The notes beneath the pieces were generated by a model. That model saw nothing but the letters and a program-made list of their open reading frames with translations. It was not told the DNA's origin and made no database searches. Positions 1 through 64,000 of a DNA stretch of 64,000 nt are shown in pieces. Source of the stretch: an uncultured Gammaproteobacteria bacterium (GTDB taxonomy: Bacteria > Pseudomonadota > Gammaproteobacteria > UBA9214); NCBI GenBank assembly GCA_963763115.1, contig CAVXNM010000031.1, positions 8,865 to 72,864 on the forward strand, in the 5' to 3' direction. Within the stretch, counting starts at the first letter, position 1, and each line of letters starts with the position of its first letter. A program made the position numbers and the translations under genes.

Positions 1-2
1 TT

Positions 3-365
3 TTCACCAGTCGCAGGGAACTCATCTTTGCCGATGAGCAGACACGTCTGGCTTTCGGCGAACGGGTCTCCGCCTTCCTGATGGAGATCGTTCATCATCT
101 GCCGGCGGACATCGGTTTTCTGATCAGCAAGGGCGGCATCACCTCCAATGACGTGCTGTCGCAGGGGCTGTCGCTGCGTACGGCACGCGTGCTGGGCCAG
201 ATCCTGCCGGGCTGTTCGGTGGTGCGCTGCCCTGGAGATCACCCGCAGTTCCCGGACCTGCCGGTGGTGATCTTCCCTGGAAATGTCGGTGATGACAGCG
301 CGCTCGCCACCGTTTACCGGCGTCTATCAAGGCCTGTTTATGCACGACAACAGGCCGGTTGGTAG
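3..365 (+). CDS. Four-carbon acid sugar kinase family (DUF1537/YgbK-like) C-terminal part, 5'-truncated by window edge
   Basis: Frame open from position 3; motifs LISKGGITSND, GQILPG, VVIFPGNVGDD typical of the C-terminal nucleotide-binding domain. Confidence 0.85.
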   Translation, partial: FTSRRELIFADEQTRLAFGERVSAFLMEIVHHLPADIGFLISKGGITSNDVLSQGLSLRTARVLGQILPGCSVVRCPGDHPQFPDLPVVIFPGNVGDDSALATVYRRLSRPVYARQQAGW

Positions 366-746
366 AGGCGTACACCGCGCTTCCCGGAGATGCCGTCGAT
401 GACATCGAACGGGTATTCGAGGCGACTTGCTGCCGCACCATCGATAAGCCGGGCACACCTGGCGAGATCTGCCGGGAATGTACTCTATAATCCTGTCGCG
501 CGTTCCTGTAGGCCGGGGGCGGGTATGGCTTTTTTCGCGCCTCCTGTAACGGCGCCACCGCCACCCGGGGGATATATTTTGTTGTGGTATTCCAACGGCT
601 TTCCTGTATAGTGGACAGTGTTGCAGTACAGCTCTTGTGGTTAGTTCGGTAGTCCCTCCAGTTTCCTTGGTTGCCTCTTCCGCTATATCTCTTACAGAAA
701 TGAACTGCACAAACATCGCAATTCAACTTTATATAGAGGTATTTCC

Positions 747-950
747 GTGATTACAGGTACAGTAAAGTGGTTCAACGACTCCAAGGGTTTCGGCTTCATT
801 ACCCCGCAGGACGGCAGCAGGGATGTCTTCGTGCATCACTCCTCCATACAGGGTAACGGTTTCAAATCCCTGGCCGAGGGCCAGCAGGTGCAGTTTGAGG
901 TGGAACAGGGTCAGAAAGGTCCGTCGGCCGTCAAGGTTCAAGCCATCTAA
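747..950 (+). CDS. Cold-shock protein (CspA family)
   Basis: [15 protein letters not shown] (RNP1) and DVFVHHS (RNP2); 67 aa; GAGGT RBS before GTG start. Confidence 0.97.
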
Positions 951-977
951 ACATCAAATTGCGCCATCAGCTTGCAG

Positions 978-1009
978 AAAAGACCCCGCCCCGGCGGGGT
1001 CTTTTTTTT
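978..1009 (+). terminator. Rho-independent terminator of csp
   Basis: AAAAGACCCCGC-cccg-GCGGGGTCTTTT hairpin followed by T run. Confidence 0.9.
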
Positions 1010-1376
1010 GCCTGCAGGGAGAAGGTGAGACCGGGAACCGGTCGAGAGACTGGCCTGGACCAGGCAGATACAGCCGCTCCTGTGCATCCTGTACCCGCGG
1101 CATTCGTGCCTCCATGCACAGCATCGTGGAGCTCAGGGAGGCGCGGGAACGAAGTCATGTCACCGTACGCGCCGGCAGGCAGCTCAGCAGTCCCTGCGGG
1201 TGGCGCGTCTGAATGCGGCACTGTTCCGGTCAGCCGGGGTCAATCGATACGGCGAAGTCACCCGATGCAACAGGAGCGTGCACGAAGCGTGAACCCTGTC
1301 TCGGCAGGAATCCGGCCAATCGTTATTCTGGTTTCCAGGGTAATGCCTGAATGGTATTCACACGCTCGGTCGGGGT

Positions 1377-2546
1377 ATGGTCATGTCAGAGACGGGATGG
1401 AAACATTCACTCCTGCAGCGATTCGATACCGGAGTCAATTCCCTCGCGGAGATCTGTCCCCGCGGCTATCTGCTGGTGGCAACCGCGCTTGCACTCGCCG
1501 GCTATGGCTGGCTGCTCATGTTTCCCTGGCTGGTACTGGCGGGCATCTCGGGCGGTTATGAGGCGCTGACCGGTCAACCGGCTGTGGTCTGGAGCCGGCT
1601 GCTCATCTGGTCGACAGTGGCGGCAGGCGCCGCGCTGGCATCCTACCGCATCGCGCGATTCAGGCCGACCTTGCCTGCGGGCATTGTGCTCGACAGAAAA
1701 AATGCGCCCGCGCTCTTCGAACTGGTGGACGAACTGAGCCGACATTACCGTCGTTCGGTAATTGACCGCGTGGTGATAAACGGTGAATTTGCACTTGTGA
1801 TCGAGACCACACCGTGCAGCGCCCTCCCCGTATGGTCGATAAACACGCTGGTCATCGGGCTGCCGCTGATTCAGGGTCTTTCTCCCGCCCAGTTCCGCTG
1901 CGCGCTGGCGCGACGACTGGGTCAGTTTTCGAAACACCGCAACATGATGGGAAACTGGCTCTATCAACTGCGACGGATCTGGTCGCAGTACGCTATCGCA
2001 ACCAAAACCGCAGACCCCGGCTTCCAGCCGGTGCGGTGGTTTTTCCGGGTTTTTGCACCCTTCTACGAACGGATCAGCCTGCCCGCCGCCCGTCTTGACG
2101 AACTGGCGGCAGACAGCTACGCGATGGAGGTGTGCAGTGACGAGGAGATGCTGGACACGATCACGACCGAGACGGTATGCCGACTGTACCTCGAGGAGAA
2201 GTACTGGCCGACTTACAGGAAACTCACGGCGCGCCTTCGGGAACTCATGCCGAAACCCCATGCGGGCATGGCTTCGGTATTGCGCACCGGGCTTCAAGGC
2301 GACCGGGGCCAGGAATGGCTCATGAAAGCCATGGAGCGGGAACCGCGACACGATGATCCCATGCCGTCACTGGCGAAACGCGTGGAAAACATCGGTCATC
2401 GAAAGCCCCGCATGAGCGGGATTGCATCCGAGTCGGCGGCGACGGTCTTTCTCGATATGGCCATCGGGGAACTTGACGCGACGCCTGGCCGTGAGTTGCC
2501 CAAAGACGAGTTGCAGGAAAGCGTGTGCAACCCCTCAAGATTCTAG
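1377..2546 (+). CDS. M48/HtpX-like membrane metalloprotease homolog with degenerate HExxH
   Basis: Two N-terminal TM helices, APALFELVDEL, LVIGLPLIQGLSPAQFRCALARRLGQF (HExxH position reads RRLGQ), ELAAD, DPMPSLAKR. Confidence 0.7.
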   Translation: MVMSETGWKHSLLQRFDTGVNSLAEICPRGYLLVATALALAGYGWLLMFPWLVLAGISGGYEALTGQPAVVWSRLLIWSTVAAGAALASYRIARFRPTLPAGIVLDRKNAPALFELVDELSRHYRRSVIDRVVINGEFALVIETTPCSALPVWSINTLVIGLPLIQGLSPAQFRCALARRLGQFSKHRNMMGNWLYQLRRIWSQYAIATKTADPGFQPVRWFFRVFAPFYERISLPAARLDELAADSYAMEVCSDEEMLDTITTETVCRLYLEEKYWPTYRKLTARLRELMPKPHAGMASVLRTGLQGDRGQEWLMKAMEREPRHDDPMPSLAKRVENIGHRKPRMSGIASESAATVFLDMAIGELDATPGRELPKDELQESVCNPSRF

Positions 2547-2788
2547 CCGCGCACATTCATGTCGTCGCTGGTTCGCTGGTTAAACCGCCGGCACACAACC
2601 GTGGACACTCCGGCTGCGGGCAACCAGACTCACATCACCACCCGCAATAACCGGCCTGCCCCCCGCAGCTGCGGCACAGCTTGCGCGAACTGATTCGGTA
2701 ACTGTCAGGCACGCACAAATACCCTCTCTGGCTTGCGGCACCTCATCAGGCGCAAAATACCGGTTCCACGGATAAAGGCCCTGAGTGT

Positions 2789-5036
2789 GTGATGAGCCGA
2801 AGTGCCCTGTCCCTCGCTGCCCTGCTGACAGGAATCATCTTCTTCTGGCTGACGGTGCTGGCCCTGGACATTCCCGTACGCCTGGATGCCCTCCGGGGTC
2901 CGATAGAGACGGCGGCATCCCGTGCGCTGGGCCGCGAGGTCCGTGTGCTCGGACAGATTGAAGTACGTCCCACACCCGGTCCGACCATCGTAGTGCCTGA
3001 TTTGTAAATCACCGACCCCGGCGGGCAGGAGGGTGTCGTCCTTCTGCTGGCCGACAGGGTGGAGGCAAGACTCGGACTCATTGACCTGCTGCGGGGCAGC
3101 CCCTACATCACACGGCTTCTGATTCAGGACGCCAGCATCAACCTTCAAATACGCGGCGATGGAACACGGAACTGGCACACTGCCGATATCCAGACAGCTG
3201 TCGATCTCGCGCCAACAGTCGGACCTCCAGCCACCCGGACGCTGGCGATCCGGCAGCGGGAGCTGAAGGATCTGTCCCTGCACAATATCGTGTTGTCCTA
3301 TCGGGATGACAGAACCAGCCAGCATTATCAGCTCAAACACGACGAGGTCAGCGGCAACGCCATGCCCGGGCAGCCCCTCGATCTGCTGATTCATGGCAGT
3401 ATTCGACAGCAAGCCTGTGTTGCTCACCTGTCAGGCGGAAATCTGTCCGAACTGCTGGCATACCCTGCGAACTGGCCGCTGGAAATCACGATGGACATGG
3501 GGAGCGCACACCTGGCGCTGAACGGCGTCTGGACGCATCACAACCGGTTCAGGGCCCTGCGCTGGATTTTGAGCTGCACGGGGAGCGGCCGCCCACTGCT
3601 GGAGAATCCGTGATGCGTGGCCGGCTGGCGGCTTAGAACTCCGGTCTGGAACTCACGGTCATGGAAGCCAGATTCGGGCACTCGACGATGCAGGGCCGGG
3701 TATCCGCCCGCTTCGATGCGCCGCGCCCCCACATTTCCGCCGAGCTGCAGTTTCCGGTACTCGATGCGGCGCTCCTGTCCGGTGCCGGGACTTCCCCCCA
3801 TCACCCGGCGGGCGGATCACCAGCGGGGCGTTCGGCGGATATCCCCGGGTGGCTGGAAGCCGTCGATCTCGATGCCGCGATCACAATCCGGGAGTTCGTT
3901 CATTCCCCGCTCGATATCCGTAATACCAGCGTGAAGCTGACAATGCGGGACGGAGACTGAATGCGCCGCTGAATGCGCTCATTGCCGATGTGCCATTCCA
4001 CGGGGAACTCAGCATGAAACAGCAGCGCGGGAGTCCCTCGCTGAATCTGACGCTGGACGCCAGAAATGTCGGCGCAGGAAAACTCGCCGAGAGCCTGACG
4101 GGGATCAAGGGCATTCGGGGAAAATTCAACCGCATCGAGTTCCATGCCGCCACCCGCGATACCGGTGCGGAGAATTTCCTGAACGGGTTCGATATCGGAC
4201 TGAAGGTAACCGGCGCGAAACTCTCGTACGGTAATGACGCCGGGGGACGGCCTGTCGGTCTCACACTGGATAATCTGGCATTGACGATGCCCCGGGGGAA
4301 AGAACTATCGGCGATCGCACACGCCGGCCTGCTCAACGAGCCGTTTGCCATCGAATTCGCCGGAGGCGCTCCGGGAAACCTCCTGAGGCAAGAAGAATGG
4401 CCTGTTGACTTGTCCGCCACCGGTAACGGAGCCACACTCGGCATCAACGGCACGCTCTCTGATGCGCGCGGTGATTCACAAGCCCGGTTGAATCTTCACG
4501 TCTCCGGTGAACGCCTTGGCGATCTGGCCAACTGGTTCGGGGTATCGCCCTGTGTGGAGATGCCCTATACGGTCCGTGGTCAGCTGATTATTTCTGAAAA
4601 TCTCTGACACCTGCAGTTTCTCCAGGTACGACTGGGTAAAACACAACTCGATGGCGACCTGGACTGGTCCGTGGATGAGCGAACACCCCTGCTTCACGCG
4701 CTGATGCACTTCGATGCGCTGGACCCCGACGATCTGGACGCAGTCATGCCGATAGTGGGTTCCGGCAATGAGCGGAGCGGGAAAAAGGGTATTACCACCG
4801 ATATACCCTTACTCCCTCGACGGATCGAGATCAAGAATGCAGACATCAAGCTGACTACAGAACAACTCCTCATCAAGCCCGTGGATTTCACGGAAGTTTC
4901 CCTCTCCTGCCAGATCCGCGGAGGGAAATTGATGCGTTCCCCCTTCCGTGCCCGTATCGGTGCCACCAGTTTTACCGGTTATCTTGACCCGTCGGGTATG
5001 GCCACGGATGTGGTGTTTGAAATCGAGGGGGAATGA
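2789..5036 (+). pseudogene. AsmA-family protein, decayed
   Basis: AsmA-like N-terminus (TM, PIETAASRALGREVRV, LGLIDLLRG) continued over several ORFs; in-frame stops at 3005-3007, 3634-3636, 4605-4607 and frame changes near 3550 and 3955. Confidence 0.8.
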
Positions 5037-5303
5037 CAAGGATTCCGGAAACAGGCTGAAGACCGGGTCGATCCTTCAAGACATCAGTTGAATCACCCTG
5101 TCTGCTCCGGCTCACGCTTTTCCTGCATAATATGATCATGCCAACATCGCTCATATACTCATTCATGTCTTGCACGTCGTTGGCCTGAATACATTAGAAG
5201 AGTCTCCGACGTAAAAAACCCGTTATTTTCTGTACTATGAAACTGTCATTGAGTCCCGCTTTTTTCCCTCAGTGGGTTGGAATAATCCTGTAGCCCCTTC
5301 CCC

Positions 5304-6257
5304 ATGCAGCGAATTCTCGGCGTCTTCACCAACCTTTTTCCCGTCTGGGTGCTCCTCTGCTGCGCAGTGGCGCTCTTCGAGCCGGCCGTCTTCACCTGGT
5401 TCAGCGGGCCGCTGATCGTCTGGGGCCTGGGTATAATCATGCTGGGCATGGGAATCACCCTGAGCCTCGATGATTTCAGGCAAGTCATGAGCATGCCCCG
5501 TTCAGTGGGCACCGGCATCGCCGCACAGTTCATTCTCATGCCGGCATGCGCCTGGAGTATCGCACACATACTCAACCTGCCCGTGTCCTATAAGGTCGGT
5601 CTCATCCTTGTGGCCTGCTGCCCCGGGGGGACTGCCTCTAACGTGGTAACCTACCTCGCCCGCGGCAACGTCGCCCTCTCCGTGCTCATGACCATGTGCT
5701 CGACCGCGGTCGCCATCGTGTTGACGCCGTTGCTCACTGGATGGCTCGCTGGTCAGTATGTCCCCGTCAACGGCTGGCAGCTGTTTGCAAGCATGATCAA
5801 GATCGTGCTGCTGCCGCTCGTGCTCGGCATCAGTCTCAACCACCTCTTCCCGAAAGCGGTCAGGTTCGTCCTTCCGGTCGGGCCACTGGTCGCGGTCGTG
5901 GTCATCGCCCTTATTTGTGCCAGCATCATCGGATCCAATGCCGCGGCCGTGCGCGAGTCAGGACTGGCTCTGCTGGGGGCGGTCTTCATACTGCACGGTG
6001 CGGCCTTCGCCTCCGGTTACGCCTTTGCCCGCCTGTTCGGATTCGGGCCCACGGTCTGTCGCACGGTCTCGATTGAGGTCGGCATGCAAAACTCCGGACT
6101 GGCCACCGTGCTGGCGCGCACCCACTTCGCCAACCCGCTCACCGCCATTCCCTGCGCCATCTCCGCGGTCGTGCACTCGGTCATCGGCAGCCTCCTCGCC
6201 GCCCTCTGGCGCCTGCGCCCGGCTGAAGACAACCGCCTCGTCCGCCCGGGGCGCTAA
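5304..6257 (+). CDS. Bile acid:Na+ symporter (BASS/PanS-like) transporter
   Basis: MLGMGITL, CCPGGTASNVVTYLARGNVALSV, SIEVGMQNSGLA; about 9-10 TM segments. Confidence 0.95.
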   Translation: MQRILGVFTNLFPVWVLLCCAVALFEPAVFTWFSGPLIVWGLGIIMLGMGITLSLDDFRQVMSMPRSVGTGIAAQFILMPACAWSIAHILNLPVSYKVGLILVACCPGGTASNVVTYLARGNVALSVLMTMCSTAVAIVLTPLLTGWLAGQYVPVNGWQLFASMIKIVLLPLVLGISLNHLFPKAVRFVLPVGPLVAVVVIALICASIIGSNAAAVRESGLALLGAVFILHGAAFASGYAFARLFGFGPTVCRTVSIEVGMQNSGLATVLARTHFANPLTAIPCAISAVVHSVIGSLLAALWRLRPAEDNRLVRPGR

Positions 6258-6599
6258 AGAGTCCTTCTGGATGTAGATCGTCAATCAACCATCTTCGTTT
6301 TTTCTTCATATTCGGTAGCATCGGCGAGTCGATGAAGTAACGATCAATCGGGTTCTTGATCAGCAGCTGGCTTTTGCCGTCGTACGGAGATGGGCCTTGC
6401 GATGCCTTACGCCCGTTCAGGGTCTGAAGTTCCCGGGAGATTCCAGAAGGATTTGGTGTGGCGATCAGGTTCAAATCGATAAGCGAATGATGCAAGTATA
6501 TGTTGTGTCGGTAAAGGCATTCCCGCCTTGGAACGAGCAGCTTCCTGACAAGCCGCAGCGATACTCCTGGTTTCCTTATTCGAGTCCAGGCAAGCCAGG

Positions 6600-7463
6600 T
6601 CAAACGGGAATGCGCTCAACCCGAACCTCAACCTGAAGTTCCGGCCGCGCATTCGCCGAACCCACAAAGGAGCCCGCTACCGGGGGAATGGCTTCCGGGT
6701 GGCGGTGTACCGCCACCGCGATGTGGTCACCGCTGACCACCAGGCCACTGGTGGAATCAAAACCCCGCCAGCCGGAACCCGGCAGAAACACCTCTGACCA
6801 GGCGTGGGTGGCGGTATGGCCCTGAGCCACGGCCTGGTTAAGCACGTAACCGCTTATGAAACGGCTGGCAAGACCACAATGACGACAGATCTCGATGAAC
6901 AGGGTGGCGAAGTCCCGACAGGATCCCCTGCCCGTTGACACGGTCTGTGCCGGCGTCTGGACACCGGGTTCCTCGCGCATCAGGTAGTCGAGCTGGTTAG
7001 CAATTTTGGTGTTCACCGAGTTCAGCAAGGCAATCGTATCCCCACTCGTTCCCGGAATGCAGACATCGGCGATCCAGTCCTTCAATACCGCCTGATCCTG
7101 GGAAAATATAACGCTTTGGTAAGGTGCCAGATCGATCTGTTCTGAAGGGTCGTACTGGAAGGGAAAGCTTCGCGCGCTGTCTTCGAGCACAAACTCCAGC
7201 GGGTCTTCTTCATAGTGTTCAACGACCACTTCACTGGAGATGACGAGGTCCTCGGCAGGCCGCAGGAATTCGACGACTGCAACCGAATTTCCGTAGACAT
7301 CGCGCTTCCAGCGGATCCTGAACCCGGGGCTGATCTGCAGCCTGGACGACTGCACGCGTATATCGTGACCCTCACGCGGCCTCAGATGAAGAGTATGCGG
7401 TAACAGTGTTACCGTCTCCGCGTAGTGGTAGCGTGTCAGATGCTGGATTTGAATACGGCGCAC
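6600..7463 (-). CDS. Transglutaminase-like protein (Bact_transglu_N + Transglut_core)
   Basis: IQHLTRYHY, LRPR, DVYGN, triad GSCRDFA / HAWSEVF / GFDST, PVAGSF. Confidence 0.93.
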   Translation of the reverse strand: MRRIQIQHLTRYHYAETVTLLPHTLHLRPREGHDIRVQSSRLQISPGFRIRWKRDVYGNSVAVVEFLRPAEDLVISSEVVVEHYEEDPLEFVLEDSARSFPFQYDPSEQIDLAPYQSVIFSQDQAVLKDWIADVCIPGTSGDTIALLNSVNTKIANQLDYLMREEPGVQTPAQTVSTGRGSCRDFATLFIEICRHCGLASRFISGYVLNQAVAQGHTATHAWSEVFLPGSGWRGFDSTSGLVVSGDHIAVAVHRHPEAIPPVAGSFVGSANARPELQVEVRVERIPV

Positions 7464-7557
7464 ACCCCCGATTGTAGGACACCGGCTCGTCGAAAGGTAT
7501 CATCCGCAGCCAGCTTGCGGGAAACCCGGGAAATGCGGCAGGATTGCACGCAATCTT

Positions 7558-9720
7558 TTGACAGCACGGCGGAACTGGGAAACACTCCACAGCGTGGAAT
7601 TCGACAACGGCACTTTCGATGCGGCGATTCGTGCCCACGACGAGGCCATCGCGGCCTGCGGTCTCGATATCTGGATCGGCGCCGAACCGACCTTTACCAA
7701 CCGCCGCTCCGAATCGCCCGAATGGCTCACCGATGCCCTGGGCGAAACCAAGCAGACCTACGCCTGCCATATCATTGAACGCCTGCGCGACAGCAATCCC
7801 GGCTCGATCATATTGCGCACCCTGGGTCGCCAGTATGCCGGTGAGACGCGAGCCCGCTGGAGCCTGGGACTGTACCAGCGACGCGACGCCCGCGAACTGG
7901 CCGACAGGCTGCCGACCGACCCCCTGGGTGTTTCATGCCCCTGCGATGCGGAACGCATAACCGCGTTCTGGCAGTCCTTGACCGGTGCGCTCGACCGGGA
8001 TGGCTGGGCCGCGACAGGTTTCCGGGTTGACGGGGACATGGGCCTGCGCGTGCTGTTCCGCTGCGACGGCCAGCAACCGGAGGCCGACCCGGCAACGGAT
8101 CCCCGCCTCGGCCGAGCTTCGCTGCACACCCGGGCCATCCCGCCGAGCGGCGTCGTGGATGATCTCGCCGCCGAGGGGTCGTATCTGGTCGCCCTCGGCT
8201 GCGCACCCACGGGACCGGGCGATAGCCTGCAGCCCTGCATCGAACTGCCGGGTTTTCCAGGTGTCGAGACGTTTATGGCTTTCGTACGGTGCGTCGCATT
8301 GGCGGCACGTAAATCCGGCCTCGGCGAGCTGGTATGGCGCGGGTTCCCTCCGCCGGTGGACGAGACCGTGGCCTGGACCACGCTGACGCCCGACCCGGCA
8401 GTGGTGGAGATCAACGAAGCTCCCGCCGTCAGCACCACCGAGTTCCTGGACATGAGCCGCACCTTGTTCGCCGCGGCGGAGGCCGAGGGCCTCGCGCCCT
8501 ACCGGCTGCAGTACAACGGGGTGATTTCGGAAAGCGGCGGCGGCGGTCAATTCACGCTCGGCGGTTCCAGTCCGGCACGCAGCCCGTTTTTCGTCGCACC
8601 CCGGCTGATGGCGTGCCTGGTCGTGTATCTCAATCACCACCCGGCGCTCTCCTACTGGTTCGCCCCCGATTATATCGGCAGTTTCAGTCAGTCACCGCGC
8701 GCCGATGAAAACGTGCTCGAATCGTTCAGTGAACTGCAGGTGGCGCTGCGGCATCTTGCCGCAACGGCCGCGCCGGAGCCGGAGTTCATCTGGCGTAGCC
8801 TGAGTCCGTTCCTGGTCGACACCTCGGGCAATGCCCACCGCTGCGAAGTAAATATCGAAAAACTCTGGAATCCCTATCTACCCGGTCGCGGCTGTCTCGG
8901 CCTGGTCGAGTTCCGCGCCTTTCGCATGGCAATGGATGCGGAGTCCGCAACGGCCATCGCCGCGATGCTGCGTGCGCTGGCGGCGATGCTGAGCCGGCAG
9001 GCTGAAAATCAGCCGCTGATCGAGTGGGGCAGCCGGCTGCACGACCGTTTCTCGCTGCCCTTTTACTTGCGGCAGGATCTGCGCGCGGTATTCAGCGACC
9101 TCGAGGCCGCCGGACTCGGGCTGGGCACCCCCATCACCGACCGCCTGACGGCCGATGACTGGCGCCATATCGGACACGTCGAATTTGCCGGCTGCCGGGT
9201 CGATGTCGACCGGGCCATCGAATTCTGGCCGCTGCTGGGTGATGCTACCACACAGCAAGGCGGTTCACGCCTGGTTGATGCCAGCACCACGCGCCTGCAA
9301 CTCACCCTGCGATTTTGCGGCGCTCATGGCCCTGATCTCGGCGGCTGGCAACTGCTGGCCAATCGCTTCCGGGTCCCGTTGCGCCGGGAACAGGACGAGT
9401 CCGGGCCGGTGTTCATCAGGGGACTTCGCTATCGCGCCTTCGTGCCCTGGACAGGCCTGCATCCGGGTATGGGATCACAGGGACCGATTGTGCTCACCCT
9501 ACTGCCGCCCGGTGCGGAGCGCGGGCTGCGCATGACCCTGCACGACTGGCAACCGCAGGAGGAACCCTACGACGGCCTGCCCGACTCGATTGAGGAAGCG
9601 CAGCGGCGGATACGCGAGCGCTTCGTGGTGGAAGAATTTGCGGTAATCGCGGCGCCCGGCGCCGTCACGCCGCCGGACGATGCCCTGAGTGACTATTGTT
9701 TAGACCTGCGGCGCATCTGA
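7558..9720 (+). CDS. DUF2126 putative amidoligase (COOH-NH2 ligase-like), standalone
   Basis: IWIGAEPTF, TPDPAVVEIN, SGGGGQFTLGG, HPALSYWF, QSPRADE, GNAHRCEVNIEKLW, GLVEFRAFRM, FVPWTGLHP. Confidence 0.85.
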   Translation: MTARRNWETLHSVEFDNGTFDAAIRAHDEAIAACGLDIWIGAEPTFTNRRSESPEWLTDALGETKQTYACHIIERLRDSNPGSIILRTLGRQYAGETRARWSLGLYQRRDARELADRLPTDPLGVSCPCDAERITAFWQSLTGALDRDGWAATGFRVDGDMGLRVLFRCDGQQPEADPATDPRLGRASLHTRAIPPSGVVDDLAAEGSYLVALGCAPTGPGDSLQPCIELPGFPGVETFMAFVRCVALAARKSGLGELVWRGFPPPVDETVAWTTLTPDPAVVEINEAPAVSTTEFLDMSRTLFAAAEAEGLAPYRLQYNGVISESGGGGQFTLGGSSPARSPFFVAPRLMACLVVYLNHHPALSYWFAPDYIGSFSQSPRADENVLESFSELQVALRHLAATAAPEPEFIWRSLSPFLVDTSGNAHRCEVNIEKLWNPYLPGRGCLGLVEFRAFRMAMDAESATAIAAMLRALAAMLSRQAENQPLIEWGSRLHDRFSLPFYLRQDLRAVFSDLEAAGLGLGTPITDRLTADDWRHIGHVEFAGCRVDVDRAIEFWPLLGDATTQQGGSRLVDASTTRLQLTLRFCGAHGPDLGGWQLLANRFRVPLRREQDESGPVFIRGLRYRAFVPWTGLHPGMGSQGPIVLTLLPPGAERGLRMTLHDWQPQEEPYDGLPDSIEEAQRRIRERFVVEEFAVIAAPGAVTPPDDALSDYCLDLRRI

Positions 9721-9808
9721 GCGTAATGTCCCCGTTCGCCCTGATACTGAAATGGTCACCGGGTAGCATTGCCAGCCCATACGGGCAACGCAGGGCCGCT
9801 CGATAGCC

Positions 9809-10360
9809 ATGCGCACACTCCCCCGCAGGTTCTATGACCGCGACACGATCGTTGTAGCTCGCGAACTGCTCGGCAAGTACCTGGTCCATGTATCGCTGGG
9901 CGTCGAACACATCGGACGGATCGTAGAGGTCGAGGCCTACCTCGGACCGCATGACCTCGCCGCACACTCCGCACGGGGGCGCACCGCGCGAACCGAGGTC
10001 ATGTTCGGACCGCCCGGCCATGCCTATGTTTACCTCATCTACGGAATGCACAGCTGCATGAATGTCGTCACCCGGGAGGAAGGACACGCCTCGGCCGTGC
10101 TGCTGCGCGCCGTGGAACCGGTGCAGAATATCGAGGGGCGCACCTCGGGACCGGGATTGCTGTGCAGGGCGATGGGGATCGACCGGCGCCTGAACGCGCA
10201 CGACCTCCTGAGCACGGACTTCTATATCGCCGCGCGTGCCGGCGAGGCACCGGTAACGATCGTCAGGCGGGAACGCATCGGCGTGGACTACGCGGGACAC
10301 TGGGCGAAACGGCTGCTGCGCTTCTACGTCAAGGGCAGCCCGTTCGTGTCGAGACGCTAG
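9809..10360 (+). CDS. mpg: DNA-3-methyladenine glycosylase (MPG/AAG family)
   Basis: FYDRDTIVVARELLGK, IVEVEAYLG, YVYLIYGMH, VLLRAVEP, SGPGLLC, RIGV, LRFY. Confidence 0.95.
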   Translation: MRTLPRRFYDRDTIVVARELLGKYLVHVSLGVEHIGRIVEVEAYLGPHDLAAHSARGRTARTEVMFGPPGHAYVYLIYGMHSCMNVVTREEGHASAVLLRAVEPVQNIEGRTSGPGLLCRAMGIDRRLNAHDLLSTDFYIAARAGEAPVTIVRRERIGVDYAGHWAKRLLRFYVKGSPFVSRR

Positions 10361-10450
10361 CTGACGGGGTTCGGCAAGAGTCAAGCAGGCACTTGGCTAA
10401 CCAGACCTACCCCGGCGCGATGCCGTCGAATTCATACCCCGTGTACGTAT

Positions 10451-10669
10451 TCATACTTCCTGCCACTCACCCAGGTTATTGACGTAAAAACCCTGCCCGC
10501 TCGGGAGCACGGGATGACCGATCGCGATACAACCGTCGAGCGTGACGCTCGCCCAAAGCTCTTCGGGCTGGATCTCCGGATCAAGTCGACGGCGTACCTG
10601 AAACTCCCGTTCGACACAAACTGCAGCAATTTCGATGGCTTTTTCGAGATACGGCGTCAAAGTGATCAT
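10451..10669 (-). CDS. Small hypothetical protein (72 aa)
   Basis: ATG with GAGGGGG RBS; MITLTPYLEKAIEIAAVCVERE...GQGFYVNNLGEWQEV; globular composition. Confidence 0.55.
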   Translation of the reverse strand: MITLTPYLEKAIEIAAVCVEREFQVRRRLDPEIQPEELWASVTLDGCIAIGHPVLPSGQGFYVNNLGEWQEV

Positions 10670-11051
10670 GGTATCTACCCCCTCTTCAGTGCTGCCCTCA
10701 TCCCTTGCAATGCAGTGTCCGTGCCAGGCCCGACTCAAATAACAAGTAGTTTTTTACTAATTGAATTTAATGAAAATGTTTTGGCATCCGAAAGGCCTTT
10801 AGCCAGGCTCTGGATCACATCGACCGCAGAATATCGAAGCGTCGCCAGCTATCGTGACAGTGGATTTGACGAAACTGCGTTGAGTTACCCATACAGCGCC
10901 ATTATTTCGACGCATCAACTCATGGCTGCAGCGCGCCGCAGAGTGCTCGTTGACTCTACCGACACTCGCAAACGTTCGTTGAAGTTCCAATTCCTGGTGA
11001 GATATCCTCCCCCGCCATTCGCGCGGCTCCCTGGTCGCTCAGGTCTGCCCT

Positions 11052-12950
11052 ATGCGCAATTTCCACGCGACAATCGCTGACCGACCCTCCCGTTTCCGGT
11101 CCATGCTGGCGCTGGCCTGGCTGCTCGGTCTGGCCAACATTTCGATGACTGCAGCTGCACACACCGCGGCGCGGGTACAGGAAGTGACTGGCCATCTCGA
11201 CGTACAGGATTCCCTGGTCTACGAGCTGCCTCGACTCAGAAAGGGCGAGACACTTTATGTCCATGCGGAAGGCATCACCAGCAATCTCGACCCCAGTGTA
11301 GGGGTACTAAAACCCGCGGTTGACGTGGACATCGCGCGCGAGCAATTTCGCACTGAGCTGGAGAAAATCCTCGCCGATCAGCCCGATTCACCGCAGGCCC
11401 TTGCCCCGCTCTTCGAAAAATATTTCCTGGCCTGGGACGACGACTCGGGCGCCGGCTATGCGGCACATCTGAAACTGGTGATCCCCGCGGATGGCGACTA
11501 TCAGCTCGTGCTCGGCAGTACTCCCCTGAGGCCGAGCTTCGGGGATTACCGTCTGTTGCTGGGTATCGACGCACCGCAAGTGCTGGGAGACAAGGCGGCG
11601 TCAACCGGCGACACCCTTGCGAGGCTGAAACAGGCGGTGTGGCAGGGTGAACGGCGGGTGCAGGAGATTTCGGGCACTCTGCTGCCCGGACAGGAATTCA
11701 CCACCGTGGAGCTGCAGCGGATTTTCACCGGCGAGACCCTCTCTGCCGTTCTGGAGACTGCCCCGGACGCGACGATGCCGGGACTGGTCCTTTACGACTA
11801 CGGTGACAAGCCGCTGGCCGCGGTGCCCGCCGGTGCGCATGACAATCGGATTACGCTCCAGTACACCTTTGAGGAAAAGGATGAGAACCCGCGTCTGAAA
11901 TTTAAACGTCCGCCCGGTCCGGAAGATGCCACGATCAACTTCCGCCTGCTGGTCGGGGTCAATGCTCCGGATGTTCTGACGGGACAGGCAGCCGCCGCGG
12001 GGAAACCCGTCGTACGGCCGGTGACGCCGGTCAAGATCGGCCTGCGCATGGACCAGATCACCGGGGTCGACCAGCGCTCGGAGAATTTCGGGGTGGTCGT
12101 CAGCCTGCTGCTCAAGTGGCAGGATCCCCAGCTTGCATTCGACCCGGAGAGCTGCAAATGCCGCCTGAAAATCTTCAACGGCGATGCCTTCCCGCAATTC
12201 GTCCTGGCGCAGGATACCGACTGGCCGGATTTCGTGCTCTTCAATCAGCAGGGCAACCGCTGGTCACAGAAACGCCTCGCCACCATCTACCCGAACGGAC
12301 AGGTGAGCTACCTGGAACGTTTCGGCGTGACACTGCAGGCGCCCGATTTCAAGTTCCGCAAGTTCCCCTTCGACGACCAGACTTTCGCCATACGGATCGA
12401 TCTGGTAGAACCGGCCTGGGACTATGCCTTTCGTGAACTCGAAGGATTCAGTGAAGTGGGCACGCGCCTCGGCGAGGAACAGTGGCTGCTGACCGGTTAC
12501 GATACCCGCATCACGACCGAGACGGACACCGTCGACTTCCCGACCTCACGCTTTACCTTCCGGTTTCATGCGACGCGGCATCTCGACTATTATGTGTACC
12601 GCATCTTTCTGCCCATCATGATCATCGTACTCGTTTCCTGGTTCGCGTTTTTCCTGCGCGACTATGGCAAGCGCGTCGATGTCGCCGGGGCCAATCTGCT
12701 GCTGTTCATCGCCTTCAACTTCACCATCAGCAATGACCTTCCCCGACTGGGTTACCTCACTTTCCTGGACGTCTTTCTGCTAACTGCCTTTGTCATCACC
12801 AGCCTGGTTTTCCTGCTGGCGGTATATATGAAACGCATGGAGACCGACGGGAAATCGGAAATGGCCCACCGCATCGATGCTCACTTGATCTGGATGTATC
12901 CCGTGGCTTATCTGCTGGGAACGGCGCTGACGCTGTGGTTCTACGTATAG
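11052..12950 (+). CDS. Prokaryotic pentameric ligand-gated ion channel with two extra N-terminal domains (DeCLIC-like)
   Basis: Signal peptide, about 280 aa N-extension (LAWDDDSG), ECD motifs VDQRSENF, NQQGNRWSQ, LQAPDF, FPFD, LGEEQW, and four TM helices including AFNFTISNDLPRLGYLT. Confidence 0.92.
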   Translation: MRNFHATIADRPSRFRSMLALAWLLGLANISMTAAAHTAARVQEVTGHLDVQDSLVYELPRLRKGETLYVHAEGITSNLDPSVGVLKPAVDVDIAREQFRTELEKILADQPDSPQALAPLFEKYFLAWDDDSGAGYAAHLKLVIPADGDYQLVLGSTPLRPSFGDYRLLLGIDAPQVLGDKAASTGDTLARLKQAVWQGERRVQEISGTLLPGQEFTTVELQRIFTGETLSAVLETAPDATMPGLVLYDYGDKPLAAVPAGAHDNRITLQYTFEEKDENPRLKFKRPPGPEDATINFRLLVGVNAPDVLTGQAAAAGKPVVRPVTPVKIGLRMDQITGVDQRSENFGVVVSLLLKWQDPQLAFDPESCKCRLKIFNGDAFPQFVLAQDTDWPDFVLFNQQGNRWSQKRLATIYPNGQVSYLERFGVTLQAPDFKFRKFPFDDQTFAIRIDLVEPAWDYAFRELEGFSEVGTRLGEEQWLLTGYDTRITTETDTVDFPTSRFTFRFHATRHLDYYVYRIFLPIMIIVLVSWFAFFLRDYGKRVDVAGANLLLFIAFNFTISNDLPRLGYLTFLDVFLLTAFVITSLVFLLAVYMKRMETDGKSEMAHRIDAHLIWMYPVAYLLGTALTLWFYV

Positions 12951-13402
12951 CCCGATTTCCTGGAGCGAGAGGTAACCCTCAAGCTCCTCAGACAGTTCGA
13001 CAACCCCGTTCAATCCAGCCGCTTTCGCAACGAAGGCCGTCTCATCGCGGCTGACCCTGACAACGAACGCCTGTTGAAACTCAGGCAGACCAGCGCTTGA
13101 TCGGATGCCCCGAGACGCACCCTGGGCAGAATGAAATCGCTGTTCCAGTGAGTCACCAGCAGCGGCGCGCCGGCGGCTGCCAGTCGACCTTTCGAAACCG
13201 CCCGTTGTCACGAAATTCATTGCACGGCAAGGGGGATGTCCGCAGCCGGTATCGCCGCCTTTTTCCTGTCTGACCGCGAAGCCGGATGCTAGAATGAGTC
13301 CGGACCCGTGCATGATACCTGCACGGAACTAATCGGTGCCGGTCGCGGACTACACTCTCGTAGCGCCCGTTCGCCGAGCCCGTTCGCCCCGCAAGGATCT
13401 TT

Positions 13403-14554
13403 ATGAAACAACGATTACTACGCCCGGCACTGGTCGGCGCCAGTCTGTTGCTCGCCGCCTGCAACCAGGCGACGTCACAGAACCCCCAGACACCGCCGCC
13501 ACCGGAAGTCGCCGTCATCGAAGTCCATCCGCAGAGCGTACCGCTGACCCGTGAACTCGTCGGCCGTCTGGCGCCGACACGGGTCGCGCAGGTGCGGGCG
13601 CGGGTGGCCGGCATCATCCTCAAACGCGCCTACAAGGAAGGCACCGACGTCGAGCAGGGCGAGGTGCTGTACCTCATCGACCCTGCGCCGCTGGAGGCGG
13701 CATTGCATGCGCAGGAGGCGGCGCTCGCTAGGGCGCGGGCCGACGCCGCCAACGCCGCGGCAACCGCCAAACGCTACCGCGAACTCGCCCAGAAGCAACT
13801 GATCTCGACCCAGGACCTGGATAACGCTCTCGCCAGCGAGCGCAGCACGGCGGCAGCAGTCAAGCAGGCGCAGGCCGACGTGGAAAGCGCCCGTCTCGAT
13901 CTGGGCTATGCCACCGTCACCGCGCCCATCGCCGGTCGCGCCGGACGCGCACTCGTGACCGAGGGCGCCCTGGTTGGCCAGGGCGAGGCGACCGAGTTGA
14001 CCACCGTCGAGCAGATCGATCCCATTTACGTGAATTTCAGCCAGTCGGTGACCGAGTTGCGGGAACTGCGGGGTACCGCAACCGCGCAGGACCCGGCGCG
14101 GGTGGACGTACTCCTGCAGGACGGGACGCCCTACCCGCAAACCGGCACGCTGGACTTCTCGGATCTTGCCGTCGATCCCGGCACGGGCGCCGTGTCGCTG
14201 CGCGCCGTGCTGCCGAACCCGGACCGTTCGCTGCTTCCGGGCATGTTTGTCAACCTGCGGCTGACGAGCGGCGCAATCGACAATGCCTTCGTGCTGCCCC
14301 AGGCCGCCGTATCGCGTGACGGCCAGGGCGCCTATGCCCTGACCGTGGACGCCGAAGGCAAGGTCGGGCAGCGCCGGCTGCAAACCCACGGCATGACGCG
14401 CACCGGCTGGATCGTCACGGGCGACCTGTCCGACGGTGACCGGGTGATCGTCGAGGGACTGCAGAAGGTGAAGCCGGGCGCCACCGCCACGACGGTGCCC
14501 GCGACCACGCCAACTGCCGATGCGGCCGATGCGGCCGATACCGCCGCGCACTGA
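13403..14554 (+). CDS. RND efflux periplasmic adaptor (AcrA/MexA-like lipoprotein)
   Basis: Lipobox LLLAAC, VRARVAGI, TAPIAGRAG, VDPGTG, LLPGMFV, VIVEGLQKV. Confidence 0.96.
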   Translation: MKQRLLRPALVGASLLLAACNQATSQNPQTPPPPEVAVIEVHPQSVPLTRELVGRLAPTRVAQVRARVAGIILKRAYKEGTDVEQGEVLYLIDPAPLEAALHAQEAALARARADAANAAATAKRYRELAQKQLISTQDLDNALASERSTAAAVKQAQADVESARLDLGYATVTAPIAGRAGRALVTEGALVGQGEATELTTVEQIDPIYVNFSQSVTELRELRGTATAQDPARVDVLLQDGTPYPQTGTLDFSDLAVDPGTGAVSLRAVLPNPDRSLLPGMFVNLRLTSGAIDNAFVLPQAAVSRDGQGAYALTVDAEGKVGQRRLQTHGMTRTGWIVTGDLSDGDRVIVEGLQKVKPGATATTVPATTPTADAADAADTAAH

Positions 14555-14566
14555 GGCGACACGCCG

Positions 14567-17500
14567 ATGCCAAGCTTTTTTATCGACCGGCCGATCTTCG
14601 CCTGGGTCATCGCCATCCTCATCACCCTGGCCGGCGGCGTCGCCATCTTCGAGCTGCCGGTCTCGGCCTATCCGCCGATCGCCCCGCCCCAGATCAGCAT
14701 CAACGCGGTCTATCCCGGCGCGAGTGCGGAAGTGATCGAAAAAACCGTAACCTCGGTGATCGAGCAGCAGCTCACCGGCGTCGACAACCTGCTGTATTTC
14801 GATTCGACCTCGCGTTCCAACGGCACGGTGCAGATCACCCTGACCTTCATCAGCGGCACCGATCCCGACATCGCCCAGGTGCAGGTGCAGAACCGGCTGA
14901 GCATCGCCCAGCCGCGCCTGCCCCAGGGAAGTGCTGGAGAATGGCATCACCGTCGCCAAGGCGAACAACGACTTCCTCATGGTGGTGGCGCTGCACTCGA
15001 AAGATCGAAGCTTCAATACCTACGCCCTCAACAATCTGATCGCCTCGCAGGTGCTCGATCCAATCCAGCGCCTGCCCGGCGTCGGCAGTGCTAGCCTGTT
15101 CGGCGCCGCCTATGCCATGCGCATCTGGCTCAACCCGGACAAGCTGCGCGGTTACGGACTGAGCGCCTCGCAGGTGCTCGATGCGGTCCGTGACCAGAAC
15201 GTGCAGATCGCCGCTGGCTACATCGGTGCGGAACCGGCCCCGCCGGGCCAGGGTTTCAGCGCCTCGGTCAATGCCGCCAGTCGCTTCACCTCCCCGGATC
15301 AGTTCGGCGACATCATCCTGCGCACCAACCCGGACGGCAGCAGTGTGCGTCTCAAGGACGTCGCCCGGGTCGCGCTCGGAGCCGAATCCTACGGCCATGA
15401 CGTGCATCTCGACGGCGATCCCATCGCCGGCTTCGCCATTCTGCTTGCCCCGGACGCCAACGCACTGGAAGTGGCCGATGCGGTGCGCGCCAAGATGGAT
15501 GAACTCGACGCCTACTTCCCGCCCGGGGTGAGCTGGCTGGTGCCCTACGACACCACACAGTTTATCCAGATCTCCATCCATGAAGTCGTGTTCACCCTGG
15601 TCGAGGCCGTGGTGCTGGTATTTCTGGTGATTTTGCTGTTCCTGCAGAACCTGCGCGCGACGCTGATACCCACACTGGTGGTGCCGGTGGCGCTGACCAG
15701 TGCCTTCGCGGGCATGTACATCGCCGGTTTCTCCATCAACGTGCTCACCCTCTTCGGCCTGGTGCTGGCCATCGGCCTGGTGGTGGACGACGCCATCGTC
15801 GTGGTGGAAAACGTGGAGCGCATCATGACCGAAGAAGGGCTGTCGCCGAAGGAGGCGACGCGCAAGGCCATGGACCAGATCACCGGCGCGGTGATCGCCA
15901 TGACCACGGTACTGGCGGCGGTGTTCATCCCGATGGCGCTGGTCGGCGGCAGCGTGGGCGTGATCTATCGCCAGTTTTCACTGACCATCGCGATCTCCAT
16001 GGCGATCTCGGCGCTGATGGCGCTCAGCTTCACGCCGGCGCTGTGCGCTACTTTGCTCAAACCGGTGCACGACGAACCGAACCGCTTCCTGCGCGGCTTC
16101 AACCGTCTCTACGGCGGATTGACGCAGGCCTATCTCGCACGCGTACGCCAGTCGATCCGCCACACGCCGCGCTGGATGATGGCCTTTGCCGTACTGGTGG
16201 GCGTGGCGATCCTGCTGTTCACCCGGCTGCCGACCAGCTTCCTGCCCGAGGAGGACCAGGGCTATGCGCTGGTGATCGTGCAGCTCCCGCCCGGGGCCAA
16301 CATGGAACGCACCGGCGAGGTTCTGCGGCAGATGGAAGTCATCATTCAGAAGCACCCGGCGGTGGAAAAGGTGCTCGATGTGGCGGGCTTCAGCTTCATC
16401 GGCCAGGGCGAGAACGTCGGGCTCGGCTTCATCCGCCTCAAGAACTGGGACGAGCGCCGCGCGGCCGATGAACAGATCAACGCCTTCATCCAGTGGGCGA
16501 ACGGCGCGTTGCAGGCCATCAAGGGTGCACGCATGTTCGTCATCAACCTGCCCACCATTCGCGGTCTGGGGCGTTTCGGCGGCTTCGATTTCCGCCTCGA
16601 GGACCGCGCGGGGCTGGGCTACGAGCAACTGCTGCAGGCGCGTAACACCTTGCTGGCAAAGGCCGCGGAGTATCCGACGCTCTACGGCGTACGGCCCAAC
16701 CAGCTGGAGCAAGCGCCGGAACTTCACCTCGAAGTGGACCGGGTGCAGGCACAATCCATGGGACTGTCTCTGCCGGATATCTATGACGCCATCCGCCTGA
16801 TGCTGGCGCCGGTCTACGCCAACGACTTCAACTACGAGGGTCGTGTGCTGAAGGTGCTGCTGCAGGCGGATGCCGACTTTCGCAGCCGCGTCGAGGACCT
16901 GAGACATTACTACATTCCCGGAAGCCAGGGCGGCATCGACAACATGGTGCCGCTCTCCAGCGTCGTGTCATCGAGCTGGACACTGGCGCCACCTGCGATC
17001 GATCACTACAACGGCCACCCCGCGATCCAGATCAACGGTTCCGCCGCGCCGGGTTACAGCTCGGGACAGGCCATGGATGCAATGCAGGAAATCGTCACCA
17101 AAGACCTTACCCCGGGCATCGGCTACGAGTGGTCCGGCCAGTCGCTGCAGGAGATCATCTCCGGCCAGCAAGCACCCGTTCTCTTTGCCCTGTCGCTGCT
17201 GGTGGTGTTTCTTGCGCTCGCCGCGCTTTACGAGAGCTGGTCGATTCCGGTGGCGGTCATGCTGGTGGTGCCGCTCGGCGTGCTCGGCGCGCTCAGCTTC
17301 ACCTGGCTGCGCGGCCTGGAAAACGACGTATATTTCAAGGTCGGCCTGATTGCGGTGATCGGTCTGTCGGCCAAGAATGCCATCCTGATCATCGAGTTCG
17401 CTAATACCATGCGCCAGCAGGGTCGCGGCGTGCTGGGGGCCACGATCGAGGCCTGCCGTCTGCGCTTCCGGCCGATCCTGATGACCTCCATCGCCTTCAT

Positions 17501-17699
17501 TCTCGGCGTGCTGCCGCTGGCTATCTCAACTGGCGCCGGCGCCAACAGCCGGCATGCAATCGGCACCGACGTGATGGGCGGCATGGTCGGCGCCACCCTG
17601 CTCGGCGTGCTGTTCGTGCCGGTGTTCTTCGTGGTGATGCGCCGCCTGCTCGGTGACCGGACCGATGGTCATGAAGCGGGCGAACAACGGGAGAAATAA
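14567..17699 (+). CDS. RND efflux permease (AcrB/MexB-like), with a +1 frameshift at about 14926-14928
   Basis: [14 protein letters not shown] (14567 frame) joins LENGITV... (14931 frame) if one G is removed from CCCCAGGGAAGTG; [36 protein letters not shown]. Confidence 0.93.
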
Positions 17700-17868
17700 G
17701 CGTGCAGGCGGCGGTCGGATCGTCGTGTGTTTTGTGGTCATGAATCAGTCGACCCCGGTTCAGATGCTGTGAAGCCTGTCATGGGATTCTGACGAAGTCT
17801 CATGCCCGGCGCCGGGTCGCCGTGACTACATCCCTGCAGGCTTGACGGCAGCATCCCTACACCGCAAC

Positions 17869-17889
17869 TCCCACCTTCGCGGGAATGAC
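17869..17889. repeat. Half copy of dRS3/REP-like repeat (CCC-N8-GGGAATGAC)
   Basis: TCCCACCTTCGCGGGAATGAC, same family as 47042-47177. Confidence 0.55.
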
Positions 17890-17914
17890 CGACCTAATCA
17901 GATCATCCATTAGG

Positions 17915-18523
17915 TCATTCCAGGGTGCTGAGAACCATCTCCAAGACCTGGGCCTCGGCTTCGGTCCAGTTTTCGAGCGCGGTTCTTTGGCGATCTGTTT
18001 CATGCAGTTCGTAGGCCCGTTGCGCAATCGAGGCGTGGTGCCGTGTCACCAGATCCTCGTGGCAGCCATGATAGGCTTCCCAGGCGGGGACCGCGCCCGG
18101 GCGCGCGGTGTGAATCAGGCCAATCGCGCATTCGGGCGACTGGCCGTCCATCCAGGTGAGATACCCCAGCACCGTCAGGGGCGCGCGACCCAGCCCCGCG
18201 GTACAGTGCACGTAAGTTCGATGCCCCACTGAATGCAGGCGAGCCAGGGCCGCGACCGCGTAGGGCAGACGCTCACGCTGGTTCGGGATGTCGAAATCCC
18301 GGACCGGACAGCGCTGCATGGCGAGTCCGAGGCGAGTGCCGTGCCGGTGCATGGCCTCGTAGTCGATGTCCCAATACGCCAGACACTCGTCATGCTGCAG
18401 CGACAGGACCGCGGATACTCCCGCGCCTGCCTGGATGCGGCCGAGATCCGCCGGCGTCATCGGGCAGGTCCCCACCACGATGTGCGGGGAGATTTCCCCC
18501 CAGTTGAGCGACCAGGTCCACAT
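17915..18523 (-). CDS. Dual-specificity phosphatase (SEX4/LSF2/laforin-like DSP) fused to C-terminal DUF2934-like motif
   Basis: CX5R motif VHCTAGLGRAP, RDFD acid loop, IVVGTCPMTPAD, LAYWDID; C-terminal IAQRAYELHE...NWTEAEAQVL. Confidence 0.85.
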   Translation of the reverse strand: MWTWSLNWGEISPHIVVGTCPMTPADLGRIQAGAGVSAVLSLQHDECLAYWDIDYEAMHRHGTRLGLAMQRCPVRDFDIPNQRERLPYAVAALARLHSVGHRTYVHCTAGLGRAPLTVLGYLTWMDGQSPECAIGLIHTARPGAVPAWEAYHGCHEDLVTRHHASIAQRAYELHETDRQRTALENWTEAEAQVLEMVLSTLE

Positions 18524-18538
18524 GGCGTTCGAGCAGCT

Positions 18539-18913
18539 TCAGTCACCCGCATTTGTCATAAGCCATGCCGAGGCCGCATCGTGTTCCACCGCCGGGAACT
18601 GCCTGACCTCGGCCGCAACAAAATGGGACGCAAGATGTTCCGCCAGTTCGCCGATTGCCGAATCGGTCACCAGGGCGACGCGTCCGATCTGGCGGTGATG
18701 ATCGTGAACAAACCTGAAATGCCGGATCATCGCCCCGAAATTCTCCCAGCCGGGGAAGTGTGGGGCTTCGACAAGGAGCCCGACCAGCGCCCCGTGCAAG
18801 GCGATGAAAGGATCGATCGCCTGTGCAAGCCGCTCGAAATCCTCCTGTTGCAGCACACCCTGCGGGCGGACGTAAAGCACGGCGTTATCCGTGTCCAGGT
18901 GATGTTCAATCAT
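18539..18913 (-). CDS. STAS/SEC14 (SpoIIAA-like, PF11964-type) protein
   Basis: FPGWENFGAM, HFRFV, IGRVALVTDS, EVRQF, AASAWL. Confidence 0.88.
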   Translation of the reverse strand: MIEHHLDTDNAVLYVRPQGVLQQEDFERLAQAIDPFIALHGALVGLLVEAPHFPGWENFGAMIRHFRFVHDHHRQIGRVALVTDSAIGELAEHLASHFVAAEVRQFPAVEHDAASAWLMTNAGD

Positions 18914-19073
18914 GTGATATTCCAGACTCCTGCCCGTCTATGGATGACCGGGCATCTTCGAGGTGGCATTCAATATTACAGGAAAATCCGGTATTACTTT
19001 ACGACGCAGGAGCGAATGGGCATGTGCGTCGGGCACAGGAAAGCGGCCTGGGGGTCTTGCGCCTGTCGTACGG

Positions 19074-19862
19074 TTAGTCCAGCCCGATGCGGCTGACGAG
19101 TCCGTCCTGTACCCAGCGACGCAGGTAGCGCGCCGCCTGTGCGGCCACCTGCGTCTCGTCGATCCACTCGCACAGCCCTTCACACATTGCCTCGAAGCTC
19201 TCGCCCCGCCGCAGCAAATCGAGGGCGCAGGCTTCATCAACAGGCGCGGAGCGGAAAAAGGTTTTCAGATCCCTGCGCCAGATAATCCAGGCCAGCGGAC
19301 ACTCGGCGGCGACCGGCGCTTGCGGCGGCTGCTGCTCCTCGATGGCCTTCCATAGACCAGGCACGTTCCAGAGCAGATCCAGCCGCTGCAGCGAGGGATG
19401 CAGGTCAAGATGCATGTACGCCCAGGACTCGGGTGGAATTGCGGTCACGTCCACGACGTCGATCTGCGGGCTGTCGAAAGCGTCGAAGGACAGACCCAGT
19501 GCCCACTCGAAGGCAGCCATCTCCGCGAACACCGGCAGCGCCCGCCAGCGATCGTCCTGGCGGAGAAACCCGGCGAGATGCTGACCGAAATAGCGGATGG
19601 AAAAATGACCGGAGGGATGGGCGTCGAGGTAGGCGCATCCGATGCGCTCGAATTCCGCGTCGCCCGCGACCGTATGCAGCGCGGGGAAATCCACCCGCAG
19701 CGCCTCCAGCAGCCGCAATCGATAGGCATCGGAATAGATCGCGAGCCGGGTTCGCACATTCACCCGCGGCGTGCCGACGATGTGCTGTGCGATGCGGGAA
19801 TCGCCGAGCAGCAGGTGGGTCTGGAGCTGTTCCTGAAGCTCGCGCAGACGACCGCCGCTCAT
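19074..19862 (-). CDS. bufC: DUF2063 partner protein (BufC/HvfC-like)
   Basis: [37 protein letters not shown]; overlaps the DUF692 stop codon. Confidence 0.9.
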
Positions 19863-20731
19863 ACCGCGCCGGCCCGTTCCGGTGATTGACCGGCCACGTC
19901 GCCGGCAACGCGGCGGGCCTGGTCGAGTTCCTCCAGCAACTCGTCGAGCGGCGGGATGTTGTCGTCCCGTTCAATCAGGGTGGACACTGCGCCGAAGCGC
20001 CGGCAGGCGTCGGCATAGAGCCGCCACACCGGAGTAATCACCGGTTCGTCGTGGGTATCGACGAGATAGTCGCCGTGATTGCGATGCCCGGCGATGTGGA
20101 ACTGCTGCACCCGTTGCGCGGGCACACCCCGCAGGTAGTCACGCGGATCGAAGTCGTGATTGAAGCTGCTGACATATATGTTGTTGATGTCGAGCAGGAT
20201 CAGGCAATCGGCGCGTTCAGTGACCGCATTCAGGAACTCCCACTCGCTCATGCAGGAATCGTTATAGGTGAGGTAGCTGGAAACGTTTTCGATCAGCAGA
20301 CGGCAACCGAGGCAATCCTGCACCGCCCGAATGCGGTCGCTCACATGGACCACGGCCTCTTCCGTATAGGGCAGGGGCAGGAGATCATGCAGGTTGCGCC
20401 CGTTCAGCCCCGTCCAGCACAGATGGTCGGAGATCCAGGCCGGCTCGATGCGATCCGCCAGTGCCTTCAGCTGTGCCAGGTAGCCGCAGTTCAGGGGATC
20501 GGTGCTGCCGATCGATAGGGACACCCCGTGCAGGACGACCGGGTAGCGGGCGCGGATCGCTTCCAGAAAGTAAAGTGGTTTGCCGCCGGGGACGAGATAG
20601 TTCTCCGTCAGCGCCTCGAACCAGTCGACAGGCGGCGCGCTGTCCAGTATTTCCTGATAGTGCTGCGTGCGCAGACCGAGCCCGAAACCGAGACCCGGGT
20701 ACCGCGCCTGGCAAGGCGCTACATTCGCCAT
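19859..20731 (-). CDS. bufB: DUF692 multinuclear non-heme iron oxidase (MNIO; BufB/HvfB-like)
   Basis: [68 protein letters not shown]; ATG at 20731 with AGGAG RBS. Confidence 0.96.
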
Positions 20732-20831
20732 GTCGCTCCTGTCCGTGCGCCGTGCAGGTGCGGGTGGTTTGGGAATTTGCGGATAATAACGCCAGGGAGC
20801 CAAACGGGCTCCCTGGGTTCGATAACGGGTG

Positions 20832-21101
20832 TTACTCCTCGACTACCTTGCCACCCTTGGTAATGCAATCTTCCTGGCTGGCATGCACCCAGCCCTGGCC
20901 CTTGCAGCTGTTGTGGCCCTTGCAGGAATTGCTGGCGGTAGCGCATTCGGAGGTACCCTTGCAGGCGTTTATACCCATACACTTCACCTCCGCGCTTGTT
21001 GCGGTTTCCTCTGCGGCTGTCGCGATGTTCGCGGCGCCAAACAATGCAGCGGCGGTGGAGGCCAGAAGAAGTCCCGTCATTTTCTTGCGTGTCATCATCA
21101 T
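20832..21101 (-). CDS. bufA2: Secreted Cys-rich RiPP precursor (BufA2-type bufferin)
   Basis: Sec signal ending in ATA, then [32 protein letters not shown]...DCITKGG (6 Cys, three NxCKG); directly upstream of DUF692/DUF2063. Confidence 0.85.
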
Positions 21102-21276
21102 AATAGTTGTTCTCCATGAACCTGGATAAGTTGCAGGTAATTCCCGGAATATCTCCCGTCAGCTGCGTCCGTTCACGATTGTCGTGTGCCCCTGGGTTTG
21201 GCCGTGGCATTGCGCGAGAGACAAGAGTGAGATTAGCTGATTTGCACAAAATTACCAGTCATGCCATGGATGAACA

Positions 21277-21696
21277 CTACGCAGGAATATCGTCACGCTC
21301 CTCGATGGCCTCGATGAAACGCAGTCGTGGCGAGCCGTCCGTGCACTCTACTTGGTAGCCTTCGGACCAGGAAAGCCATTTCTGGATTTCGTCCCGGCGT
21401 GCGTCGGCATCGTCGCCCTCCAGGAATATAACCAGATAGGGCTTGTGACACCCGGTGAAATGCTGCAAACGGTGGCGCGGGTTGGTCAGTTCCCTGACCC
21501 GGTAGGGAAGACCACCGTTGGCGTTGATCTCCACCGTGGGGCAGGCGACCAGCAGGAATCGCGAGGGCAACCGCCCCTGATCCCGTTCCCAGCGTTTGAG
21601 TGCTCCGGATACGAAACCGGGGATGCCGATCGCGCTCCAGCTCCCGACATTCGGTGGTAACCCAATGATTTCCGGATGTTTCATGACGAATTCCAT
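21277..21696 (-). CDS. Hypothetical protein (139 aa)
   Basis: AGGAG RBS, globular-looking ORF divergent from the Lrp gene. Confidence 0.6.
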   Translation of the reverse strand: MEFVMKHPEIIGLPPNVGSWSAIGIPGFVSGALKRWERDQGRLPSRFLLVACPTVEINANGGLPYRVRELTNPRHRLQHFTGCHKPYLVIFLEGDDADARRDEIQKWLSWSEGYQVECTDGSPRLRFIEAIEERDDIPA

Positions 21697-21729
21697 AGTT
21701 CGACTCCTGGCGATAGTCCCATTGCATTA

Positions 21730-21861
21730 CGGTTAACGTCAGTCTATACGAAATTTTTACTTATTCCGCATACTGTATTAAATAATTATTTTATATCTTG
21801 GTTATTTCAGTAATATGTGAAATATTTTTATATTTTATTCTATTTAATAGGAATTTAATTC
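21730..21861. promoter_or_regulatory. Very AT-rich divergent promoter region
   Basis: Abrupt AT-rich tract in GC-rich surroundings between divergent genes; typical context for Lrp-family binding. Confidence 0.55.
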
Positions 21862-22323
21862 ATGGATACGACCGATCGGAAAATTCTGCAACTTCTGCAA
21901 ACGGATGCCAGCCAGACAGTCAAACAGATTGCCGCGCTGTTACCCCTGTCGGTGACGCCTTGCTGGAAGCGCATCCAGAAGCTGGAAGCGGAGGGCTTCA
22001 TCCGTGCCCGGGTCGCGCTGCTGGATCCCGTGAAAGTCAACGCCAACGTCACGGTATTCGTAGCGATCAAGACCGATCAGCACAGCCGGGAATGGATAGA
22101 ACGCTTTGACAAGGTGGTCAACGACCTTCCGGAGGTGATGGAGGCCTACCGCATGAGCGGTGAAGTCGATTATCTGCTGCGCGTCGCCATCGACAGCATC
22201 GCGGCCTATGACCGGTTTTACAAAACGCTGATTGATCGCATCGAACTCTCCAACGTCAACTCCAGCTTCGCCATGGAACAGATGAAGTACACCACCGCCC
22301 TGCCCATCAACCTGGATGTCTAG
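21862..22323 (+). CDS. Lrp/AsnC family regulator (DecR/YbaO-like)
   Basis: MDTTDRKILQLLQTDA, SVTPCWKRIQKLE, YRMSGEVDYLLRV, SSFAMEQMKYTTALP. Confidence 0.95.
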   Translation: MDTTDRKILQLLQTDASQTVKQIAALLPLSVTPCWKRIQKLEAEGFIRARVALLDPVKVNANVTVFVAIKTDQHSREWIERFDKVVNDLPEVMEAYRMSGEVDYLLRVAIDSIAAYDRFYKTLIDRIELSNVNSSFAMEQMKYTTALPINLDV

Positions 22324-22509
22324 CCCCCTGCATACAACGGGAAAATACCCGGCGTGTCGGTGCCACCCATTACTTGACTAATTTACTCAGGCTTACTATA
22401 CAAAGAAGGTACCAGGGAATGTCGTAAGCGGCGTGTCCACATCCCGCGGGCGAGAGGCCCATGTCGCCTACCGGATACTCTGGCTATTCAACGAAGGAGT
22501 TAAACGACC

Positions 22510-22839
22510 ATGGACAACCGCAAACACCTGTCTGACGATTCGCCCGATTTTGACAGTGAGGGCTTTCTCAAAAACCCGCGGGAGTGGACGGAACGGCTGG
22601 CGGCCGAGATTGCCCAGCACGATGGCCTGACGGAACTCACTCAAACCCACTGGGGGGTGATTCATTCGCTGCGGCGACACTACGATAAATTCGGCGCGGC
22701 CCCACCCTCGTTCCAGCATGTATGCCACGTGAATCACCTGGGCCGGCACGGCGTGGAACATCTGTTCCACAGCCAGCGCGAAGCCTGGCGGATCGCCGGT
22801 CTGCCTGATCCCGGCGAGGAAGCCAGGGCCTACATGTAG
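22510..22839 (+). CDS. TusE/DsrC-like protein lacking the C-terminal cysteines (RspA-type)
   Basis: DSEGFLKNPREWTERLAAEIA, LTQTHWGVI, AWRIAGLPDP; ends EEARAYM instead of a C-terminal Cys. Confidence 0.85.
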   Translation: MDNRKHLSDDSPDFDSEGFLKNPREWTERLAAEIAQHDGLTELTQTHWGVIHSLRRHYDKFGAAPPSFQHVCHVNHLGRHGVEHLFHSQREAWRIAGLPDPGEEARAYM

Positions 22840-22872
22840 GAATACATTATCGGATCTGCCCGGGAGGTTTTC

Positions 22873-23388
22873 ATGATGAAACGACGCCTTTATTTTCTGT
22901 TACCCGACACCGAGCACGCCAGGGCGGTGGTAAGCGAACTCGAGGCGCGCGGCATCGAACCCAAGTTTATGCATACCATTGCGGGACGCGGTGGTGGTGA
23001 CGTGAACGACCTGCCCGTTGCCTCCCGGATGCTGCGCAATGATCTGGGAGCGCGGATCGAGCATTATCTCTGGGGTGGAAATCTGGTCCTGTTCTTCCTG
23101 GCGCTAATCGCACTGGTGATGCTTGCAGTGTCGTCTGTGCCGTGGTGGTGGCTGCTGCTGCCGGCCGGGATCATGCTGGTATCTTTTCTTACGGGGCTGG
23201 AATTCGTCATGCACACCCCCAATGTTCATCTGACCGAATTCCAGAGTGCGATGCAGCACCGGGAGATACTTCTGATGATCGATGTCCACGCCGGTCAGGT
23301 GGCCGAAGTGGAAGAGACAGTGCACCGGCGCCATCCGGAAGCGATTGCAGGCGGTGTGGGCTGGAGCGTTGACGCCTTGCAGGTCTGA
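22873..23388 (+). CDS. Conserved membrane protein (DUF1269-like)
   Basis: RRLYFLLPD N-terminus, central hydrophobic hairpin, ILLMIDV, HPEA. Confidence 0.7.
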   Translation: MMKRRLYFLLPDTEHARAVVSELEARGIEPKFMHTIAGRGGGDVNDLPVASRMLRNDLGARIEHYLWGGNLVLFFLALIALVMLAVSSVPWWWLLLPAGIMLVSFLTGLEFVMHTPNVHLTEFQSAMQHREILLMIDVHAGQVAEVEETVHRRHPEAIAGGVGWSVDALQV

Positions 23389-23513
23389 TCAACGGCGTCA
23401 CGAATACTGGCCATCGATTTCCCTTTCAACCCGATACACACGACCTGATCGTCCGTGATGCACGGAACACGCGTCCGGCGACCTAAACATCCCACAAAGA
23501 TAAGGAGACGTTC

Positions 23514-23831
23514 ATGAATATATCTGCACATGCACACGAGACACCGGTAAAGGGCTTTGAAAACCTCAACTGGGTCACTTCGGACACCCTGCCCCGCGAC
23601 CGGGAGCAAAGTCATCGGCTGCATGAGCCGGATCACCTCATCAATACCATCGATCCGATTACCAGCCGGGACATAGACACCGTGGAAGGCCATCCCTCCA
23701 TCGTCGATGGCAACCTGACCATCTATTTCGAATCCGAAAAAACACGTCAGGTCTACCGGGAGACGCCCATCGACCACCCCTATGCACACCTGCCAGACAA
23801 TTTCCCGAAAGAAGTCGACCGGGGTGGCTGA
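23514..23831 (+). CDS. Hypothetical protein with Cys-less YHS-like segment
   Basis: TAAGGAG RBS; IDPITSRDI...HPSIVDGNLTIYFESEKTRQVY; His/Asp-rich. Confidence 0.65.
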   Translation: MNISAHAHETPVKGFENLNWVTSDTLPRDREQSHRLHEPDHLINTIDPITSRDIDTVEGHPSIVDGNLTIYFESEKTRQVYRETPIDHPYAHLPDNFPKEVDRGG

Positions 23832-24336
23832 CACGGGAGCAGAAATGGTCTGATCGATGCGTCCTGCGACGCCAGACCCCGGTCGGGCGCGTGGAGGATG
23901 CATTGTTTTAATGCAGGCGAGTTATCGGGCGCTGCGAACTGTTAATTGTCGTCCGTCCACCGATAAACCGACTTTAGCGTGCGTAGGCGGCTGAATTCAT
24001 ATCCCTGCTCGACTGTGACGTCTCGCAACCAGACCCGCATGCCTATCGGTAGATGGCGGTCGATACCGCACGAGGCAAAGAACCGACATCAGTGCCTCAA
24101 TTTTGACGGCCCGTTCTCTTTCGATGACGGAACGGCAATACCGCTGACATTATCCTGAGCAAGACTCTTAAAATCAGTCATTTAAGAAACCACCTTACGA
24201 CCCGGTATCTGCGAGATCACTCACTTAGATCGACCTTCCACACCATCAGGGCGAAAAAGCATTGTGGGACAGCAGTGATTTGATAGAATTCGGCCCGCCG
24301 ATTATCGTACGCATGCCGAGACGGCAGGATGGCGGA

Positions 24337-24540
24337 ATGAAAGATCGAAGAAAGACGTCTGACCGACGCAGTTTTAATGCAAAACAGGAGCAGGCTTACC
24401 CCAATAATCGGCGAAGATTCCCGGACCGGCGATTGAATAACATCTCGGCAGAATGGGTTCCACTGAATGATGTTCACACTCATCCGGCAACCGGAACCCT
24501 GTTAGCGGGATTACTGGGACGAATATTGAAAAAAAACTGA
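24337..24540 (+). CDS. Small Arg-rich protein with repeated (D/N)RR motifs
   Basis: MKDRRKTSDRR...NNRRRFPDRRLNNISAEW. Confidence 0.55.
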   Translation: MKDRRKTSDRRSFNAKQEQAYPNNRRRFPDRRLNNISAEWVPLNDVHTHPATGTLLAGLLGRILKKN

Positions 24541-24764
24541 TGCATGCGCAGGCAACCGTCGGGAGGGCATGCAGTAACACGACATCGGGGCTCCACGACC
24601 GCCCGGGGGTCAACGACGCAGTGGCGGATGACAACAACCACAGGGAATCGATCGATGCCAAGAGGAATGACGCAGGAAGCACGCCATTTAACCGATTCCG
24701 GTCTGGAGGCTTTCCGGATCGTCGATACGGACACCCTTCAACGAGTCAGAAAGGACATTGATAT

Positions 24765-25763
24765 ATGTTGAACTGGCTGAACCGGAAGAAGTCATCCACT
24801 GCGGCGTCTGCTGCCGCGCATCCCCAGCCACCTCTTGCGAACTGGCGCAACCGGGAAAATGTCGGCCTCAGCCGAAAAACACCCCCGGGACCGGACCGGC
24901 TGCCCCATCGCAGACGTAAACTGAAGGCGCTGGAAGTATTTTCCCTCGCTGTCGTTATCTCCCTGATTATCGGCGTGGATCTCTATATTTTCGGAATCAA
25001 CAAACGCCTTAGTGTGCTGGAAAACGAGTTTGTCGAGGTCAAGACCTGGGCCTTTCCCGCCAGTCTCCTCGAAGGTAAATATGCCTCCCTGAATGCACGT
25101 GTGCGCGCATTGACCGAGGCATATTCCGGTCTGGACGCCAAACTCACCTCATTCACCACGCAGCAGCAGCCGGTTACCGTCGAGACCAGGGCTGCAGGCC
25201 ATGCGGCGATGGCGTTCACGGAAGCGAACATCCCCTCCGAGGCGCCCGCGGCAGGCAATGCGCGCCCGCCTGCCGGGACCGCGCCCGAATCTGCGGAAAC
25301 TGCCGGGCTGGTGATGAGAGAGGATGAGGAAACACCCGCCACGGGGTTCGCTCCGGTCGAGTCACCGCCAGTGGTCGCGCACGGCAAACCAGCGAGTGAC
25401 GCCAGGCTGGCGCTGCATACCGTGGAAGAAATACCGATTGTGGCATCCAGGGCGGAGCCTGCCATCCCGGTCGCCACCGCCACTGCCGCCGATTCTCATC
25501 CGCCACAGGGGAGCCTCAACGAGGGTCGCTGGGTGATCAACCTGCTGTCCGATCCGAACAAGACGCTGGCGGAACGATTCGCGGCCAGGGCACGCGACCG
25601 TGGCGTCCCCGTGGAACAGAACCGGAGCGAGGTGAAAGGTCGGGTGTTCTGGCGGGTGCAGATCACCGGTTTCGAGACGATGGGTGAAGCCCGGGCCCAT
25701 GCCGAAGAGGTCAAGACAAAACTCCGCCTGAAAGACGTCTGGATTTTCAAACAACCGGGATAA
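24765..25763 (+). CDS. Single-pass membrane protein with coiled coil, Ala/Pro linker and C-terminal SPOR domain
   Basis: TM FSLAVVISLIIGVDLYIF; C-terminal WVINLLS...FWRVQITGF..MGEARAHA...DVWI. Confidence 0.8.
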   Translation: MLNWLNRKKSSTAASAAAHPQPPLANWRNRENVGLSRKTPPGPDRLPHRRRKLKALEVFSLAVVISLIIGVDLYIFGINKRLSVLENEFVEVKTWAFPASLLEGKYASLNARVRALTEAYSGLDAKLTSFTTQQQPVTVETRAAGHAAMAFTEANIPSEAPAAGNARPPAGTAPESAETAGLVMREDEETPATGFAPVESPPVVAHGKPASDARLALHTVEEIPIVASRAEPAIPVATATAADSHPPQGSLNEGRWVINLLSDPNKTLAERFAARARDRGVPVEQNRSEVKGRVFWRVQITGFETMGEARAHAEEVKTKLRLKDVWIFKQPG

Positions 25764-25782
25764 TCGTGCCCGGCAACACTAG

Positions 25783-26044
25783 GGCCTGTCAACACGTGTA
25801 TGATCGCCGCGTTGCTGTCTGAAATCAGGCCAGGCAAGGCGCGAGGAGCGAAGTGTAGTGGTGCCAAATGGACAACGAGGAACGCCGCATGGCCTGATTT
25901 CAGGCGCAACCCGCAGGGACGGGGCCATTTTCCCGCAATCCTGCGTTAGCGCTCATGTGTGTAGCCTAACTACACGGCACTCGCGCTGCCTTGTCTTGCG
26001 AAAATATGGCCGCCGTCGCGACGACCATAACGTGTTAACAGGCC
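25783..26044. mobile_element. MITE (about 262 bp, non-autonomous; IS5-like CTAG target)
   Basis: TIRs GGCCTGTCAACACGT / ACGTGTTAACAGGCC (1 mismatch), flanked by direct CTAG (25779-82, 26045-48); no transposase. Confidence 0.85.
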
Positions 26045-26206
26045 CTAGTATGACGCCTCGAAAATAATAACCGGCTCCGGGAGCACCGACAGCGGCCGGA
26101 TGAATTGCGGTGCACTGAATAGCACCAGCCCCATGGGCAGTACCAGGCCGCTTGCGATAAGACAGAGTATGAACGTCACAGTTTGTACCAGCTCTTCGAG
26201 TTTCAT
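26045..26206 (-). CDS. Small membrane protein (53 aa), not in ORF track
   Basis: GGAG RBS, MKLEELVQTVTFILCLIASGLVLPMGLVLFSAPQFIRPLSVLPEPVIIFEASY*; one TM; stop TAG lies in the MITE target duplication. Confidence 0.6.
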   Translation of the reverse strand: MKLEELVQTVTFILCLIASGLVLPMGLVLFSAPQFIRPLSVLPEPVIIFEASY

Positions 26207-26302
26207 CACCGTATCTCCATGCCGCTCCCGTGTCGGGAGGTTTTCGGGAATACAGTGTGCGGGAGTCAGTGGCTCACTGGATGAGCCCGTAGTCGCAACG
26301 AC

Positions 26303-27277
26303 TCAATCCGCATAGCGCAAAGCCGCGGCTGTGAGCTGTTCACGCACGTGCGTGCGCAGTCGCGCCGGGGACAGAACCTCGACCTCCGGTCCGTGCCTGA
26401 GGATATCCATGAGCAGTTCATGCTCTGCGCTGTAGGGCAGTTCCAGCAGCCAGGAGCCGTCGGCTTCAAATCGCCCGCGCTGTTCCGGGTGCCACTGCTC
26501 GACAGAAACCCAGCGCGCGCGCGCCGGCGTGAAACGCAGCCGGGCCCAGCTCAGTTGCTTGCCGGCAAAGATGCCGTAGCCGCCGGCGAGTTCCGCGTCG
26601 AGACGTCGCTCGGAAACCGCTTTCGCCGTGTTCTCCAGCATCTCTGCCGTGCCGATGGCATCCACCGCGAACACACGCAAGGCATTGCGCAAATGGCACC
26701 AGGCATCGAGATACCAGTTGTCCCGATAGTGCACCAGGCGCTGCGGGGAGATCTCGCGCCGGCTCTCCGCGTCACTCGAGCGGGCGCGGTAGCGGATCCG
26801 CAAGCGCCTGCGCTTGAGGGTCGCGCTGGCCACGGTTTCGAAATGCGCCAGCTTCGTCGAGCGTGCGGCCATGTACAGGATGCGGATACGCTTGCGCACC
26901 TCATCGCCGGTGGCATTACGGCTCTCCAGCAGCGCCTCGAGACGCGCGAGCAGCGGCTGGATATGGGGCTTGAGCAGTCCGGCCCCGAGATTTGCCAGCA
27001 ACTGTTGCAGCGTTAGCAGGGCATGGATTTCCGCCGCACTGAACCAGAGCCCAGGCAGCTTGTAGCCCGACGCGCGGGGATCGGATGCATCGTAACGGTA
27101 ACCCCGCCGCACCCGGTCCCAGACGATCGGCGCATGGAGACGGTCCCTCAGGTACTCGAGATCGCGCTTGACCGTGGCCTTGGAGGTCCCCAGCGCCTCG
27201 ATCAGCGCGTCCATCGGCACGCAACGCCGTTCGCTCAGCAGCTGGTCGATTTTGTAAAAGCGTTCGGTGCGGTCCAT
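26303..27277 (-). CDS. HTH-WYL-WCX transcription regulator (PafB/DriD/YafY-like)
   Basis: MDRTERFYKIDQLL, SKATVKRDLEYLRDRL, ISPQRLVHYRDNWYLDAWCHLR, FAVDAI, EVLSPARLR. Confidence 0.95.
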   Translation of the reverse strand: MDRTERFYKIDQLLSERRCVPMDALIEALGTSKATVKRDLEYLRDRLHAPIVWDRVRRGYRYDASDPRASGYKLPGLWFSAAEIHALLTLQQLLANLGAGLLKPHIQPLLARLEALLESRNATGDEVRKRIRILYMAARSTKLAHFETVASATLKRRRLRIRYRARSSDAESRREISPQRLVHYRDNWYLDAWCHLRNALRVFAVDAIGTAEMLENTAKAVSERRLDAELAGGYGIFAGKQLSWARLRFTPARARWVSVEQWHPEQRGRFEADGSWLLELPYSAEHELLMDILRHGPEVEVLSPARLRTHVREQLTAAALRYAD

Positions 27278-27407
27278 TCAACCCCCGGCAGTTAACTTAT
27301 GGCTGCGTAGAAAAACTGGATCCCTGCATCCACGGGGATGACGTGTTCAGGGATATGTTTAATGTAAGTCTTCCTCCATAAACACCGTTTTGATGGACAG
27401 ACACTAA

Positions 27408-29251
27408 TCATGATATTCCCTCTTCACCAACCCATCCGAGTTTTTCCGAAAGCGCGGAGACCCGCTGCACGCGGCGCTGGCAGCCCTGTATAAAGGTCTG
27501 CCGTTCACCCTGGATGGTGACCCGGTTTCTGGCCCGCGTTATGCCGGTGTAAACCAGCTCGCGCGTCAGCACGGGACTCTCCGAGGATGGCAGCACCAGC
27601 AGTACTTCGTCGAACTCGGAGCCCTGACTCTTGTGCACCGTCAGGGCGTAGGCGCAGCTGTGTTCGGGCAGCTGACGAATGGAGACGCTGCGCAGCTCGT
27701 TTCCCGTGAAAGCGAACCATGCGCGCAGGCTATCGTCGGCGGCACGCCACAACAGGCCGATGTCGCCGTTGAACAGGCCCACCTCGTAATCGTTGGTCAT
27801 CACCATCACGGGTTTGCCGTGATATTCCTCACCGCCGCGTATCAGCCCGAGCGTCTGCAGCCGCTCGGCGATGCGCCGGTTGATGTCCCCCACCCCGAAG
27901 GGTCCGCCCTGTAGCGCGGCCAGCACCCGCGTCTGCTCGAAGGCCCGGAGCGCAGCGAGCACGTCGTCCGCCTGCAGGTAGCGTGCATAGCGCTCCACCG
28001 CCCAGTCAAGACAGGTGGAATTGAGGCTGCTCTCCCCCGCATCGAGCCAGGCGATATCGCAGTAGCGACCCTCCTCGAACAACCGGAACGCCGCCTCCCC
28101 TTCCCCGGCATTGATCCGGCGCGCCAGTTCGCCGATGCCGCTGTCCCCGGCAAACCGATAGCTGACCCGCAGCAGTCCCACCGCACCGGCGATGCGCAGG
28201 GACGGCGCCGCACCCGGCAGTTCCCCGCCTTCGGTTACCATGCCGAGACCTGCCAGGAAACCGAATTGCGAGTGGCTGTAGCGGATCTCCTGGCCATGAC
28301 CGGTGATATCACCGAGCACGTTGCCCGCCTCGACCGATGCCAGCTGATCGCGGTCGCCGAGCAGGATGAGACGACTTCGGGAAGGCAGCGCCTCGAACAG
28401 GTGGGCCATCAGCGGCAGGTCGATCATCGATGCCTCGTCCACCACCAGACAGTCAAGCACCAGTGGGTTATCCCGGTTGTAGCGGAATCCACTGCCGAAT
28501 TCGGCGCCCAGCAGCCGGTGCAGCGTGCTCGCCTCCTCCGGTATGCGCGCCAGTACACCGGGCGAGGTGTCGACGCGGCCCTTGCCGCCGCGAATGGCCT
28601 CCGTGAGTCGCGCCGCCGCCTTGCCGGTGGGCGCCGCCAGCTCGATATGCAGCCCCGGGTCCTGTTCCAGCAGCAGCGCCAGCACCTTCACCACGGTGGT
28701 GGTCTTGCCGGTGCCCGGCCCGCCCGAGATCACGGCAAAACGGCGGCTGACCGCGATCGCCGCCGCGATCTTCTGCCAGTCGATCGCACCGTCCTGCATT
28801 TCCCTGAACAGGCGCCGCAGGCCATCGATCAGCCGCGCTGCATCCAGCGCCGCCACGGATTCCAGACGCGCCCGCAGGGCCTCGGCCACCGTCTGTTCAT
28901 ATTGCCAGTACTTGCCGAGGTAGAGGCGCTGCCGGTCGAGGATGAGCGGTGCGTTCATGCCCGGTTTCCCCACCCAGTGCGCGCCGGCCAGCGCCTCCAG
29001 CCACTCGCCGAGGGGCGGCGCCCGGGGAAGCTCCCGCGATGCCTCGCTATCATTCCCGAACAGGGGCTGGTCTGCATACTCCGCGAGGTCCACGCAGACA
29101 TCTCCCTGCAGGTTTCGCAGGCTGACCAGCGCAGCGCTCCGGGCCAGCAGGCCATCCTCATCCACCCCACAGCCGCGCGCCACGAAGCGGGCGAAGTAAT
29201 ACGCCAGCGGGGGGAGACCGCCAGTGTCCATCAGGCGTCGCAGCAGGTCGC

Positions 29252-29255
<4 letters not shown>
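27408..29255 (-). CDS. recD: Exodeoxyribonuclease V alpha subunit
   Basis: ISGGPGTGKTT, APTGKAAARL, VVDEASMID, GDRDQLASV, NGDIG, ALTVHKSQGSEF, YTGITRAR. Confidence 0.97.
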
Positions 29256-32822
<3,567 letters not shown>

Positions 32823-32826
<4 letters not shown>

Positions 32827-35800
32827 GTCAGCGCTCCCGCGGCCAGCGCGTCGGCGTAGAACGCCTCCGCCAGCTCTGTGAATTCCGGCTGATCGATCGG
32901 CTTTCCCGCGATGCCGCGCATCACCAGCTGGACATACGCATCGTCCTTATCGCCGGGGATACCGGCGAAGTCGTTGCCGTTCCAGGCGTTGAATGCAACG
33001 CTGGACGGGTCGGCCCGGCTGCCCTGACTCACGGCGTGCATCCAGGCATAGCTCGCGCCGGGCAGCAACGGCAGCGGCCGCTGCAGTCCCTCCCGGTACC
33101 ACCGCAGGTAGCGGGCGAGGTGTACCTGCGCCTCGGCCGGGTCAAGGGTCTTCGTGAGGGTGAACTGCCCGGTCGTCCCGTGCAGGGTGCTGCATTTGTC
33201 GCCGCGAGCATCGCCGGCGCACCAGGCCAGGTGTTCCAGCCACAGCGCCAGAATATCCGGCCCCTTGAGAGCGCCCGGCCGGTAGCGCAGCAGTCCCGAC
33301 CCCCGGTAAATGTCCTTGATCTGCCCCGCGAGCCGGAACGATCCTGCCGTCTCGTCCTCGAAGAGCAGGTCGACCAGCCGCTGCTCCGGCGGATGCCCCT
33401 GGAAGGCCTCGAGCCGCCGCATCAGCGGCTGCACGTTCTGCGACTCCTGCTGCCAGGCGAGCGCGGCGAACGCCCCGTGCGGCAGGATGCCCTCGGCGCT
33501 CAACTGGCGTGCGGGAGTCGGCCGTCCCTTGAGGTAATCATCCAGCAGGCGCTGCTTCAGGGTGAAACTCCGCAGCGCATCCAGCCGAAACACCTCGTCG
33601 TCTTCGCCCGGCGCCTCCTCCCGCAGGTAGACCTGCAGGCGGGTATTGACGAAAAACCGCACCGGATGGCGTACGAAGCGCAACAGCTGCATGAGGCTGA
33701 CGGTGCGCAGGGGATCCGGCATGTCGGACAGGCGGGTGCGGTTCCAGTCCACGTCCGCCGGTTCAGGCTGCACCGGCTGCTGTAACGCCTGCGCCACGGC
33801 ACACCAGTCGCCATCGTAACTGTGCGACTCGCCGCGGTAATTGCGCGGACTGAAGGGCTGTAGCGGATGCACATGCGTCAGCCGTGCACTGAGCCTGTCC
33901 CCGGCATCGTCACCGGCAATCACGTACTGCTGGTCGATGTAATCCAGCAGTTCTCGCAGCAGCACCGAGGGCTGGCGCTCGCTGTTGTTGCGGATGTCGC
34001 GTCCGACGTAGCTGAGATAGAGGACCTGTCGTGCGCACAGCAGCGTCTCCAGAAACAGATAGCGGTCCTCGGTCCCCTTGCGCGGGTCGCCGGGACGCCA
34101 CTGCTCGCGCATCTGATCAAACTCGGCCGGCTGCTCGCGGCGCGGAAAGGCCCGGTCGTGCAGTCCCAGCACGCAGATCACCCTGAAGGGCAGACTGCGC
34201 ATGGGGCGCATGCCGCAGAAGGTCACCCCGCCGCTGAAATAGCGGCCGTGACGGGTGTGCGTGCCCAGCTGCTGCTCCAGCCAGTGACGCACCAGGGCGA
34301 TGGGCAGGGCCTCGTCCAGGCTGCCGGCCTGTCCGGCCAGATCCGCCAGGGCATCGCGGATTTTCTGTATCCGGCCCTCTTCGTCCTCGTGTTGACCGAA
34401 GAAATCATCGAGCAGGCGGCCCAGGCATTCCTGCCACTCGCCGGCGCGGCGCGGGCTGCGCAACCGCTCGGCGTAGTCAGTAAGACAGGACAACAGCCGC
34501 CAGAACCGGCCAAGTATTTCACCCCGGGCCCCATCCACGCCGGCAATCGGGGCGATGTCCTCGAACAGTTCGCCCTCGCCCAGGGCGTAGCCGCCGAACA
34601 GGCGTCGCTCGACCTGCGCCCAGGTGTTCTCCCCGGTGCCGGGCAGGCCGAACTGCCGCTTGTGCCCGCTGTTCAATCCCCAGCGCAGCCTGGCCTCGCT
34701 CAACCACTCCCGGATTTGCGCCACCGCCTCGCCGTCCAGCGCGAAGCGACCGGCCAGTTCGGGCACGTCGAGGCAGGACAGGATTTCCGTGTGACTGAAA
34801 CGGCTATGCGGCAAGTCCAGTAACTGCAGGAACACCCGCACCAGCGGATGCTCATCGCGCAGCGAAATATCCGACAGGTTCCAGGGGATGAACGGCCGCT
34901 CGGATTCCGTATCCTGTTCGAACACGGCCTCGATGTAGGGGGCATAGAGGCTGATCTCCGGCACCATGACCAGCATATCCTCGGGACGCAGCGCGGGGTC
35001 GCTGTCCAGCATCGCCAGCAGGCGGTCATGCAGCACCTGGCACTCCCGCTGTGGACTGTGACAGACGTGCACCTGCAGCGAAGCATCGCCCTCGACGGGA
35101 GTCCGCTCGCCGGGGCCCGCCATGGGGCGCAGGGTGAAAATGTCCTGCTGGAGATGCCGCAGCAGTGAATCCGTTCCGGGCGGCATGAAGACCTCTTCCT
35201 CGGTGGCCGGGGTTTCCTGCATCAGCAGCAGGTCCTGCAGGGCCTGTCCCTGTCGGCCCCAGGAGGCTAGCAGACTGTTACCCGTTTCCCACAACTCGGC
35301 GGCTTCCGGTTGCGCCAGGCGCTTGCGCGCCAGCGTCTTCTGGGACACCAGGTCCGCCCAGAACTGATCGGTTGGACTGTGCAGGTAGAGTTCGATGCGG
35401 GTATGCGCGGCAAGCGCGTGGAGCACCTCGACGAACAGCGGCGGCAGACTCGAGACGGCAAACAGGCTGACCCGCTCCGGCACGCCTGCGGGCAGACCCC
35501 TTTTCCGGAGGCGGAAGAGCAGGCACTCGGTGACGGCGAGTCGGTGACGGGTAATCCCGCGGGTCAGGCGGCGCCACAACAGCGCCTGCCACTGGCTGTC
35601 CTTCCCCGTGCCCCAGTCACGCAACTGCTCCGGCCGGTAGAACTGGTAACGATCGAAAACGTCCGCGATTCGGGCGGCAAGCTGAAACCGCTTCAGACCA
35701 CCGGCATCCTGCTGCAGGTAGTGAGCAATGGAGGCAAACGCCGGCTCTCGGATCAGCTCAGGCAGCAGTGCGTAGACCTTCCAGGTCATAACATCGGGTG

Positions 35801-36059
35801 CCAGCGGGTCGGTCCCGGGTAGATCACCGAGCAGCTCGCAGGCGAGTTGCCAGATGAACGACGCCGGCAGCGGATAGCGGTAATTGGCCGCCACCCCGTG
35901 CCGGGCGGCGAGCTGCAGGTTGACCCAGCGCGCCATGGCGGGACTCGGCGTCACCACCACCTCGGGAAGCAAGGGCGATGAAAGCGGCTGCTCTCCGAGC
36001 CGCTCGGCCAGGCGCTGCAGCAGCAACTCAACGCGATTGGATCGGCAGATATGCAGCAT
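32823..36059 (-). CDS. recC: Exodeoxyribonuclease V gamma subunit
   Basis: SNRVELL, DVFDRYQFYRP, LLASWGRQG, CHSPQRECQVLHD, PMRSLPFRVICVLGL, EDRYLFLETLL, HPLQPF. Confidence 0.97.
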
Positions 36060-36274
36060 GGGCTCGGATTCTATCCTGCGCGGCGATGCCTGTGGAGGAA
36101 AGGAGTGAAAACCCTCTTCTTGGAATCAGCAACCAGAAGAGGCAAGAAAGGGGCTTTGACTACATTTCACCCAACGTTGAATTGAAAAGTGGAATGATGT
36201 AAGCGGTGTTGTCGCTAACATTATTTCACTTGATTTTCTCAGAATCATCCGCGCTGAACGACCGGGAGCTGTGA

Positions 36275-39200
36275 TTACAGCTCGTGCACCTTGACCGGCG
36301 ACGCTGCCCCCAGCACCTGCGCCTGTTCCACAAGCCGTCGGTGGTGGGTAAACAGGATGATCTGTGTTTTCCTGGCAAGCTCGGCCAGTACGCCGAGCGT
36401 CGCCCTGGATCGCTCGTCGTCGAAATGCACCAGGATGTCATCGACGATAAACGGCATGGGCTCCGCGCTTTCCATGTACTTCTCCAGCGATGCCAGACGC
36501 AGCGCGAGGTACAGCTGATCACGGGTTCCGGAACTCATGCCTTCCACGTAGACCCGGTCATCATTGGGCCGCACACCCACAAGGACGGGTTCGTCTTTCT
36601 CGTTGAAGTCGGCGCGAAGACCGGCAAACGAGCCCTGTGTCAGCACCGCGAAGTGCTCACTGGCACGTTCCAGCAGGGGCCCCTGGTGCTGCTGGCGGTA
36701 GCGTTCGATCTCGTTCCGCAATATCCGTGAGGCCAGTTTCACGCGAACATACTGTTCCGCATTCGAGCGTATCTTCACAAGTACCGACTGCGCCTCATCG
36801 GCCAGTACCGCGGCGTCATCACCGCCATCCATCCGATCCAGTTCATTCTTCTGCTTACCCTTTGCCTCGTGCAGATCTTTTATTCGCGGCTCAAGCTCAT
36901 CGTCGATCCGGCGAGTCAGTGACTCGATCTCGCCGGGCAGCGTATCCGGATCTGCCGCATCCACCTGTGTCTCGAGTTCAGCCAGCGTCACGCCTTCAGC
37001 GATGTCCCGAAGCTCCTGCTCCAGGCTATCGATTGTGTGCTTGCAGTTCTGATACTCGTTCGATCTTTGCTCAGCCAGTTCCAGTCCCGAGGCATCACGG
37101 CACTCCGCTTCCTTGCACAATGAATCGAGTCGTTCGAGCATCGTCTTGCGGGTCGCCTCGGCTGTGTCGATGTCCTCCTGCGCCTTGCGGATCTGTTCTT
37201 CGAACTGTTGGCGACGGGTATCCTCTCTTTGCGTGTCTCTCAGCAAGCGGATGAGACGTGCTACAGCATCCTCAACCGGCACTTTTGCGATGTCGGACGC
37301 CACACGCGCCACCACGCTTGCCACTTCCTCCCGGAATGTTCTTGCCTCTGCATCGATGGCCGCGATGCGGATTTGCAGTTTGTCCGCCTCATTCTGTTTT
37401 CCGAACAGTTCTCTGACGCTATCGAGAATGGCAGTCACCTCAGCGGGCAAGGCATCAGCCCCCAACCCCAGCCCGCCGACGACCTCCTTCCACTCACCCT
37501 TCCATGTCACGAGTGCCTCGCTAGCCGCTTGCTGTTCCAGCCGTGAGCTTTCCAGCCCTTGCTCGAGTGACGATATCTCCTTGTCCAGCATCTGACGCTG
37601 CCTGGCCAGTTCATCGATCCTGTCAGCTACTGCCTCGCACTCGGCTAGTAACGCTTCGAGAGATTCCGGGGTACTGACCTCTTTCCCAAGATCCTTCAGC
37701 GCCTGCTGCAGTGACTGGATATGCAACCCCCGCGTCCTTTCCAGGATATCCATTCGCCGGCGCTGTCCGTAAAGATCCTCGATCCGGTCACGCAGCCTCT
37801 CCATATTGTCCAGCCATGCACGCATCTCCCTCGGCGGCAGTGGCTGGATAGCCGAGCGGCCCCATAAACTGGCCCAGTCTGCATCAATCTGTCGCTGTTC
37901 CCCGGCACAGTCCTCGCGCTCCCCGGCAACCTCCTCGGCACGCACCCGGGCATCTGACAGTGCTGCCAGCAGGCTGGCCTGTTTCTGCACACGTTCGGCC
38001 TCGCGTCGCAGACGGTCCGCGAGTTCATCAGCATCAGCAACCCGGAACTCGTATGCCTCAGGTAGTGCACGCTCGGGATCCAGCTCTCGCGCCTCGGTAT
38101 CGACCACCTCACCACCCAGCCACTGACGGCGTATCAGCTCCCATGCCTGCTGCCGGCCGGAACGGACTTCAAGCAGGTCCTGCTCGGTAGGAATCGAACC
38201 GGCATACTGAATCTCATCAAGCTGCTTTTGCACCTCACGCACCCTGTTCGCATGTTCTGCCTGCCTGTCATCGAGGCGCCGGGTGCGTTCAGCCACATCG
38301 GCATATGCCTGCTCAAACCGGTCAATGCTTTCACGTGGCGGCAAAGGCAAGCCTGGAATCTCGTCGAGGGTGCCTTGCCACTGGGCACTGAGTCGGGACA
38401 GGTCGTGGCGGCATGCCTGTTCAAGCATTTCATATTCATCCCGGGCTGTTCGCAGTGATTCATCCAGATTACCCTGGCGTCGGGTTAGTGCTACCTGCTT
38501 GCGCAGCGCCTCTGATGATCCCGCCTCGGCAAGCTCCATGCGTTCCTCGCGGGCCTTTTGCAAGCGTGATTCATGCTCTCGTTGCAGTTTGACGGCCTGG
38601 CGCTCACGTTCGATCAGCGCCTGTCGCTGATTTCCCAGATCCGTGATTCTGGCACCTCTCGACAGGACTGGTCGCAGTGTTTCGGCATTATCGAGGGAGA
38701 TGTCCGGACGAACCGCTTTCAGCAGGGCTTCGGTATCCGACAGCAATTGACTGCGCTCGGCCTTCCGGTGCGGACGGTCCTGCATGGCCTTGCGGTGACC
38801 ACCCAGGCGTTCATGCAGATCCTCGATAGTTTCACCAAATTCCAGTATTTCCGTGTTCACTGAAATTGCCGCGAGCTGCTTCTGCAGGCCTTCCAGAGTC
38901 CTGGTCGCACTATTTACTGTAGTGGCCGCCTTATCCAGTTCGCGGGCAGCGGTCTCACGGCGCTTGCCGAAATCTGCCGCCAGCATGACGACATCACCCA
39001 GTTCCTCAATTTTCAGCAGCAGTTCACGCCGCGCCGAGATCCTGGGCAGAGCCCGCTGGATGCGCCGCAGCCGATTTCGATCGGCCTTGGTCTGCACCAG
39101 CTCCTCTTGCAGTTGTGCCAGTTCCTTGTTGGTCCGCTCAAGGGCACGGCGCGCCTCGCCCCATTCACGCGATGACAGCGACTGGTCCTTGATAGCCTTT

Positions 39201-39779
39201 TGAAGTTGAGCATGCTCTTTCAGGGCAGCGTTGAACGTCGGCTTCGACCCCACCCGGTTTGAAGAGTTCACCGGCTTCGGTTTCCAGCTGTTCCAGCACG
39301 GCATGCAGGGCCGCACTGCCCATGGAGGCGGAAAACAGCGCCTGTCCGACCTCCCCCTTTTGCTCCAGGATTTCCTGCCCGCCCCGGACCAGTGCCTCAT
39401 GATCGATGCCGAACAGCATCTCGAACACCTCGGCGCTAACACCATGGAGAAATGGCGCCAGCGCATCGTCCACGAGCTGGCCACCGTCCGGCGACAGCAG
39501 GGTATTCTTGTTGCCCTTGCGCCTGATGATGGCGAGCTCATGGCCGTCATGGCTCCGCAATGTGCCGCCAATCCGGAGGTCCTTGTTCTCGTGCCTGAAG
39601 TTGTCGGTCGTCCGCGCAGGGATGCCGAACAGCAACGCCTTCAGACCGCGCAGCGAGGAACTCTTGCCCGCCTCATTGGGCCCGTAGACGATGTGCAGCC
39701 CGCCTCCGGGCGAGGAAAAATCCAGCAGCCGGTCGCTGAACGGGCCAAAGGCAAGCAGGTTGAGTTCCCGGATCTCCAC
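36275..39779 (-). CDS. yhaN: YhaN/SbcE-like SMC-type ATPase (AAA_27), with a +1 frameshift at about 39248-39251
   Basis: LLAFGPF, Walker A YGPNEAGKSS, long coiled coil, signature MSSGTRDQLYLALRLA, Walker B IVDDILVHFDD, LFTHH. Confidence 0.9.
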
Positions 39780-41040
39780 TATGCATCCACCTCGAACTGA
39801 CGAGACGGTGCACCAGGAGTTCCTTGATGTCCTCCATCAGGCTGGTCAGGTAGCCGGGATCGGTCGGATCGTAACGATCCTCGCCGCCCAGCAGTTCCGG
39901 CGGGAGCTTCTGGCGCAGGTCGGCTACTTCAGCGGCGAGCCCCTCGACGCCGGAAGCGTCAATCTCGAGTGCGTGGATCGCACGCAGCAACCCGCCCAGC
40001 GCATCGTCCCGTTCAAGCAGTTCGTCCATCGCGACCGCCTGGCGTGTCTCGATGGCCACCTTCTCCAGCCACATCCCCGCTCCGCCAAGGCCTGACGCGA
40101 GCGCGCGGTACTCCTGAATCCAGTGAATGCTGTCCGAGTGCAGTATTGAGTGCACCGGACTGCTGCCCTGCAAAACCAGTCTGGCGGCAACGGGGCGTGC
40201 ATCGGCATCGTCCAGCGCCTGCTGCAGTGCATCCCGCACCTGATCATAGATTTCATCGAGTGAAGCACTGTCCGTCACATCCACCGTGCACCGGGTCCAG
40301 CGCAGGACATCGAGGTCACGGTGCTCGACGGCTGCCACTTCGCCATCTGTAACGGTAACCAGCGTGCAGCCCTTCGGGCCGGTCTCACGGGCGTGACGTC
40401 CCTGGATATTGCCCGGGAACACGATCCAGGGCTCCTGGCTGACCACCTCGCGGTTGTGGACATGCCCCAGCGCCCAGTAGTGATAACCTTTGGAACGCAG
40501 GCCATCGACTGTGCAGGGCGCATAGGGTTCATGGCCCGGCTTGCCGTTCAGGCAGGTGTGCAGAAGACCAATATTGAACAGATTCGGATCCGCTTGCGGG
40601 TAGGCTCTGGAAAGGTCTTCCGTTACCTCGCACCTCGAGAAGCCCTGCCCGTGCACCGCCAGGTCCAGTTTCTCGAGCACTACGGTTTCCGGCTTGCTGG
40701 TGGAAAACAGTGTGACATTGTCCGGCAGGCGCAGCTGCCTGGTAATCTGGCTGGCCGCATCGTGGTTGCCTGCAACGATGAACACGCGGATGCCCGCCTC
40801 GCGCAGCCGTGCCATCCGCTGGATAAAATACAGCCCGGTGTTGTAATCCTTCCAGTCACCGTCGTAGAGGTCGCCGGCGAGCAGCACGAAACTGACCTCC
40901 TCCTCAATCGCCAAGTCGACCAGATTGTCGAAGGCGCGCCGCGTGGCGCCACGCAACTCCGCGACCGGTGCGCCTTCATAGCGTTCCAGGCCGTGCAGCG
41001 GGCTGTCGAGATGCACATCGGCGGCGTGGAGGAATTTCAT
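39673..41040 (-). CDS. yhaO: YhaO/SbcD/Mre11-like DNA exonuclease (metallophosphoesterase)
   Basis: HAADVHLD, AGDLYD, AGNHD, LLHT, ALGHVH, PGNIQGRH; the 3' end overlaps yhaN by 107 bp and may be extended by an indel. Confidence 0.93.
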   Translation of the reverse strand: MKFLHAADVHLDSPLHGLERYEGAPVAELRGATRRAFDNLVDLAIEEEVSFVLLAGDLYDGDWKDYNTGLYFIQRMARLREAGIRVFIVAGNHDAASQITRQLRLPDNVTLFSTSKPETVVLEKLDLAVHGQGFSRCEVTEDLSRAYPQADPNLFNIGLLHTCLNGKPGHEPYAPCTVDGLRSKGYHYWALGHVHNREVVSQEPWIVFPGNIQGRHARETGPKGCTLVTVTDGEVAAVEHRDLDVLRWTRCTVDVTDSASLDEIYDQVRDALQQALDDADARPVAARLVLQGSSPVHSILHSDSIHWIQEYRALASGLGGAGMWLEKVAIETRQAVAMDELLERDDALGGLLRAIHALEIDASGVEGLAAEVADLRQKLPPELLGGEDRYDPTDPGYLTSLMEDIKELLVHRLVSSRWMHSGDPGTQPACLWPVQRPAAGFFLARRRAAHRLRAQ

Positions 41041-41103
41041 GAGAAAAAGCCTTAAATAATTAACGTATGATACTGTTAATCATACTTATATGATAAAACT
41101 TTA

Positions 41104-42153
41104 CCTGATTAGCGATAAACCTCAGCCAGGCTCACGGGGTGAGCCACTGGGGTTCGTAAACTAGCCCCATGGTAGGTTTAAGAGGAGCAATACCATGGCG
41201 ATGAATCGAATCCAATTCCAACCCGGGCTGAGTCTTACGGAATTCCTGGAGCAATACGGTACGGAGGAACACTGCGAGCAGGCGCTGGAGCTGGCCCGCT
41301 GGCCAAACGGTTTTCGCTGCGAGAACTGCGCAAGCACGCACTACTGTATCGTGAACGCCCGCGGCCGCAAGACCTATCAGTGCCATCACTGCCACCACCA
41401 GAGCACGCTCAAAGCCGGCACGATCTTTCATGCCTCTAAGTTGCCGCTGGTGCGCTGGTTTCAGGCCATGTATCTGATGAGCCAGTCGAAAAACAACATC
41501 TCGGGCCTCGAACTGAAGCGTCAGCTGGGGGTGTGTTACCGCACCGCCTGGCTGGTCAAGCACAAACTGATGCAGGTCATGCGTGAACGCGAAGCCGACG
41601 GCGTCCTGAGCGGGCGAGTGATCGCCGACGATGCCTACCTGGGCGGTGAGCGGCGCGGAAAGCGCGGGCGCGGCTCGGAAAATAAGGTACCCTTCATTGC
41701 GGCGGTCGAGGTCGATGACGCGGATCGTCCGATGCGCGTGCGTTTTGATCGGGTCGAGGGCTTTTGCTCGGAGGCGGTCAGCGCCTGGGCCAGGCAGCAT
41801 CTGGCGCCCCAGAGTAGCGTGGTCTCGGATGGTCTGGCGTGTTTTGCCGCCGTCGCGACCGCGGGCTGCCAGCATGAGCCCCAGGTGGTTGGTGCTACGC
41901 GCCGCAGTACCGATATGCCCTGCTTTAGCTGGGTTAATACCCTGCTGGGCAACCTGAAAACCGCCTTGAGTGGTACCTATCATGCGTTCAATTTTGCAAA
42001 ATATGCCGACCGTTATCTCGCTGAGTACCAGTACCGCTTCAATCGACGCGTTAACCTCAAGACCATGCTGCCCCGTTTGCTGCGGGCCGCGGCGACAACC
42101 GGCAGTCGCCCTGAGGCCTGGTTGAGAATGGCTGAGCTTCATCGCTAATCAGG
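41104..42153 (+). mobile_element. Complete IS1595-family insertion sequence (1050 bp)
   Basis: 25-bp TIRs CCTGATTAGCGAT(A/G)AA(C/G)CTCAGCCA at 41104-28 and 42129-53; 8-bp TSD AAACTTTA at 41096-103 and 42154-61. Confidence 0.96.
41195..42148 (+). CDS. IS1595-family transposase (ISSod11/ISXo-like)
   Basis: Zn ribbon CENC...CHHC, GTIFH, ADDAYLGG, SDGLACF, EYQYRFNRR. Confidence 0.96.
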   Translation: MAMNRIQFQPGLSLTEFLEQYGTEEHCEQALELARWPNGFRCENCASTHYCIVNARGRKTYQCHHCHHQSTLKAGTIFHASKLPLVRWFQAMYLMSQSKNNISGLELKRQLGVCYRTAWLVKHKLMQVMREREADGVLSGRVIADDAYLGGERRGKRGRGSENKVPFIAAVEVDDADRPMRVRFDRVEGFCSEAVSAWARQHLAPQSSVVSDGLACFAAVATAGCQHEPQVVGATRRSTDMPCFSWVNTLLGNLKTALSGTYHAFNFAKYADRYLAEYQYRFNRRVNLKTMLPRLLRAAATTGSRPEAWLRMAELHR

Positions 42154-42569
42154 AAACTTTATAACGCTTTGTGTAGGAGCTGATTTGCCCGCAAATCGGT
42201 TGAGTGACAAGCGTCGACTCGCGGGCGAGCACGTGTCTACAGATAGATTCACCAGTTATTTCGAGGAATTCGCCGTTCCTGTGGCTTCTATCAGTGCTGA
42301 AAATCGGATATTGCAATCCTTGCATAGTGAGTGGCTCACCAAGTGAGCCTGACTATAACCGATCGGGTGCAGGCTGACAGGAAAACACGACCGGCCAGGC
42401 AGGCGCCGTAAATTAAGGCGCATTCTGATAAATCAGACCTAACCCCTTGATAGCCACCTCTCTGACCGAACGCAGGGCCAGAAAGTATCGGTCCGCGAAA
42501 TAACACGCCGGATGACAACCGCTGTCGGAGTACCGGTGAACCGGCAATGACCTACGCCCCGATGTCGCA

Positions 42570-44822
42570 TCAGAGCGGTCGTTCGACCGACGGCTTGCGC
42601 CTGCGTTTCCCCGTCCCCTGATGACCGGCTTTCCCGCTGCCTTCCTGCCAGGGCGGCAGGCCGGTATGCTGGGTCAGCAGCGCCCCCTTGAGGCGTCGTT
42701 GATGCGCCTGCCCGGAGTTCTTGCGGCGCGGTGCCCGGTAGTCCTTCCTTTCGTTTGGCCGTTCGTGCGGTATCAGCTGGTGGGGACCATCGCCGATCAG
42801 GTCGGCACGACCCATCGCCAAGAGCGCTTCGCGCAGCAGCGGCCAGTGCTGCGGATCGTGGTAGCGCAGGAACGCCTTGTGCAGCCTGCGACGCCATGCA
42901 TCCTTGACGACATCCACTCCCTCGCTCTTGTAACGCACCCGGTGCAGCGGATTCCTGCCCGAGTGGTACATGGCCGTCGCGGTGGCCATGGGCGAGGGAT
43001 AGAACGCCTGCACCTGATCGGCGCGGAAGCCGTTGCGCCTCAGCCAGAGGGCCAGGTTGACCATATCCTCGTCGAGCGTGCCCGGATGGGCGGCGATGAA
43101 ATACGGGATCAGGTACTGCTCCTTGCCGGCCTCGGCGGAGTATTTCTCGAACAGCCGCTTGAAGGCGTCATAGGCGCCGACTCCCGGCTTCATCATCATC
43201 GACAGGGGACCTTCCTCGGTATGCTCCGGCGCAATTTTCAGGTAACCACCGACGTGGTGGGTGACCAGTTCCTTCACATACTCCGGGTCGCGCACCGCGA
43301 GATCGTAGCGCAGCCCGGAGGCGATCAGGACCTTTTTGACGCCAGGGAGGCGACGGGCTTCCCGATAGAGCCGCGTAAGCGCGGAATGATCGGTATCGAG
43401 ATTCGGACAGATGCCCGGATAGACGCAGCTTGGCTTGCGGCAGGCGGCCTCGATGTCACGGCTCTTGCAGGCGATGCGGTACATGTTGGCGGTGGGGCCG
43501 CCGAGGTCGGAGATGACACCGGTGAAACCCGGGACCTTGTCGCGGATGTCCTCGATTTCCCGCAGGATCGAGTCCTGCGAACGGTTCTGGATGATGCGGC
43601 CCTCGTGCTCGGTGATGGAACAGAAGGTGCAGCCGCCGAAGCAGCCGCGCATGATATTGACCGAGAAGCGGATCATCTCCCAGGCCGGGATGTTCTCGCC
43701 CCGGTAGCGGGGGTGGGGCACGCGCGCGAACGGCATGCCGAACACGTAGTCCATTTCCGCGGTGCTGAGCGGAATCGGCGGCGGATTCAGCCAGATATCG
43801 ACCGGGCCGTGCTGCTGCACCAGCGCACGGGCATTGCCGGGATTGGTTTCGAGATGCAGCACCCGGCTGGCGTGGGCATAGAGCACGGCATCGTTGCGCA
43901 CTTTCTCGAACGAGGGCAGGCGGATCACGGTGTGCGCGCGCGCCAGTCGTGGCCGGGGCGGCGGAACCAGCGGTGAACCGTGTTCGTCGAACCCGGCGCC
44001 ATAGCCGGCGCTGGTACGCCTTTCCCGCTCGCAGGCATCCATCGCCTGGGTGTTGACATAGGGGTTGATGATGCTGTCGATCCTGCCCGGGCGGTCGATG
44101 CGTGTGGAATCGACTTCCCACCAGTCCGCGGGGGTGTCGCGGCGGATGAGGGCGGTGCCGCGCACATCGGTAATTTCCGCGATGGGTTCGCCGCGCGCGA
44201 GGCGGTGAGCCAGTTCCACCACGGCCCGTTCGGCGTTGCCGTAGAGCAGAATGTCGGCGCCGGCGTCCACCAGCAGTGAACGGCGCACCGTATCCTGCCA
44301 GTAATCATAGTGGGCGATGCGCCGCAGCGAGGCCTCGATGCCGCCCAGCACGAGCGGCACATCCGGCCAGGCTTCCCGGCAGCGCTGCGCATAGGCCAGC
44401 GAACAGCGATCCGGGCGCTTCCCGGCGCGCCCGCCGGGGGTGTAGGCATCGTCGGAACGGGGTTTGCGCTCCGCGGTATAGCGGTTGATCATCGAGTCCA
44501 TGTTGCCGGCGGTTACGCCGAAGAAGATATTCGGCCGACCGAGTACCTCGAACGCCGCTTTCGAATGCCAGCCCGGCTGGGCGATGATGCCGACCCGGAA
44601 CCCCTGGGCCTCCAGCAGCCGCCCGACGATGGCCATGCCGAAGGACGGGTGATCGACGTAGGCGTCGCCCGTGACGAGGATGATGTCGCAGGAATCCCAG
44701 CCCAGCGTATCCATTTCCGCACGGCTCATGGGCAGGAACGGGGCGCTGCCAAAACACTCGGCCCAGTACTTCGGGTAATCGAACAGGGCGGTGCGGACGG
44801 CGGGAATGGCGACAGCTGACAT
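42570..44822 (-). CDS. ygiQ: YgiQ/UPF0313 radical SAM protein
   Basis: [32 protein letters not shown] (CxxxCxxC), [24 protein letters not shown]. Confidence 0.96.
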
Positions 44823-44901
44823 GGATTGATCCGGGTTCAGGGGCACCAGTGTAGCGAAAATGCCACCGCTTGACATGCCGCATCGCGCCGGGCCGGGCGC
44901 C

Positions 44902-45150
44902 TTATTCGCGGCGTTTGAACCTCACGACGTTATCCGGCGGGCGAACGGTCTGTTTTGCCCGTGTGGGCGGGTCGCGTTTCGGTTCCACCCGATCGTGTCG
45001 CGACTGCCTCTCAAATCCGGTCACGGTTTCGCACCTGCGCCGTTTTGCGAGCTTGCGATCATCGAGGAAACCCCAGGTCAGGAAAACCAGCAACGCCACA
45101 CCCAGGACGAGATAATAAATGAGCACGATGCTGCCGATCAGTTCAAGCAT
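44902..45150 (-). CDS. Small membrane protein (82 aa)
   Basis: N-terminal TM helix, basic tail ending [10 protein letters not shown]. Confidence 0.55.
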
Positions 45151-45218
45151 GGGATATCCTGTTCAGGAAACTTCCCCGCACGAGGCGCAAGCCTGCGACA
45201 GCCCCCGACATTCACTAC

Positions 45219-45806
45219 TCATTCAGAGACTCCCGCCGCGACTTTGCCCCCGGCAGCACCCTCGAAGCTGGTAAACATCGGCAGGAAGGTATTTTTTATT
45301 TCCTCGCGGGCGCACGTGAGGCAATGCGCCAGGTGCCAGTCTATTTCCGGTTGCATACAGGCGATCTGCGCGGCGCGGCGCTCCGCCGTTGTGGCATAAT
45401 CCGGCGATTCCGGCAAACCCAGCAGCAGGGCCAGCGCCACATTCATTTCAATCGGTATCTCGATCTCACCCTCGCGGGTGGCGGCGCTGACTACCCGGCT
45501 ATCGAGCGCTCCTACGACCAGATCCAGAGCCTGCTCGATGCAGCGCCCCCTCCGCGTCGTGAACTCAATCAGGCGGTGCTGGTATACTTCGACCTGCTGC
45601 GCCACGGTGCGTCCGCAGGTCCACCGCACCAGTTCCAGATAGGTATGCAGCTGGTAGGCCCGCGTACCCGTTATGAAAACATCGCGATAGGGCTTGAACT
45701 CACGCTCATCGACGCGCATCCATTTAATCAGCGCTTCCTGCCGTGTCAGGTATTCGATCGGCAACGCCGCCAGACTGTAGAGCTGTATCTTTACCGTGAT
45801 CCCCAT
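45219..45806 (-). CDS. Hypothetical protein (195 aa)
   Basis: GGAG RBS, helical globular composition, divergent from AraC. Confidence 0.65.
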   Translation of the reverse strand: MGITVKIQLYSLAALPIEYLTRQEALIKWMRVDEREFKPYRDVFITGTRAYQLHTYLELVRWTCGRTVAQQVEVYQHRLIEFTTRRGRCIEQALDLVVGALDSRVVSAATREGEIEIPIEMNVALALLLGLPESPDYATTAERRAAQIACMQPEIDWHLAHCLTCAREEIKNTFLPMFTSFEGAAGGKVAAGVSE

Positions 45807-45935
45807 AATGGAACTCCCGGCTGTTGGATTACGGGTGGAAAAAGTCTTGCCAGGACTACCACCCTAGCCGGATCCTGCTACGCTTGGTTAATCATCAGGC
45901 GCCATAGACTTATCCGCCGGAACAAAGGTAAAACC

Positions 45936-46952
45936 ATGGGGCACACAACGCCGGAAATTACTACACTGGGAAGCGTTGCGGGGTTGATCGCGACGACGCT
46001 GCACGCCTGCGGCTGTGATCCGGAACCGTTGTTTGTCGCGGCGGGCCTCGATTTGAGCAGGGCCACGGACCCTCATGCACGCTTCCCCATGATGCGGATG
46101 CAGAAACTGTGGAAGCTGGCCGTCGAGGCCTCCGGCGACCCCTGCCTGGGACTGACCGCCGCACGCATGTTCCAGCCCGCCCTGCTGCACGGGCTGGGCC
46201 TTGCCTGGCTGGTCAGTGATACCCTGCTGGACGCCTTTGGCCGTCTGGTACGTTACGCGCGCCTGATCAACAGCGCTCTGGATTTCCGTATGGAAGAACA
46301 GCCGGATTCCGTCTACCTGGTCACCGTGCTGCCGGAGACACTCCCGCCTGACTTTCAATATGCGGCAATCGATCTGGGCATGGCGTCCTTTTTGCGCATG
46401 TGCCAGATCACGGCGGGTCATCCTATCCTGCCACGGTCTACCACTTTGCAACGACCAACCCCGCCATGTCCCGCGCAATTTGAAGATGTCTTCGGCGCTT
46501 CCATCGAATACGGAGCTCCCGTCAACCGGCTCTGCTTCGACCGGGATCTGCTCACCCGTCACCTCGCATCGGCCAATCCGGAACTCGCACGCATCAACGA
46601 CCAGGTCGTGATGGATTACCTGGCGCGCTTCGACCGGGACAGCATCGCCATGCAAGTACGCTCGAAAATCATTCACCAGCTCCCGGACGGCATCCCGAAG
46701 CAGGAGGTGATTGCGGACACACTGCATGTCAGCCTGCGCAGCCTGCAACGCAAGCTGAAAGAGGAAGACACCAGTTTCAGGGATCTGCTGGAGGATACCC
46801 GCCAGCAACTCGCCCTGCAGTACCTGCGGGATACCCGGCGCAGCATCGGCGAGATCACCTACCTGCTGGGTTTCTCCGAACCCAGCAACTTCACCCGCGC
46901 TTTCAAGCGATGGACCGGAAAATCACCGGTGCAATACCGGATGACCGGGTAA
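45936..46952 (+). CDS. AraC-family regulator (Arabinose_bd_2 N-domain; OruR/VirS-like)
   Basis: ASGDPCLGL, LVRYARLI, SLRSLQRKLKEE, YLLGFSEPSNFTRAFKRWTGKSP. Confidence 0.94.
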   Translation: MGHTTPEITTLGSVAGLIATTLHACGCDPEPLFVAAGLDLSRATDPHARFPMMRMQKLWKLAVEASGDPCLGLTAARMFQPALLHGLGLAWLVSDTLLDAFGRLVRYARLINSALDFRMEEQPDSVYLVTVLPETLPPDFQYAAIDLGMASFLRMCQITAGHPILPRSTTLQRPTPPCPAQFEDVFGASIEYGAPVNRLCFDRDLLTRHLASANPELARINDQVVMDYLARFDRDSIAMQVRSKIIHQLPDGIPKQEVIADTLHVSLRSLQRKLKEEDTSFRDLLEDTRQQLALQYLRDTRRSIGEITYLLGFSEPSNFTRAFKRWTGKSPVQYRMTG

Positions 46953-46978
46953 TCGGTTTTCATCCTAAATAAATGCAT

Positions 46979-47276
46979 TCACCGCAGAGACGCGAAGAGA
47001 ACTATCGATACGTAACAATCAAGGATAGTCTGATCAAGCCTGTCATTCCCGCGAAAGCGGGACAAAAGCGCACCGCGCGTTGAACGCCCGTAGGGCGGCC
47101 CGAAGGGTGAGCGCAGCGAATCATCTAGTTTTTGCAGAATCAGTGAGATACTGGATCCCCGCTTTCGCAGGAATAACTCATCCAGATGTTCCTTATACTT
47201 CTTCGCGTTCTTCCGGCAATTGCTCCATGCATTGCTCTAACTCCTGCATCCCTGCAGTCGTGCGTCTCTGCGGTGA
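46979..47276. repeat. Perfect 15-bp inverted pair TCACCGCAGAGACGC enclosing other repeats
   Basis: 46979-46993 and reverse complement at 47262-47276. Confidence 0.75.
47042..47177. repeat. dRS3/REP-like palindromic element
   Basis: GTCATTCCCGCGAAAGCGGGA ... TGGATCCCCGCTTTCGCAGGAATAAC. Confidence 0.8.
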
Positions 47277-47296
47277 GAATGTTGTTCTGGATGAAA

Positions 47297-57265: not shown

Positions 57266-57726
57266 TTTGTGCTCCTGCCGAGTGACAACCGGGCAGATTG
57301 TAGCAAATCACACCCAACGTGGCTGATATTCAGTACCACCACTGGTGAAGGACATTAACCGGGGGACCACGCAACCCTTGCGAGTCATCTCCTGCGGTCT
57401 GCACATGACTTGTTTGCAAGGGTGCGGCCGCACGGTATGACTCCTACGGGTAATGAGGAAACCAGGCACCGGGCAGAGGCGCTGAATCCCGTACCCGCCG
57501 GGTACAAACCATGCAAGAAGCCTAAGTCGAGAAAATGGCATTGGATGGAACCGGTCGTCACCCCGCTCCGGTGCTGCGTTCCAATCTATGGAGCCGTTCC
57601 CGTCCTTCAGCCAGGCTCCGACCCGATGCCATCTATCCCCTTAAGGATAGATGGTTAATTAAGCCATTGTTTGTAATATTTATCCAGTCGAACTTCCCCG
57701 GTTACCCGTGCAGTCGATGACAAATA

Positions 57727-57751
57727 ATTGTTGACTATATTACTCAACTAT
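57727..57751 (+). promoter_or_regulatory. IscR type-1-like box overlapping a sigma70 promoter
   Basis: ATTGTTGACTATATTACTCAACTAT matches ATASYYGACTRWWWYAGTCRRSTAT at 23/25; TTGACT (57731) - 18 bp - TATTAT (57755). Confidence 0.75.
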
Positions 57752-57875
57752 TACTATTATCTTGGGCAGGGAAAACTGGATCGCACATTTTTGTAATAGT
57801 GCCACGGTTGACTGCACGGAATACGGGCAGGGCAACCGCATAAGGCCCGACAGCACCGTATTCATCGAGGTTTTT

Positions 57876-58319
57876 ATGAAGTTAACGACTAAAGGCCGTC
57901 ACGCCATTACAGCAATGATGGAGTTGGCCCTGCATGAGAAAAAAGGGCCGGTAACACTGGCAGATATCTCCAGCCAGCAGTCCATTTCGATTTCCTATCT
58001 AGAGCAGTTGTTCGCAAAGCTGCGGCAGAATGGGCTGGTTAGCGGAATGCGTGGTCCCGGCGGAGGTTATTGTCTGGCCCGCCCGGCTAACGAGATCACC
58101 ATTGCACAGGTTCTCAATGCGGTCGATGACCTGGTGAAACACCAGGAGATCCCGCTAGCAGAAAGAGAGATTCCCGAGAGCATGCTGATGTGGAGGCGGT
58201 TAAGCAACCGGGTATTTGACTACCTGGACGGGATAACACTGGCCGAGACAGTGGAAATTCAGAAGGAATATTCCCAGTCTGCGCTGTTTCACTCGGACTT
58301 GCAGAAAAGCGCGGCCTGA
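57876..58319 (+). CDS. Rrf2-family IscR-like regulator lacking the Fe-S Cys ligands
   Basis: MKLTTKGRHA, SYLEQLFAKLR, RGPGGGY; the region that carries three Cys and a His in IscR reads DDLVKHQEIPLAEREIPESMLMW. Confidence 0.88.
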   Translation: MKLTTKGRHAITAMMELALHEKKGPVTLADISSQQSISISYLEQLFAKLRQNGLVSGMRGPGGGYCLARPANEITIAQVLNAVDDLVKHQEIPLAEREIPESMLMWRRLSNRVFDYLDGITLAETVEIQKEYSQSALFHSDLQKSAA

Positions 58320-58359
58320 CGGCTTGTTATTTGAACCTGGTTCGCCTGGAGAAACTGAA

Positions 58360-58761
58360 ATGGCTTACAGTGAAAAAGTACTCGATCACTACGAGAATCC
58401 GCGCAACGTCGGCTCTTTCGACAAGGATGACAGACAGGTCGGCACCGGTATGGTCGGCGCCCCGGCGTGTGGTGACGTGATGAAGCTGCAGATAAAGGTC
58501 AATGAACGCGGCATCATAGAGGATGCCCGGTTCAAAACCTATGGATGTGGATCCGCAATAGCCTCCAGTTCGCTGCTCACCGAATGGGTTAAGGGTAAAA
58601 CGCTTGACGAGGCGCGGGAAATAAAAAACACGGACATTGCCGAGGAACTGGCCCTGCCGCCGGTAAAGGTTCACTGTTCAGTACTGGCCGAAGATGCCAT
58701 CAAGGCCGCGATCGAGAACTACCATCTGAAGAACGTCGTGGATCAGACAGCTGAAGTCTGA
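58360..58761 (+). CDS. iscU: Fe-S scaffold protein
   Basis: MAYSEKVLDHYENPRNVG, APACGDVMKLQI, YGCGSAIASSS, LPPVKVHCSVLAEDAI. Confidence 0.98.
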   Translation: MAYSEKVLDHYENPRNVGSFDKDDRQVGTGMVGAPACGDVMKLQIKVNERGIIEDARFKTYGCGSAIASSSLLTEWVKGKTLDEAREIKNTDIAEELALPPVKVHCSVLAEDAIKAAIENYHLKNVVDQTAEV

Positions 58762-58782
58762 TTTTCGACAATCATTAGCGTT

Positions 58783-58818
58783 CGTGAAACGGGGTCATGT
58801 GACCCCGTTTCACGTTTT
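58783..58818 (+). terminator. Rho-independent terminator after iscU
   Basis: CGTGAAACGGGGTCA-tg-TGACCCCGTTTCACG then TTTT. Confidence 0.85.
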
Positions 58819-59004
58819 GACCTGTCGGCTGGCCACGCCGGATCATCGCAGTATTCCGGGTTTATCGTCATTCCCGCCTTGCAGGATTATGTCCTGTCCA
58901 GACCGGCTGGGACCGCAAGGCAACTGGCGGCGACAACCCGAACCGCAATCTGTCTGATACGGGTCCGAAGCGACCTGTAATCCTGCTGATATACTGCCGC
59001 TCTG

Positions 59005-59856
59005 ATGATAATCAAACCCCTGCAAGCAGCCGTTACCCGTCTCTATCCCCCACCCGCGACAGACTATCCACTTGAGGGACTCTATCTCGGGCAGGCACTG
59101 CCTCCCGGAGATGCTGCCGGAGAACCGTATGTCTACAGCAATTTCATCACTTCCCTCGATGGCAGGATCGCCATCGCCCTGGAAGGACGGTCCACACACC
59201 AAGTCCCCACTGCGATAACCAACCCCCGTGACTGGCGGCTTTACCAGGAACTCGCCGGACAAGCCGATATCCTGATAACCAGCGGACGCTATTTCAGACA
59301 ATGCGAGATCGAGGAGGCTCAGGACCGTCTGCCGGTGAGCAGCCACCCGGGCTACAGCGATATTCGGGAATGGCGCAGTCGTCACGGCCTGGCGGCACAA
59401 CCGGATGTTGCCATACTGAGTCGCAGCCTTGCTATTTCCCTGGAATCACTCAAACCGTATCAGAGCCGCCGTATCATCGTCTTCACCGGCCGACAGGCCG
59501 AGGCTGAGCGCATAGCCCGACTCAGGGAACAAGGCGTCGAGGTCATTACCTCCGGAGAGGACAGGACGGTCGACGGCGCCGAACTGATCGCAATGCTGGC
59601 TGGCATGGGATACGCCAGTATCTATGCCATTGCCGGACCCGAAGTTCTGCATACGCTGTTGAAGGCAAGGGTACTGAATCGTCTCTACCTGACAACGACC
59701 CACCAGTTGCTGGCAGGAGAACATTTCGACACCCTCACGCGCGGCGTCGGCTTTGATCCGGCACTGGACATGCAACTGGTAAGCCTCTATCTCGACCGCT
59801 ACGCACCCTCCGGGGCCAGCCAGTGGTTTTCCGTATTTGAAACACGGAGTGGCTGA
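59005..59856 (+). CDS. RibD C-terminal/DHFR-like reductase family protein
   Basis: YSNFITSLDGRIA, NPRDWRLYQEL, AGPEVLHTLL, LYLT. Confidence 0.82.
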   Translation: MIIKPLQAAVTRLYPPPATDYPLEGLYLGQALPPGDAAGEPYVYSNFITSLDGRIAIALEGRSTHQVPTAITNPRDWRLYQELAGQADILITSGRYFRQCEIEEAQDRLPVSSHPGYSDIREWRSRHGLAAQPDVAILSRSLAISLESLKPYQSRRIIVFTGRQAEAERIARLREQGVEVITSGEDRTVDGAELIAMLAGMGYASIYAIAGPEVLHTLLKARVLNRLYLTTTHQLLAGEHFDTLTRGVGFDPALDMQLVSLYLDRYAPSGASQWFSVFETRSG

Positions 59857-59857
59857 C

Positions 59858-60283
59858 TCACTCCTGGCCATCAAGATCCGTGACGAGAAGTTCTTTTATG
59901 CGGGTGACAGGCACCTCCTCGCCGCGATTGATGCCTTCGCAGCGTCGTGACTCCTGCTGCCAATTCCGCTGGCGGCTCACGATCTCGGGCCAGAATGGAT
60001 ATGTACGGCACTGCACGGGACGCACCGGGTAAATGCCGCACTCGCCCCTGGCATCGAGAAACACACAACGCCCGTCGCCTTGCCATGACGCCACCAGGTC
60101 ACCATCCGGCGAGCGACTCAGGTAACGGCGGCGGAACCAACTGCGAGACAGCTTGAGGTAGGCTCGAATTTCTTCGGCTTCATGCTCATTCAGAAAGACG
60201 TAATAACCACCCCCGGCCACGCAACAACGTCCGCAACGGGTGCAGTCAAACCTCAGCGGCTGTCTTTCGTAAAACGGTTGCAA
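59858..60283 (-). CDS. YkgJ-family CxxCxxCC Zn/Fe-chelating protein
   Basis: CTRCGRCC, CVFL, CGIYPVRPVQCRTYPFW, CEGI. Confidence 0.92.
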   Translation of the reverse strand: MQPFYERQPLRFDCTRCGRCCVAGGGYYVFLNEHEAEEIRAYLKLSRSWFRRRYLSRSPDGDLVASWQGDGRCVFLDARGECGIYPVRPVQCRTYPFWPEIVSRQRNWQQESRRCEGINRGEEVPVTRIKELLVTDLDGQE

Positions 60284-60369
60284 AACCTCACCTCCCTGGC
60301 AGCACGGCGGTGTTTATGCAGTATCATCATCGGGGTCGCGCCCCTCACGACCGCACACAGGAGAAGCCA

Positions 60370-60891
60370 TTGTCCCACAAGACCAGAACGGTTTTCGAGG
60401 GTCGGGTTGTCCGGCTTGGCATCGAATCCCTGACCCTCCCCAACGGAGAGCCCCTGGAACTGGAAATTGTCCGCCACCCCGGCGGTGCGGCGGTCATTGC
60501 ACTGGACGAGGATCGACGCGTCTGCCTGTTGCGCCAGTTCCGGCATGCAGCGGGCGGCTGGCTGTGGGAATTGCCCGCCGGCAAGCTCGAGAAAGGGGAA
60601 GATCCGCAAGCCACCGCCGCGCGCGAACTAGCGGAAGAGGCCGGACTGCGGGCAGGACACTGGCATCGACTCGGCACGGTGCTGACGACCCCCGGCTTCT
60701 GCGACGAATCGATTCATTTATACCTGGTCGAACAACTTTCTCCGGTCACCACACAACAGGAGCGGCATGAATTGATCGAGATACACTGGATCCCTTTCAC
60801 CAGGGCAATCGAACAGGTGCACGACGGCACTATCCATGACGCGAAGACTATGCTTGGATTGTTACTGGCAGAAAACCGTATTCGCTCCTGA
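60370..60891 (+). CDS. NUDIX hydrolase (ADP-ribose pyrophosphatase-like)
   Basis: IVRHPGGAAV, RQFR, ELPAGKLEKGEDPQATAARELAEEAG, TPGFCDE, DAKT; TTG start with AGGAG RBS. Confidence 0.93.
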   Translation: MSHKTRTVFEGRVVRLGIESLTLPNGEPLELEIVRHPGGAAVIALDEDRRVCLLRQFRHAAGGWLWELPAGKLEKGEDPQATAARELAEEAGLRAGHWHRLGTVLTTPGFCDESIHLYLVEQLSPVTTQQERHELIEIHWIPFTRAIEQVHDGTIHDAKTMLGLLLAENRIRS

Positions 60892-60984
60892 TATCGACCC
60901 ACCAGCACCACAACCAACCAGCAGCAGCGCCATACCGGCTGCCGCCATGAAATTGACGAAACGTGAGAAAAACCTGCGTTTCAC
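60862..60984 (-). CDS. 40-aa ORF with lipoprotein signal peptide, not in ORF track
   Basis: GAGGTG RBS, GTG start, MKRRFFSRFVNFMAAAGMALLLVG|CGAGGSISGANTVFCQ*. Confidence 0.45.
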   Translation of the reverse strand: MKRRFFSRFVNFMAAAGMALLLVGCGAGGSISGANTVFCQ

Positions 60985-61218
60985 TGTTATCACCTCGTGG
61001 TTAAGCAGAAGCTTATCCTTATGACGTCAAAAATATAACACTCCAAAGGTTGAATATTCGGTTGAGTCGCATTTAAGCGATGAAGCTCACAACAATATGC
61101 TGTAAATTCAACAGGATCATCGGATTCCAGCTACTCTGCCGCAGTTCCCGGATATATGCTATTGTCCGCAGCTACTATCCATCCCGGCCTGAAAACCCCC
61201 CGGCAAGATGAGATTCTC

Positions 61219-61767
61219 ATGATCTTCTGCAGCAACTGCGGCGCAAGGCTAATCGTGAAAGTTCCCGCAGGCGACGACCGTCTTCGCCACGTGTGCGAAG
61301 CCTGCGACACGATTCATTACCAGAATCCGAAAATCGTGGCCGGCTGCATTCCGGACTGGGAAGGACGCCTGCTGCTGTGCCGCCGCGCCATCGAACCCCG
61401 CTGCGGTCTGTGGACCCTGCCGGCAGGATTCATGGAAAACGGGGAAACGACCGAGCAGGCCGCCGCGCGCGAGACCTGGGAGGAAGCCCGCGCCCGCGTC
61501 GGCAAGATGAACCTCTACGGGGTTTTCAGCATCCCGCATATCAGCCAGGTCTACCTGATGTTCCGCGCCCGTCTCGAGGAGAAGAGCTTCGAGCCCGGTC
61601 CGGAGAGCCTCGAGGTCAGGCTGTTTGAAACACACGAAATACCCTGGAGCGAACTGGCATTCCCGGTTGTCAAGCTTACCCTCAGAAAATACTGTAACGA
61701 TCACAAGGAAAACCTCTTTCCGGTCCATGTGGAGGAGGTTATCCGCCATCCTCCCAGGTCCGATTGA
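61219..61767 (+). CDS. NUDIX hydrolase with N-terminal Zn ribbon
   Basis: FCSNCG, CEAC..IHYQNPKIVAG, LPAGFMENGET..QAAARETWEEA. Confidence 0.94.
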   Translation: MIFCSNCGARLIVKVPAGDDRLRHVCEACDTIHYQNPKIVAGCIPDWEGRLLLCRRAIEPRCGLWTLPAGFMENGETTEQAAARETWEEARARVGKMNLYGVFSIPHISQVYLMFRARLEEKSFEPGPESLEVRLFETHEIPWSELAFPVVKLTLRKYCNDHKENLFPVHVEEVIRHPPRSD

Positions 61768-61819
61768 ACCGGTTGCGAAATACCGGCCCTACAATTGCCA
61801 TTACCGGCGGAGCAGCCAT

Positions 61820-62392
61820 ATGCGTACCAGCGCCTTATTACTGATATCAAGCCTGATCCTCGTGAGTTTCCCGGCGGCATCCGTGACGATAGACGGCGTG
61901 GAGATTTCCGATACCCTCACAGTGGCAAACGGCACACCCGCACTGATACTGAACGGTGCTGGCATCAGGGAAAAGCTGTTCCTCGATATTTATATCGGCG
62001 CGCTTTACCTGCCGGCAAAATCCGGCGATGCGCTGGCGATTCTTTCCGGCAAGGGTCCGGCGTGCGTAGCGATGCATTTCCTCTACAAGCAAGTCAGTCG
62101 GGAAAAGATTAACGACGCATGGGAAGACGGCCTAGCCGCCAATCACAACGCGGTTGAAATGCAGGCACTTCAACCGCAACTCGAAAAATTCAAAACCCTC
62201 TTCCGCACCATGCACAAGGGTGAAGTAATCCGGATCTGTTACCTGCCGGGCACCGGGACTGAAGTGCGCATAAACGGTGAACGGCGCGGCGATGTAGAGG
62301 GCGAAACCTTCTTCCATGCCCTGCTCGCAATCTGGCTGGGCAATCACCCTGTCAGCAACGATCTAAAACAGGGCATGCTGGGTATCGACTGA
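61820..62392 (+). CDS. Chalcone-isomerase-like exported protein
   Basis: Signal peptide, LNGAGIREKLFLDIYIGALYL, ALLAIWLG..PV..DLKQGMLG. Confidence 0.9.
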   Translation: MRTSALLLISSLILVSFPAASVTIDGVEISDTLTVANGTPALILNGAGIREKLFLDIYIGALYLPAKSGDALAILSGKGPACVAMHFLYKQVSREKINDAWEDGLAANHNAVEMQALQPQLEKFKTLFRTMHKGEVIRICYLPGTGTEVRINGERRGDVEGETFFHALLAIWLGNHPVSNDLKQGMLGID

Positions 62393-62398
62393 CAGATC

Positions 62399-63355
62399 AT
62401 GCGCGGCGTATTCCTTGACCTTCGCACGGTCGACCGGAATGACCTCAATCTGACATCACTGCGTTCGGTCGTGACGCAATGGACATGCCACGACTGGACC
62501 GCACCATCCCAGGTCATCGATCGTGTTCAGGATGCCGACATCCTCGTCACCAACAAGATCAGACTGGACGGGACCGCGCTTGAGTCAGCGCACGCACTGA
62601 AGCTCGTGTGCATTGCCGCGACCGGTACAAACAATATTGATCTTGATGCATGCCGCAGCCGGAATATCACCGTCAGCAACGTCACCGGCTATGCCACCCC
62701 ATCGGTCGTAGAGCATGTCTATGCACAGATACTCAACCTCATGCGAAGGTTGAATGATTACCGCACGGCCATCGAGGAGGGCCGCTGGCAGAATGCCGAT
62801 GATTTCTGCCTGCTGGATTTCCCCATCCGGGAACTGAACGGGTTGACGCTCGGCATTGTCGGGCATGGCGAACTAGGGCATGCCGTCGCCGCGACGGGAA
62901 AGGTCTTCGGCATGACCGTCCTGATCGCCGAACGCGCCGGAGCCTCCCCGCGTCCCGGCCGGGTCAAGCTGGACGACCTGCTGGCCACATCCCATGTGGT
63001 CAGTCTGCATTGCCCGTTAACGGAGAAGACGCGCAATCTGATCGGAGAGAGGGAACTCGGGCTGATGCGCCGGGATGCCATCCTTGTCAACACAGCGCGC
63101 GGCGGCATCGTCGATGAGGCGGCGCTGCTCGAGGCGGTGCGCAACGGACGGATTGCCGGGGCTGCCGTCGATGTATTGAGCGAGGAACCGCCGCACCGCG
63201 GTAATCCCCTGCTGCAGATATCACTGCCGAACCTGCTGGTTACACCACATATCGCCTGGGCGAGCATCAATGCCCGGCAGCGGCTCATCGATGAGATTGC
63301 CGCCAATATCAGAGCCTGGCTGGACGGTACACCCCGCAATCTTGTGTGCCCCTGA
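62399..63355 (+). CDS. D-2-hydroxyacid dehydrogenase (glycerate dehydrogenase/HprA-like)
   Basis: ATGTNNID, GIVGHGELG, SLHCPLT, NTARGGIVDE, DVLSEEPP, TPHIAW. Confidence 0.94.
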   Translation: MRGVFLDLRTVDRNDLNLTSLRSVVTQWTCHDWTAPSQVIDRVQDADILVTNKIRLDGTALESAHALKLVCIAATGTNNIDLDACRSRNITVSNVTGYATPSVVEHVYAQILNLMRRLNDYRTAIEEGRWQNADDFCLLDFPIRELNGLTLGIVGHGELGHAVAATGKVFGMTVLIAERAGASPRPGRVKLDDLLATSHVVSLHCPLTEKTRNLIGERELGLMRRDAILVNTARGGIVDEAALLEAVRNGRIAGAAVDVLSEEPPHRGNPLLQISLPNLLVTPHIAWASINARQRLIDEIAANIRAWLDGTPRNLVCP

Positions 63356-63393
63356 GAACCCATTCCCGCGCGTGTCCCGGCATGACGAAACCA

Positions 63394-64000
63394 ATGTCCG
63401 ATATTAAGGCCAACCTGCAGGCCGTCCGGGAACGTATCTGCCAGGCAGCCGTATCGTCCGGAAGGAAACCGGATAAAATCCGCCTGATCGCGGTGTCAAA
63501 AACCGTCAGCAGTGCAGATATCATCCGCGCCATCCACGCCGGGCAGCATATCTTCGGTGAAGGCACCGTGCAGGACGCCATGACCAAGCTGACACTCATG
63601 GGAGACCCGGCAAACGAATGGCACTTCATCGGTCATCTGCAAACCAACAAGGTTAAGCATATCCCGGGTAACTTTTCATGGCTGCATACGCTGGACAGCC
63701 TGAAACTCGCCCGCAAGCTCTCCACTCAAGCCGAGACCAGGGGTGTCGTGGTGAACGTGCTGTTACAGATCAATATTGCAGATGACCCGGACAAGTTCGG
63801 CATGCAACCGGACAGTGTCTTCACCTTCGTGGATGAGTTGTTGCAAGCCGGCCTTAACGGCATCAGGCCGCGCGGCCTGATGACCATCGGACGGCGCGAG
63901 GGCTCCGTAGCCGACTGTCACCGGGCATTCTCAAAGCTGCGGGAACTGCGCGATGCCTGCGCCATGCGTTTTGGGGATGACATATTCCGTGAGCTGTCCA
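63394..64000 (+). CDS. yggS: YggS/PLPBP pyridoxal-phosphate homeostasis protein, 3'-truncated
   Basis: MSDIKANL...LIAVSKT, FGE, WHFIGHLQTNK, LDSLKLA, GLMTIG; no stop before window end. Confidence 0.93.
   Translation, partial: MSDIKANLQAVRERICQAAVSSGRKPDKIRLIAVSKTVSSADIIRAIHAGQHIFGEGTVQDAMTKLTLMGDPANEWHFIGHLQTNKVKHIPGNFSWLHTLDSLKLARKLSTQAETRGVVVNVLLQINIADDPDKFGMQPDSVFTFVDELLQAGLNGIRPRGLMTIGRREGSVADCHRAFSKLRELRDACAMRFGDDIFRELS

Follow-up and report, generated by a model that had tools for sequence, protein, structure and literature searches.

In the genome of an uncultured Gammaproteobacteria bacterium (GCA_963763115.1), recD is followed by a WYL-domain regulator and a 53-aa membrane protein. 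The reading that we favour, with moderate confidence, is that these two form a self-contained sensor-output cassette, in which a WYL activator, its cognate promoter and a monocistronic mRNA for the small protein would respond to single-stranded DNA (ssDNA). The link from the regulator to the small protein is well supported, and that of the cassette to DNA-break processing is partly supported. The window, which is the whole stretch of DNA analysed (64,000 nt), covers positions 8,865-72,864 of the forward strand of contig CAVXNM010000031.1.

The regulator and the small ORF

The gene order and gaps of the original prediction, that is recD, 130 bp, the WYL gene, 96 bp, a 53-aa ORF and a convergent SPOR gene, turned out to be exact in the window (Table 1).

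Table 1. Features of the locus, in window coordinates
Feature	Position	Strand	Remarks
recC	32823-36059	-	RecC Pfam matches
recB	29252-32826	-	split into two frames in the window sequence
recD	27408-29255	-	TIGR01447, 515 bits; RecD_N, AAA_19, UvrD_C_2; 3'-most gene of recC-recB-recD
Segment absent from G001	25776-27409		~1.6 kb
recD-WYL spacer	27278-27407	-	130 bp
WYL regulator	26303-27277	-	HTH-WYL-WCX, 324 aa; WYL PF13280, WCX PF25583, HTH_DeoR/HTH_11
WYL-small ORF spacer	26207-26302	-	96 bp
Palindrome	26271-26287		17 bp, GGCTCATCCAGTGAGCC, GGCTCA-N5-TGAGCC; proposed operator of the WYL protein
-10-like hexamer	26254-26259	-	CACACT, 11 nt after the palindrome; putative start near 26247
5'-UTR hairpin	26225-26239	-	CTCCCG-ACA-CGGGAG; common to the ARPP-1 leader of relatives
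Mini-ORF	26206-26220	-	ATG GAG ATA CGG TGA; at the ARPP-1 start position of relatives (L020, L040 and L042 compared)
Small ORF	26045-26206	-	53 aa, single-pass membrane protein, MKLEELVQTVTFILCLIASGLVLPMGLVLFSAPQFIRPLSVLPEPVIIFEASY
Terminator-like hairpin	26000-26028	-	11-bp stem, loop GAC, then AUUUUC; closes a transcript of about 250 nt
SPOR-domain membrane protein	24765-25763	+	PF05036, 30 bits; convergent with the small ORF

The WYL protein, encoded by the single WYL-domain gene of its genome, has the domains of wHTH-WYL-WCX transcription factors, namely an N-terminal winged helix (residues 9-61; HTH_DeoR 24.6 bits, HTH_11 24.3 bits), a WYL domain (residues 145-213; 81.2 bits) and a WCX dimerisation domain (residues 244-319; 60.5 bits). 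Its matches in PDB are PafBC (4e-18), PafC (2e-15), CapW (7e-5), the DriD C-domain (1e-4) and BrxR (0.08). The regulator had been proposed to be DriD-like, but it is not a DriD orthologue, as the similarity is about 1e-4 (E 1.3e-4 to 3.7e-4, confined to the C-terminal half), and the spacer carries a palindrome different from the DriD box, ATACGAC-N7-GTCGTAT (PMC13004042). The residues of DriD that contact ssDNA are Y168, S172, R176, R178, Y192, K202, R204, W206, R207, Y240 and R288 (PMC9186387). By alignment, 8 of these 11 positions are kept or conservatively replaced in the WYL protein (Y163, S167, R174, Y189, R201, F203, F237 and H286), and the equivalents of the remaining three (R176, K202 and R207) are E, A and A. 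Dependence of DriD on AddAB, which had been taken as established, is only proposed in PMC9186387.

The small ORF starts with ATG at 26206, has a GTG one codon upstream and ends with the stop codon at 26045-26047; the good RBS attributed to it was found as GGAG 8 nt before the ATG. It is a real gene under purifying selection and not a chance ORF, with a dN/dS of 0.20-0.35 (0.21 for the WYL gene). Its conservation beside WYL orthologues, which had been named as a check, was confirmed: same-length homologues exist in four genera of the family, and in five different contexts they always follow a WYL gene, or what is left of one, in the same direction. The length is constant at about 53 aa, none of the more than 25 distinct genus-level variants (52-53 codons each) carries a frameshift, and a C-terminal motif is conserved. 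AlphaFold2 predicts a single helix at residues 3-35 (mean pLDDT 81). The pair is not strictly co-dependent, since the WYL gene is broken and the small ORF intact in two metagenome contigs (L042 and L043), and G076 has the reverse state, with a broken small ORF and an intact WYL gene.

The small ORF has no matches in Pfam, NCBIfam or PADLOC. The family counts 35 matches among 5.8 billion clustered proteins and 16 representative clusters among 1.84 billion, and profile searches of these two sets returned only this one narrow family of ~53 aa with fragments and one unrelated repetitive 267-aa protein. Any relationship to DidA would therefore lie beyond the reach of HMMER. The DidA-like membership proposed for the small protein was not supported, as it has no detectable relatives beyond its own narrow family and its closest relatives lie in conflict-type operons with ARPP-1 or DUF4258.

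Proposed operator and promoter ahead of the small ORF

The spacer between the two genes, which the original prediction had singled out for EMSA, indeed carries a clade-wide palindromic putative operator, with its centre at about -32 relative to the inferred start of transcription. In the -35 window the sequence is ATCCAG (1/6 match), leaving the promoter without a -35 hexamer, and the CACACT of the window is weak as a -10. Across the 20 downstream sites, a [CT]AnnnT hexamer lies 10-11 nt past the palindrome in 18, versus about 12% expected by chance. The palindrome is oriented to the cargo gene, and at sites upstream of WYL the promoter is directed away from WYL. A scan for the sigma-70 consensus in 25700-27600 found no promoter-like site, which is consistent with an activator-dependent promoter and is not informative alone. 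A terminator follows the small ORF, and none lies between WYL and the small ORF. No known RNA family was found in 25600-27600 at E<=1, and the transcript overall shows no unusual degree of structure (z = -0.7).

The promoter block is conserved across all five contexts of the small ORF, and in every locus with the small-ORF family the palindrome either follows the WYL stop codon or precedes divergently oriented cargo. The WYL clade has at least 570 relatives in Beta- and Gammaproteobacteria, and we counted the palindrome in two independent sets of 80 loci. In the GTDB set it occurs 48 times in 25 kb beside WYL versus 21 times in 584 kb elsewhere, a 51-fold enrichment within 150 nt of WYL orthologues; in the metagenome set it occurs 36 times in 25 kb beside WYL versus 35 times in 407 kb (17-fold). 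Altogether about 74 of the 160 loci, from many families, have the palindrome at the same place relative to WYL, although the WYL genes themselves share only 54-68% identity. A dispersed regulon in the bacterium's own genome was rejected, the palindrome being found there only before the small ORF and in the ends of an IS element. An autoregulatory palindrome upstream of the window WYL gene was likewise sought and not found: the recD-WYL spacer is AT-rich, contains neither a terminator-like site nor a GGCTCA palindrome, and is poorly conserved even within the genus, where only the last ~45 nt (RBS GGGGG) are kept.

PafBC promoters carry their motif immediately ahead of a TAnnnT -10 and are not known to have a -35. 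DriD binds a pseudo-palindrome that covers the place of the missing -35 and keeps a fixed spacing to the -10 (PMC13004042). With a palindrome in the place of the -35, a -10-like hexamer and no -35, the architecture predicted here matches activation of the DriD/PafBC type, and the lack of a -35 in the cargo promoter points to activation over repression.

An operator within the promoter is accounted for equally well by a repressor of the CapW/BrxR type. Such a repressor would occupy the promoter and be released on binding ssDNA that stems from phage infection or DNA damage. The small protein, perhaps a membrane-disrupting abortive-infection peptide, would then be the effector that a decayed ARPP-1 conflict system has left behind; we regard this as a real possibility, if an unlikely one. 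The PADLOC model 'WYL, CAS-associated signaling' matches the WYL protein (1e-41), the nearest relatives lie in WYL-ARPP-1-DUF4258-small operons and distant ones beside cas genes, and the cassette has a patchy, indel-like distribution in which pseudogenes are frequent. Besides, L057-type loci have a second palindrome just after the -10 of WYL's own promoter, a repressor-like position that looks like autorepression. However, the cargo promoter has no -35 and a modest -10, as an activator-dependent promoter would have, the activators PafBC and PafC are the best sequence matches, well ahead of CapW and BrxR, and the repair operons recCB and addBA are among the cargo elsewhere.

Probable origin of the cassette and cargo of related promoters

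In G001, a genome of the same genus, recD and the SPOR gene are separated by about 72 bp and the cassette is absent. Since the recD adjacency is limited to the genus and G001 has an empty site, the WYL gene and the small ORF form a variable cassette of ~1.6 kb; an indel of this size underlies the recD adjacency, and recD, WYL and the small ORF are thus not one conserved unit. A conserved recD-WYL unit was accordingly rejected, being kept in same-genus loci only. In four genomes of other genera (G006, G012, G028 and G076), recD was not found at E<=1e-40. The SPOR gene, whose convergence had been counted as part of the unit, does not belong to it: in genomes that lack the cassette this gene lies next to recD, and it adjoined recD before the cassette arrived. 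Because it is older than the cassette, its adjacency is no evidence that the small protein binds FtsN (a SPOR-domain protein), FtsW or FtsI and blocks constriction.

The cassette was apparently reduced from a WYL/ARPP-1/(DUF4258)/small-ORF operon, judging from comparison with related loci. Genera g4 and g6 have WYL-ARPP-1(-DUF4258)-small operons with this small-ORF family and this promoter, and the operons of G012 have an ADP-ribosylglycohydrolase and a DSP phosphatase as neighbours. The mini-ORF of the window, whose stop overlaps the start of the small ORF (TGATG), may be read as a remnant of the deleted ARPP-1 gene. ARPP-1 was lost independently in G028 and L042, and G028 retains 17 ARPP-1 codons in an in-frame fusion to the small ORF. 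A tblastn search of ARPP-1 against the window found nothing in the cassette, where only the leader and the 4-codon remnant are left. Weak tblastn matches of ARPP-1, p162 and p113 at 42.2-42.9 kb were rejected as noise within a large ORF (42570-44876) beside an IS.

This history raises the question of whether the locus is a decaying remnant of the ARPP-1 operon, with a small ORF that is carried along and has no function of its own in this genus, a reading that we consider improbable. The mini-ORF at the ARPP-1 start, the repeated loss of ARPP-1 with 17 codons left in one case, and the broken WYL, ARPP-1 or small ORFs of several contigs would fit it. However, the dN/dS of the small ORF is close to that of WYL, its genus-level variants are frame-intact, its promoter, RBS and terminator are intact, and the WYL/small ORF pair is also kept in other contexts, in genus g3 and in L049.

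The cargo of orthologous WYL promoters in the GTDB loci was read by a promoter-anchored analysis. Among all loci examined, a small TM ORF is followed by recC-recB at one such promoter and by addB-addA at six loci. Further cargo elsewhere includes cas3, ARPP-1, DUF4258, a DnaQ-type exonuclease and HD proteins. In other lineages, small ORFs at a constant 41-49 nt past the palindrome immediately precede recC, addB or an ABC transporter gene. The RecBCD link of the original prediction thus survives in part: recC-recB and addB-addA do stand behind orthologous WYL promoters elsewhere, but the adjacency to recD holds in one genus only.

The recBCD genes of the window are not downstream of the WYL promoter.

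The constant distance from the palindrome and the position directly before recC, addB or the ABC transporter would also suit leader peptides, that is, small hydrophobic ORFs that regulate the downstream cargo and have no activity of their own. This is very unlikely, as in the window only a terminator and a convergent gene come after the ORF, and a conserved C-terminal motif and a membrane helix are unusual for leader peptides.

The palindrome is not exclusive to WYL, since an IS1595-family element at 41.1-42.35 kb of the window also carries it at either end (GGCTCAC-N3-GTGAGCCACT), and at the left end the 11-nt spacing recurs, here to a TAAACT ahead of the transposase gene. As a side possibility, this element might tie transposase expression to the same signal through the same operator. 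That the palindrome is instead an IS/REP-type repeat bound by the transposase or a host factor, with a merely historical proximity to WYL, is hardly credible: the two IS ends and G002, which has the IS1595-family element with the palindrome and no detected WYL gene, speak for it, but the site keeps its position and its local enrichment beside diverged WYL genes, the 52-56% identical transposases of G037 and G045 have no palindrome, and no IS genes flank the WYL loci.

Proposed mechanism and comparison with known systems

In the activator reading that we favour, the sensor would be a dimeric wHTH-WYL-WCX transcription factor that binds GGCTCA-N5-TGAGCC in the -35 position. With ssDNA from RecBCD-processed breaks or from foreign DNA loaded in its WYL/WCX pocket, it would, like DriD and PafBC, bring RNA polymerase to this promoter that has no -35. 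The output would be an mRNA of ~250 nt, composed of a 5' hairpin, the RBS, 53 codons and an intrinsic terminator, and the small protein would thus be produced only under DNA stress. More speculatively, by analogy with DidA, SidA, TisB and DinQ, the small protein may slow growth or division from the inner membrane. The trigger could be phage instead of chromosomal damage, since the closest relatives lie in conflict-type operons (ARPP-1, DUF4258, cas).

The cassette resembles driD-didA of Caulobacter crescentus in having a wHTH-WYL-WCX regulator and a small single-pass membrane protein as its output. Its regulator and target are adjacent and move as a cassette, unlike driD and didA, which are not known to be linked in Caulobacter. 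DidA is a protein of 71 aa with one TM helix in the inner membrane (PMC4211646). PafBC of Actinobacteria, the best sequence match of the regulator, combines two WYL proteins, as a heterodimer or as a fusion, and controls a genome-wide regulon, whereas the window has one gene, presumably acting as a homodimer, and a single putative operator outside the IS ends. PafBC is an ssDNA-triggered activator (PMC11804915).

With CapW and BrxR, the regulator shares the domain plan, the position beside the operon that it would control and a palindromic site, here its putative binding site. CapW is a sensor of ssDNA, and zeocin induces it less strongly when recB is mutated (PMC11662680). The difference is that the sequence similarity is weak and the window cargo is only a 53-aa membrane protein; no recognised defence gene was found in the window cassette, although relatives lie beside cas3, ARPP-1 and DUF4258. 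TisB, DinQ and SidA are short hydrophobic inner-membrane peptides made upon DNA damage under LexA control, the first two being type I toxins that have antisense RNAs; the small ORF has no sequence similarity to these three. For the ARPP-1 (PF20208) ARG/rhodanese-phosphatase-associated systems, the g4 and g6 operons share the small-ORF family and the promoter, whereas genes for ARPP-1, ARG or a phosphatase are missing from the cassette of the window.

Because small TM ORFs and recCB or addBA stand behind orthologous promoters, the whole clade may, more speculatively, be read as a LexA-independent response to DNA ends whose recurrent first output is a small membrane protein. In its full form we offer this reading tentatively and with considerable doubt: an undescribed response would use one operator, with a small membrane protein as the first cistron and resection machines (recCBD/addBA) or other DNA-targeting systems behind it, and the small membrane proteins would be the checkpoint arm through which break processing is linked to the envelope or divisome. 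As part of it, the small membrane proteins behind the clade promoters, that of the window included, may belong to several unrelated families.

In Actinobacteria and Alphaproteobacteria, ssDNA-sensing WYL regulators (PafBC and DriD, respectively) are the known alternative to LexA, and CapW and BrxR gate phage defence. In the literature searched on WYL with small membrane proteins, on ARPP-1 and on WYL with RecBCD/AddAB, neither the clade nor the operator was described, and no equivalent with operator, promoter design and regulon in Beta- or Gammaproteobacteria was found. The present locus is a minimal example, with a single regulator, a single 17-bp site and a single 53-aa output, and the comparative data connect the same promoter with recCB, addBA and cas3. 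Should the small proteins be damage-induced brakes of growth or division, the DidA/SidA principle would extend well beyond Caulobacter, and this role would also explain the recurrent unannotated microproteins beside WYL genes.

The small ORF and its locus

On sequence grounds, the 53-aa, single-helix ORF located 3' of the WYL gene is a real gene. It is found at this position in four genera of the family (tblastn and profile search). Among 5.8 billion clustered proteins a profile search picked up 35 family members, and 1.84 billion representatives scanned exhaustively with HMMER gave 16 hits. In both protein searches nearly all lengths were 51-54 residues, apart from fragments, extensions by read-through and a single unrelated, repetitive protein. 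The N-terminal pattern M-[KT]-x-E-E-[FL]-x-Q is followed by a hydrophobic segment containing C15 and V-L-P-x-G-L, and the C-terminal part consists of a variable Ser/Ala/Pro linker and P-V-[FI]-[IV]-F-[ED]. Within the genus, dN/dS of the small ORF (0.20-0.35) is similar to that of the WYL gene (0.21). In the AlphaFold2 model (mean pLDDT 81), residues 3-35 form one helix and the tail is flexible. The Pfam, NCBIfam and PADLOC libraries gave no family match.

The original prediction described a string of recD, WYL regulator and small membrane ORF, and it turned out on re-reading of the window that its coordinates and distances were exact, with spacers of 130 bp (recD-WYL) and 96 bp (WYL-small ORF). 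No other WYL-domain gene exists in the 4.0-Mb assembly, which also encodes LexA.

Features of the recBCD-WYL-small ORF region in the window
Feature	Position	Strand	Basis or remark
recC	32823-36059	-	Pfam
recB	29252-32826	-	split into two overlapping frames
recD	27408-29255	-	Pfam and NCBIfam
WYL regulator, 324 aa	26303-27277	-	HTH, WYL and WCX architecture; Pfam/NCBIfam
Palindrome	26271-26287		promoter alignment
-10-like hexamer	26254-26259		promoter alignment
5' hairpin	26225-26239		promoter alignment
Small ORF, 53 codons	ATG 26206, stop 26045-26047	-	GGAG 8 nt 5' of start
SPOR-domain gene	24765-25763	+	convergent with small ORF; Pfam/NCBIfam

The two recB frames (31666-32826 and 29252-31843, the split being at 31666-31866) reflect either a MAG assembly error or a recent pseudogene; RecB is intact (1189 aa) in the close relative L047. 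If the split is real, the RecBCD beside the cassette (WYL gene plus small ORF) would be defective. Besides, immediately 5' of recC on the same strand (36275-41040, -), there are genes for a 455-aa SbcD-like metallophosphoesterase and a 1098-aa coiled-coil ATPase with a weak SMC_N match (SbcC/YhaN-like), which, being co-oriented with recC, add a second DNA-end-processing pair to one gene string.

Promoter and proposed operator of the WYL clade

Nearly every subclade locus contains the 10-mer AGTGGCTCAC a single time, just 3' of the WYL stop. The aligned promoter block reads GGCTCATCC(A/T)GTGAGCC, ACTG plus 7 nt and C(A/T)(T/C)ACT in its 5' part, followed by the hairpin CTCCCG-N3-CGGGAG and the RBS. 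No -35 hexamer was found at the cargo promoter (cargo meaning the genes 3' of it), and the window's -35 position reads ATCCAG. Between WYL and small ORF in the window there is no terminator-like site, and 3' of the small ORF (26000-28) an 11-bp hairpin precedes AUUUUC; no Rfam family matched the cassette region.

To evaluate the 17-bp palindrome GGCTCA-N5-TGAGCC as the proposed operator, we scanned for it with one mismatch allowed, and sites within 150 nt of the WYL gene ends were counted as near. Among at least 572 WYL relatives in GTDB representative genomes, the 80 best ones, 54-64% identical, come from Rhodocyclaceae, Thiobacillaceae, Gallionellaceae, Burkholderiales, Sedimenticola, Acidiferrobacterales and further groups. 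Their loci had 48 palindromes in the 25 kb near WYL versus 21 in the other 584 kb, a 51-fold enrichment, and half of the loci (40 of 80) carried a site. In 80 independent metagenome loci the enrichment was 17-fold (36 in 25 kb versus 35 in 407 kb; sites in 34 loci). Of the 20 sites downstream of WYL, 18 have a [CT]AnnnT hexamer 10-11 nt beyond the palindrome (chance about 12%), and most sites upstream of WYL have it on the far side, so that the promoter is always directed at the cargo. The palindrome is missing from more distant, cas-linked WYL genes (40-47% identity). In the window's own genome, the sole copy outside IS ends is the one 5' of the small ORF. It is well supported that the palindrome is where the WYL protein acts and that the small ORF is the regulator's local output.

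The IS copies belong to an IS1595-family element (window 41100-42345; DDE_Tnp_IS1595 and zinc ribbon; transposase 41195-42148, +), of which the genome has three identical copies. Both ends carry GGCTCAC-N3-GTGAGCCACT, with palindromes at 41129-41145 and 42333-42349, and at the left end the palindrome, 11 nt, TAAACT and the transposase start follow the geometry of WYL-dependent promoters. Genome G002, where no WYL gene was found, has a 93%-identical copy whose end is the same, and the palindrome is missing from the G037 and G045 relatives (52-56% identity). The likeness may reflect mimicry, common origin or coincidence.

Genomic contexts and cargo

In the loci compared (L numbers), the small ORF is always 3' of a WYL gene or WYL remnant in the same direction. 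The order is WYL-small in genus g1, that of the window (window, G003, L047, L147, L148), and in L049; TetR-WYL-small in g3 (L019, L044-46); WYL-ARPP-1-small in g6 (L020), ARPP-1 being the PF20208 family; WYL-ARPP-1-DUF4258-small in g4 (L041, L043; L050 and L051 partial); and WYL-small-p162-RmuC in L040 and L042, where ARPP-1 is deleted except for 17 codons left in frame. These first 17 codons are fused to the small ORF at 235-444 of L040 (G028) and 7951-8159 of L042. The same promoter block runs into ARPP-1 in L020, L040 and L042, and in G051 it is directed at ARPP-1 from a divergent WYL/ARPP-1 spacer. In the window, a mini-ORF (ATG GAG ATA CGG TGA) whose stop overlaps the small ORF ATG occupies the ARPP-1 start position, indicating that the small ORF inherited the ARPP-1 promoter and leader after deletion.

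Every component shows decay: WYL has a frameshift in L042 and an internal deletion in L043, and the small ORF has a frameshift in G076. L042 retains an intact small ORF and an intact 162-aa gene 3' of it despite the frameshifted WYL. In g4 and g6 operons (L034/L040 572-1060, L020 2377-2706) this conserved p162 comes after the small ORF, and it is not present in the window; it has no Pfam match, its N-terminus in G028 (162 aa) is M..NKLIPSLREQFRLDWRGIHGVSHWARV, and its FLHD..R..DGHDPEHG stretch looks HD-like.

The recD adjacency noted in the original prediction is confined to g1. In the cassette-free G001 of the same genus, recD is convergent with the SPOR gene about 72 bp apart, and homology to the window ends at ~25775 and restarts at ~27410. 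WYL and small ORF thus form a variable cassette of ~1.6 kb, and the SPOR adjacency is older than the cassette. RecD matches (E<=1e-40) were found in g1 and not in G006, G012, G028 and G076 from other genera of the family. RecBCD may be restricted to g1 within the family. The most variable part of the locus is the recD-WYL spacer; in L047 (~6790-6900) it is filled by a ~35-bp inverted repeat, ATTACCCGATTATCACAGAAAACCAGCCATACGACG ... reverse complement, which is missing from the window and G003.

In other lineages, where cargo in GC-rich loci was called by simple ORF rules and Pfam spot checks, many loci have small hydrophobic ORFs of 21-68 aa that begin 41-49 nt past the palindrome. These ORFs form several families, each conserved between loci, often with larger cargo behind. 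For instance, recC-recB stands behind the small ORF MVQPELFEIFDVSALVPMAVFLLWWVLGD in two Burkholderiales MAGs (a 29-aa single-TM first cistron; ~5065-5155 in L053 and L054), and addB-addA-like genes stand behind a ~45-aa family, M-E-x-x-S-x-LGDRAV-IA...GAEP, in six loci (L084, L150, L157, L161, L175, L204; single-TM, about 44-48 aa, just after the palindrome). An SbmA-like ABC transporter follows the M..PD.VVFWATTGLS family (21-37 aa) in Rhodocyclaceae-type loci, and further cargo includes cas3, ARPP-1, DUF4258, a DnaQ-type exonuclease and HD-domain proteins. At least two unrelated arrangements have resection enzymes as their immediate cargo, in addition to the recBCD adjacency in g1, while a random genome draw would give on the order of 0.1 case. 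By this rough estimate, provisional as to the number of independent events, they exceed chance.

Mode, signal and output

Among PDB sequences the WYL protein matches PafBC (4e-18) and PafC (2e-15) best, and CapW (7e-5), the DriD C-domain (1e-4) and BrxR (0.08) far less well. The DriD site ATACGAC-N7-GTCGTAT overlaps the missing -35 position, with constant spacing to the -10 (PMC13004042), the same promoter design as in the window's cassette but with a different operator. An activator mode is favoured because the cargo promoter has no -35 and its geometry is PafBC/DriD-like. The main rival is that the WYL protein represses in the CapW manner; a second palindrome directly after the CATAAT -10 of WYL's own promoter in L057-type loci looks like autorepression. 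Under activation or repression alike, loading of the WYL domain would lead to synthesis of the small protein.

Aligned with the DriD ssDNA contacts (PMC9186387), residues Y163, S167, R174, Y189, R201, F203, F237 and H286 of the window's WYL protein are kept or conservatively replaced, whereas equivalents of DriD R176, K202 and R207 are not kept. From the family, the pocket conservation and the cargo spectrum, we infer that the signal would be ssDNA from DNA-end processing. The experimental precedent for a RecBCD-derived ssDNA signal is CapW, whose zeocin induction drops in a recB mutant (PMC11662680), and not anything shown for DriD.

As for the output, DidA is a 71-aa single-pass protein binding the SPOR domain of FtsN (PMC4211646), and its likeness to the 53-aa protein is one of class only. 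Since the small ORF is the sole product of the window transcript, a leader-peptide role is unlikely there, and the simplest guess would be a brake on growth or division that acts at the membrane. In conclusion, the patchy distribution, the ARPP-1 ancestry and the frequent decay are more in keeping with an accessory stress or conflict module than with a core checkpoint.

Follow-up and report, generated by a model that had tools for sequence, protein, structure and literature searches.

The 15-kb block analyzed here, a stretch of six co-oriented genes on the minus strand of an uncultured gammaproteobacterial MAG, is made up of three units rather than one operon: a yhaO/yhaN gene pair (yhaON), recC-recB-recD (recBCD), and the gene for a WYL-type transcriptional regulator. 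recBCD sits between the yhaO/yhaN pair and the regulator gene. Since one conserved promoter box is common to both outer units, the locus points to a repair circuit induced by DNA damage more than to a new anti-phage system. A preliminary description had placed the six genes at 26303-41040, all on the minus strand, which was borne out by open reading frames and profile matches; the families that it named for both DNA-end-processing machines were confirmed by domain and equivalog matches. Its families thus stand, a functional link between the two machines is plausible, and the WYL protein is PafBC/DriD-like, but the suggested acquisition of yhaN and the super-operon are not supported, and the enrichment near defence genes for which it proposed a test was not observed. 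All positions refer to the window, i.e. the whole stretch of 64,000 nucleotides; G and L numbers denote genomes and loci (contigs) used for comparison.

Features of the yhaON-recBCD-WYL locus (positions in the window)
Feature	Position	Strand	Evidence and remarks
54-aa ORF with one predicted TM helix, directly 3' of the WYL gene; putative regulon member	26045-26209	-	ORF call and conservation
WYL box 1, GGCTCATCCAGTGAGCCAC	26269-26287	-	followed after 9 nt by the -10-like hexamer CACACT (unit 26254-26287)
HTH-WYL-WCX transcription factor, 324 aa, PafBC/DriD-like	26303-27277	-	Pfam WYL 5e-23, WCX 2e-16, HTH_DeoR
recD, 615 aa, intact	27408-29255	-	TIGR01447 515 bits (cut-off 310), full model covered
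recB, content complete, three frames in the assembly	29252-32826	-	TIGR00609
recC, 1078 aa, intact	32823-36059	-	TIGR01450 933 bits (cut-off 583)
yhaN-recC spacer, 215 nt, AT-rich	36060-36274	-	sigma-70-like site TCCACA-17-TAGAAT at 36096-36068
yhaN-like hook-less SMC/Rad50-type ATPase, AAA_27 head	36275-39779	-	PF13514, E 2e-69 at 39234-39773
yhaO-like Mre11/SbcD-family phosphoesterase	39673-41040	-	Metallophos 2.5e-12; Mre11/SbcD NCBIfam and PDB matches
IS1595-family insertion sequence	41096-42161 including duplication; element 41104-42153; transposase 41195-42148	+	PF12762 3e-38, PF12760 7e-13
WYL box 2, GGCTCACTTGGTGAGCCAC, native yhaO upstream region	42331-42349	-	IS now intervenes before yhaO

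YhaO aligns with its orthologues over 416 aa (90% identity in G003, 79% in G006), and its metal-binding motifs DxH (DVH), GDxxD (GDLYDG), GNHD and GHxH (GHVH) are invariant in the alignment. The normal stop codon is lost, and the 416 orthologue-matching residues are followed by a 36-codon read-through tail into yhaN; an alignment of the junction DNA traces this to a length difference of 2 bases near 39786-39793. An intact yhaN product would have ~1167 aa. Here the reading frame is broken once, near 39248-39251, and the first ~108 codons of the 1098-aa ORF called as yhaN are off-frame; the genuine Walker A head (GPNEAGKSS) is encoded in another frame from 39779, and the PF13514 match also lies outside the frame of the 1098-aa ORF. 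The intact orthologue of G003 (1189 aa) matches AAA_27 at 2e-72. The protein has Walker A, the SSGT signature, the VDD of Walker B, and THH. No CxxC zinc hook was found in the 1189-aa G003 protein, and the invariant cysteines in an alignment of 12 YhaN sequences are isolated ones. Since no 19-residue Kyte-Doolittle window exceeded 1.5 in the proteins of G003, the window and the Bacillaceae locus L111 (maximum means of 1.38, 1.31 and 0.99, respectively), YhaN is filed under a putatively soluble YhaN-like subfamily; an assignment to SbcE sensu stricto was rejected for want of the hydrophobic central domain. SbcCD was likewise rejected as the identity of the pair, given the missing CxxC motif and the best match to the SbcC equivalog TIGR00618 in the whole genome, which reached 20.5 bits (cut-off 478). 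As no canonical SbcC was detected in this 88%-complete genome, yhaO-yhaN encodes the only such complex seen in it. Members of the YhaN family (here ~1165 aa) are common across Pseudomonadota, Desulfobacterota and Planctomycetota; close homologues carry the JGI label "uncharacterized protein YhaN", and yhaO is directly 5' of yhaN in at least 70 of 80 loci. Within the order the distribution of YhaN is patchy (5 of 54 genomes).

The three rec genes resemble E. coli-type recBCD in their full-length equivalog matches (split over frames in recB), overlapping stop and start codons (4 nt for the recB stop and recD start in this tightly overlapping set) and all expected domains, namely Exonuc_V_gamma (PF04257) and RecC_C (PF17946) in RecC, PDDEXK_1 in RecB, and RecD_N, AAA_19 and UvrD_C_2 in RecD. 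No functional difference is evident; what sets this version apart is its restriction to one genus, its high GC3 and two breaks in recB. The breaks lie near 31872-31875 and 31724-31733, with the middle piece in a third frame; one ORF matches TIGR00609 over model positions 4-261, and a second ORF does so over 356-1172. The same stretch is read in a single frame in G002, and RecB is intact (1190-1193 aa) in L172, L175 and L176. recBCD is the sole copy in the genome. RecC was found in four of the five genomes of genus g1 and in none of the 49 genomes of the other five genera of the order (54 genomes in total), and its nearest relatives outside the genus are of the Chromatiales type (60-66% identity). 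The preliminary description had noted a lower GC content of yhaN by eye, as suggesting acquisition. The difference is real (59.8% in yhaN vs. 66-68% in recBCD), but its interpretation has to be reversed: GC3 values of yhaN (0.66) and yhaO (0.72) are typical of the genome (interquartile range 0.66-0.77), whereas those of recBCD (0.81-0.84) fall in the top decile (90th-96th percentile of long ORFs). It is recBCD that probably came in from outside, its donor being GC-richer and Chromatiales-like.

yhaON does precede recC-recB-recD, although not as "directly" as had been described, for the AT-rich spacer of 215 nt intervenes, in which no WYL box was found. This junction measures 260 nt in G003 and is occupied in sister populations by hicB-hicA (L172) or by 3.5 kb of small ORFs including Imm10 (L298), which speaks against a repair super-operon.

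The best solved relatives of the WYL protein are PafBC (6sj9, 4e-18) and PafC (7p5x, 2e-15), followed by DriD (1e-4). In a weak pairwise alignment with the latter, the DriD contact residues Y168, R176/R178, Y192, R204, W206 and Y240 correspond to Y, R, R, Y, R, F and F, so that seven of the eight ssDNA-contact positions are conservatively kept, the exception being R207, replaced by A. The protein may thus be the ssDNA sensor that the preliminary description proposed. The 54-aa ORF is kept 3' of WYL orthologues in G003 (89% identity), G006 (41%) and G012 (42%) as well as in the same-genus metagenome contigs L203, L218, L227 and L238 (82-94%), where its distance from the beginning of the box match is always ~81 nt; outside this lineage no similarity was detectable. 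The box 1 unit is a putative promoter of this ORF.

The box, a 19-bp palindrome (GGCTCAY-N3-GTGAGCCAC), is found both in the yhaO upstream region and immediately past the 3' end of the WYL gene, and these are the only two matches to the strict pattern in 4.02 Mb (a looser pattern adds matches in IS copies). The reversed pattern had no match in 12 genomes, and shuffled windows gave none either. Immediately 3' of the WYL gene, the box occurs in all five genomes of the order with a WYL orthologue of at least 60% identity and in L173; the genomes with this box include G003, which has it at both places, G006, G012 and G066. Upstream of yhaO it was also found in L172, L242 and L253, and with one mismatch in L173. 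At 38 of 65 unique metagenome sites a hexamer nAnnnT follows 8-9 nt past the box, compared with ~2-3 at other offsets; such a hexamer stands at offset 9 of box 2. Box promoters thus resemble PafBC-type, -35-less activator promoters, and the placement of the box in the target promoters would fit activation, with the WYL protein as the putative binder. Genes next to the box elsewhere encode RecA, SRAP, DEAD helicases, exonucleases and IS1595 transposases, with WYL/WCX proteins as the commonest family. YhaN and the WYL orthologue, each present in 5 of 54 genomes, occur together in four (uncorrected Fisher ~8e-5), albeit on separate contigs in G006, and no WYL gene lies within 10 kb of yhaON in L174. 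A close relative (G001) has recCBD at the same position with neither yhaON nor the WYL gene. The common box, the joint presence and absence, and the lack of a box at recBCD argue that the WYL gene is tied to yhaON and not to recBCD. Note that the box 3' of the WYL gene travels with this gene, so that the phyletic link between box and WYL is partly trivial. Furthermore, the same box occurs in IS1595 elements, including those of a genome without a WYL orthologue (G002), and another protein, e.g., the transposase, could bind it. Box 2 lies just downstream of the -10 element of a sigma-70-like site (CTGTCA-17-TATAGT, 42380-42352), a repressor-like position, so that either activation or repression could take place at yhaO.

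The circuit seems to be impaired in this assembly. Between yhaO and box 2, 63 nt ahead of the yhaO start, there is an insertion sequence of 1050 bp that has terminal inverted repeats of 13 bp and is flanked by a target duplication of 8 bp (AAACTTTA). Its DDE_Tnp_IS1595 transposase with an N-terminal zinc ribbon, the inverted repeats and the length of the duplication assign it to the IS1595 family; a minus-strand "ORF336" is its antisense shadow. A WYL box of the element's own (41129-41147) precedes the transposase gene; the element exists in three copies of 99.6-99.9% identity on contigs C30, C31 and C32, and is absent from the yhaO upstream site in G003, L172 and L298. The locus might be a strain-specific, decaying remnant in which IS1595 has uncoupled yhaON, the frameshifts in recB, yhaN and yhaO are real, and neither machine works. 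Indeed, the insertion is certainly real, as judged from the target duplication and its absence in relatives, yhaON is wholly lost in other genomes of the genus, and within 14.7 kb the frame is broken four times (five extra bases), more often than the assembly background of ~4 per ~200 kb of orthologue comparison (Poisson P ~1e-3), which makes real decay possible. However, housekeeping genes also have indels (sucC, for instance, is interrupted at residue 286, with the parts before and after it 94-97% identical), 100-kb contigs resolve the IS copies internally, suggesting a long-read assembly, two of the breaks lie in homopolymer runs, and consensus errors concentrate in strain-variable regions. 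Breaks aside, all frame segments are stop-free and 80-90% identical to orthologues, and recC and recD are intact. The frame breaks may thus be assembly errors, and we regard decay as rather unlikely.

YhaON adjoins RecBCD or AddAB independently in four lineages and three gene orders: besides this genus, recC-recB-recD-yhaO-yhaN in MAG153, recC-recB-yhaO-yhaN in Desulfotignum, and addB-addA-yhaO-yhaN in Pirellulaceae. Tight four-gene versions are found in L105 and L109 (addB-addA-yhaO-yhaN) and in L067 (recC-recB-yhaO-yhaN). This independent adjacency supports a cooperation of the two machines in repair and makes the link drawn in the preliminary description plausible. It could also be a historical accident without functional coupling, if the interval between ygiQ and a SPOR-domain gene were an insertion and recombination hotspot collecting yhaON, recBCD, the WYL-TM genes, IS elements and toxin-antitoxin genes. 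In G001 this interval contains an IS110 transposase and TPR, methyltransferase and SHOCT fragments in place of yhaON; the insertions vary among populations (IS1595 here, the HicAB genes and Imm10 elsewhere), recBCD apparently has its own promoter-like site, and the closest RecBCD outside the genus (Thioflavicoccus and L177) has no yhaON nearby. In addition, adjacency of yhaON and recBCD is rare (~5% of 80 loci). Nevertheless, only ~0.1 adjacencies would be expected vs. four seen (a rough estimate for a one-or-two-copy family in 80 loci), some of the genes in the three other lineages overlap or are separated by gaps of 7-8 nt, and the arrangement, far from being unique to this genome, is retained in at least eight populations of the genus whose YhaN proteins differ by up to 30%. 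An accident is therefore improbable.

The preliminary description also considered a layered anti-phage or anti-plasmid system, for example one in which YhaON backs up RecBCD when phage inhibits it. In a dedicated island of this kind, YhaON and the cargo between it and the WYL gene (here RecBCD) would attack linear invaders, and a WYL protein of the BrxR/CapW type would release them on infection. Indeed, the WYL regulators of BREX and CBASS are known to act as repressors (PMC9186387). In L173, whose YhaN has 71% identity, the genes between yhaN and the WYL gene encode a NERD+UvrD helicase, a PDC-S40 candidate (1e-85) and, with a box of its own, a Mokosh MkoA-like helicase (2e-44), and upstream are dnd genes and a PbeA/type-IV-like helicase. 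In G012, L173 and L182 the WYL orthologue precedes the gene for ARPP-1, which is predicted to be a conflict-system protein; toxin-antitoxin and immunity genes insert at the yhaN-recC junction; and YhaON is patchy, sometimes at the edges of integrative conjugative elements or beside OLD-like genes. Against this, no significant full-length match of YhaO or YhaN to PADLOC v2 component models was obtained, those found (LmuB, JetC and mad3, 1e-11 to 1e-5; one weak "Effector" for YhaO) reflecting weak P-loop and coiled-coil similarity. The immediate neighbours of yhaON in 80 diverse loci (~40 upstream and 56 downstream) are mostly housekeeping genes, so that a general enrichment near defence genes was not observed. 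With a single recBCD copy and no canonical SbcC, a housekeeping repair role is simpler; the box elsewhere precedes recA and SRAP genes, classic damage-response genes, and is placed like an activator site, unlike a BrxR-type operator. A dedicated defence island thus appears quite unlikely.

Known systems provide close parallels. In B. subtilis SbcE/SbcF (YhaN/YhaO) as well as here, an Mre11/SbcD-like phosphoesterase gene is directly 5' of that for an SMC-like ATPase with an AAA_27 head, long coiled coils and no CxxC zinc hook; in B. subtilis the pair functions ahead of RecA in the repair of double-strand breaks, and the central domain of SbcE is described as hydrophobic (PMC2811018). The centre of YhaN here is conserved but non-hydrophobic, there is no yhaM partner, and the promoter is apparently of the WYL type. 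A precedent for a resection enzyme side by side with an Mre11/Rad50-type complex is the B. subtilis operon addB-addA-sbcD-sbcC (PMC1533848). In our locus RecBCD is paired with a complex of the YhaON type, the order is yhaON followed by recCBD, the spacer is variable, and the promoters are apparently different. SbcCD and RecBCD of E. coli cooperate in recombinational repair.

As for the regulator, PafBC of mycobacteria and Arthrobacter (6sj9, 7p5x; PMC11804915) shares the HTH-WYL-WCX architecture and is the best sequence match; its regulon consists of DNA-damage genes, and its promoters, which have no -35 element (PMC9186387), similarly combine a specific motif with a TAnnnT -10 element after ~8-9 nt. 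PafBC is a PafB-PafC pair or fusion, whereas the WYL protein here is a single chain of 324 aa, presumably a homodimer. To our knowledge, the symmetric palindrome described here is unrelated in sequence to the PafBC motif. DriD of Caulobacter is a homodimeric WYL activator switched by ssDNA; it binds a ~20-bp palindrome and controls, in an SOS-independent response, the small membrane division inhibitor DidA, recA and nuclease genes (PMC9186387, PMC4211646). A small membrane protein as a target (putative here) is common to both systems, and most ssDNA-contact residues seem to be kept in the weak pairwise alignment, but the similarity is weak (1e-4), the DriD operator (ATACGTCCGTTTCTGGCGCA) is unlike the box found here, and it lies upstream of a normal -35 element, whereas our box takes the -35 position. 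A role of the 54-aa ORF in cell division could be proposed by analogy with DidA.

Taken together, gene content, synteny, the common box, the constant distance between this box and a -10-like hexamer, and the pattern of presence and absence make it fairly probable that the locus is a composite of three units dealing with broken DNA: YhaON, an acquired RecBCD, and an ssDNA-responsive WYL regulator acting through the box. The YhaO nuclease and the hook-less YhaN ATPase would process DNA ends that are blocked, hairpinned or capped by protein, opening or trimming them, and may feed them to the canonical, translationally coupled RecBCD, which resects clean ends and generates ssDNA. The WYL regulator would bind the palindrome GGCTCAY-N3-GTGAGCC at the -35 position, 8-9 nt upstream of the -10 hexamer, presumably as an activator rather than a repressor, and binding of ssDNA as the signal by its WYL domain would switch on yhaON and the 54-aa membrane protein.

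The six genes named in the preliminary description were identified correctly: all are found on the minus strand, at the coordinates proposed and with the expected protein families. They belong to a metagenome-assembled genome of 4.02 Mb (93 contigs, 88% complete, 58.4% GC; the window is C31:8865-72864), whose relatives are labelled in the databases as "Gammaproteobacteria bacterium" or "Ectothiorhodospiraceae bacterium".

Features of the yhaON-recBCD-WYL block and its flanks (window positions)
Feature	Position	Strand	Remark
Box upstream of yhaO	42331-42349		
IS1595-family element	41104-42153	transposase on plus	13-bp inverted repeats; 8-bp duplication AAACTTTA
Box of the IS1595 element	41129-41147		ahead of the transposase gene; TAAACT follows with the usual spacing
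yhaO	39673-41040	minus	first in transcription order; 455-aa calcineurin-like phosphoesterase, Mre11/SbcD type
yhaN	36275-39779	minus	second; SMC/Rad50-like ATPase
recC	32823-36059	minus	third
recB	29252-32826	minus	fourth
recD	27408-29255	minus	fifth
WYL gene	26303-27277	minus	sixth; HTH-WYL-WCX protein
Box 3' of the WYL gene	26269-26287		15 nt past the WYL stop codon, ahead of the 54-aa ORF
54-aa ORF	26045-26209	minus	single hydrophobic helix; after WYL gene and box

Several of the reading frames are broken. recB is split over three frames, with breaks near 31872-31875 and 31724-31733; one ORF matches TIGR00609 positions 4-261 and a second matches positions 356-1172, while the 48 residues between them are encoded in the third frame. 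Both break points read through in one frame in the related genome G002, and intact RecB of 1190-1193 aa is encoded at three compared loci (L172, L175, L176). In the 1098-aa ORF taken for yhaN, the first ~108 codons are off-frame; the true head with the Walker A motif (GPNEAGKSS) starts with GTG at 39779 in another frame, which is matched by PF13514 (AAA_27; E 2e-69) and meets the main frame near 39248-39251. Intact YhaN (1167-1189 aa) is present in G003, a sister genome, and in G006. yhaO matches its orthologues over 416 residues and continues with a 36-codon read-through, because a two-base length difference near 39786-39793 makes it miss its usual stop, a TAG that overlaps the start of yhaN in relatives.

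When 193 intact ORFs of G003 were compared with this genome (66,000 aligned residues), internal frame splits were found on other contigs as well, in genes otherwise 90-97% conserved (C14:~8611; C23:~56665 and ~59570; C25:~74524). One of these is sucC (succinyl-CoA synthetase beta subunit), which is split at residue 286 although the parts on either side are 94-97% identical; indel noise is therefore present in the assembly. Homopolymer runs stand at two of the breaks. Three 1-kb IS copies are resolved within 100-kb contigs, which suggests long-read data behind the assembly. The background amounts to ~4 internal breaks per 200 kb, versus four events in the 14.7-kb block (Poisson ~1e-3), and the latter reflect either poor polishing of a strain-variable region or gene decay. 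Assembly error is probably the cause. That the cluster is non-functional in this strain is possible though rather doubtful, and this is independent of the other readings. The assembly of G001, another genome of the order, is noisy, with many frame splits in ygiQ and recC.

Comparison of upstream regions revealed a 19-bp palindrome (the box; GGCTCAY-N3-GTGAGCC, extended form CAGGCTCAY-N3-GTGAGCCACTG) upstream of yhaO and 3' of the WYL gene. The strict pattern occurs in the whole genome at these two sites only; the 19-mer has three matches in the window versus zero in 100 shuffles, and a reversed control pattern has zero in 12 genomes. G003 carries the box at both places, as in the window. The copy 3' of the WYL gene is also found in G006, G012, G066 and the metagenome locus L173, and the yhaO copy recurs in L172, L242, L253 and L173 (the last with one mismatch). 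Six genomes without a WYL orthologue were searched: five lack the box, and G002 has an IS-borne copy only. recC has no box. The box is likewise absent upstream of yhaO at 80 distant YhaON loci and is therefore lineage-specific at yhaO. In G006 the box upstream of yhaO (L013 ~15800-15850, G006:C285) is split by a ten-G run, CAGGCT-ATTTGGGGGGGGGG-CGGCCTGAGTGGCC, possibly a sequencing artefact hiding an intact site.

The 54-aa ORF is kept after the box in three genera (89% in G003, 41% in G006, 42% in G012) and on four metagenome contigs of the same genus. An ARPP-1 gene lies between box and small ORF in G012, L173 and L182, in L173 together with DUF4258. A ~35-nt sequence (GTAGTTAGGCTACACACRTGAGCGCTAACGCAGGA) 3' of the ORF (~25945-25990, minus strand) is repeated at C17:~7690. 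YhaN and the WYL protein occur together in four of the 54 genomes of the order (five have YhaN, five WYL; Fisher ~8e-5, phylogeny ignored), and in genus g6 the single genome with either of them, G012, has both.

Scanning of public metagenomes with CRGGCTCAYHNNGTGAGCCACT yielded at least 120 stretches. At 38 of 65 unique sites a -10-core hexamer (A at position 2, T at position 6) begins at an offset of 8 or 9 nt from the box, versus ~2-3 sites for each other offset; given this fixed spacing, the box sits at the place of a -35 element. The same spacing is seen at the 54-aa ORF, ARPP-1 genes, an MkoA-like helicase, SRAP, recA, a divergent WYL gene, IS1595 transposases and yhaO. That the box is an RNA hairpin or terminator is unlikely: the arms are conserved in sequence without compensatory changes, the loop is variable, there is no U-tract and the -10 spacing is fixed. 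PafBC-dependent promoters have no functional -35 according to PMC9186387, and the layout of box and -10 matches that reported there. PafBC (4e-18) and PafC (2e-15) are also the best solved relatives of the window's WYL protein. The families most often represented among 88 ORFs beside box sites outside IS elements are WCX (7) and WYL (6); DEAD helicases, RNase_T exonucleases, recA, SRAP and PD-(D/E)XK nucleases come next. In this lineage, transcription of yhaON appears to depend on a PafBC-like WYL activator that would act at a sharply defined promoter box.

The other characterised relative, DriD, recognises a palindrome of 20 bp; once switched on by ssDNA it activates recA, recJ, a nuclease and a small membrane protein that inhibits division (PMC9186387). 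Where DriD contacts ssDNA, the aligned residues of the window's WYL protein are Y, R, R, Y, R, F and F, and an Ala stands in place of one Arg (in a weak pairwise alignment). The DriD operator is unrelated in sequence to the box. A literature search for the box sequence found no paper describing it. We tentatively suggest that box and -10 may form the signature promoter of a widespread damage regulon of the WYL (PafBC-like) kind, hitherto undescribed and lying outside Actinobacteria and Alphaproteobacteria.

In the window, yhaO is separated from its box promoter by an IS1595-family element, which lies 63 nt ahead of the ATG of yhaO; relatives are without this element at the site. It is one of three near-identical copies in the genome (the others at C30:~54105-55168 and C32:~26886-27938). 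"ORF336" (41132-42142, minus strand) has no family matches and is an antisense shadow of the transposase. A diverged copy on C21 (~28200-28960) also has a box, as does one copy in G002, which lacks a WYL orthologue. About 20 metagenome IS1595 elements, with transposases 45-84% identical to the window's, carry the box (among them those at loci L181, L193, L196, L202, L207, L209, L210, L212, L213, L215, L216, L222, L231, L244), and in nearly every one it starts ~62 nt ahead of the transposase ATG.

The gene order of the window is found again in G003 (ygiQ-yhaO-yhaN-recC on one contig, recB-recD-WYL-SPOR gene on another), and YhaN and RecC of this clade occur together on at least six metagenome contigs. 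Two of these were read: L172 has ygiQ-yhaO-yhaN-HicB-HicA-recC-recB-recD, and L298 has ygiQ-yhaO-yhaN and recC-recB with 3.5 kb of small ORFs, Imm10 among them, in between. The yhaN-recC junction is an insertion hotspot (HicB-HicA at 13837-14273 of L172; five small ORFs including the Imm10 immunity protein at 8943-11819 of L298), free of inserted genes in the window (36060-36274) and G003. In the window it is an AT-rich gap of 215 nt with a sigma-70-like site just ahead of recC, whereas the recC/recB and recB/recD pairs each share 4 nt. A single operon, and with it the super-operon considered in the preliminary description, is therefore rejected. G001, whose RecC is closest to that of the window (90%), has ygiQ, a 5.5-kb stretch of gene fragments and an IS110 transposase, recC-recB-recD and then directly the SPOR gene. 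yhaON is replaced in this ygiQ-recC slot (L146 9220-14720, G001:C16) by a SHOCT-domain ORF and TPR/methyltransferase fragments in addition to the IS110-family transposase. Neither yhaON nor the WYL gene was found genome-wide in G001 or G002. A WYL gene beside recD is not a conserved feature: outside this species group, the WYL orthologues adjoin TetR, ARPP-1 or DUF2357/PD-(D/E)XK genes instead.

The inference that yhaN was acquired because it is less GC-rich than recBCD does not hold and is in fact reversed. Across 1,234 long open frames the median GC3 is 0.72 (interquartile range 0.66-0.77); yhaN (0.66) and yhaO (0.72) are ordinary for the genome, and by GC3 percentile only recBCD looks compositionally foreign (recC, recB, recD and the WYL gene lie at the high end, 0.79-0.84). 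In the GTDB order, which comprises one family, six genera and 54 genomes, RecC is present in four of the five genomes of the window's genus and in none of the 49 others, YhaN in five genomes (G000, G003, G004, G006, G012) and a WYL orthologue (identity at least 60%) in five (G000, G003, G006, G012, G066). Both recBCD and yhaON are therefore accessory in the order. The nearest RecC outside the genus are of Chromatiales type (60-66% identity; e.g., Thioflavicoccus mobilis, 62%). As yhaON is patchy and at times found at the margin of a conjugative element (L300, L056), an older horizontal transfer of these genes is likely, too. In these two distant lineages (L300 6707-16566, L056 11478-14333) yhaON borders RAQPRD, TraC_F_IV and TraU, and TraG_N. 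G006 lacks RecBCD; a PolX-type polymerase (HHH_8, Pol beta thumb/palm, PHP) is encoded there 2.4 kb downstream of yhaN on the opposite strand (L013 6830-8554, G006:C285).

For the YhaN-like protein of ~1165 aa, more than 1,500 relatives were found, with 50-55% identity across classes, and yhaO lies directly upstream of yhaN in at least 70 of 80 diverse loci. Like B. subtilis SbcE, the family has an AAA_27 head and no CxxC hook (PMC2811018). A membrane hairpin was rejected: this subfamily has no hydrophobic central segment, and we therefore call the protein "YhaN-like" rather than SbcE proper. No canonical SbcC was found in the genome. Genes for a RecB/AddA-type helicase-nuclease, co-oriented with yhaON and immediately next to it, are found as recC-recB-yhaO-yhaN in Desulfotignum and as addB-like-addA-like-yhaO-yhaN in two Pirellulaceae; MAG153 has recC-recB-recD-yhaO-yhaN over two overlapping contigs. 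Together with the window's genus these are four independent juxtapositions of yhaON with RecBCD/AddAB in three gene orders, and the addB-addA-sbcD-sbcC operon of B. subtilis is a known precedent (PMC1533848). A purely accidental adjacency of yhaON and recBCD is improbable. With moderate confidence we favour a WYL-controlled break-repair circuit flanking an acquired RecBCD.

The preliminary description also considered a layered anti-phage/anti-plasmid system. That reading is kept alive by L173 (JGI Ga0210096_1000007, 139-23504), a locus from another genus with 71% identical YhaN, where the same frame holds different cargo: box-yhaO-yhaN, a NERD/UvrD helicase, a PDC-S40 candidate, box-MkoA-like helicase and WYL-box-ARPP-1-DUF4258-53-aa membrane ORF. 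This version of the frame resembles a defence island; its MkoA-like helicase has an RNaseH fold, dndB/C/D and a PbeA/type-IV-restriction-like helicase lie upstream, and a second metallophosphoesterase follows the 53-aa ORF. However, YhaO and YhaN match no PADLOC system, the window's recBCD is the sole copy in the genome, and recA and SRAP would also be driven by the box. Nor are YhaON neighbourhoods generally defence-rich: Pfam tallies at the 80 diverse loci show no enrichment, the other neighbours being heterogeneous and mostly housekeeping, with OLD-like genes twice. A dedicated defence island is thus unlikely.

The cluster as described is not a new kind of system, since RecBCD, Mre11/Rad50-type nucleases and WYL regulators are known and the Bacillus precedent exists. 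New are the soluble hook-less YhaN/YhaO family in Gammaproteobacteria and other phyla, so far studied in Bacillus only, its apparent control by the WYL activator in this lineage, and the recurrence of the same promoter in many environmental genomes, where it precedes recA, SRAP, helicases and IS1595 transposases. If box and -10 indeed mark an undescribed WYL regulon, the "[box]-yhaON ... WYL-[box]-small gene" frame would serve to anchor helicase-nuclease cargo that can be exchanged (RecBCD in this genus; NERD/UvrD, PDC-S40 and MkoA-like genes in another), which would blur the distinction between break repair and anti-phage defence. A subgroup of IS1595 elements would then have built a host promoter ahead of its transposase, and transposition would fire once the host senses ssDNA or DNA damage; the shared promoter offers a possible mechanism for stress-induced transposition. 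The box and the WYL protein provide a defined DNA site and a protein for probing an SOS-independent damage response in Proteobacteria.
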